Assembly: GCA_037137395.1 (NCBI GenBank)
Contig: JBAXKK010000020.1
Location: 1 to 35,273 of the forward strand
Length of the DNA stretch: 35,273 nucleotides
Source of the DNA: Elusimicrobiota bacterium
GTDB lineage: Bacteria; Elusimicrobiota; Elusimicrobia; Elusimicrobiales; UBA9959
Direction of reading: 5' to 3'
Under the pieces are notes generated by a model. That model was not told where the DNA came from and did not search any database. It worked only from the letters and a program-made list of their open reading frames with translations. Below, piece by piece: positions 1 through 35,273 of this stretch; within the stretch, counting starts at the first letter, position 1, and every line of letters starts with the position of its first letter. A program made the position numbers and the translations under genes.

Positions 1-54
1 AATAAAGTGACACACAACTTAATTAGCAATAATTAAGTTGTGTGTCACTTTATT
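1..54. repeat. Perfect 25-bp inverted repeat with a 4-nt GCAA loop; may extend left of the window
   Basis: 1-25 AATAAAGTGACACACAACTTAATTA is the exact reverse complement of 30-54 TAATTAAGTTGTGTGTCACTTTATT; loop 26-29 is GCAA. Confidence 0.95.
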
Positions 55-977
55 TAATTACCAGCATGAGCCTTTTTTATGGCGGGCAAAGTTTTAAAAA
101 TGTAGAATTTTTATAGGCGAATCACCACGCAAACCATGACGATTAATATTATCAGTCCAAAGGATAACCTGGTCGGGAAAGCCGGGGATATCCTGCTTTC
201 CTCCAAGTCCCTGGCCGACAATATCGTGATTTTCCCGGGTAAAAGGCCGGCGCATTTTTTGCGCAAGTATATTACGGAGAAGCACGGCGGGGCGCTGCGC
301 GCGCCGGTGATCACCTCAATGGACGGCTTTATCGACCTGGCCGCGGAAGAGCTGGGAATAAAAGGCGCCGGGGCTTCCACGCTGGACCTGGCCGAGGTGC
401 TTTATGGCCGGCTTAAAAAAGAACTTTGTCGCGTAATAGCGCGTGATCCGGGTGAGCTGACGCTGGATTCATTCCTGCCATGGGCGCTGAAGCTTATCGG
501 AGATTTTGAAGAGCTTAAAATAGAGCTTAAGACGCAGAAGGACCTGTCAGGCTATGATTCCATACTGCCGGAAGACCTGCGCTCGGCCTCTTTTATAAAG
601 AAACTGGAGAGCTTCAGCCGTCTCTATGGGGATTTCTATAATGAGCTGGAAAAGGAAAATCTGCTGACCCGCTCGGTAAAATACGCGGGCGTTGCGGCGA
701 AGATAGAGAAGTTTGATCACGCGCGATACGAAAATATTATCTTTGCCGGATTCTTCGCCCTTACCAACGCTGAAAAAAACATATTAAAAAGCCTTTGCGC
801 ACGCGGCGCGCATATTCTGCTGGAAGCGGGCCCCGGATTGGAAGAACAATTCCGGTTTTTGGGTCCCGGCCTTGCTTTCCCGGACGCGGACGACACCCCG
901 CCGACCGCATATCATTTCTATAAAGCGTCGGATACGCACGGAGAAATTTTCAAACTTAACCAGGTCCTTAACTCCGC

Positions 978-1012
978 CGCTAATCACTTATCACTAGCCA
1001 CTAATCACTCAG
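978..1012 (+). repeat. Five degenerate heptamer tandem repeats inside the nuclease gene
   Basis: CGCTAAT CACTTAT CACTAGC CACTAAT CACTCAG, encoding ANHLSLATNHS. Confidence 0.65.
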
Positions 1013-1236
1013 TTATCGTTCTGCCTGAAGCCCGGACTCTTTTCCCGCTTATTGAAAATGTTCTGCCTAAGGCAGGTGATTATAATATTTCCATGGGCTA
1101 TCCTCTGGCCGCCACCCCGGTTTACGCACTGCTGGACGCTCTGGGCGACCTGCTGGATAAAAAGGGAGAAGCTGGCTATTTTACGCCCAATTACCTCAAT
1201 TTCGTATTTCATCCGTATGTGAAAAATATATATTTT

Positions 1237-1318
1237 AGCGCGGCAATAGATAGCGGACAGCGCGGGGATAATTTAAAAACCGCCCAATCAACACTAACCA
1301 TTCGCCACTTGCCGCGCT
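1237..1318. repeat. Palindromic heptamer-containing segment closed by a perfect 10-bp inverted repeat, within the reading frame
   Basis: AGCGCGGCAA (1237-1246) pairs with TTGCCGCGCT (1309-1318); internal heptamers CAATCAA CACTAAC CATTCGC CACTTGC (1285-1312). Confidence 0.65.
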
Positions 1319-3081
1319 CGGCTGAGCCGGGCAGAATAATTTTTCAGACAATAGAAGAACATCTCTCCGGCCGCGTGAATAAATACATCGCGCTCAGGGA
1401 AATAGAGGACGACGCGACGCTTCTAAAGGAAGCTTTAGGCAAGCTGAAGGATTACGGCGAAACGGTCGCCCTTGCCGATATCAAGGCGCATATCGCCAAC
1501 ATACACAAAACCCTTATCGCTCCATTCGAGGATGTGAAAAATATAGCCGACTTTGCCGGCAAGCTGCTGAATTTTATCTAACATATCTCGTAGAACAGCA
1601 CCGCGCCGCTGCATCCATACTGGGCGCCTTTCGTCGAGAAAGTCATGGAGCGAATTATCGAGCTGAAGAACTCCCGCCTGGCCGGTGAACGGTTCGATGG
1701 CGCGGCCGGATATTTTAAATTCTTCAATGCCTTCCTGCAGGGCGTCAACTATCCTTTCCCGGGCACCCCGCTTAAAGGGCTGCAGGTGCTGGGCGTGCTT
1801 GAAACCCGCAATCTGAAATTTGACCGGGTCTATTTTCTGGACGCCAATTCCGATATCCTGCCTGCTTCGCGCAAAGAGGATACTATCCTCTCACATTTTG
1901 TGCGCGAAGGTCTGGGCTTGTCCACCTATAAGACGCGCGAGCAGCTGGCGCGCTATTACTTTACCACTCTGGTCACCGGCGCCAAAGAGGCGCACATCTT
2001 CTACAAAGATTCCGCCGCCAAGGAGCGCAGCCCGTTCGTTGAGAAGCTTATCTGGGACCTGGAGCGACAAAAGAGCAAACCGGACGAGTCTGATATCCAT
2101 TTTCGCATCAAGTTCGCTCAGGCCGACCCCGGGCCCATAGCCAAGACCCCGGGGATAATAGCCGCCCTTAAAAAGCGCGAATTCTCACCCTCGGCCATAG
2201 ACACCTACCTGAACTGCGGCCTTAAGTTTTATTATCAATACGCTCTGCGCCTGCGCGAGAAGGACGAGATCTCAGACGATATAGAGCAGCGCGACATCGG
2301 CACTATCGTCCACGAGATCCTTGAAAGTTTTTTTAAGCCCCGCGTCGGCAGGCCGCTGGCTATAATTGAAGCGGACTATAAGAGTATCCTTGAAGATGCC
2401 GGCAGGGTTTTTGAAGCAAAACTGAGAGGGCACAACGCCGGCTTTGAATACCTCATAAAGAGGCAGGTGGAGCGCCGACTGCGCGAAATACTGGATTATC
2501 ACCGGGACAATCTGGCCGGCATCACGATCCTGGCCTGCGAAACCGACCTTAAAGCGGAGTTGACGACCAGATACGGCGCGATAAAGCTGAGAGGCCGGGC
2601 TGATCGCGTGGACCTGCGCGGCGGCGTAACTCACATCCTGGACTACAAAACCGGCGCCCGCGCCGACGCGCCCAACTGGGAAAAATTCGATTTCGGTCTG
2701 AGGGAGGACTGGGCTAAAACCTTAAAATCCACGCAATTGCCTTTCTATATTCTGGCCTACCTGCGCGAGAATAAAGGTTCCGATATCCGCGGCATGGACG
2801 CCTCGCTGATGCTTTTGGGCTCTGAAAAAATAGCGGAAGAATCGCTGTTTAAAGAAAGGCATGCTAAAAGTCCGGACAAAGCTGCCGTCTTTGGCGTCTA
2901 TCGGCAGACCATAACCGCCCTTATAGAAGAGATTCTGGACCCCGGCCTGCCCTTCGCCCCGGCCACGGAGGAAGCCCATTGCGCTATTTGCCCTTTTAAG
3001 GTCCTTTGCGCGCGACAATGGGTGGAGTGATAAAACAGATATAAAGCCGCTCTGCAGGTCCAATAATCGGAGCGGGTAAGA

Positions 3082-3115
3082 GAGCCTTCCTGTAGCGGGA
3101 GGGCTCATTTTTTTT
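3082..3115 (+). terminator. Rho-independent terminator after the nuclease gene
   Basis: GAGCCTTCC / GGAGGGCTC stem followed by ATTTTTTTT. Confidence 0.75.
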
Positions 3116-3137
3116 AGATTCGCCTTTGGATGGATGA

Positions 3138-4571
3138 TCAGGGATGATCAGGGTTGTCTTCGTCGCCGTTTATGTGCGAGAGTGCTGAATTGCTGCCTTC
3201 CGCCGCGCGCACACGGTCCAGTATCGTCTGCCATGACGGTTTCTGGGCCATGGTCACGCTGGTAAGCAGAGTCACGTCGACTTTCGCGCCAACTTCAAAA
3301 GCTGCGCCTATGCCGGTGGTTATTATATCCAGGTTCTTTGTGCCTTTGGGGTCGGAACCTGAACGCTTGAGCCTGAAGAAAGCGCTATTGTAGTAGGCGT
3401 AGGTCGAGCAGCCCTGAAAGATAAAGATCTGGTACTTGTCTTTGGGCAGTGCCAGAGGCCCGCCGGTGTCCTCGGCCAGACGGTCGGGGTTCAGGTAGTT
3501 GCCAAGGCCGGAATGGCCGTCGTAAAGAAAGATATCGGCGGTTTTCATGCCTTTGACGGCTTCCTGGGAGAATTCCACTGAGCCCGGATTCATGAGCCGC
3601 ATTTCGACAGAGGCGCGCTTGGCGCCGAAGCGGAAGGAAAGCCTTTTGCGGCGGGGCTCGTCTACCGTCACCTGGAACCCGGCCCCTTTGAGCCCTGCAA
3701 AAGCGTCTTTAAAGGTCTGCTTGCCAAGGTCCCCGTTCCTGAAATTCTCATCCACGCCTACCAGATATGTGACCTGCAGTACGTCGCCGTTTCCGTTCTC
3801 GCCGTAAAGCCTGGCGTACTCGGGATAGGTGTTATGCGTTACCTGGATCGGGGTCAGGTCGGTATTCACGACCACCAGGTCGTCGCTGGTTATAGGGCAA
3901 CCTTCCTGATAAGGGTTCCAGAAGTACCAAAAATCGTCTTCGCTGTTATAATGCTCGTCGGTACATCGGTTTTTGCGTGAGCCAGGGGTTGGAAAGCCCT
4001 TTTGGTAGATGGTTGCAGGGTCTTTGGGCAGTAAGAACTGGATGCGCGTCGCGCCGGAGCCACGAAACAGGTTCTTTGAAAAGACCACTATGTCGTCGTA
4101 GGAGTAGGAGATCCAGGCGTAAGGTTCGTTCGGTACTTTTTCGGCGCCAATGAGTCCGACCTTGTAGTCGCCGGAAGGGATACCCGGGTTGTCCACGAAG
4201 CCGGGGTGGGTGGTGAATGCCCCGTACATGTGCTGGAGCTGCAGATCTATCAGTTCGGAGATATTCTGTTTTTGGTCGGGGTCGGAAAGTATCTGCGATA
4301 CAGGGCCGGTATAGCGGGCCGGCACCTCATAAAGGAGATAGGTGGTAAACCGCATTCGCGCCTGACGGGAATCGGAACCGTACCATCTGGAGGTGGTAAG
4401 GTTCTGGTCCGTGCTTGAAATATCTCCGGAAATGTCTGGGGTTATAGAAAGTGGTTGGGCGGCGGCCGAATCTTTAAGCGAGGAGGCGGTCACAGCCAAA
4501 TCGTCGAAACTGGCGGCATACGTTATGCCGGTCAGTCCGAATAGTATGGCCGCAAAAATAAGTCTTTTCAT
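3138..4571 (-). CDS. Secreted hypothetical protein; candidate clan CD (caspase/gingipain-fold) cysteine peptidase
   Basis: 477 aa; Sec-type signal MKRLIFAAILFGLTGITYA; C-terminal half has DIFLYDGHSG and QIFIFQGCST (hydrophobic strand + His, hydrophobic strand + Cys). The CDS is secure; the function is inferred. Confidence 0.75.
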   Translation of the reverse strand: MKRLIFAAILFGLTGITYAASFDDLAVTASSLKDSAAAQPLSITPDISGDISSTDQNLTTSRWYGSDSRQARMRFTTYLLYEVPARYTGPVSQILSDPDQKQNISELIDLQLQHMYGAFTTHPGFVDNPGIPSGDYKVGLIGAEKVPNEPYAWISYSYDDIVVFSKNLFRGSGATRIQFLLPKDPATIYQKGFPTPGSRKNRCTDEHYNSEDDFWYFWNPYQEGCPITSDDLVVVNTDLTPIQVTHNTYPEYARLYGENGNGDVLQVTYLVGVDENFRNGDLGKQTFKDAFAGLKGAGFQVTVDEPRRKRLSFRFGAKRASVEMRLMNPGSVEFSQEAVKGMKTADIFLYDGHSGLGNYLNPDRLAEDTGGPLALPKDKYQIFIFQGCSTYAYYNSAFFRLKRSGSDPKGTKNLDIITTGIGAAFEVGAKVDVTLLTSVTMAQKPSWQTILDRVRAAEGSNSALSHINGDEDNPDHP

Positions 4572-4731
4572 GGTTTAAGCATATAACCGCTCCACGCCGC
4601 GCTTTTAACCGGTTAATGATATATTCATATTATTCTATATTCGGATAGGGACCGCATGGGCCAAAAGCTTGCCTGGGGCATGAAAAAGTGCCCCTTGTTT
4701 TATAGGCCTTTCGGCCCAGGAATCTGTTTGC

Positions 4732-4947
4732 GAAAACAATAATGGAACGGCGGGGCTGGCAGCGGCTGCCAGGTCGGGATGGCCACAACGGCCAGGTCGG
4801 GGGCCTGCCAGCCATGGGCCCCATCGAGCCTGTGGCCGGCCCGGCGACTGACCTATGGGCGTGCCGCAACAGGGCCTATGGCCAACAGGCGGCCTACGCG
4901 CCGGTTCTTCCTCGGCCCGATCCAACCCATGTCTGTCACCCCTCCCT
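4732..4947. repeat. Dispersed structured repeat, family 1, copy 1
   Basis: Colinear with 8800-9030; 79-bp core 4839-4917 is identical to 8920-8998; ends pair imperfectly (GGGGCTGGCAG / CTGTCACCCC). Confidence 0.9.
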
Positions 4948-5012
4948 TATACCCCACCGTACTTAAAATTTTTTAGGGAGACATGATTTTGTTATGGAGA
5001 AACCCATCAAGC

Positions 5013-5069
5013 GGCGTGGGTGGCAGGGGCGCCGGTTCCGCGTTCCGGTCACCTGACGGGCCCCACGCC
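5013..5069. repeat. Dispersed structured repeat, family 2, internally deleted copy
   Basis: GGCGTGGGTGGCAGGGG joined to CGCCGGTTCCGCGTTCCGG..CCTGACGGGCCCCACG matches both ends of the reverse complement of 16180-16330, with about 85 nt of the centre missing. Confidence 0.8.
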
Positions 5070-5200
5070 AGTTTATCAATAGGCTGAAGTTTTTTGGAAC
5101 AGACGTGCTAAAGGCTCAGGAATCTGTTTACGACGGGTGTTTTGCCGAAGGGCTGTAAAAAGTGTAGTATAGATTAGATTTGATTTCCCGGGGGTTCAAA

Positions 5201-5821
5201 ATGTCTTCCGCAAAAAAGCGGCCTTACAAAATAGCTCTAATTTCAACGCACGGCACCGGCAAAACCACGCTCTGCTACGAGGTGGCGGCGGAGCTGAAGA
5301 AACGCGGGCTTAAAGTGAAAGTATTTTCGGAGATAGCGGCCGCCGCTTTCGAGCAGGGCATCCCGATAAACGAAAACACCACGCTGCCGGCCCAGATGTA
5401 CATAATGATGCTGCATATCACCGAGGAGCTGCGCGCGACCGTGCGCAATTACCAGGTGGTGGTCTGCGACCGCAGCGTGTTTGACAATCTGGCCTACATG
5501 GAGCGGCGATGCGGCTCGAACCAGTTTATACGCGATTTCCTGCAGGGCTACGCAGAAAAATTCCCCTACGATGTGATTTACAAGCTGCCGATGGTCGGCG
5601 AGCTTGTTGACGACGGCATACGCGACGCCCTGAGCCGCGAGTTCCAGGCGGATATTTATAACCGCCTCAACATCCTGCTGGAAGAACTGAAGATAGAGCA
5701 CAGAACGCTGCCTGCCCCCAACACCGAGCTTCGCAAGGAGTGGGCGGACCTGATAGTAAAAGAAACTCTGGAAGCCCTGGGCCGCCCGGCCCCGGCCGAG
5801 AGAGAAAAAACCGCAGTCTGA
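5201..5821 (+). CDS. P-loop NTPase/kinase, NadR/Ttd14-like (AAA_28 type)
   Basis: Walker A STHGTGKTT, VVVCDRS motif and DDGIR near the C-terminus; ATG at 5201 preferred over the upstream TTG. Confidence 0.8.
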   Translation: MSSAKKRPYKIALISTHGTGKTTLCYEVAAELKKRGLKVKVFSEIAAAAFEQGIPINENTTLPAQMYIMMLHITEELRATVRNYQVVVCDRSVFDNLAYMERRCGSNQFIRDFLQGYAEKFPYDVIYKLPMVGELVDDGIRDALSREFQADIYNRLNILLEELKIEHRTLPAPNTELRKEWADLIVKETLEALGRPAPAEREKTAV

Positions 5822-5936
5822 AGCCGCATGGGCGGCAAATACCGCTTTTTTGACGATGCGGTTTCATGTTTGGTATCATAGTTCTGGCGGCGTTACCCAA
5901 CTTGCGCGTGAGATAAGGAAGCTTAAACCACAACAT

Positions 5937-6848
5937 ATGAAAAACACGATTTTAGTCGTCGGTTCTGTCGCGCTGGATTCAGTGCAAACCATACACGGCC
6001 GCACTAATAAGGCCCTCGGCGGTTCGGCTGTGCATTTTTCCATGTCCGCTTCGCAGTTCACTCCGGTGAGGATAGTGGGTGTTGTCGGGGAGGATTTCCC
6101 CGGACCCTTCCGCCGGCTTTTAAAGCGCCGCAATATCTGCCTGGAGGGACTGCGGGTAATGCCGGGCAAAACCTTTCACTGGAAGGGACGGTACGACAGG
6201 GATTTTAAGAACGCCACCACCATCGCCACGCACCTTAATGTCTTTGAACATTTTAAACCTAAGCTTAACCGCGCTCACACCGAATGCGGGGTGCTGTTTC
6301 TGGCCAACATAGACCCGGACCTGCAGAGGGATGTACTGACCCAGATGGGGAAACCCAGGCTTGTGGCCTGCGACACCATGAATTACTGGATAACACTCAA
6401 GAGAAAATCCCTTGTGAAACTTTTGTCCCAGGTTAACCTGCTTTTTGTGAACGAAGAAGAGGCGCGGCAATTGACCAGGGAGCATAACCTTATAAAGGCC
6501 GCGAAGATACTGACCGGGATGGGCCCGCAGGCGATAGTCATCAAAAGAGGTGATAGCGGTTCGATGCTGTTCTACGGCGGAGAGGTTCTTGCTATCCCCG
6601 CCCAGCCGATAGAAAAAGTTGTTGATCCGACAGGGGCCGGCGATACTTTTGCAGGCGGGTTCATGGGCTATCTTGCTGCTTCACCAGACTGGCGGAGTCT
6701 TGACGTCTTAAAACGCGCCATGTCCTACGGCACAGTGTTGTCATCCTTCAGCGTTGAAGATTTCAGCGTGAAAAGAGTTGGCCGGCTTTCAAAATCGGAG
6801 ATACACGACCGATACAAGAAGTATGTGAAGGCGCTTTCGATAAAATAA
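5937..6848 (+). CDS. PfkB-family sugar/nucleoside kinase
   Basis: GSVALD, LGGSA, NEEEA and DPTGAGDTFAGG (PfkB signature); ATG at 5937. Confidence 0.92.
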   Translation: MKNTILVVGSVALDSVQTIHGRTNKALGGSAVHFSMSASQFTPVRIVGVVGEDFPGPFRRLLKRRNICLEGLRVMPGKTFHWKGRYDRDFKNATTIATHLNVFEHFKPKLNRAHTECGVLFLANIDPDLQRDVLTQMGKPRLVACDTMNYWITLKRKSLVKLLSQVNLLFVNEEEARQLTREHNLIKAAKILTGMGPQAIVIKRGDSGSMLFYGGEVLAIPAQPIEKVVDPTGAGDTFAGGFMGYLAASPDWRSLDVLKRAMSYGTVLSSFSVEDFSVKRVGRLSKSEIHDRYKKYVKALSIK

Positions 6849-6889
6849 ATCCGCGGCCTATCCTGAAGCCGCATCCTTTAAGTCCGGAT

Positions 6890-6931
6890 AATAAAAACGG
6901 CGACCGCTTTAAGCGGACGCCGTTTTTATTT
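6890..6931. terminator. Bidirectional rho-independent terminator between convergent genes
   Basis: AATAAAAACGGCG-A-CCGC...GCGG-A-CGCCGTTTTTATT, with A and T tracts on both sides. Confidence 0.85.
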
Positions 6932-6950
6932 ACATTCTATTGGCTGTATA

Positions 6951-7964
6951 TCAGTTGAACAGCGGTTGCACCCGTCCCCAGCTTCCGTCAGTATTGATAC
7001 CTTCCATGGTTTTATTGAGCGCTTCAATCCTTCTCTGCGCGTCCTTGGACTGGTAAGCGATGGTGATCATGGCGAAATTTACAAAGGTTTCCAGCTCAGA
7101 ATAGGCGATTTTAAAGAAACCATTCTCGCCCCAGTCGGGGCCCCAGCTGTTCTTGACTATGAAATACTGTTCCGCGTCGTTGTAGCCGACCAGCAGCACG
7201 GCGTGACCGCCCAACCGGCTGCCGGTTGTGTGCGTGTATATCCCGGATTTATAATACATGAAGTCTTCGTACACATAAAAAGCGGTGGGTAGCGGGCCGT
7301 AAGTGTTTAGAGCCTTTTGCAGGGCGGAGAGATGGCCGGAGACGGAGCCCCAGGATCCTATTTTATAGGCCGAGCTCTGCCAGCCGGGTGCGGCGGAGGC
7401 GCAGGAACCGTCGGTGGCGGTATACGGGTAAGCCGCTTCAATGGGCAGACCGGTATTTTCCAGATAATTGGCGTTAAGTCTGCCGCCGTTGCAGGACCCG
7501 GCTCCGCTGCAGGATAACATCACCTGCTCGGACAGGTCTATATCCGTGGCGCCGGTGTTTTGTGTCCGCAGGATGTGGGATTCAAGTCCGGCGGTCATGG
7601 CGAAGGCCCAGCAGGAACCGCATTTTGCCTGATCCCGGACGCCGGTTACATAATTGCCGTTATTGTCACGCCAGTCAAGGCTGGGAGGCTGGGGGGCGAA
7701 CACGGCCGGTTCTTCGATGGGGGGCACATTTATCGGCTGGAAATTCAGGCCGACACGAAATTTCCACTCTTCGCGCGACATTTTTGAAAGGGAGGTTTCC
7801 CCGGCCACCCATTTGGCCCCTTTTTTTTGTATGAGAGATTGTATGGTCGATATCTGATCTTTAACGCTGCCCGAAAGGGGGGCAGCAAACGACGGCGTAT
7901 TGCCGGCTAAAAAAGCCAGGACAGCAGCCGAGAGCGCCGCAAAAACTTTAATATTCTTTTTCAT
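6951..7964 (-). CDS. Secreted papain-family (C1A) cysteine protease
   Basis: QAKCGSCWAF, DLSEQ, GGHAV and KNSWG catalytic motifs; signal peptide ending SFA; GAGGAG RBS upstream of ATG 7964. Confidence 0.95.
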   Translation of the reverse strand: MKKNIKVFAALSAAVLAFLAGNTPSFAAPLSGSVKDQISTIQSLIQKKGAKWVAGETSLSKMSREEWKFRVGLNFQPINVPPIEEPAVFAPQPPSLDWRDNNGNYVTGVRDQAKCGSCWAFAMTAGLESHILRTQNTGATDIDLSEQVMLSCSGAGSCNGGRLNANYLENTGLPIEAAYPYTATDGSCASAAPGWQSSAYKIGSWGSVSGHLSALQKALNTYGPLPTAFYVYEDFMYYKSGIYTHTTGSRLGGHAVLLVGYNDAEQYFIVKNSWGPDWGENGFFKIAYSELETFVNFAMITIAYQSKDAQRRIEALNKTMEGINTDGSWGRVQPLFN

Positions 7965-8105
7965 CGATGTTCTCCTCAATTTTTACCCGCCGTCCGCTGT
8001 TGAAACCACTGCCGGCGAACGAGACTGCCTGATTCACGGTGGAGGATATTCTACCATGATTTTAATACAGACGCCATAACGCGGAGGACCTTAGCGGTGC
8101 CCGGC

Positions 8106-8138
8106 AAAAAAACGGCCCGGCTTTTCGCCGGACCGTTC
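8106..8138 (-). terminator. Rho-independent terminator for the 8158-8622 gene
   Basis: Minus strand reads AACGGTCCGGC-GAAAA-GCCGGGCCGTTTTTTT. Confidence 0.75.
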
Positions 8139-8157
8139 TTGAGTTTGGGCCGTTTCT

Positions 8158-8622
8158 TTAGAGCAGTTTTACACAATTGGCCACGATCTTGTTGGTGATA
8201 TTGTCGCTGAGCATAAGGAAATAATCGCCCTGACTGCATTTTATTTCCTTATAGTTGGATATACCGAATTCTTTCGCAGCCTGCTGCGGGTTTTTTAGAA
8301 TGTCGGCGCTGGCTGGCATTATCTCAATGTTCTGATCAGCCCCGTCAGCCTTGCGGTACCCGCTAAACGAAGCTCCTTCGCCGCTAATTTCAAATACCAG
8401 CGATCCGATGATGATTTTTGAATCTGACATGAATCCGCCGAAAGTGATGTTGACCGGAAGTTTCTTGCCTTCCAGCACAACGGCGCCGGCAAGTTTCTGC
8501 GCGCTTTTCTGCTCCCCGCTATAAATGCCGGGCAGTTCCGTATTCAGTTTAGGAGTTTCCGCAGCCGCAGCCACGCCCGCAAGTAAGGTTATTACAAGAA
8601 TCGCGTTGAGATACATTTTCAT
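8158..8622 (-). CDS. Secreted hypothetical protein
   Basis: 154 aa; signal peptide MKMYLNAILVITLLAGVAAA; TGGAGA RBS; terminator downstream. Confidence 0.75.
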   Translation of the reverse strand: MKMYLNAILVITLLAGVAAAAETPKLNTELPGIYSGEQKSAQKLAGAVVLEGKKLPVNITFGGFMSDSKIIIGSLVFEISGEGASFSGYRKADGADQNIEIMPASADILKNPQQAAKEFGISNYKEIKCSQGDYFLMLSDNITNKIVANCVKLL

Positions 8623-8773
8623 TTATATTTTCTCCATAGTATTTCTATATTTGGCGGGCGGCTGTGCCAGCCTTGACTATCTAAAGTGTAGCGTAACTGC
8701 GGGGAAGATATAAGAGGCAAAGGGCCCGGTTAAGGAATGTTTTTTAACCCATATCCGCGTAGGTCGTATGGTC

Positions 8774-9043
8774 CTGGGTCTAAAGCACGGTTGTCCCAAG
8801 AAAACAATAGGGGAATGGCGGGGTTGGCAGTTCTGGACGGCAGCAGCTGCCAGGTCGGCATGGCCGCTACCGCTAGTCTCGGGGTCCTGTCAGCCATGGG
8901 GCCCATCGGCCTGCGGCCAGCCCGGCGACTGACCTATGGGCGTGCCGCAACAGGGCCTATGGCCAACAGGCGGCCTACGCGCCGGTTCTTCCTCGGCCGA
9001 TCCGACCCATGGCCGCCACCCCGCCACTACACTGGGTCTAAAG
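8774..9043. mobile_element. Family-1 structured repeat, copy 2, flanked by a 12-bp direct repeat (non-autonomous insertion)
   Basis: CTGGGTCTAAAG at 8774-8785 and 9032-9043 brackets 246 bp homologous to 4732-4947; outer stem TGGCGGGG-T-TGGC / GCCA-CCCCGCCA. Confidence 0.75.
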
Positions 9044-9116
9044 GCCTACGCCTATGTTTCCCTTTGGCCCCATGCGGTTGGGTGTAATGTGCCATATACT
9101 CTATAAGCGAGTCCTC

Positions 9117-10358
9117 ATGACTAAAAATCTGAAAAAAATAAGCGGTTTTTTGTTTTTGATTCTGTGTTCATCAGGCGCCTTCGCCCTGGACCTTAATCAT
9201 CCGTTGCCCAACTGGATAGATTCCGCAAGGGAGCAGATCAATAAAAGTCAGCCTGCCGCCCCATCCCGCGCGGTCCCGCCCGGCGATTTCCGCATCCCCG
9301 CCGAATACGAACCGGTCGGAGCCGTTATCATAAGCTGGGCCGGCTACACCGATATGCTGACTTCCATAGCCAGAGCCGTGACCGGCCCGGGTAAAGCCCA
9401 GATCTGGGCGGTGGAGGCTCCTTCCTCGCTGCCGGGGGTTCCAGCGGCCAGCTATTCGCAGGTTAGCGCCCCGATAGATACCGTCTGGGTGCGCGACTAC
9501 GGACCCTTCGGACTTTCCGCCAATCAGACCAAGATCGGCATCGTGGACGCCCTTTACCGGCATCACCAGTACCGGCAGGATGACGACGCGTTCCCGGCCA
9601 ACCTGGGCAAGGCCAGAAAGATAGATGTTTTCGGCGTGCAGGTGGTATTGGACGGCGGCAATGTGATGGTGGATTCAGCCGGTAATCTGTTCATGACAAA
9701 CCGCACTTATATCTGGAATTCCGACATGAAGCATGATCAGATCGACGCGGCGCTGAAGCAGTACTTTAAGGTGAAAAATGTCTACACTTTTGAATACGCC
9801 GGCTATCCCGGAGCGCCGGCTGACGGAACCGGACATATCGATATGTTCATGAAGTTGTTGAATGATCACACCGTGCTATTCTCCGTGGCCGAGACCGAGC
9901 CCTTCAAGTCCAACACCGAGAAGGCGATGGCTTTTTTTAAGGATAAAATGGCTCCCGACGGACAGCCTTATAAAATTATTACCGTTAAAGGCTGGAACGA
10001 GTCCGGTACCTGGTATACTTACACCAACTCCCTTTTGGTAAATAAAATTGCGATACTGCCTTCTTACTCCGGCCACTCCAAAGAAGAGGCCGCCGCCAAA
10101 GCCGCCTACGAAGACGGAATTCCGGGCATAACGGTGATACCTGTGTCGTCGGATGCCAGTATAAGCTCCGGTGGTTCCATACATTGCGTTACGCAGACTA
10201 TCCCAGCGCTGGCCAAGGGTGTTCCGTTGCCCAGCGAGGTTTCCAGGCCCGGCGCGCAGGATTTTACCGATGTGGATCTGTCCTGGACGGGCGAAGTTTC
10301 ACAGATGCCCCGCTCGGAGGCTTTAGACCAGCTTAAGAATCAAATAAATTTAAAATAG
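9117..10358 (+). CDS. Secreted agmatine deiminase / peptidyl-arginine deiminase family protein
   Basis: RIPAEYE, WVRDYGP, DGGN, GHID and GGSIHCVTQ motifs; signal peptide MTKNLKKISGFLFLILCSSGAFA. Confidence 0.9.
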   Translation: MTKNLKKISGFLFLILCSSGAFALDLNHPLPNWIDSAREQINKSQPAAPSRAVPPGDFRIPAEYEPVGAVIISWAGYTDMLTSIARAVTGPGKAQIWAVEAPSSLPGVPAASYSQVSAPIDTVWVRDYGPFGLSANQTKIGIVDALYRHHQYRQDDDAFPANLGKARKIDVFGVQVVLDGGNVMVDSAGNLFMTNRTYIWNSDMKHDQIDAALKQYFKVKNVYTFEYAGYPGAPADGTGHIDMFMKLLNDHTVLFSVAETEPFKSNTEKAMAFFKDKMAPDGQPYKIITVKGWNESGTWYTYTNSLLVNKIAILPSYSGHSKEEAAAKAAYEDGIPGITVIPVSSDASISSGGSIHCVTQTIPALAKGVPLPSEVSRPGAQDFTDVDLSWTGEVSQMPRSEALDQLKNQINLK

Positions 10359-10383
10359 CCGCGGTTTATGCCGGTTTTAAATC

Positions 10384-10413
10384 CCCGTTCGCTTCAGTCG
10401 GAACGGGTTTTTT
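10384..10413 (+). terminator. Rho-independent terminator
   Basis: CCCGTTC...GAACGGG stem followed by TTTTTT. Confidence 0.7.
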
Positions 10414-10434
10414 ATTTTACACCGGTGATATTAT

Positions 10435-10662
10435 AAATCCTCCGCTAAGGTAAGCATAAAACTAAGACAGGCGTAATGTTGGAGCGGGTGACGGGGGATC
10501 TGGGTTAGCAAAACCCTCCGGAGCCTGAGGCTTGCGCAGCGACGAAGGCGAGGGCGGGAGTAGCGGCCACGGTGTGGCCGACTACGGTTTTGCGTTCCAG
10601 GCCCCCGGCAGGCCCTGCGAACCGAATAGTAAACAAAGTTGATTATGCTTTGCGGAGGATTT
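10435..10662. mobile_element. Family-2 structured repeat, full copy, bounded by terminal inverted repeats (MITE-like)
   Basis: AAATCCTCCGC 10435-10445 / GCGGAGGATTT 10652-10662 and AAGCATAA 10452-10459 / TTATGCTT 10643-10650; core 10474-10623 is homologous to the reverse complement of 16180-16330. Confidence 0.75.
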
Positions 10663-10730
10663 GGGCTATAAGGGGCTTTGATTTGGCCGGGCAATTTGCT
10701 ATAAATCTGGCTGATGGTTTGGAGGAAATT

Positions 10731-11264
10731 ATGAAAAAATCGGATATTTTTATTATTTGCGGAGCTATGTTTTTCCTTACGGGATGTCCTTATAGTTCGG
10801 ATATTCAGCTCGGCCGACCGTCGGTCAGGACTTTTGATAATGCTATTATCGGGAACTGGACAGGGTGTGACCTGAAAAATAAGTCTGATTGCGGACGCAT
10901 GGCGATCTATCGGTTCAATGAATCGGAATATTACGTCGAGGTTACCGATATCGAATATTCCGGCCCCAACCGGAATATCAACATCAAGACGGACCGATAC
11001 AGGGCTTTTATGACTGATATCGGCGTGGCGGGGCTTCTGGACGCGCAGGAGTTGAATATTTCAACCGCTACGCCCAATAAACATTTCTTCGTGAAAACAG
11101 AGATTCAGAAGGACAACACGCTTAAGTTGTCGTATATGTCCGATGAATTTGCCAAGACCAAGTTCTCCAACTCCGAAGAGCTCGCCGGGTATATCAGAAA
11201 AAACCATGCGGAGCCCGGGTTTTATGAATCTTTCCAGATTTTTGAGAGAGAAAAAACTAAATAA
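10731..11264 (+). CDS. Hypothetical lipoprotein
   Basis: GGAGG RBS before ATG 10731; lipobox FLTGC. The longer ORF from 10572 begins inside the repeat element. Confidence 0.8.
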   Translation: MKKSDIFIICGAMFFLTGCPYSSDIQLGRPSVRTFDNAIIGNWTGCDLKNKSDCGRMAIYRFNESEYYVEVTDIEYSGPNRNINIKTDRYRAFMTDIGVAGLLDAQELNISTATPNKHFFVKTEIQKDNTLKLSYMSDEFAKTKFSNSEELAGYIRKNHAEPGFYESFQIFEREKTK

Positions 11265-11272
11265 GGAAAAAA

Positions 11273-12118
11273 ATGATTGATATAAAGATCGGCGATGTCG
11301 TGCGAAACAAGACCTCTGACGCTTTCGGTGTGGTAGTGGATATAGAGCCGCCCAAAAACGCCGTAATTGCCGTGCATGGTCCCGATGTGACGCACCGGAT
11401 CAAATATGTGAACGCGGAACTATTGCCGCCGCCGGCTTTAAACAAGGACTTTAATTACGGCCGGTTCGTGAAGGATAGATTTGTCGGCATGATGGTTAAA
11501 ATAGAGGGCGATAAATATCTGGCGCTTTGCCCTGACGGCAAATGTTATCCAAAAGGTAAAAAATACGAAACCGGACACTGGTACAAGCTCGCCGAAATTA
11601 AAGAGGTCACCGAAGAAGAAAAGGAAGAGTTTTTATTCAAGCTGAGCGTACGCCATACTGAGGATGAGTATGTTAAGCGTTACGCGATGACTAAAGCTAA
11701 GTGGCGAGCGGCCGGGTTGGAGCCTGAGGTTAAGCGGTTTGAGGCTTTTTTCGACCGGATACTTTTGCGGATAGGCGGCAAGCCAGGGTTTAACTGGGGC
11801 GCGAGGCTGAGCACCGTGTTCGCTCCGGATCCTACCCTGAACCTGACAAAAAACACTCAAAAGGATATACAGGCGAACATGTTCTGCTTTTTCTCTCTCG
11901 GATTGGACGCGCGCACCGGGCAGAAGAATCTGTCCGTTTTTATAAAGGAATGGAAGTGGATACCTGAGGCTGCCCGCGTTCATTTTCCCAAGCAGGGCGA
12001 CGGCAGGTTCTATCCGCCGGGCCATTGCACCGTTCTATCCCTTGAAGCCCTGGATGACGCCGCGCTGCTGCAGCACGCTGATTCTCTGGCGCAAATATAT
12101 CTCTCGGCCGATAAATAA
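11273..12118 (+). CDS. Hypothetical protein with two N-terminal SH3/KOW-like modules; paralogue of 12874-13539
   Basis: 281 aa; AAGGA RBS; IKIGDVVRNK..FGVVVDI and VGMMVKIEGD modules; C-terminal region aligns by eye with 12874-13539. Confidence 0.75.
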   Translation: MIDIKIGDVVRNKTSDAFGVVVDIEPPKNAVIAVHGPDVTHRIKYVNAELLPPPALNKDFNYGRFVKDRFVGMMVKIEGDKYLALCPDGKCYPKGKKYETGHWYKLAEIKEVTEEEKEEFLFKLSVRHTEDEYVKRYAMTKAKWRAAGLEPEVKRFEAFFDRILLRIGGKPGFNWGARLSTVFAPDPTLNLTKNTQKDIQANMFCFFSLGLDARTGQKNLSVFIKEWKWIPEAARVHFPKQGDGRFYPPGHCTVLSLEALDDAALLQHADSLAQIYLSADK

Positions 12119-12131
12119 ACTTCTTTAGTGT

Positions 12132-12884
12132 ATGGATATACGGCTTTTTGACGCGCATAATCATCCCAGTAATTATTCCGGCCTTGCCAAAAGCGCGGAT
12201 GGCGGCGTGAAGGCTTGCCTTTGCAACGGCACCGGCCCGGAAGACTGGGAGAGCGTGCTGGCTCTGGCCGCGTCGCATAAAGGGATAATTCCGTGCTTCG
12301 GTTTGCATCCCTGGTCGTTAAATAAGGCAGGGGACGGCTGGCTTGAACTGCTTGAGGATTTTTTGACGCGCGCGCCCTCCTGCGTGGGCGAGATAGGCCT
12401 GGATTATTCTATTGATGCGGAGCCCGGCAGGCAGGAAGAGGCTTTCAGGGCCCAACTGCAGCTTGCTAAAAAGCTCAAGCGGCCGATTTCAATACATTGC
12501 GTGAGGGCCTGGGGCAGGCTTTTGGCCATCCTTAAGGAGGAGCAGCCGCCTGCTTTTATGCTGCACGCTTACGGAGGGCCGGCTGAAATGGTGAGCGGCC
12601 TGTCACGCCTTGGAGCTTATTTTTCTTTCAGCGGTGAGATGATGAATCCCCGGCGCGAAAAAATGCGCAGGGCCCTTTTGACCGCGCCGCCGAAAAGACT
12701 GCTGTTTGAGAGCGAATCCCCGGAGTCTGACGCTAAATTCCAAGACCTGACCCCGTCAGAGGGGTTGGCCGGGGTTATCCGCGCGGCGGCTCTGGCGCTG
12801 GGGCAGAGCTCTGAGTCGCTGGGCGAACAAAGCTGGCGCAACGCCAAGATATTCCTCGGTAAATATTTCCCCGCTAAACTATAA
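12132..12884 (+). CDS. tatD: TatD-family metal-dependent DNase/hydrolase
   Basis: DAHNH, GLHPW, VGEIGLD, SIHC and LHAY motifs; ESES in place of the usual ETD. Confidence 0.9.
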   Translation: MDIRLFDAHNHPSNYSGLAKSADGGVKACLCNGTGPEDWESVLALAASHKGIIPCFGLHPWSLNKAGDGWLELLEDFLTRAPSCVGEIGLDYSIDAEPGRQEEAFRAQLQLAKKLKRPISIHCVRAWGRLLAILKEEQPPAFMLHAYGGPAEMVSGLSRLGAYFSFSGEMMNPRREKMRRALLTAPPKRLLFESESPESDAKFQDLTPSEGLAGVIRAAALALGQSSESLGEQSWRNAKIFLGKYFPAKL

Positions 12885-13539
12885 CGTTTTTATAGATGGT
12901 CTTTATGCAGTCCAGATAAGCCTGGCGTTTCTCGGTCGTGAAATCTTTATAGCTTAGTTCCACGGCGCGGCCTGCGCCGAACATGGCGTGGTCTATCGGG
13001 AACAGCGCTTCGCTGCCCGGCGGCAGGAATTCCTTTTTTATCTCCATCCTAAGGCCGTAGCCGGCCAATAAATTAAGGCAATACACCCATTTCTGCGTTG
13101 CCGGGTTGTAGATCTTCAGCACCGGGCAGGGATTCGCCGCGGTGTTCGGCTTCATGTCCCAGGTCTTGCCGGGCTGGTCGCCAATAGCTGTCAATATTTC
13201 GGTCCAAAAGATAGTGAAGGCTTCGCCCGACTTCGGATATCTGAGGGCGATATGCCTGATGAATTTATCGCACGCCGAGCGTATGAGTTCCGGGTCAACT
13301 ATTCTGGCCGAAGCCGTTTTCTTACCCTCTTCGTCTTTTTTTAGTTGCTCTGTCAGAAGTTTGAGCGTTTCCGCTTCGACCGCGCCAGCCGGTTCGAGAT
13401 ATTGGGATTTAAAAGTCATCCTGTCGCCGGTTGCCGTGTGTACGGTTATATTGTCGCCAACGACTTTTATCACTACGCCGAGAGCCTTGTTGATTACGTT
13501 CCTGACCGGCGCGTATTGTCCAAATTTTTCAATTTCCAT
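12874..13539 (-). CDS. Hypothetical protein; paralogue of 11273-12118
   Basis: 221 aa; VRNVINKALGVVIKVVGDNITV module and FWTEILTAIGDQPGKTW; converges on tatD with an 11-bp overlap. Confidence 0.8.
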   Translation of the reverse strand: MEIEKFGQYAPVRNVINKALGVVIKVVGDNITVHTATGDRMTFKSQYLEPAGAVEAETLKLLTEQLKKDEEGKKTASARIVDPELIRSACDKFIRHIALRYPKSGEAFTIFWTEILTAIGDQPGKTWDMKPNTAANPCPVLKIYNPATQKWVYCLNLLAGYGLRMEIKKEFLPPGSEALFPIDHAMFGAGRAVELSYKDFTTEKRQAYLDCIKTIYKNVIV

Positions 13540-13717
13540 ATCCGCTTATCCCCTCTGTCCGACGCTAAACCCTTAACCTAGTGATATTATACGAAAAGTT
13601 TCCGGATTCCGAACGCGACAGTACGCTGTCGGGGTGGCGGGCTATACTATTTTATGTCATATAGAGTATCTGCCGTAGTCCGCTAGGCGTATGCTGCACT
13701 CTTTTAAGGAGGATTAT

Positions 13718-14386
13718 ATGTGTAAAGATATAATGGAGATGGAAAAAATTGAGAGGCCGAGGGAAAAATTGATGCGCTATGGTCCAGAGAAGCTCTCGGA
13801 CAATGAGCTGCTGGCCATACTTTTAAAGACCGGGACTAAGGAGCGCAATGTTATGGATATGGCGGGGGACATCCTGACAGAATTCAAAAGGGAGAATCTG
13901 ACAAACGCGGGCTTTGAAAATCTTAAGGGGCATTCCGGTCTGGGGCCGGTTAAGGCGTGCGAGATCATCGCGGCCTTTGAGCTGGGAAAGCGGTTTTTTA
14001 CGGGAAAAAAGACCAATATCTACCTGAAGCCCCGTGATGTGTGGGAAGAGCTGAGAGATATAAGGGATAATAAAAAGGAGCATTTTGTCACTTTCTATCT
14101 GGACACGCGAAATCAGGAGATAAAAAGGGACATAGTTTCTATCGGCACGCTCAACTATAATCTCGTGCATCCGCGCGAGGTTTTTGAGCCGGCCGTAAGG
14201 AACCTGGCCGCCGGCATAATCCTGGCGCACAATCATCCCTCTGGCTGCCTTGAGCCGTCCGATGAGGACTTGAGCCTTACCAAGCGCCTTGTGCAGGCCG
14301 GTAAACTGCTTGGTATAGAGGTGCTGGACCATGTGATAGTGACAAAGGAGGGGTTTGCCAGCTTCAAGCAGAAGAATTTGATGTGA
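13718..14386 (+). CDS. radC: RadC (UPF0758, JAB domain) protein
   Basis: ERPREKL, LSDNELLAILL, VHPREVF, AHNHPSG and LDHVIV; AGGAGG RBS before ATG 13718. Confidence 0.95.
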   Translation: MCKDIMEMEKIERPREKLMRYGPEKLSDNELLAILLKTGTKERNVMDMAGDILTEFKRENLTNAGFENLKGHSGLGPVKACEIIAAFELGKRFFTGKKTNIYLKPRDVWEELRDIRDNKKEHFVTFYLDTRNQEIKRDIVSIGTLNYNLVHPREVFEPAVRNLAAGIILAHNHPSGCLEPSDEDLSLTKRLVQAGKLLGIEVLDHVIVTKEGFASFKQKNLM

Positions 14387-14485
14387 GAACATCTGCCCTG
14401 CCGCGGTCTCCCAACGCTAAGGCGCGGGGGGGCGACTTATGAATGCTATAATTTTTCCAAGGATTTTACGGGTTAAGGAGACTGC

Positions 14486-14893
14486 ATGCTTTTTGATAAT
14501 ATGAGCGCGGAAATGGTTAAGGCGATGATTGAGCGTATCCCGGCTGAAGTTACGGTGATAGACGCCAATGATGAAGTGGTCGGCTGGAACAAGCACGAGA
14601 CAAGGCTGTTCAGGCGGCCTATGGAGTCCATGGGGATGAATTTCAGGCAATGCCATCCTGAGCGCAGTCTGGCCATGGTGGAAAAAATCATAGCGGAGAT
14701 GAAGGCCGGAACCAGGGAGAAGGTCCGATTCTGGATAGACCTTGAGGTGAAAAAGGGCGAGCCCAAGCACAAAATACTTATAGAATTCTACGCGCTGCGC
14801 GACGAGAGTAAAAAATATATCGGCTGCCTGGAGTTCACGCAGGATGTGGAGGATATAAGGCGGCTGGAAGGTCAGAAACGGCTGATGGATTAA
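14486..14893 (+). CDS. Stand-alone PAS-domain protein (DUF438/PAS_10-like)
   Basis: IPAEVTVIDANDEV, CHPERS and YIGCLEFTQD; AAGGAG RBS. Confidence 0.85.
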   Translation: MLFDNMSAEMVKAMIERIPAEVTVIDANDEVVGWNKHETRLFRRPMESMGMNFRQCHPERSLAMVEKIIAEMKAGTREKVRFWIDLEVKKGEPKHKILIEFYALRDESKKYIGCLEFTQDVEDIRRLEGQKRLMD

Positions 14894-14977
14894 TCAAAAA
14901 TCGCCTGGGCGATTTTTAAAGCGCGGCAGTGCGGCAGCAAGACAGTGCGGCAGGTGCTGCTGGTTAATACACTAAAT

Positions 14978-15007
14978 AAAAAAGCCGGGCAAAAGCCCGG
15001 CTTTTTT
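14978..15007. terminator. Bidirectional rho-independent terminator
   Basis: AAAAAAGCCGGGC-AAAA-GCCCGGCTTTTTT. Confidence 0.9.
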
Positions 15008-15020
15008 GCGTCAGGACTTT

Positions 15021-15662
15021 TTAATTTGTTTTGTAAAGTTCCGGCCAGATCGGAGTCAGCGAACTTGTGAACGATTCGGAGATCTCTCTCTTAGCCGAAG
15101 TTATATCAAAGCCTTCGTAAGACATCGAAGCTGACCACATTATGGAGCCGGTCTGCACGTCTACCATGCGGGAAACCAGCGAAACATTAGCGGTGGTGCT
15201 CAGGATCTGGGAGTTGGGCATGCCCAACACGGAGCCCTCGGAATAGACGGAGCCAGCGGCGACCTGTGTCACATTCGTCACAATAGCGTTGTCGGACCCG
15301 CTCACCAGGTAGCTTGCCGGGGGCGTGCTTTCTCCTACGGTGCCTACGAAAATGGCGTCCACGCCCAGGAGTTTACCCAACTGCTTTGCCGTGGCCGAGT
15401 CAAAAGATGTTGAAGATGAGAGCGATTGTTCTTTCATAACCGCGTCAAGGCGCTGGCGTTCTACCACATCGGCGCCGCGCATCATCAGGCTCTGGGTCAG
15501 CATATCCGCGGCCAGATCTCCTTTCGGGCCGTTAAAGGGCAGCACCGCCACGCGCTTGATGGCCGAAAAATTGGCGCGCGGATTTATGGCCACTTGCGGG
15601 GTTACGCAGGCGGTCAGCAGAGCCAGGGCGGGTAAAGCAAGAAGAAGTCGTATATTTTTCAT
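15021..15662 (-). CDS. CsgG/HfaB-like (TolB-N fold) lipoprotein
   Basis: Lipobox LLTAC; VAVLPF, VVERQRLDAVMKEQ, LGKLLGVDAI and RMVDVQTG motifs. Confidence 0.85.
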   Translation of the reverse strand: MKNIRLLLALPALALLTACVTPQVAINPRANFSAIKRVAVLPFNGPKGDLAADMLTQSLMMRGADVVERQRLDAVMKEQSLSSSTSFDSATAKQLGKLLGVDAIFVGTVGESTPPASYLVSGSDNAIVTNVTQVAAGSVYSEGSVLGMPNSQILSTTANVSLVSRMVDVQTGSIMWSASMSYEGFDITSAKREISESFTSSLTPIWPELYKTN

Positions 15663-15671
15663 CAGTTAGTC

Positions 15672-16088
15672 CTAACGGCTCCTGAGATGGTGCAGGTGTT
15701 TTAGCGCTTTTTCGCTCATCCACTGCTCGGTAGCGGTTTCAAGGCAGGCTTTCCAGGCGGCTATGGCTTTATCTTTAAGATCCTTTTTTTCGTAGATGAG
15801 GCCAAGCATATAATGGGCTATTGCTTTTTTGGGATCCAGGCGGACAGCGTTCTCAAAAGCGGTTTGGGCCTCGTCGGCCTTTTCAAGTTTGGCGTAGGTG
15901 AAGCCGAGCTTGATATATAATTCAACATTGGCGGGGTCCTGTTTTATCGCGCCATTCAGCGTCACCGCGTTATTTTCAAGCTCCTGCACGCTCAGGTGTT
16001 TGCCTGACCAGTGACCTTCGTCCGAATAAGCCCGCGCCACCGGCAGCGCCATTGCGGCTGAAAAAAACATTAACAGAAAATATTTCAT
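15672..16088 (-). CDS. Secreted TPR-repeat protein
   Basis: Signal peptide; TPR units LYIKLGFTYAKLEKADEAQTAFENAVRLDP and AHYMLGLIYEK; GAGGTG RBS before ATG 16088. Confidence 0.85.
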   Translation of the reverse strand: MKYFLLMFFSAAMALPVARAYSDEGHWSGKHLSVQELENNAVTLNGAIKQDPANVELYIKLGFTYAKLEKADEAQTAFENAVRLDPKKAIAHYMLGLIYEKKDLKDKAIAAWKACLETATEQWMSEKALKHLHHLRSR

Positions 16089-16179
16089 ACATCGCACCTC
16101 TCTTATCGTAAAAGCATATAAAATTTGACAGCGCTTTGATAGGTAACGTCAAGACTTCTGTGTAATCCCCCCAATGCAG

Positions 16180-16330
16180 GGTTCGCGGGGCCTGTCAGGG
16201 GCCCCGGAACGCGGAACCAGCGTCGCGCACACCGTGCGCGCGCTTCCGGACCTCGGTCTCGGCGCTACGCAAGCCTCGGCCTCCGGTACGGTTCCGCTTA
16301 TCCGGTTCCCCTGCCCCCCACTCCACCTTA
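16180..16330. repeat. Family-2 structured repeat, full copy, opposite orientation to 10474-10623
   Basis: Colinear over about 150 bp with the reverse complement of 10474-10623; stems are preserved by compensatory changes. Confidence 0.9.
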
Positions 16331-16434
16331 TATGCCAGGGGTTTATCCTTCCAAGTCATATTCCTCATAGCGCAGTGTTGACCGGATAAAGGTAATGTTT
16401 GTAATCTTGTTGCCGGAGCGGAAAAGGAGGAAAA

Positions 16435-16812
16435 ATGAAGTTCGCTTTTGCGCATAATAATTTCAACGTGCTGGACCTCGCAAAAAGCCTGAAGTTCTAC
16501 AAGGCCGCGCTGGGACTTTCCGAGACCAGGCGGATAAACGCCAAGGACGGCAGTTTTACACTGGTGTTCCTGGGTGACGGGGAAACTCCGCATAAACTGG
16601 AGCTTACCTGGCTTAAAGGCAGGAAGGGAAAATACGACCTGGGTGACAACGAATCCCACCTCGCTTTTATCACGGACGATTTCAAGGCCGCGCACGAGCT
16701 TCACAGAAAGATGAACTGCGTGTGCTATGTTAACGAGGCCATGGGAATTTACTTTATAGAGGATCCGGACGGTTACTGGATCGAGATCTTACCCAAACGG
16801 CAGAATCAATAG
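16435..16812 (+). CDS. gloA: VOC-family protein, lactoylglutathione lyase (glyoxalase I)-like
   Basis: HNNFNV, LELTW, HLAF and FIEDPDGYWIEI; AGGAGG RBS. Confidence 0.85.
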   Translation: MKFAFAHNNFNVLDLAKSLKFYKAALGLSETRRINAKDGSFTLVFLGDGETPHKLELTWLKGRKGKYDLGDNESHLAFITDDFKAAHELHRKMNCVCYVNEAMGIYFIEDPDGYWIEILPKRQNQ

Positions 16813-16820
16813 GAGAGAAT

Positions 16821-17420
16821 ATGCTTAAAATAACGGCATTTAACGGCAGCGCCCGCAAAGACGGGAATACGGCAATCCTTTTGAACGCGGCGCTGGCTGA
16901 ACTGAAAAAGCAGGGCTTTGAAACGGAACTGGTTCAACTGGCCGGCAAGCCGCTAAGGGGTTGCACGGCCTGCAACGGCTGTTCTAAGAACAAGGACAAA
17001 AAATGCGTTCTGCCCGACGATGGGTTGAACAGTTATGTGGCGAAGATGGAGGCCTCGGCCGGGATACTTATAGGTTCGCCCACTTATTTCGCGGATGTGA
17101 GCAGCGATACCAAGGCGCTTATAGACCGGGCGGGTTATGTAAGCATGGCTAACGGCGGACTTTTTAAGCGCAAAACCGGCGCCGCTGTGGTGGCGGTAAG
17201 GCGCGGCGGTGCCGTGCACGCCTTCGACACTATAAACCATTTCTTCACTATAAGCCAGATGATAATTCCAGGGTCCAATTACTGGAATATGGGAGTGGGG
17301 CGGGCTATAGGCGAAGTGGAAAACGACAAGGAAGGCATGATGACCATGAAGGTGCTTGGAGAGAATATGGCCTGGCTGCTTTCAAAACTGCACAGCCTGC
17401 CTGAAAGCAGTGGTAAGTAG
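16821..17420 (+). CDS. Iron-sulfur flavoprotein / NADPH-dependent FMN reductase family
   Basis: NGSARKDGNT, CTACNGC..C cluster motif, GSPTYF and RRGG. Confidence 0.9.
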   Translation: MLKITAFNGSARKDGNTAILLNAALAELKKQGFETELVQLAGKPLRGCTACNGCSKNKDKKCVLPDDGLNSYVAKMEASAGILIGSPTYFADVSSDTKALIDRAGYVSMANGGLFKRKTGAAVVAVRRGGAVHAFDTINHFFTISQMIIPGSNYWNMGVGRAIGEVENDKEGMMTMKVLGENMAWLLSKLHSLPESSGK

Positions 17421-17507
17421 ATAAGTGGTAAGGATTAAGCGGTAAGTGTTTCAAGGATGCTTTTAATCCTCGGCGCTTACTGCTTAGCACTTAATCCTTA
17501 CTCCTTG
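17410..17507. repeat. Two inverted arrays of heptamer repeats
   Basis: TAAG at 17414, 17422, 17429, 17436 and 17443; CTTA at 17476, 17483, 17490 and 17497; GTAAGGATTAAG / CTTAATCCTTAC is an exact 12-bp inverted pair. Confidence 0.8.
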
Positions 17508-17532
17508 GTTTTTTACGCCGTAGGCTCAGATC

Positions 17533-18708
17533 ATGCCCGAACGCTACATTATACATGTGGATATGGACGCCTTCTTCGCCGCCGTAGAGCAGCGGGATAA
17601 TCCGGCTTTGCGGGGGAGGCCGGTGATCGTCGGGTCGGACCCGAAAGGCGGCAAGGGCCGGGGCGTGGTTTCCACCTGCTCCTACGAAGCCCGTAAATTC
17701 GGTATCAGGTCGGCGATGCCCATATCGGAAGCCTGGCGCAGATGTCCCAATGGCGTTTTTGTGACCCCCAATTTCGCCAGCTATTCGCGGGCGTCTGAGA
17801 TAATACACAAGATTTTTTATGACTTCACTCCGGACATAGAGCCGATAAGCATTGACGAAGCGTTCCTGGATATCACACGCAGCTATAAATTATTCGGCAC
17901 GCCGCTGGATGTCTGCCGCCTGATAAAAGAGCGCATAAAAGCTGAGACCGGGCTCACGGCCTCGGTGGGGCTGGCGCCGAATAAGATGGCCGCCAAGATC
18001 GCGTCCGACCTTAAAAAGCCGGACGGGCTGGTGGAAGTGAAGGCCGGAGAGGTATCTGAGTTCCTGCGGCCCCTGAATATCGGGCGCATCTGGGGGCTGG
18101 GCCCCAAGACTGCCAATATATTGAGAGAGCAGGGTATCCATACCGTGGGTCAGCTGGCCGACTGCGCTCCGGCTGAGCTTTACAGGCTTTTCGGCAAGCA
18201 CGGCCCCCAACTTCTTGAACTGGCCCTGGGCCATGACGACCGGGAAGTGGTTATGGAGAGCGAGGCCAAGTCTGTAAGCAATGAATTTACTTTTGAGGAA
18301 GATACGGCGGCAGAGCGGGATATATCCGAGGCGCTTCTGGCTTTGTGCGACAAGGTTTCTTCCCGCTTGAGGGCGGACGGGGTTAAGGGGCGCACTATCA
18401 CTCTTAAAATAAGGCTGGAGGGCTTTATAACCTTTACCCGGGCCGCGACCATTCCTTTCGCTACCAACTATACCGACGTCATACACGAAAGCGTCCGGGA
18501 ACTTTACGGAGCTTTTAATCGCGGCGGAAAAAAGGTGCGGCTGCTTGGCGTGAAGGTTTCCGGTTTGATGCCGTCGGAGATCAAGGAATCGCTATTCGAT
18601 GATGAGATGAATAATAAATTTGAGGTGGCGCATAAGGCGGTGGAAACTATCCGGGGCAAGTTTGGGCACGGCGCTATCTATCGTGCCGGGGGAAAGAAAG
18701 AAATTTGA
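17533..18708 (+). CDS. dinB: DNA polymerase IV (Y family)
   Basis: HVDMDAFFAAVE, SYEARKFG, SIDEAFLD, AKIASD and KPDG. Confidence 0.96.
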   Translation: MPERYIIHVDMDAFFAAVEQRDNPALRGRPVIVGSDPKGGKGRGVVSTCSYEARKFGIRSAMPISEAWRRCPNGVFVTPNFASYSRASEIIHKIFYDFTPDIEPISIDEAFLDITRSYKLFGTPLDVCRLIKERIKAETGLTASVGLAPNKMAAKIASDLKKPDGLVEVKAGEVSEFLRPLNIGRIWGLGPKTANILREQGIHTVGQLADCAPAELYRLFGKHGPQLLELALGHDDREVVMESEAKSVSNEFTFEEDTAAERDISEALLALCDKVSSRLRADGVKGRTITLKIRLEGFITFTRAATIPFATNYTDVIHESVRELYGAFNRGGKKVRLLGVKVSGLMPSEIKESLFDDEMNNKFEVAHKAVETIRGKFGHGAIYRAGGKKEI

Positions 18709-19224
18709 CTATTTTTTGGCTTGGGCTATCTCGGCTTTATGTTCCAGAACGGTTATCATTATCCGCGCGCAGGCTTCGGCGTCCGAGAGCGCGTTGTGGT
18801 GATTCAGCGGAATGCTGAGGTGATGACATACATGGGAGAGCTTGGCCGGGGAGATCTTTAAGACGCTGCGGGCCAATTTGACCGTGCAATGAAAGGGCTG
18901 CTCCGGTACTTTCAGTCCCGCCTGCGCGCAGCAGGCGTGGAGCACGCCTTTATCGAAGCTCGCGTTATGCGCCGCGAAGAATTCGGCGTCTTTAAGGAAG
19001 GCTTCTAGCTTGGGCCAGAGCTGTTTAAAAGTGGGTGCGTCCTTCACATCGGCCCAGGTCAGGCCGTGGATCTCAGTGAAAATAAAGGTCTGGCGCGGCG
19101 GCCTGATGAGATGGTGCTCGCTGCGCACGATCTTGCTGCCCTCTACGCGAGCGAGTCCTACCGAGCAGGCGGAATCTCTGCCGTAGTCGGCCGTTTCGAA
19201 ATCGATGGCTACAAAAGAAGGCAT
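18709..19224 (-). CDS. DEDDh 3'-5' exonuclease (DNA pol III epsilon-like)
   Basis: AIDFET, AHNASFD and HHNALSDA. Confidence 0.92.
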   Translation of the reverse strand: MPSFVAIDFETADYGRDSACSVGLARVEGSKIVRSEHHLIRPPRQTFIFTEIHGLTWADVKDAPTFKQLWPKLEAFLKDAEFFAAHNASFDKGVLHACCAQAGLKVPEQPFHCTVKLARSVLKISPAKLSHVCHHLSIPLNHHNALSDAEACARIMITVLEHKAEIAQAKK

Positions 19225-19360
19225 ATTTTTCAGGCTATCCGGGGGAATGTCAGAGTAACACGGATAAATTATACAAAATCGGTTATAGTTCCGGTCCGGC
19301 TCTGGCGGAAGGGTGACATTTATATTAAGATATTCTATTGAGGAAAGCCTGTGAAAAATT

Positions 19361-19996
19361 ATGTGCGAAAGATATTCTCAAACTTTTGAAGTTGATGAGC
19401 TTATAAAGCGTTTTGGCGTTAAGCCTCCCAGCATGCCCGTGCATCCTGGTTATAATATTGCGCCGGGCCAGATGGCCGCGGTGATTGCCGGTGGAATTAT
19501 TAAGATGCTTAAGTGGGGTTTTATCCCGGGCTGGGCCGGCGGAGAGATAAAAGAGGGTTTTGTAAATGCCCGCGCTGAAGGTCTGGCGTCACGGCCCACT
19601 TTTCGCACGGCTTTTTATAAGAGCCGCTGCATCGTGCCGGCGGACGGCTTCTACGAGTGGGCGCACACGGCCGGGGAAAAAGTGCCTTACCGCTTTGAGC
19701 GGAAAGACAAAAGCCTTTTTGCCATGGCCGGGGTTTATGACGAAGCTACGGGAACTTATGCCGTTGTCACCTGCGTTTCCAGCGCCCTTGTAAAAACGGT
19801 ACACCACCGGATGCCGGTGATACTGGACAAAGAGCGGGAAAAACTCTGGCTGGATATGCGCGCCAGTAATACCGAGGAACTTCTGCCAGTGCTACGGGCT
19901 TACGATTCGGCCTTAATGCACGGTTACAAGGTTTCCTCCCTTATCAATTCCCCGGAAAATAATTCCCCTGAATGCCTGAAGGCTATTGCAGAGTGA
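19361..19996 (+). CDS. SRAP (YedK/HMCES-like) abasic-site-processing protein
   Basis: N-terminal MC.RY, YNIAPGQ, NARAE, DGFYEW and HHRMPVIL. Confidence 0.93.
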   Translation: MCERYSQTFEVDELIKRFGVKPPSMPVHPGYNIAPGQMAAVIAGGIIKMLKWGFIPGWAGGEIKEGFVNARAEGLASRPTFRTAFYKSRCIVPADGFYEWAHTAGEKVPYRFERKDKSLFAMAGVYDEATGTYAVVTCVSSALVKTVHHRMPVILDKEREKLWLDMRASNTEELLPVLRAYDSALMHGYKVSSLINSPENNSPECLKAIAE

Positions 19997-20069
19997 ACCT
20001 GCGCGACAGCACAATAGAGCCTCAGGTACCGCACCGCCACAACAAAGCGATATTTTGTAAAATATACTA

Positions 20070-22073
20070 ATGGATATAGACCGGCGCGTGCCTCGCTTTT
20101 TTGGCGACACGATAAATCGCTATTGGCTAAAGCTAAGCCAATTAATCTCACCTCCGGAAATAAAAGGCCGGGGCGGGCTGTTTCTATGCTTTTTTTTGCT
20201 ATTCCTGACTTTCTCTTTGGTTACCCGACTCACGCTGCTGGCAATGGCCTGGCCGGAACTGGATGGCGGATTTTGGACGCTGCTGAAAATGTTCTTCGCA
20301 GGCTTCTTTTACGACTGCGCCGCTTTTTCTTACATCGGCGCGGCCTTGGCTCTTTACCTGCTGGTCCTGCCTGAAAAAATTTACACGGCCTTCTGGCATC
20401 GCCTTGCTGTCTACGGGCTTTTCTTTATCGGCGCTTTCCTTCTGTCCTTCAATCTGGCCGCCGAGTATTACTTCTTTTACGAATTTGGCGTGCGCTATAA
20501 CTTCATAGCCGTAGATTATCTGGTTTACACCAATGAAGTGCTGGGGAATATAAAGGAGTCATACAATCTGCCGGTGGCGCTGCCGCTGGTCGCTTTATTG
20601 TCCGCGGCGGCGCTGTGGCTCTTCGGCCGCCGCCTGGCCAGTTCTTTCACCTCTCACAGCCCTTTCCGCCGCCGCCTTACTCCGGCTCTGTGCGTCCTTG
20701 TCGCGCCTGTACTCTGCTTTTTATTTCTTGACGGCAGATTCGCCCAGGTTTCAAAGAATGAGTATGCCAACGAAGTTGCCATGAACGGACTTTACGCTTT
20801 CGGTTCAGCCTTCCTGAATAACGAATTGCCTTATGACAAGTTTTACGCCTCTATGGACGGAGGCGAGGCCTTTAAACTCCTGCGCGGCGGTCTGGCGGAG
20901 CCGGGGGCAAAGTTTGAGGATCAGGGCCTGGACATAAAAAGGCTGATAAAGGGGCGAGGGCCGCTGAAAAAGCTGAATGTTGTTGTTATAGTTGGCGAGA
21001 GTCTCAGCGCGGAATATCTCGCGGCTTTCGGCGCGGTGAAGGGCGAGGGGACTCTGCCGAACCTTGACGCCCTGGCCGGCAAATCACTTTTCTTTAAGCG
21101 GTATTACGCCGCCGGCACGCGCACCGTGCGGGGGCTTGAAGCCATGACGCTTTCCATCCCGCCGCTCCCCGGCACATCTATCGTGAAGCGGCCGGATAAC
21201 GGGAATTTCTTTTCCTGGGGCTCAGTGATGCGCGGCATGGGCTACGCTACGAAGTATGTTTACGCCGGCTACGGCTACTTTGACAACATGAACGCTTTTT
21301 ATTCCGGCAACGGCTTTGACATAGTTGACCGGGCTAATTTCGCCAAGAGCGAAATAACCTTTGCCAATATCTGGGGCGTGTGCGACGGCGATTTGTTATC
21401 AAAAACCCTTAAGGAAGCCGATATTGATTCCAAAGCCGGCAGGCCATTCTTTTACATGGTGGTGACCACCACTAACCATCGGCCCTTCACTTATCCTGAA
21501 GGTAAAATAGATATTCCGCCTTCGGAGAAGAGCCGCCGCGGGGCGCTTAAATATTCGGATTACGCCATAGGCGAGTTTCTGGCGGCTGCGAAAAATAAGC
21601 CCTGGTTCAGGGACACGATATTTGTTATCACCGCTGACCATTGCGCCAATTCAGCGGGAAGGACGGAGATCCCGGTTAATAATTACCATATACCGCTGAT
21701 CATTTATTCCCCGGCGCATATTAAACCGGCCGTGATCGAAACGCTGGCGGCTCAGGCGGATCTGGCTCCGACCATACTGGGATTGATGAACGCGTCCTAC
21801 GAAAGCAGATTTTTCGGACGGGATATTTTAAACGGGAAGCCGGAGGGCAGGGCCTTCCTCTCCACTTTCCAAAAAATGGGTCTGCTGAAAGACGGCCGTC
21901 TGGCCGTGCTGGGCCCGAAAAAATACCTGAAAACCTATAATTGGGACGAAGCCGCCCGGACCATAACCGGGACCACTGATAATAAAGTCCTGGAAGAAGA
22001 AGCCGTCTCTTTTTACCAGGGCGCTAATTATATCTACAAGAAACGTCTGAACAGGACCGGCGCGGGGAAATAA
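20070..22073 (+). CDS. LTA synthase/sulfatase-superfamily membrane phosphoglycerol or phosphoethanolamine transferase
   Basis: About 5 N-terminal TM helices; VVIVGESLS, GTRTVRG (Thr nucleophile), TTNHRPF, TADH and DLAPT. Confidence 0.9.
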   Translation: MDIDRRVPRFFGDTINRYWLKLSQLISPPEIKGRGGLFLCFFLLFLTFSLVTRLTLLAMAWPELDGGFWTLLKMFFAGFFYDCAAFSYIGAALALYLLVLPEKIYTAFWHRLAVYGLFFIGAFLLSFNLAAEYYFFYEFGVRYNFIAVDYLVYTNEVLGNIKESYNLPVALPLVALLSAAALWLFGRRLASSFTSHSPFRRRLTPALCVLVAPVLCFLFLDGRFAQVSKNEYANEVAMNGLYAFGSAFLNNELPYDKFYASMDGGEAFKLLRGGLAEPGAKFEDQGLDIKRLIKGRGPLKKLNVVVIVGESLSAEYLAAFGAVKGEGTLPNLDALAGKSLFFKRYYAAGTRTVRGLEAMTLSIPPLPGTSIVKRPDNGNFFSWGSVMRGMGYATKYVYAGYGYFDNMNAFYSGNGFDIVDRANFAKSEITFANIWGVCDGDLLSKTLKEADIDSKAGRPFFYMVVTTTNHRPFTYPEGKIDIPPSEKSRRGALKYSDYAIGEFLAAAKNKPWFRDTIFVITADHCANSAGRTEIPVNNYHIPLIIYSPAHIKPAVIETLAAQADLAPTILGLMNASYESRFFGRDILNGKPEGRAFLSTFQKMGLLKDGRLAVLGPKKYLKTYNWDEAARTITGTTDNKVLEEEAVSFYQGANYIYKKRLNRTGAGK

Positions 22074-22091
22074 AAATATACGGGAGCATCA

Positions 22092-23231
22092 ATGGATAAG
22101 ATAGAAGAGTTGCAAAATCGTTTAAACCTGCTGCTTCAATTCGGAGGGGTGGTATACAAAGAAACCCGTCTGGACAAGCTGCTTGAACTTATCGCGGCGC
22201 AGGTAAAGAAAATTCTTAACTGTGACCGCTGTACCGTCTTTATCCTGGACAAAAAAACCGAAGAACTCTGGTCTAAAGTGGCGCAGGGCATTCAGAATAC
22301 CGAAATTCGCATGCCTTCCAGCAAGGGCATAGCCGGAGAGGCGGCTTCCAAGGGCCGCATAGTGAACATCCCTGACGCTTATAAGGATCCTCTGTTCAAT
22401 CCGGAAATAGACCACATTACAGGATACCGGACCCGCACCATACTTGCAGTGCCGCTTAAGGATGTGGGCGGACACATTATGGGGGTTTTCCAGGTTATAA
22501 ATAAAAACGAGGGAAACTTTAACGGCGACGACGAGGCCGTGCTGCAGCTTATAAGCTCGATAGCCGCTTCCGCTATTGAAAACGCCCAGCTCTGCGAAAG
22601 CCTCTACAAGGCGCAGCTTGAAACTATTTACCGCCTGGCCATAACCGCGGAATACCGCGATCAGGAAGATACTGCCGTTCATCTGAAGCATGTGAGCGCC
22701 TACACCGCGCTGATAGCGGGGGGGATGGGCCTGTCCGAGCAGGAAATAGAGAATATTCGTTACGCGAGCCCGCTGCACGACATTGGAAAGGTGGGTATAC
22801 CTGACGCCATACTTTTAAAGCCTGCAAAGTTGACTCCCCAGGAATATGAGGTGATGAAAAAACACGCCTTCTACGGCGAGAAGATACTCAGCGAAGCCGA
22901 AACTCCGCTTCTGCGCATCGCGTGTCAGATAGCGGGATGTCACCATGAAAAATTTGACGGCACCGGCTACCCGGTCGGCACAAAAGGCGCTCAGATACCG
23001 CTTTACGCCCGCATCATGGCTGTGGCTGATGTCTTTGACGCCCTTTGCATGCACAGGGTGTATAAGCCGGCCTGGACGCCTGAAAAAGCCAGAGACCTTA
23101 TACGCTCGGAAAGCGGAAAAGCTTTTGACCCGGCCGTAGTAGAAGGGTTTGAAAAAGCGTTTGAAGAAATAGTCAAGATCAGTTCCGCTTCGGCTGCCAA
23201 TGCGCCAACAATATCCGTGGGTAAAGATTAG
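22092..23231 (+). CDS. GAF + HD-GYP cyclic-dinucleotide phosphodiesterase
   Basis: N-terminal GAF (GIAG, TGYRTRTILAVP, INK); LHDIGK, HHEKFDGTGYP and ADVFDAL. Confidence 0.93.
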   Translation: MDKIEELQNRLNLLLQFGGVVYKETRLDKLLELIAAQVKKILNCDRCTVFILDKKTEELWSKVAQGIQNTEIRMPSSKGIAGEAASKGRIVNIPDAYKDPLFNPEIDHITGYRTRTILAVPLKDVGGHIMGVFQVINKNEGNFNGDDEAVLQLISSIAASAIENAQLCESLYKAQLETIYRLAITAEYRDQEDTAVHLKHVSAYTALIAGGMGLSEQEIENIRYASPLHDIGKVGIPDAILLKPAKLTPQEYEVMKKHAFYGEKILSEAETPLLRIACQIAGCHHEKFDGTGYPVGTKGAQIPLYARIMAVADVFDALCMHRVYKPAWTPEKARDLIRSESGKAFDPAVVEGFEKAFEEIVKISSASAANAPTISVGKD

Positions 23232-23390
23232 CCTTATAAATGGATGCGCGCCGTCCATCATCACCCATTGTGGCCTCCTAAAAATGGTAAAATTTTAATA
23301 TTGAAGTTAAAGTAAAAATGCGGGAAGGGAGCGTGTTATTGTGAGGCGCGATTATCAGTCATCGCGGTAGCCCTCATCAAATAATTTATT

Positions 23391-25004
23391 ATGACAAGAC
23401 TCTTACTAATTTCGTTTTTATCATTTTTGTGCGGGCTGCCGGTCTTTGCCGCGGATAATATTAAAAGCGCGCCGGGAGATTTTTCCCCTGATAATATGAC
23501 ATCTTCCGCGGCGGTGACCGTTCCTCCTGCTTCCTACACCTTAGGTATGGCGCAGCGCAAGAGCGGAGATTACGCCGCCGCCAAAGAAACCTTTCTTAAA
23601 CTCCTGGCGCAGTCCCCGGATAGCGGCGGCGCGCTGGAAGGGCTGTCTCTTACCTGTATCTCCCTCGGGCAGTATGAAGAGGCGCGCGGCTATCTCGAGC
23701 GGTGGAAAGCGCAGTCTCCCCATAGCGTTTATGTGTTGGGTTTTCTCGCCAGGGTGCAGAACAGCCAAAGGGATGTGGAAGGGGCTTTGCAAACCTATAA
23801 AGAACTGGTTGAGTGCGATTCGCACGATTGTGTCGCGAGAAGGAATCTCGATTCTTCCATGGAACTGCTCCGCGCCGGGGTATTCCCCTGGGGGAAGTCC
23901 TATAAGTCTTATTCGATGGAAGGTCTTGATACGCCAAGCCCGCAGCGCATTCTTTATGAGGGGCATTCGGGCGGCAGCAGGTTCAGGGTGCCGCTTAAGG
24001 CAAACCTTGATCTGATCGGAGGCGTGGAGATCAGGGAAGAGGCGCAGAGGAACGATGGCCAGGATTTCACCTACTACGATATTCTTGAACAGATATACTC
24101 GGCAGGACTTGGCGGACGGCCCAGCCGCGACTTTAACTGGGAGGCCGAATACGGGCAGTCCGTGCTTTCAGACCTGGAAGTGCCTGGTGTGCAGGATAAA
24201 CTTTTAAGTCGTGTGCGCCTGGCCGGCGGCTGGCACGCCTATGATTCCGATTTTAAACTTGTTTTGACCCGCGCGCCTAAATTCGTTCGCGGTTCAGGCA
24301 CCACCCAGTATTTTGATTTGTTCAGAGAATACGCGGCGCGCGCCGAGGCGCAGTCCAGCCGTTGGAACTGGGATTGGCTGCTGAGGGCCGGGCTTTACGA
24401 CACTTCCGACGGGACGACCCTGGGGACTTATTCGCTTAGGGGGCTTCGGGAGTTCGGCGTTAATGTTGTTCAGTCAGGTTACTCCCACAGCCAGCAGGAA
24501 TTTTATAGCGCGTCCGCGGACGGGCGTCTCCTTTATGTTAATACCGACCGGCTCAATATAGGCATCAGGCGTACCATTACTGATATCTACACCATCGGCA
24601 CTTCCTACGCCCACACTTTTTACTCGGACGCCAACAGCTTACATGATCTCAACGCGGACCTGACCGCCTGGCTCCCTTGGAATAAAGAGTTCTCCGGCGG
24701 CTACCGCTTCTCGCTCCAGGATTATCGCGCGCCGTACACCGGCTATACCTCAAGCGATGTGCGCGCACATTGGCTCGGCGCCTATTGGCGGCGCTGTCAC
24801 GGGCAGAACTGGGCGGCCATGGCCGGCTACGAGCGTGGATTTATCAACGGCAGCCAGGGCTATTATCAGGGAAATAATTATCTCGCAGAAATAGAGTGGT
24901 ATCGCGGGGCCAACGCCTCTGTCCGCGCCCAGGGCAGGAAGAGCGACACGACTGTGCGCGACCGCTCCTACTCGGTGGGCTTGCAGGCCCGCTACAGCTT
25001 TTAA
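23391..25004 (+). CDS. Signal peptide + TPR + probable outer-membrane beta-barrel protein
   Basis: Signal peptide ending VFA; about 3 TPR-like units; then aromatic/Gly-rich amphipathic strands; C-terminal VGLQARYSF is a typical BAM signal. Confidence 0.75.
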   Translation: MTRLLLISFLSFLCGLPVFAADNIKSAPGDFSPDNMTSSAAVTVPPASYTLGMAQRKSGDYAAAKETFLKLLAQSPDSGGALEGLSLTCISLGQYEEARGYLERWKAQSPHSVYVLGFLARVQNSQRDVEGALQTYKELVECDSHDCVARRNLDSSMELLRAGVFPWGKSYKSYSMEGLDTPSPQRILYEGHSGGSRFRVPLKANLDLIGGVEIREEAQRNDGQDFTYYDILEQIYSAGLGGRPSRDFNWEAEYGQSVLSDLEVPGVQDKLLSRVRLAGGWHAYDSDFKLVLTRAPKFVRGSGTTQYFDLFREYAARAEAQSSRWNWDWLLRAGLYDTSDGTTLGTYSLRGLREFGVNVVQSGYSHSQQEFYSASADGRLLYVNTDRLNIGIRRTITDIYTIGTSYAHTFYSDANSLHDLNADLTAWLPWNKEFSGGYRFSLQDYRAPYTGYTSSDVRAHWLGAYWRRCHGQNWAAMAGYERGFINGSQGYYQGNNYLAEIEWYRGANASVRAQGRKSDTTVRDRSYSVGLQARYSF

Positions 25005-25021
25005 TTAACCTGAAGGTTTCC

Positions 25022-25957
25022 TTATTTTTTGGGACGTTCGCGTTCAAGCCAGATACGATAACCTCTAAAATGATGTATTGCGAACCCAGCGAAAGCAGGT
25101 TCGCTCCGGTTTGCTTTTTCGGTGAGCGCCAGTTCGCGCTCCATGTCCGGCTCTGTCAGGTGATTGAAAGATACTTTCTGGATCTCGTTAGGCGTCACTT
25201 CTACTCCGATCACTACTTTACGCTTGTTCAGCCCGGCGTACTTCAGCTCGTCCGCCGCGTGGGAAATAATACCGTCGCCGCCGTCGGCGTGGTCGCGATA
25301 ATCCATCAGCGCGACATAGTCATAAATATCCTGCACATGCTCACTAACAGGCTTGCTCCGCCCGTTCCATTTAAGTTCGATACCGTCGAGCCAGAATGGT
25401 ATGGCCGGACCGACCATCAGGGATTGTCCTGATTTTGTTTTCAATTCCATAAAACTCTGACCCAGATCCAGAAACTGCAGCAAAAGCTGCGTCTTACGTT
25501 CAGGCCACAGGTCCAGAATGTGCGGCTCAATGTCCAGGCTTATGCCGTCGAATCGCTCTTCCGGTTTAACGGTAGTATTATAGGTGAGCACCCGCTGGAA
25601 CATCGTCAGCGCATCTTTCCGCCGTTCCGGCAGAACATACTCTTCGGTATGCAGATACGCCGATCCCAGCAGCGCATGGGCGCGCAAGCCGTGACTATGC
25701 AGGCGGCGAAGGAACTGCCGGTATAATTCAGGCCGGCTCTCAAGCAGGTTGCGATCTTTGAACGCGTCGGCATAGAGATAGATGGTCCCGATCTTTTTAG
25801 ATCGCAGGAATGTTATGGCGTTTTTAGCCGCGGCGGTGTCCTCCAACATCTCATAGGAGTCTTTTTCCCATATCCATATAGCTCTTTCTGCCGGAGCCGC
25901 GAAAGCAGTCCCGAGCGACAGCAGAAGTCCTATTACTATCAATGCTCTGTTTTTCAT
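25022..25957 (-). CDS. Secreted TIM-barrel glycoside hydrolase-like protein
   Basis: Signal peptide ending AFA; AIWIW, FDGISLDIEP (GH18-like DxxxDxE), DYVALMDY and VVIGVE. Confidence 0.7.
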   Translation of the reverse strand: MKNRALIVIGLLLSLGTAFAAPAERAIWIWEKDSYEMLEDTAAAKNAITFLRSKKIGTIYLYADAFKDRNLLESRPELYRQFLRRLHSHGLRAHALLGSAYLHTEEYVLPERRKDALTMFQRVLTYNTTVKPEERFDGISLDIEPHILDLWPERKTQLLLQFLDLGQSFMELKTKSGQSLMVGPAIPFWLDGIELKWNGRSKPVSEHVQDIYDYVALMDYRDHADGGDGIISHAADELKYAGLNKRKVVIGVEVTPNEIQKVSFNHLTEPDMERELALTEKANRSEPAFAGFAIHHFRGYRIWLERERPKK

Positions 25958-26035
25958 TTATGTGCCCCTTTGCGGGAAATAAAGTGACGAAGCGGTCGTG
26001 GGTAGGGTATGATGGTGGAATCACACATGAAAGGA

Positions 26036-28438
26036 TCAATTATGGAAACGTATCGGGATACGGTATCGCCCAACCCCTACTTTTTTGCCGGTTTCCGGGT
26101 GTGACGGAATAACTGACAGGAAATAATTGCCCGGGGGTACTCCCAGTGAATTTACAGGCAGTTGCAACAAAATGGTTTTTCCGGAGGAAATACGCTGCGG
26201 CGCGGCATATGATTCTGACACCTCGCGGCCGTCCGCTCCAAGCAGAACAATGAGCGGGACAAAGGTATCGGTTGCCTTCGTTCCGGTGTTAGCGAACACG
26301 GCTTCAATAGTAAGCGCCCCTGGTCGCGCGCTTCCGGGCGCATGCACTTCCTGAACGGAGAGCATTCCAGCGCTGTCCGCCGCCGGCGCGGCCGGTTTTA
26401 TACGCTCTTCGTCTCGATACGGGCTCAACTGGCCAGCGGTTCCATCGGGGATCAGCGTCACGCTGCGCGCCAACTGGTCGTTGGCGGCGCGAAATGCCGT
26501 GAATTGCGCCTGTACCCGCGCCAGTGCGGCAGTGTCGCCATCCGGTTCGATATTCATTCCGTCGTTCAGAGCGTAGAGCGTGTTCTGGTTGATGAACCAT
26601 GTTCCGGAAACGAAGTCTACTAGATTCGCTATGGTCTGTTTTAGTGGAAAATCATGGATGTTGCGGAAAGATGGTTCCATATCCAGTCCCGACCCCAGCC
26701 ATGTGACTGCATGAGGGGTCAGGATGCCATAGTTATGTGAAAAGAAAGCCAACAGGGATGGTGTGATGTCGAATTGTGAAGACACCGACTTGATCCGGGC
26801 CGGTTTATGTAGCAGCGGAGAAACGATGATTAATGGGACATGGTATCTGTCGATTCGGGTGGACATCGGTATCTCGGGCAGCCTGTGGTCTCCGGTTACG
26901 ATGAATATCGTGTTCTGATAAGCGGGGTTCTTCTTCATTTCCTCGAAAAAACGGCCCAGTGCCGAATCGGCGTAGAGGATGGCTGTATAAATATCGCGGT
27001 GGGCGCGATATGCATCCTTGCGTTCTTTAGTTATTCCAAGCTCATCTAAGCGGCGTTCAAAGCGGGGGTAGAAACCAGATTGGCCCGGGAATGTGTACGG
27101 CGTATGCATAGTTATGGTCTGGATCACTGACAGGAAGGGCTGTCGGGGGGCACTGGCTTCGGTTTTCAGTGCCAGCGAAACGAGTTCGTTATCTCCGTAG
27201 CCCCAGCTGTTCGCGCGCGTATACTCCGGTCCAAAATTATTTTCGTCCATCATCATATCCACGCCTTGGCGGCGAAGGAATGCCCGCTCTTTGTCGAAAT
27301 CCAGGTTGAAGCCGATATAAAAATTCATGCGGTAGCCGTTATTTTTCAGTACGCTCATTAACGAGGTATGGGCGGGCATATGTTCGCCCAGGTCGGAGAA
27401 ACCTTTGGCGCCGAAAGGCAGGGAAGCAAATACCGATGGCAGGATCGCGAAGGTGCGGCCCTGTACGGCCAGGAAATTCTCCCAGTAGAGGCCGGTTTCT
27501 GCGAGCCGGTCAAGTTGGGGGGTGAAACTCCCCAAAGCCGCGCCCGGACCTGAAAAAGCCCGACCTAAACCTTCGACAATGATGAATACAAGGTTCGGAG
27601 GATTGTCCTTGCGTATATTAAAATGAGGCCCCAGAACATCCGGGGTCTGTTCAACGCGGAGGAATGGGTACTTAGGATCCAGGTAATGAAAACCGGTGAC
27701 CGCCGTGGCAGAGGCCGGATGGTCCAGATTGAGCCCCCGCAGCGGTGCCAGGTTGGAAACGCTGGTGTCGAAGAAATATGCGGACTTATTAAGGGTCAGG
27801 TTATAGGTATCTTCAGTCACAGAAACAGTTCCGCCGGGCCGCCCGGGTACGATCACCAGAACCAATAGTGCCATAGTCAATAAAATGGCAGCGGTCCGGG
27901 GCTGGAATGTCGGTCGCGCGCGCCGGTTTTGCCGTGCGAGTATCGCCCACAGGGCGATCAGAGCGAGGGGTAGAGCGATTATAACCGCTGCATTCGGTCC
28001 TGTGCCGCCGGAGACCGTTTTACGGATATCGTCCCATGAGTAGGCGAAGAGATCAGCTCCGAGCGGAACGCGGGCTGTGAGAAAATACTGGAACAGCGCG
28101 GTCTGCACAAGTGTCAGCAGTGACCAAGCCAGGCCGAGGCCCAGGCGACTGGCGCGGCGTGAGTGGACGAGCAGAAATGGCAGCGAATATAGGAATAGGG
28201 CGGGCAGATACCGGATCAGGTTGAGAAGATCCAGGCTTATGGCTGTTGCTATGGCGGAGATTGTTTCTGAATGCGTGGAACCGGTTTGTATGCCGGAGGT
28301 CAATTCGGCGGCCCGCAGGCAGAACATCGCTATCACCAGGGCCGGCACTAGGTCTAGGAACCGTGAAGCGGCTGCGCCTACCAGCGAAGCTTTCATCCGC
28401 CACCCGGCTACTGGGACTGTCGTTTCTGCGTGTCCCAT
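26036..28438 (-). CDS. Second LTA synthase/sulfatase-family transferase, with a C-terminal Ig-like extension (start uncertain, 28396-28462)
   Basis: N-terminal TM helices; NLVFIIVEGL, GRTF (Thr nucleophile), TITMHTPY, TGDH and DITPS; about 110-aa beta-rich tail. Confidence 0.85.
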   Translation of the reverse strand: MGHAETTVPVAGWRMKASLVGAAASRFLDLVPALVIAMFCLRAAELTSGIQTGSTHSETISAIATAISLDLLNLIRYLPALFLYSLPFLLVHSRRASRLGLGLAWSLLTLVQTALFQYFLTARVPLGADLFAYSWDDIRKTVSGGTGPNAAVIIALPLALIALWAILARQNRRARPTFQPRTAAILLTMALLVLVIVPGRPGGTVSVTEDTYNLTLNKSAYFFDTSVSNLAPLRGLNLDHPASATAVTGFHYLDPKYPFLRVEQTPDVLGPHFNIRKDNPPNLVFIIVEGLGRAFSGPGAALGSFTPQLDRLAETGLYWENFLAVQGRTFAILPSVFASLPFGAKGFSDLGEHMPAHTSLMSVLKNNGYRMNFYIGFNLDFDKERAFLRRQGVDMMMDENNFGPEYTRANSWGYGDNELVSLALKTEASAPRQPFLSVIQTITMHTPYTFPGQSGFYPRFERRLDELGITKERKDAYRAHRDIYTAILYADSALGRFFEEMKKNPAYQNTIFIVTGDHRLPEIPMSTRIDRYHVPLIIVSPLLHKPARIKSVSSQFDITPSLLAFFSHNYGILTPHAVTWLGSGLDMEPSFRNIHDFPLKQTIANLVDFVSGTWFINQNTLYALNDGMNIEPDGDTAALARVQAQFTAFRAANDQLARSVTLIPDGTAGQLSPYRDEERIKPAAPAADSAGMLSVQEVHAPGSARPGALTIEAVFANTGTKATDTFVPLIVLLGADGREVSESYAAPQRISSGKTILLQLPVNSLGVPPGNYFLSVIPSHPETGKKVGVGRYRIPIRFHN

Positions 28439-29802
28439 TGTGTCCCTCTGAAATAGAAGCATGCTCTGACCCGCTCGTAGAGCGTTATCTGCCGGTAGCC
28501 CAGAAAATCCACTACTGACATAAGGCAGAGGCGCAGCACATCTTTTTGTTTTTTATAGCGGCGGAAATTATATGTATCAAGGAAGATCGCGGATATGTTT
28601 ATTGAGATTCCCCAAAGCAGCGACATGGCTACAAGCAGCAGGACAAATTTAGTGTCCAGGAGCCCCATAAAGTAGAACACCGGTATTAAGATGTAGCCAA
28701 GAAGTTCAATTATGGGCCCAAGAACCTCTACGAAAAGAAAGTAGGAAACCCCCAGCAGGCTTACTGCGCCGTACTTTGGGTTTAATATCATTGACCGGTT
28801 TGCCAACAGCGAGTCCAGCAGTCCCCTGTGCCAGCGGTTGCGCTGCTTGCGCAGCATGGACAGCGTAAAAGGGACCTGCGTCCAGCAGACCGGGTCCGGC
28901 ACGAAAAATATTTTATATGGAATCTTATTATCCAGGCAATGCCTGTGCAACCGCATAACCAAGTCCATATCTTCGCCTACGGTTTTGCGGTAGCCGTTTA
29001 CGGCCACCACCATATCTTTTCTGAATACCCCGAAAGCGCCGGAAATTATCAGCAGGCTGTTGATGAGGTTCCAGCCGGTTCTGCCCGACAGAAAGGCGCG
29101 GGCGTATTCAAGCACCTGGATAGACTCCAGCGTTTTTTTAGGCAGTTCCGCCTCAAGCACCGCTCCGTCCTTAACAAGGCAGCCGTTTAATACGCGCACG
29201 ATGCCGCCGGTGGCTATAACTTCGTCATTCTCGATAAAAGGCTTGGAGGATTTCAATATCGCGTCCGGCTCCAGCAGCGAGTCGGCGTCCAGGGAGCAGA
29301 ATATCGGATAGGAAGAGACGTTTATTCCGGCGTTTATGGCGTCGGCCTTTCCGCCTGTTTCTTTATCTATGATTATAAGGTTAGGATAGTCTCCGGAGAT
29401 GTATATGCTCTTTATGGGCGCGTGCGGAATCTGCCGGCGTACCGGTTTTAAATAGGCGCTCAGTTTGAAATCTTCTTTTAACTTGGCAATTGTTTCGTCG
29501 GAAGAGCCGTCGTTGACCACGATTATTTCAAACTCGGGATAGTGCTGGTTTAGCAGTGATCTTATGCAGTCGGAGATAACCTCAGATTCGTTATAGGCGG
29601 GCACTATTATGGAGACCGGCTTGTAGTATGAGTCCGAAGTCAGCAGGCGCCGTGCGCCACGCGAGGTGGAGAGATAAGAGTTCTGAACAATGTCTTTAAG
29701 GGCGAAAAGTATAAGCAGGGTGTAGGTGGAATTTATAGCGAGGAAATATACCAGTATTATTCCCTGCAGATAGTATGCGGCGGATACCATGAAATGGCTC
29801 AT
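28408..29802 (-). CDS. Processive membrane GT2 glycosyltransferase (PgaC/IcaA/BcsA-like synthase)
   Basis: VPAYNE, NDGS, GGKADA, DAD, GED and QRNRW (QxxRW); flanking TM helices; ATGA overlap with the upstream gene. Confidence 0.93.
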   Translation of the reverse strand: MSHFMVSAAYYLQGIILVYFLAINSTYTLLILFALKDIVQNSYLSTSRGARRLLTSDSYYKPVSIIVPAYNESEVISDCIRSLLNQHYPEFEIIVVNDGSSDETIAKLKEDFKLSAYLKPVRRQIPHAPIKSIYISGDYPNLIIIDKETGGKADAINAGINVSSYPIFCSLDADSLLEPDAILKSSKPFIENDEVIATGGIVRVLNGCLVKDGAVLEAELPKKTLESIQVLEYARAFLSGRTGWNLINSLLIISGAFGVFRKDMVVAVNGYRKTVGEDMDLVMRLHRHCLDNKIPYKIFFVPDPVCWTQVPFTLSMLRKQRNRWHRGLLDSLLANRSMILNPKYGAVSLLGVSYFLFVEVLGPIIELLGYILIPVFYFMGLLDTKFVLLLVAMSLLWGISINISAIFLDTYNFRRYKKQKDVLRLCLMSVVDFLGYRQITLYERVRACFYFRGTQWDTQKRQSQ

Positions 29803-30884
29803 GAGGCGGCCTCCGCGCCGGTCAGCGCGTATTTAGCGGCGTTGGCGGCGAATTTATCGGTTGAGGCCGTCTCGCCTCTCAGTATTTCAATCCCCGGGTC
29901 GCCCAGCTTGGAAAGGGCCAGCGCCGCGTTAAGCCTTATATGGTAGTTTGAGTCATGCACCAGGTCTTTCAGGTCGTGGAGCAGATCTGTCCCGCCGAGA
30001 TGCGCGTATTTTAGAGCCGTAAGCCGCACACGCCAGTCCTTATGGCGCAGAACTTCCGGCAGGATGCCGGGATCGACGTTCGCCAGCGTTCTTATGCAGG
30101 CGATAATTATCGCCGGCTCGTTCTGGAAAGCGCTGTAATACTCCTTTACTATAAGGCCGTCACGCTCGCAGCCGGCCAGATAGCAGGCTGACAGGCAGTC
30201 CCGTTTTATCTTCAGGGGTATTTCCGCGTCGGTCATTATCTGCTTCAGAAAAAATCCGAATTCCTCTTCCTTCCCGGCGTTCTTAAGCGCGGTTATTGTG
30301 TTTAAAAAAACATCTTCCGTATATTTAGCCGTAAGGTAGGGCAGGGTTGCGAGCAATTTTGAGATTGAGTAAATGTCTTCCCGGTCGCGGGCGAGCCTGC
30401 TGAGCCCGTAAATTATGCGGTAGCGGACTTCTTTGACGGGTTCGCTTTTAAAAACAGCGTAAAAAAATTCACGGTTCTTTTTCAGTTTCAGCGAGGATAA
30501 CATGTCTATGGCGTGCGCCCGCTTAAACCAGATCGTGGTTCTGGATAGGCGTTTATAATAGAGATCAATTTCGAATTTATATATGAGTTTTGTGGCGCGC
30601 TCCACTATTTCACCCTCAAAGCTTTCAATTATGCTTGAGACCGCTTCGTTGTACGCCGCGTAATTCATGGCGCTGACCGGCTTCGGGAGCACTTCGGACG
30701 GGTCGGTCACGGTAATTATGGCCGTGGAAATTTTGTGTTTCAGGAGTTCTTTTTCAACCTCGGATTTGTCCAGGCGGTTCTTGTGGAAGAGCATGAAAAT
30801 AATCTCGAAAAGATTAAAGGCCGCAAGCAGTCCTACCGCGATATAGAGGCAGGCGTAGAAATGCGGGGAGGAGGTAAGGCGCAT
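29799..30884 (-). CDS. Membrane-anchored HEAT-repeat protein
   Basis: N-terminal TM helix; HEAT-like units DWRVRLTALK and DSNYHIRLNAALALSKLG; TAATG coupling to the receiver gene at 30884 (alternative ATG 30893). Confidence 0.85.
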   Translation of the reverse strand: MRLTSSPHFYACLYIAVGLLAAFNLFEIIFMLFHKNRLDKSEVEKELLKHKISTAIITVTDPSEVLPKPVSAMNYAAYNEAVSSIIESFEGEIVERATKLIYKFEIDLYYKRLSRTTIWFKRAHAIDMLSSLKLKKNREFFYAVFKSEPVKEVRYRIIYGLSRLARDREDIYSISKLLATLPYLTAKYTEDVFLNTITALKNAGKEEEFGFFLKQIMTDAEIPLKIKRDCLSACYLAGCERDGLIVKEYYSAFQNEPAIIIACIRTLANVDPGILPEVLRHKDWRVRLTALKYAHLGGTDLLHDLKDLVHDSNYHIRLNAALALSKLGDPGIEILRGETASTDKFAANAAKYALTGAEAAS

Positions 30885-31258
30885 TATGAGCATGTGTTCC
30901 CCAAGAATTTATCAATGCGTAACTTCAAGTGCTCAATATTTATCGGTTTGGTTATGTACTCGTTTATGCCAAGTTCATACGCTCTCTTTATATTCGCGTC
31001 CTGCTTTAGGGAGGTCATGATAAATATCGGAATATCTTTGGTTTCGGCATTTTCCTTAAGGTTTTTCACAACCTCAAACCCGGACATCCTGGGCATATTT
31101 ATGTCTAGCAGGATAAGGTCGGGCTTGAAGGAGGATGTTTTTTCCAGGGCGTCCACGCCGTCAACCGCGGTTTCCACTAGGTGGCCGGCTTTGGACAGGT
31201 GGGTTTGAAAAATTAAAAGAATAGTGTCGTCGTCGTCAACTATAAGTATTTTTGCCAT
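30884..31258 (-). CDS. Single-domain response regulator (receiver only)
   Basis: ILIVDDD, DLILLDINMP and YITKP. Confidence 0.95.
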   Translation of the reverse strand: MAKILIVDDDDTILLIFQTHLSKAGHLVETAVDGVDALEKTSSFKPDLILLDINMPRMSGFEVVKNLKENAETKDIPIFIMTSLKQDANIKRAYELGINEYITKPINIEHLKLRIDKFLGNTCS

Positions 31259-31338
31259 TTTCAGCCTGATGGGAGCTTGGCCTCCGCTAGTGTGGCGCGA
31301 GACACTGCGCTAGTCGGGGCTTGGTTCGAAACTTTTTG

Positions 31339-32100
31339 CTAATTCAGCAGTTCCGCGCCGAGGATGTAGTCCATCTTCGGGAAATCGGTCTTCAGATATT
31401 TGTTGCCCTGCATCTGAGTCCGGCCCTGGTCGGGGCCTCTGCCGCTTGGGGCGCCTTCGCCGTAGCCGGAATAAATGCTTTCAACCACTTTCATTCCTTC
31501 CGTGACTTTGCCGAAGGGTGAGAAGCCCATGTCGTCCAGGCGGGAGTTGTCTCCGTAATTTATGAAAAGCTGGGTCGTGCGGGTATTGGGGCCGGCCATG
31601 GCGTAAGTGATATAGCCTTTCAGGTTCGACTGCGCGGGCTCGTCGTCCTTTATATTAGCTTCGCGCCATTGCGCGCTGACCGCGGGATCGCCGTGGATGC
31701 CGAACTGCACCATAAAACCGGATATGACCCGGAAGAAGGCGACATCGGTGAAATAACCGATTTTCATCAGGTTGTAAAAACGGTCTGCTCCAAGCGGGGA
31801 CCACGCGCGGGTAACTTCGACAGTGAAGTCGCCCTTGGTGGTCTTGAACTTGGCCTTGAATGTGGCCGGGGCTTTTTCGTTGGCTTTTGAGGGGGTTAAG
31901 AGTGCGCTCATATCGGTTTTTGTTTCCTTATCTCCTGATTGTGTACTCGGCTGCGTGATGCCTTCGGGGCGTTCAGCAGCCTGTGCGGCCGCGGTTGACG
32001 ATTCCGGGGTCGGGAGCGTCTCCTGCTTATTGTTGGAGCAGGCCGCGGCGGTCAATAATAATGAAATGGCGATAAAACTTCGCGCAATCACGATTTTCAT
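31339..32100 (-). CDS. Cyclophilin-type peptidyl-prolyl isomerase, predicted lipoprotein
   Basis: FFRVISGFMVQFG, TYAMAGP, RTTQLFIN and FGKVTEGM; lipobox-like LTAAAC after ATG 32100. Confidence 0.9.
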   Translation of the reverse strand: MKIVIARSFIAISLLLTAAACSNNKQETLPTPESSTAAAQAAERPEGITQPSTQSGDKETKTDMSALLTPSKANEKAPATFKAKFKTTKGDFTVEVTRAWSPLGADRFYNLMKIGYFTDVAFFRVISGFMVQFGIHGDPAVSAQWREANIKDDEPAQSNLKGYITYAMAGPNTRTTQLFINYGDNSRLDDMGFSPFGKVTEGMKVVESIYSGYGEGAPSGRGPDQGRTQMQGNKYLKTDFPKMDYILGAELLN

Positions 32101-32246
32101 AACTACATTATGCCTTTTTGGGGATGAATTTTCAATACATACGGCCGCCTCCGGCGCCCTCATTGGATCTTGCGCGGATTTGCGCCGGCGCTGAGAAGTT
32201 ATATAATGGATACAAGATTGTGCGCAGTATAACAGGGGAGGATCAA

Positions 32247-32876
32247 ATGGCAAAAATGAAAAATTTATTTCTCGGTGTCTTGGCCTTCGGCTTGATGGCA
32301 GGACCCGTCGCGGCTATTGACTCCAAAATTCACAAGGCCGAAGCCGGCACGCTCGATAATCTCCAGGAAGCCTATAACGGCGAATCAAACGCCAAAGCCC
32401 ATTACGAGGCCTTTGCCGTGAAAGCTGAAGCTGAAGGATACCTGGGGGTGGCCGGCCTATTTAAGGCTGCGGCCCTGTCAGAAAGCATACACGCGGCTAA
32501 ACACGCTAAAGCCATAGAGGCGCTGGGTGGGATACCCAAGGCTGAACTCAAGGCCCCGGTTGTGAAATCAACACGGGAGAACCTGAAAGAGGCAATTAAC
32601 GGCGAGAATCATGAAAGCAAAAAAATGTACCCCGCTTTCCTTAAAAAAGCCGAGGCCGATAAAAACATGCAGGCCATGTATAGCTTCAAAGGAGCTATGG
32701 CAGCCGAAAAGATGCACGCGCAGATGTACTCAACGGCTCTCACTAATCTCAAAGACTGGAAGGTAAAGAAGAAATTTATAGTCTGTCAGGTCTGCGGCTA
32801 TACCACGATGGATCTTAAGCTGAAAACCTGTCCCGTGTGTTCCCAGCCCCGCGCGCAGTTTACCGAAGTGGAATAG
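32247..32876 (+). CDS. rbr: Rubrerythrin (ferritin-like di-iron plus rubredoxin-like domain) with an N-terminal signal peptide
   Basis: AYNGES, ESIH, GENHE..MY, EKMH and CQVCGY..CPVC; leader MAKMKNLFLGVLAFGLMAGPVAA; GGAGG RBS. Confidence 0.88.
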   Translation: MAKMKNLFLGVLAFGLMAGPVAAIDSKIHKAEAGTLDNLQEAYNGESNAKAHYEAFAVKAEAEGYLGVAGLFKAAALSESIHAAKHAKAIEALGGIPKAELKAPVVKSTRENLKEAINGENHESKKMYPAFLKKAEADKNMQAMYSFKGAMAAEKMHAQMYSTALTNLKDWKVKKKFIVCQVCGYTTMDLKLKTCPVCSQPRAQFTEVE

Positions 32877-32977
32877 CCGGCAGTCTGCCCGGTTCTTTTG
32901 GTCGGTTTGCATGAGGCTTAACAACCGGTAAGGCCGCGATTTTTGGCTTTGAGCCAAAAGAATTGGTGTTCTTTGCT

Positions 32978-34309
32978 ATGAAAAAGCTTTTCCTCTCTGT
33001 TTTCCCCATAGGCGCCGCCGCCGCTCTATGTCTGTGGTATTTTGATAATAGCGCGGCGCCGTCCGGCGGTTTTTTCGCCGATAAGATCGGCCTTGTCATG
33101 GCTTTAGGCCGGCTGGCCGGAATTGTGGCGGCTTTGGGTGTTATGGGGCAGCTGCTGCTGGTTTCCCGCGCGGCCTGGCTTGAGCCGCTTTTCGGTCTGG
33201 ACCGCCTTACCCGCTTTCATCATAAGGCCGGACTTATCATACCCTTAGCCCTGCTTATACACTCGCCGCTGGTCGTCTGGCACCACGCCATGCAGACAGG
33301 GAATGGTTTTATAACGCAATATATTGCGGTGCTCGGTTGGGAGGATGTTCTGGCCGCGGCCTGCGGCGAGTTCCTTATAATTGCAGCCGTTATACTTTCT
33401 CTTCCTTTCGCGCGCCGCCGGCTCAGCTATGAGACCTGGCACATGGCCCATCTTGGCGCTTATATCGGTCTGGGGCTTTCCGTCGGCCACCAGTTGGAGC
33501 TTGGAATGGACCTCAATGCCGGACTTCCGTATTTTGCCTGGACCTGGTACGCGCTCTATATTTTCACGCTGGTTAATCTGGCTTGGGGCCGGGCCCTAAA
33601 ACCGTTATGGCGTTACCACAGCCGGAAATTTCTGGTTGAGAAGATAGTGCCGGAGACAACGGAGGTTGAATCAATCTGGATAACCGGCCGCGATATGGCT
33701 TCGCTGCCGGCCGAAGCCGGTCAGTTCGCCATGCTGCGCTTCTGGGCTCCCGGCTTTAAATCCCAGGCCCACCCCTTTTCCATTTCAAGACCTCCGGACG
33801 GAAAATATCTGCGCTTCAGTATAAAAAAGTCCGGAGATTTTACCACTTCGGTGCATAATTCACTGAAGCCCGGCACACCGGTCATCATCGACGGGCCGCA
33901 CGGCGTCTTCACTGAAAAAAAATGCCTTGGAGACAAGGCCCTCCTGATAGCCGGCGGTATCGGCATAACACCCCTGCGCTCTCTGGGTGAACGGCTGCGG
34001 GCCTCTGGTAAGGACTGTGTTCTGCTATACGCCAACCGCGCGCAGAAAGATATAGTTTTCAGGCGGGAGCTGGAAGAGCTTGAGGATCTGGGCGGCTTCA
34101 CGGTACACCACATTCTCAACGCCGACCCGGAGTGGCCGGGCGAGAAAGGTAATATTGACGCCGATCGCATAAAGCGCCTGGTGCCTGACTTCGCGGAGCG
34201 CGACGCTTTTCTGTGCGGTCCGCAACCCATGATGACCGCTCTGACGGCCGCCCTGATCGGCCTTGGAGTTTCCAGAACCAGGATACATTCCGAAGTTTTC
34301 TCGCTGTAA
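32978..34309 (+). CDS. Ferric reductase-like transmembrane domain fused to an FAD/NAD(P)-binding FNR domain (bacterial NOX-like flavocytochrome)
   Basis: About 6 TM helices with His pairs (RFHH..LIH, MAH..GHQ); HPFSIS, DGPHG, AGGIGITP, CGP and C-terminal EVF. Confidence 0.9.
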   Translation: MKKLFLSVFPIGAAAALCLWYFDNSAAPSGGFFADKIGLVMALGRLAGIVAALGVMGQLLLVSRAAWLEPLFGLDRLTRFHHKAGLIIPLALLIHSPLVVWHHAMQTGNGFITQYIAVLGWEDVLAAACGEFLIIAAVILSLPFARRRLSYETWHMAHLGAYIGLGLSVGHQLELGMDLNAGLPYFAWTWYALYIFTLVNLAWGRALKPLWRYHSRKFLVEKIVPETTEVESIWITGRDMASLPAEAGQFAMLRFWAPGFKSQAHPFSISRPPDGKYLRFSIKKSGDFTTSVHNSLKPGTPVIIDGPHGVFTEKKCLGDKALLIAGGIGITPLRSLGERLRASGKDCVLLYANRAQKDIVFRRELEELEDLGGFTVHHILNADPEWPGEKGNIDADRIKRLVPDFAERDAFLCGPQPMMTALTAALIGLGVSRTRIHSEVFSL

Positions 34310-34322
34310 GGATACCTGGGCA

Positions 34323-34949
34323 ATGGTGAATAAAAGATTTATTATCGTTTTTACAGTTTCGCTGGCGGCCGGTTTTTTGTTTTCATTTTATAAATCTTCC
34401 AGAGATGCTTCGCGCGGCGCTCCCGCCGGCGCGGGAAAGGAGTCGGGCATGGCCGACATTGATGCAAATTATGAGACCGCAATATTGGCAGGCGGATGTT
34501 TCTGGGGGATGGAAGAGATAATAAGTAAAATCCCCGGTGTGATTGAGACGGCGGTAGGCTATACCGGCGGAGATTTTGAAAATCCAAAATATGAGGATGT
34601 GAAGTCCGGGAATACCGGTCACGCCGAGGCTATAGAAATAAAATTTGAGCCCGCGAAACTTTCCTACGGCGCCTTATTGGACCTCTTTTTTAAAATGCAT
34701 GACCCCACAACGCTTAACCGGCAGGGAAATGATATCGGTTCCCAGTACCGCTCCGCTATTTTTTACAGAACCCCGGTCCAAAAGACCGAGGCGGAGGCTG
34801 CCGTGAAAAGAGCGCAGGCCACCGGTTTGTGGCGGCGGCCTTTAACTACTGAAATAGTTTTGTTTAAAAAATTCTGGCCCGCCGAAGATTCTCATCAGGA
34901 TTACCTGAAGAAGCACCCCGGCGGTTATACCTGCCATTACATGAGGTAA
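34323..34949 (+). CDS. msrA: Peptide methionine-S-sulfoxide reductase with an N-terminal hydrophobic anchor
   Basis: AGGCFWG, GYTGG, TGHAEA, HDPT, RQGND, QYRS, HQDY and C-terminal GYTCH; N-terminus KRFIIVFTVSLAAGFLFSFY. Confidence 0.94.
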   Translation: MVNKRFIIVFTVSLAAGFLFSFYKSSRDASRGAPAGAGKESGMADIDANYETAILAGGCFWGMEEIISKIPGVIETAVGYTGGDFENPKYEDVKSGNTGHAEAIEIKFEPAKLSYGALLDLFFKMHDPTTLNRQGNDIGSQYRSAIFYRTPVQKTEAEAAVKRAQATGLWRRPLTTEIVLFKKFWPAEDSHQDYLKKHPGGYTCHYMR

Positions 34950-35204
34950 CTAATCTGGCGCGGGGAATTCTATATGCTTTATTCTCCAGCGGTAGCCGGC
35001 GCCGGATTTTAGATAGCGTTCTTTTGCCAGGGCTTCTTTGTGTGAGGAGAAAGATGCCCAATAAACCATAATCCAGGGACCGCGACCTTTGGTCGCTTTT
35101 TCCTGATCTCCGGAATGTTCATGGAAACGGCGGATTAAGTTATCTGTCGAGCCAATATAGTAACGCTCGGTTGAGCGGCTATATAGGATGTAGGTGAAAA
35201 ACAT
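34950..35204 (-). CDS. Small GIY-YIG nuclease (UPF0213/Slx1-like)
   Basis: FTYILYS..YYIGST, RR..EH, T..RGPW and E.YLKS. Confidence 0.9.
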   Translation of the reverse strand: MFFTYILYSRSTERYYIGSTDNLIRRFHEHSGDQEKATKGRGPWIMVYWASFSSHKEALAKERYLKSGAGYRWRIKHIEFPAPD

Positions 35205-35220
35205 AAAAAAACCGGCTGTA

Positions 35221-35273
35221 TGGCGGGGTCGACGGGATTCGAACCCGCGGTCTTCGCCTTGACAGGGCGACGT
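35221..35273 (-). tRNA. tRNA-Asp(GTC), 3' portion; 5' end lies outside the window
   Basis: Minus strand: anticodon arm TCGCC-CTGTCAA-GGCGA, T arm GCGGG-TTCGAAT-CCCGT, and encoded CCA ending at 35221. Confidence 0.95.

Follow-up and report, generated by a model that had tools for sequence, protein, structure and literature searches.

A branched three-way-junction core in interchangeable stems and insertion-sequence ends of uncultured Elusimicrobia

Introduction

Orphan palindromic repeats such as ERIC and bcr1 have no known enzyme, and it has long been asked how they spread. REP and REPIN sequences, which have a cognate RAYT, are described as extragenic, multi-copy, clade-wide and persistent, with compensatory changes (PMC3116915, PMC8266576, PMC3733652). 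They adopt a strand-specific fold with conserved bulges and form inverted dimers, heterodimers included. In the accounts cited, TnpA-REP recognises folded single-stranded DNA strand-specifically through its bulges (PMC8266576), and some REP families insert within other palindromes (PMC3733652). The repeat described here is like REP/REPIN in its distribution, its compensatory changes and its fold; its close pairs are almost all divergent and recall the inverted dimers, but most copies are single. It differs from the REP/REPIN of those accounts in having a branched core of 95 nt rather than a 20–40-nt hairpin with a GTAG head, and no GTAG-type tetranucleotide; instead of having a cognate RAYT, the core was present at 0 of the 39 RAYT loci examined. 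Also unlike those sequences, it keeps its stems when the interior is swapped, and it resides in the ends of DDE-type insertion sequences (ISs).

Three further systems offer partial parallels. bcr1 of the Bacillus cereus group is likewise about 150 nt long, has a branched fold with compensatory changes, is patchy between relatives and comes without a known enzyme in the account cited; it is transcribed, and every case described there shows a 5-bp direct repeat (PMC3184786), whereas duplications around the present core depend on the carrier IS and its ends are not fixed. IS-derived miniature elements (MITEs) and IS1380-family mobilisation, as described in PMC9330008, have a counterpart in one of our copies, which is bounded by the inverted repeats of an intact IS1380 element, has a 5-bp duplication and holds no ORF; what it carries, in contrast, is a structured cassette that evolves separately and that also occurs on its own and in the ends of IS256 and rve-type elements. 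The IS200/IS605 end stem-loops that Borrelia keeps without transposase share with our copies a structured IS end that outlives its IS and shows compensatory changes (PMC3184786), but the Borrelia loops belong natively to a single IS family, while the cassette has been added.

Results

Cassette copies in the window

The window, the whole stretch of DNA analysed, comprises 35,273 nt of an Elusimicrobiota genome (contig JBAXKK010000020.1). An earlier note on this DNA had reported two copies of about 150 nt with opposite orientations; both are real, with ends shifted by a few bases. Copy A, a wrapper stem around a branched core, lies at 10480..10623 (+), and its conserved part of about 95 nt, at 10503..10597 (+), consists of an internal loop, a three-way junction and two arms. 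It sits inside a 234-bp unit whose ends are a degenerate IS1380-family terminal inverted repeat at 10432..10449 (+) and a second IS1380-type inverted repeat at 10648..10665 (−). The first of these matches the 18-bp repeat that bounds the intact IS1380 elements L146, L163 and L145, and the L146 protein scores over the cut-off for NF033539. The orthologous site of a congener, G001, also has copy A, with a 5-bp target duplication that is intact in G001 and matches at 4/5 positions in the window. With IS-type inverted repeats, a short target duplication and no transposase or ORF, copy A is an IS1380-family MITE.

Copy B (16180..16325, −; core at 16207..16302, −) has a different carrier. Beside it lies an IS256-family right inverted repeat (16142..16165, −), 24 nt identical to the right end of the intact IS256 element L393, and a side-by-side comparison with L393 identified the last codons of an IS256 transposase (WKDKPLA) at 16333..16359 (−). 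The same comparison found the rest of the transposase gene and the left end to be missing; since only the right end and the transposase tail remain, copy B belongs to a remnant of an IS256-family element and not to a MITE with both ends.

A third, internally deleted copy was found where the earlier note had placed it, at 5013..5069 (+), and retains the wrapper arms and the 3′ part of the core. It forms a divergent pair with a cassette of a sister family, family 1, which has a wrapper of the same kind (4794..4946, −). The pair lies within a compound insert bounded by a 17-bp direct repeat (4717..4733, + and 5117..5133, +; 16/17 identical); G001 has a single copy of this repeat and lacks the DNA between. 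A fourth carrier IS for this insert, with IS1182 as a speculative candidate, was considered and rejected: PF13751 loci show neither the core nor that end, so the insert is assigned to no carrier. A second family-1 cassette occupies 8876..9024 (−), and its spacer in G001 holds other cassettes instead, including one core of the family studied here (family 2).

Structure and covariation of the core

All nine paired changes previously listed between copies A and B (2+5+1+1) are present in the sequence, and alignment A2 adds three more, at columns 27-69, 36-61 and 38-59. A2 holds 54 copies: 52 loci filtered to less than 90% identity, and the two window copies. Across them 92.4% of cells pair and 30 of 47 pairs have changed on both sides. 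Pairing and covariation as high as this were reached in 0 of 500 shuffles, and controls in which the alignment was slid gave 37–51% pairing. The proposal of selection on a branched secondary structure is thus supported.

The conserved unit is a three-way-junction core of about 95 nt within interchangeable outer stems, and not the whole 150-nt element. The earlier view of a single element gives way to a composite of core, wrapper stem and IS ends, the last being of IS1380 in copy A and of IS256 in copy B. In the long segment taken to be conserved, only the loop bases are kept, and from copy to copy its stem is free to vary. The end motif, also called conserved, is part of the wrapper, which is missing from many copies. 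Part of A2 came from a pattern scan that fixed a GGT-loop hairpin and a 3′ GCGTTCC, so their invariance in that alignment is partly built in. In 21 copies that were found in the window's genome without that pattern, both show little or no variation; in distant families they vary. Non-canonical motifs kept in the core include GGA/GA loops and a tandem G-A that slides along a helix of fixed length. Of the 54 copies, 24 have GTAA or GCAA as apical loop; ATA, ATAA, GTA and GCA are among the loop's other variants.

The core was compared with known structures. A kink-turn has a 3-nt bulge adjoining tandem G-A pairs; this assignment was ruled out, because the register set by the covarying columns 27-69 and 29-67 contains the GGA/GA loop instead. 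An integron attC site and a group II intron domain VI, as commonly defined, were dropped on register or motif grounds. A search with Rfam covariance models, self-cleaving ribozymes included, returned nothing that overlaps the element, either in the window (E≤5) or in 7 other loci (E≤1), in line with the suggestion of an undescribed family. Likewise, our literature search, largely of non-subscription journals, found no description of this family.

Folding strand

The earlier note held that G-T wobbles do not settle the strand; mismatch asymmetry leaves it more settled than was thought. On the strand named there, 99 distinct outer stems hold 50 G-T against 17 A-C, and 76 purine-purine against 5 pyrimidine-pyrimidine mismatches. 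The two window copies fold better than shuffles on that strand (z −2.75 and −5.73) and on its complement (z −2.16 and −4.15). RNA and DNA energy models fail to separate the strands (27/54 and 30/54), and at the lysS site described below G-T and A-C are equal, at 10 versus 12. Judged from these sequence patterns, the element is best read as folded on one strand.

Distribution and neighbouring genes

Many genomic copies had been predicted, and the window's genome has about 40 (41 profile and 36 covariance-model matches). Covariance-model matches occur in 65 of 80 genomes of this uncultured Elusimicrobia family, which are kin and not independent samples, and number at least 1,878 over the 80. Six of the 13 genera have the core and seven do not. 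Class-wide, 8 of 141 genomes carry it, including members of four other families; viral contigs gave 0 matches to the core pattern.

Most copies are single. Of close pairs, 7/7 under 500 nt in the window's genome and 24/25 under 3.5 kb over all loci are divergent, as are 7/7 core-core pairs in the kilobase range over all loci. A rule of divergence for kilobase-range pairs fails in the window's genome once family-1 cassettes are added: beyond 500 nt, 4 pairs are divergent, 8 tandem and 4 convergent. Orientation shows no bias with respect to GC skew (20 versus 18). No fixed direct repeat surrounds the core: an 8-nt repeat flanks 39/130 copies, compared with 24–34 in shuffles. Wrapped copies start with TGGA, and free-standing copies share no common head.

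The proposed census of neighbouring genes (HUH/RAYT, GIY-YIG, RT) was run, and it yielded no partner gene for the core among the loci examined. Neighbours are diverse, with one IS110 and one rve transposase the only ones of mobile elements (125 scanned of 152 cluster representatives), and mobile-element genes were absent from the 79 neighbours in the window's genome. The core lay at 0 of the 39 Y1 loci examined, out of about 220 family matches. The genome's own GIY-YIG, RAYT and RT genes were rejected as partners: unrelated repeats are found there, and the GIY-YIG and RT genes are not adjacent. Orientation to neighbouring genes is random (45/50 upstream, 40/41 downstream), and we found no promoter, fixed −10 box or terminator belonging to the element. 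Taken together, these signals and orientations do not support a stand-alone RNA gene; a cis-regulatory leader was rejected, as neighbours are unrelated and orientation is random.

Insertion-sequence carriers

IS ends flank 15 of 35 copies in the window's genome, compared with 0.6% of random positions. Most copies outside the window's genus have no IS end, and in the metagenome set known IS ends were found at only 15/122 core matches. Three unrelated IS types (IS1380, IS256 and rve-type) occur in cassette-bearing and cassette-free forms, and an rve-type IS carries the core itself; in every informative case the cassette lies between the transposase gene and the end closest to it, with its 5′ side towards that gene. 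Close IS relatives (L146, L163, L394 and L332) are free of it, and such relatives show that the cassette was added. Only one intact IS carrying a family-2 core was found (L330). In the intact IS1380 and IS256 elements the cassette is of the sister family 1, and the only IS1380 sequences seen next to a family-2 core are fragments (L104, L367). In the rve-type lineage the cassette has been inherited across two genera, and the IS1380 link was found again in two other families. At E≤0.001, the core was detected in 0 of 23 PF13751 loci and was absent from 29 of 30 IS256 loci.

Filled, empty and exchanged sites

Cassettes are present or absent between relatives of about 91% identity. At L045, comparison with an empty site in the window's genome reveals an 8-bp duplication. 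Interiors are also exchanged: the copy-B site in G001 has the same wrapper with a family-1 interior instead of the core, and at site C21, too, the interior is swapped. The spacer between lysS and a permease gene, compared in 30 genomes, holds the core in sense orientation in 16, inverted in 3 and absent in 10, with 1 unreadable; 16 of the 19 cores are thus in mRNA sense. Read by eye, all readable empty spacers hold another hairpin-like sequence. Outer-stem identity at this spacer is 0.70 between orthologues versus 0.50–0.54 with paralogues, and core identity is 0.82 versus 0.83–0.84. The outer stem tracks the site and the core does not, although the flat core identity could come from saturation. 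Among the sites compared, we saw no clean insertion of a bare core into an empty hairpin.

Discussion

The reading we favour, to which we give an even chance, is that the core is a REPIN-like non-autonomous mobile element, folded as a single strand, that enters or is exchanged in hairpin loops and hitchhikes on IS ends. A putative enzyme would recognise the core as a folded single strand, by analogy with REPINs probably of DNA, and would likely insert it into hairpin loops or exchange it there; the fixed loops and helix lengths may form a protein-binding surface. The core probably moves by a route of its own, because most copies outside the window's genus lack an IS end. Some copies would have landed in IS ends and then spread by DDE transposition, giving rise to copy A in its IS1380 MITE and copy B in its IS256 remnant. 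Hosts may keep copies because they tolerate, or benefit from, a hairpin in a spacer. Several results count against this reading: no enzyme came out of the scans of Y1/RAYT loci and neighbouring genes, a GTAG head and a general target duplication are absent, no bare core was caught entering an empty hairpin, and few metagenome copies have known IS ends. We consider unlikely a more far-reaching proposal, in which the core represents a new class of hairpin-homing elements: a branched module that multiplies by taking the place of loops in existing hairpins (of spacers, other repeats and IS ends), either self-catalysed or with the help of a host enzyme not yet described, and that a bacterial family maintains at tens of copies in each genome. 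A structure-guided insertion or replacement system, if true, would be of interest as a genome-engineering tool. Nearly 1,900 strongly covarying copies, sites both filled and empty, orthologous swaps and inversions, and a sharp split into six genera with and seven without the core mean that phylogenetic profiling could be used directly to look for the enzyme.

Host selection and passive spread have to be weighed against mobility. The core might be a functional RNA (an mRNA-stabilising or processing element, a small RNA or a ribozyme) that is selected by the host and spreads only by hitchhiking and gene conversion; if so, it would be an abundant undescribed motif. The conserved non-canonical motifs, the GTAA/GCAA loops, the orthologous stems that keep pairing in place, the mRNA-sense majority at lysS and the other hairpin-like sequences in its empty spacers all fit such a role. 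Random orientation to neighbours, the lack of a promoter, −10 box or terminator, the persistence of inverted cores, the absence of an Rfam match and apical loops (ATA, ATAA, GTA, GCA) that violate the GNRA rule make it unlikely. Distinctly less probable is an origin without any dedicated enzyme, in which cruciform breakage, template switching between arms and gene conversion make the paired changes, swaps and inversions while ISs disperse the products. Inversions within the same arms, the many unrelated palindromes of the lysS spacer and the failure of the neighbour and Y1-locus scans to find a partner gene agree with this. Against it, mismatches that template switching should remove (G-A, G-T and pyrimidine) have been kept on one strand, at fixed positions. 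The arms in common measure no more than about 12–20 nt, and outside the genus, where there are 40 or more copies per genome, most are free of IS ends.

The carriers suggest another interpretation, that cassettes are accessory modules (end insulators or outward-facing RNAs) captured by unrelated ISs as an aid to transposition or persistence. Their constant orientation and their constant place, between the gene for the transposase and the end closest to it, their inheritance in the rve-type lineage over two genera and the IS1380 link in two other families would be expected of such modules; cassette-free close relatives, the dearth of cores in PF13751 and IS256 loci and the majority of copies free of IS ends render it very improbable. 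We also considered a tRNA-Gly mimic or tRNA primer-binding site that moves through reverse transcription, an idea we find scarcely credible. The sole RT found in the genome lies in a DGR-like cassette, the tRNA-Gly ends of four relatives differ from the wrapper, and copy B matches at 11/16 positions, which is the chance level. Because the tRNA-like end occurs in one wrapper type only and not in all copies, a tRNA-derived or tRNA-primed element was rejected; within that wrapper type, copy A begins with 16 nt of which 14 match the complementary sequence of the 3′ end of the host tRNA-Gly, a score reached by 1 of 300 shuffles, and the other end is T-loop-like.

A conserved branched core in a separable wrapper

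The window holds copy A (10480-10623, + strand) and copy B (16180-16325, − strand), each a core in an outer stem or wrapper, and an internally deleted third copy at 5013-5069, in agreement, to within a few bases, with the positions in the earlier note, which had proposed two ~150-nt copies and a deleted third. The paired changes it reported between copies A and B, at least nine, are present in the sequence (9 of 9), and an alignment of diverse core copies adds three more. Neither copy matches Rfam. As a unit, the 150-nt element stood only in part: the copies are real, but the unit is composite, and its conserved part is a core of only ~95 nt from which the wrapper is separable. The wrapper, with its TGGA...GAAC ends, was recognised by a strict motif test around 74 of 130 copies and is common to other interiors, for example that of the sister cassette family 1, which shares it at 4794-4946 and 8876-9024. 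Some cores hold extra inserted hairpin modules, one of which occurs in both orientations.

Several variants of this build were noted. A further interior occupies the same wrapper type at L155, L115, L052, L195 and G000:C6:23079 (G000 being the window's own genome); the core's 3′ loop motif is permuted and reversed there, and a GCAG/GAG loop is common with family 1. In metagenome copies (L178, L226, L248, L294 and others) as many as three wrappers are nested around the core, and every layer consists of a purine-rich head, a stem and a GAAC tail. At G000:C32:2750-3000, a small inverted-repeat element with ends like those around the Y1 gene at C4 stands in place of one core's 5′ part.

Fold and strand

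Across 54 copies, 92.4% of cells are paired, a level reached by 0 of 500 shuffles, and slid controls gave 37-51%. Both sides have changed in 30 of 47 pairs, which upholds the branched structure with covariation first read from two copies. From the outer stem, the fold runs through a 3x2 internal loop and a 6-bp helix to a three-way junction. Arm 1 comprises 6 pairs that enclose a pyrimidine mismatch, then a GGA/GA loop, 9 positions with a sliding tandem G-A, a bulge of 2 nt and a short purine-N-(N)-A loop; arm 2 is an 11-bp helix with one bulged A, and its loop is GGT. Loop invariance is partly built in by the scan pattern, and the loops that it fixes vary in distant families. Although its sequence is almost unconstrained, the outer stem has 11.0 of 12 positions paired, compared with 8.6 for mismatched arms. 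On the strand of the original reading, outer stems contain 50 G-T against 17 A-C mismatches, and 76 purine-purine against 5 pyrimidine-pyrimidine mismatches, and this strand is therefore the folded one; the strand is thus more settled than the earlier note held when it stated that G-T wobbles do not decide it. Folding energies did not discriminate between strands, and 17 stems from the lysS-permease spacer showed no asymmetry (G-T 10, A-C 12).

Copy number and range

The many genomic copies predicted were found: a profile built from copies A and B detected ~40 further ones in the own genome (41 in one count), some of which may derive from a related strain, as the assembly is rated 7.7% contaminated. 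With a covariance model, 65 of the 80 genomes in the host family, representing 6 of its 13 genera, gave at least 1,878 matches, counted to a maximum of 44 candidates per genome that many genomes reached; across the class, the model hit 8 of 141 genomes, four other families included. The core pattern occurs in at least 121 metagenome stretches and had no match in viral contigs. The core family is real, and no description of it was found in the literature searched.

Insertion sequences as carriers

Copy A is bounded by an 18-bp inverted repeat that also bounds intact ~450-aa IS1380 elements (L146, L163, L145; the L146 protein matches NF033539), and it qualifies as an IS1380 MITE by the definitions in the available part of PMC9330008. 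L146 and L163 carry no cassette, while L145 and L171 have family 1 between left end and gene; a core lies ahead of a transposase 5′ fragment at L104, and a distant core follows a 3′ fragment at L367, in another family. Site A shows a 5-bp duplication in the congener G001. At L055 (genome G088) the same IS1380-type repeat surrounds a palindromic cassette of another, unrelated kind, and a duplication of 7 bp is present. Window positions 1-54 form a perfect 25-bp inverted repeat of a kind that flanks a Y1/RAYT gene at G000:C47 and ends a truncated IS1380 gene at G000:C80.

Copy B sits in an IS256 remnant, with the right repeat and last transposase codons retained. In the intact IS256 element L393 (NF033543), the stop codon is followed by wrapper, family-1 interior and right repeat; in the related L394 the repeat follows the stop directly, with no cassette. 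G001 has family 1 within the same wrapper at the copy-B site. At L045 a related unit is flanked by an 8-bp duplication, and the own genome is empty at that site. In an rve-type IS, whose protein does not reach the thresholds set for the IS481 and IS3 models, the core follows the stop codon between 8-bp repeats (L330; L334 in the own genome), and a 66% identical relative lacks it. The cassette's 5′ side points toward the transposase gene in all IS1380, IS256 and rve-type cases. L125, in G001 opposite window 8525, is a congener-only insert of ~190 bp with PF13751-type IS ends, and in a single case (L208) a copy is truncated in its left arm directly beside a gene for an IS110 transposase, which looks as though it had inserted there.

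Site-bound stems and cores proposed to be mobile

The lysS-permease spacer was matched in 41 of 43 genomes of genus g4, and among the best 30 of these 41 the core is in sense orientation in 16 and inverted in 3, with one partial core in each group; 10 spacers lack it and 1 is masked. Spacers without a core hold other hairpin-like sequence, heptamer arrays included; such palindromes were seen at G000:C15, L483 and L487, where other genomes have the core. Outer-stem identity is 0.70 between orthologues (136 pairs) against 0.50 between same-genome paralogues (12 pairs) and 0.54 between other paralogues (379 pairs), and core identity is 0.82, 0.84 and 0.83, respectively. The outer stem tracks the site and the core does not, which is consistent with cores being exchanged among stems already in place; saturation is possible instead, and the genomes are kin.

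The structure, copy population, swaps and IS carriers are observed, and we infer an enzyme, a DNA nature and an insertion step. We give an even chance to the core being a non-autonomous element whose folded single strand, likely of DNA, is what a trans-acting enzyme recognises. The core would insert into hairpin loops or take their place and, where the hairpin lies within an IS end, would be carried further by that IS. The search for this enzyme gave no candidate: none of 39 Y1 loci carries the core, and the 79 neighbour genes in the own genome include no nuclease or recombinase. Repair and conversion without an enzyme are rather unlikely. Known IS ends lie beside 15 of the 35 copies in the own genome, compared with 0.6% of random positions, and beside only 15 of 122 metagenome matches, and L330 is the sole intact IS with a family-2 core. 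That the core is an accessory module of the IS appears improbable.

An RNA selected by the host is the likeliest of the alternatives, at roughly one chance in four. Neighbouring genes are mutually unrelated, orientation relative to them is even, a −10 box at fixed distance is absent from 143 copies, and copies A and B have no promoter or terminator, all of which makes a plain RNA gene or leader sequence less likely. The median distance to the nearest gene in the own genome is 101 nt on the 5′ side and 55 nt on the 3′ side. A tRNA-linked retroelement is very improbable.

As far as the available parts of the sources describe them, REPINs (PMC3116915, PMC8266576, PMC3733652) behave like the core family but have a GTAG head, which it lacks, and a cognate RAYT, which was not found for it among the 39 Y1 loci; bcr1 (PMC3184786) resembles it but has a fixed direct repeat. 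The accessible part of the REPORTH preprint (10.1101/2024.10.14.618302) describes no swaps of the kind observed here.

Other features of the own genome were recorded in passing. No tRNA-Gly(TCC) was called genome-wide. An 84-aa GIY-YIG gene (window 34950-35273, − strand) directly follows the tRNA-Asp 3′ end, and a second small GIY-YIG gene, with an internal stop, lies just ahead of tRNA-Ser on G000:C11. G000:C52:11400-14300 holds a DGR-like cassette comprising an Avd-like gene, a template-like repeat and an RT.
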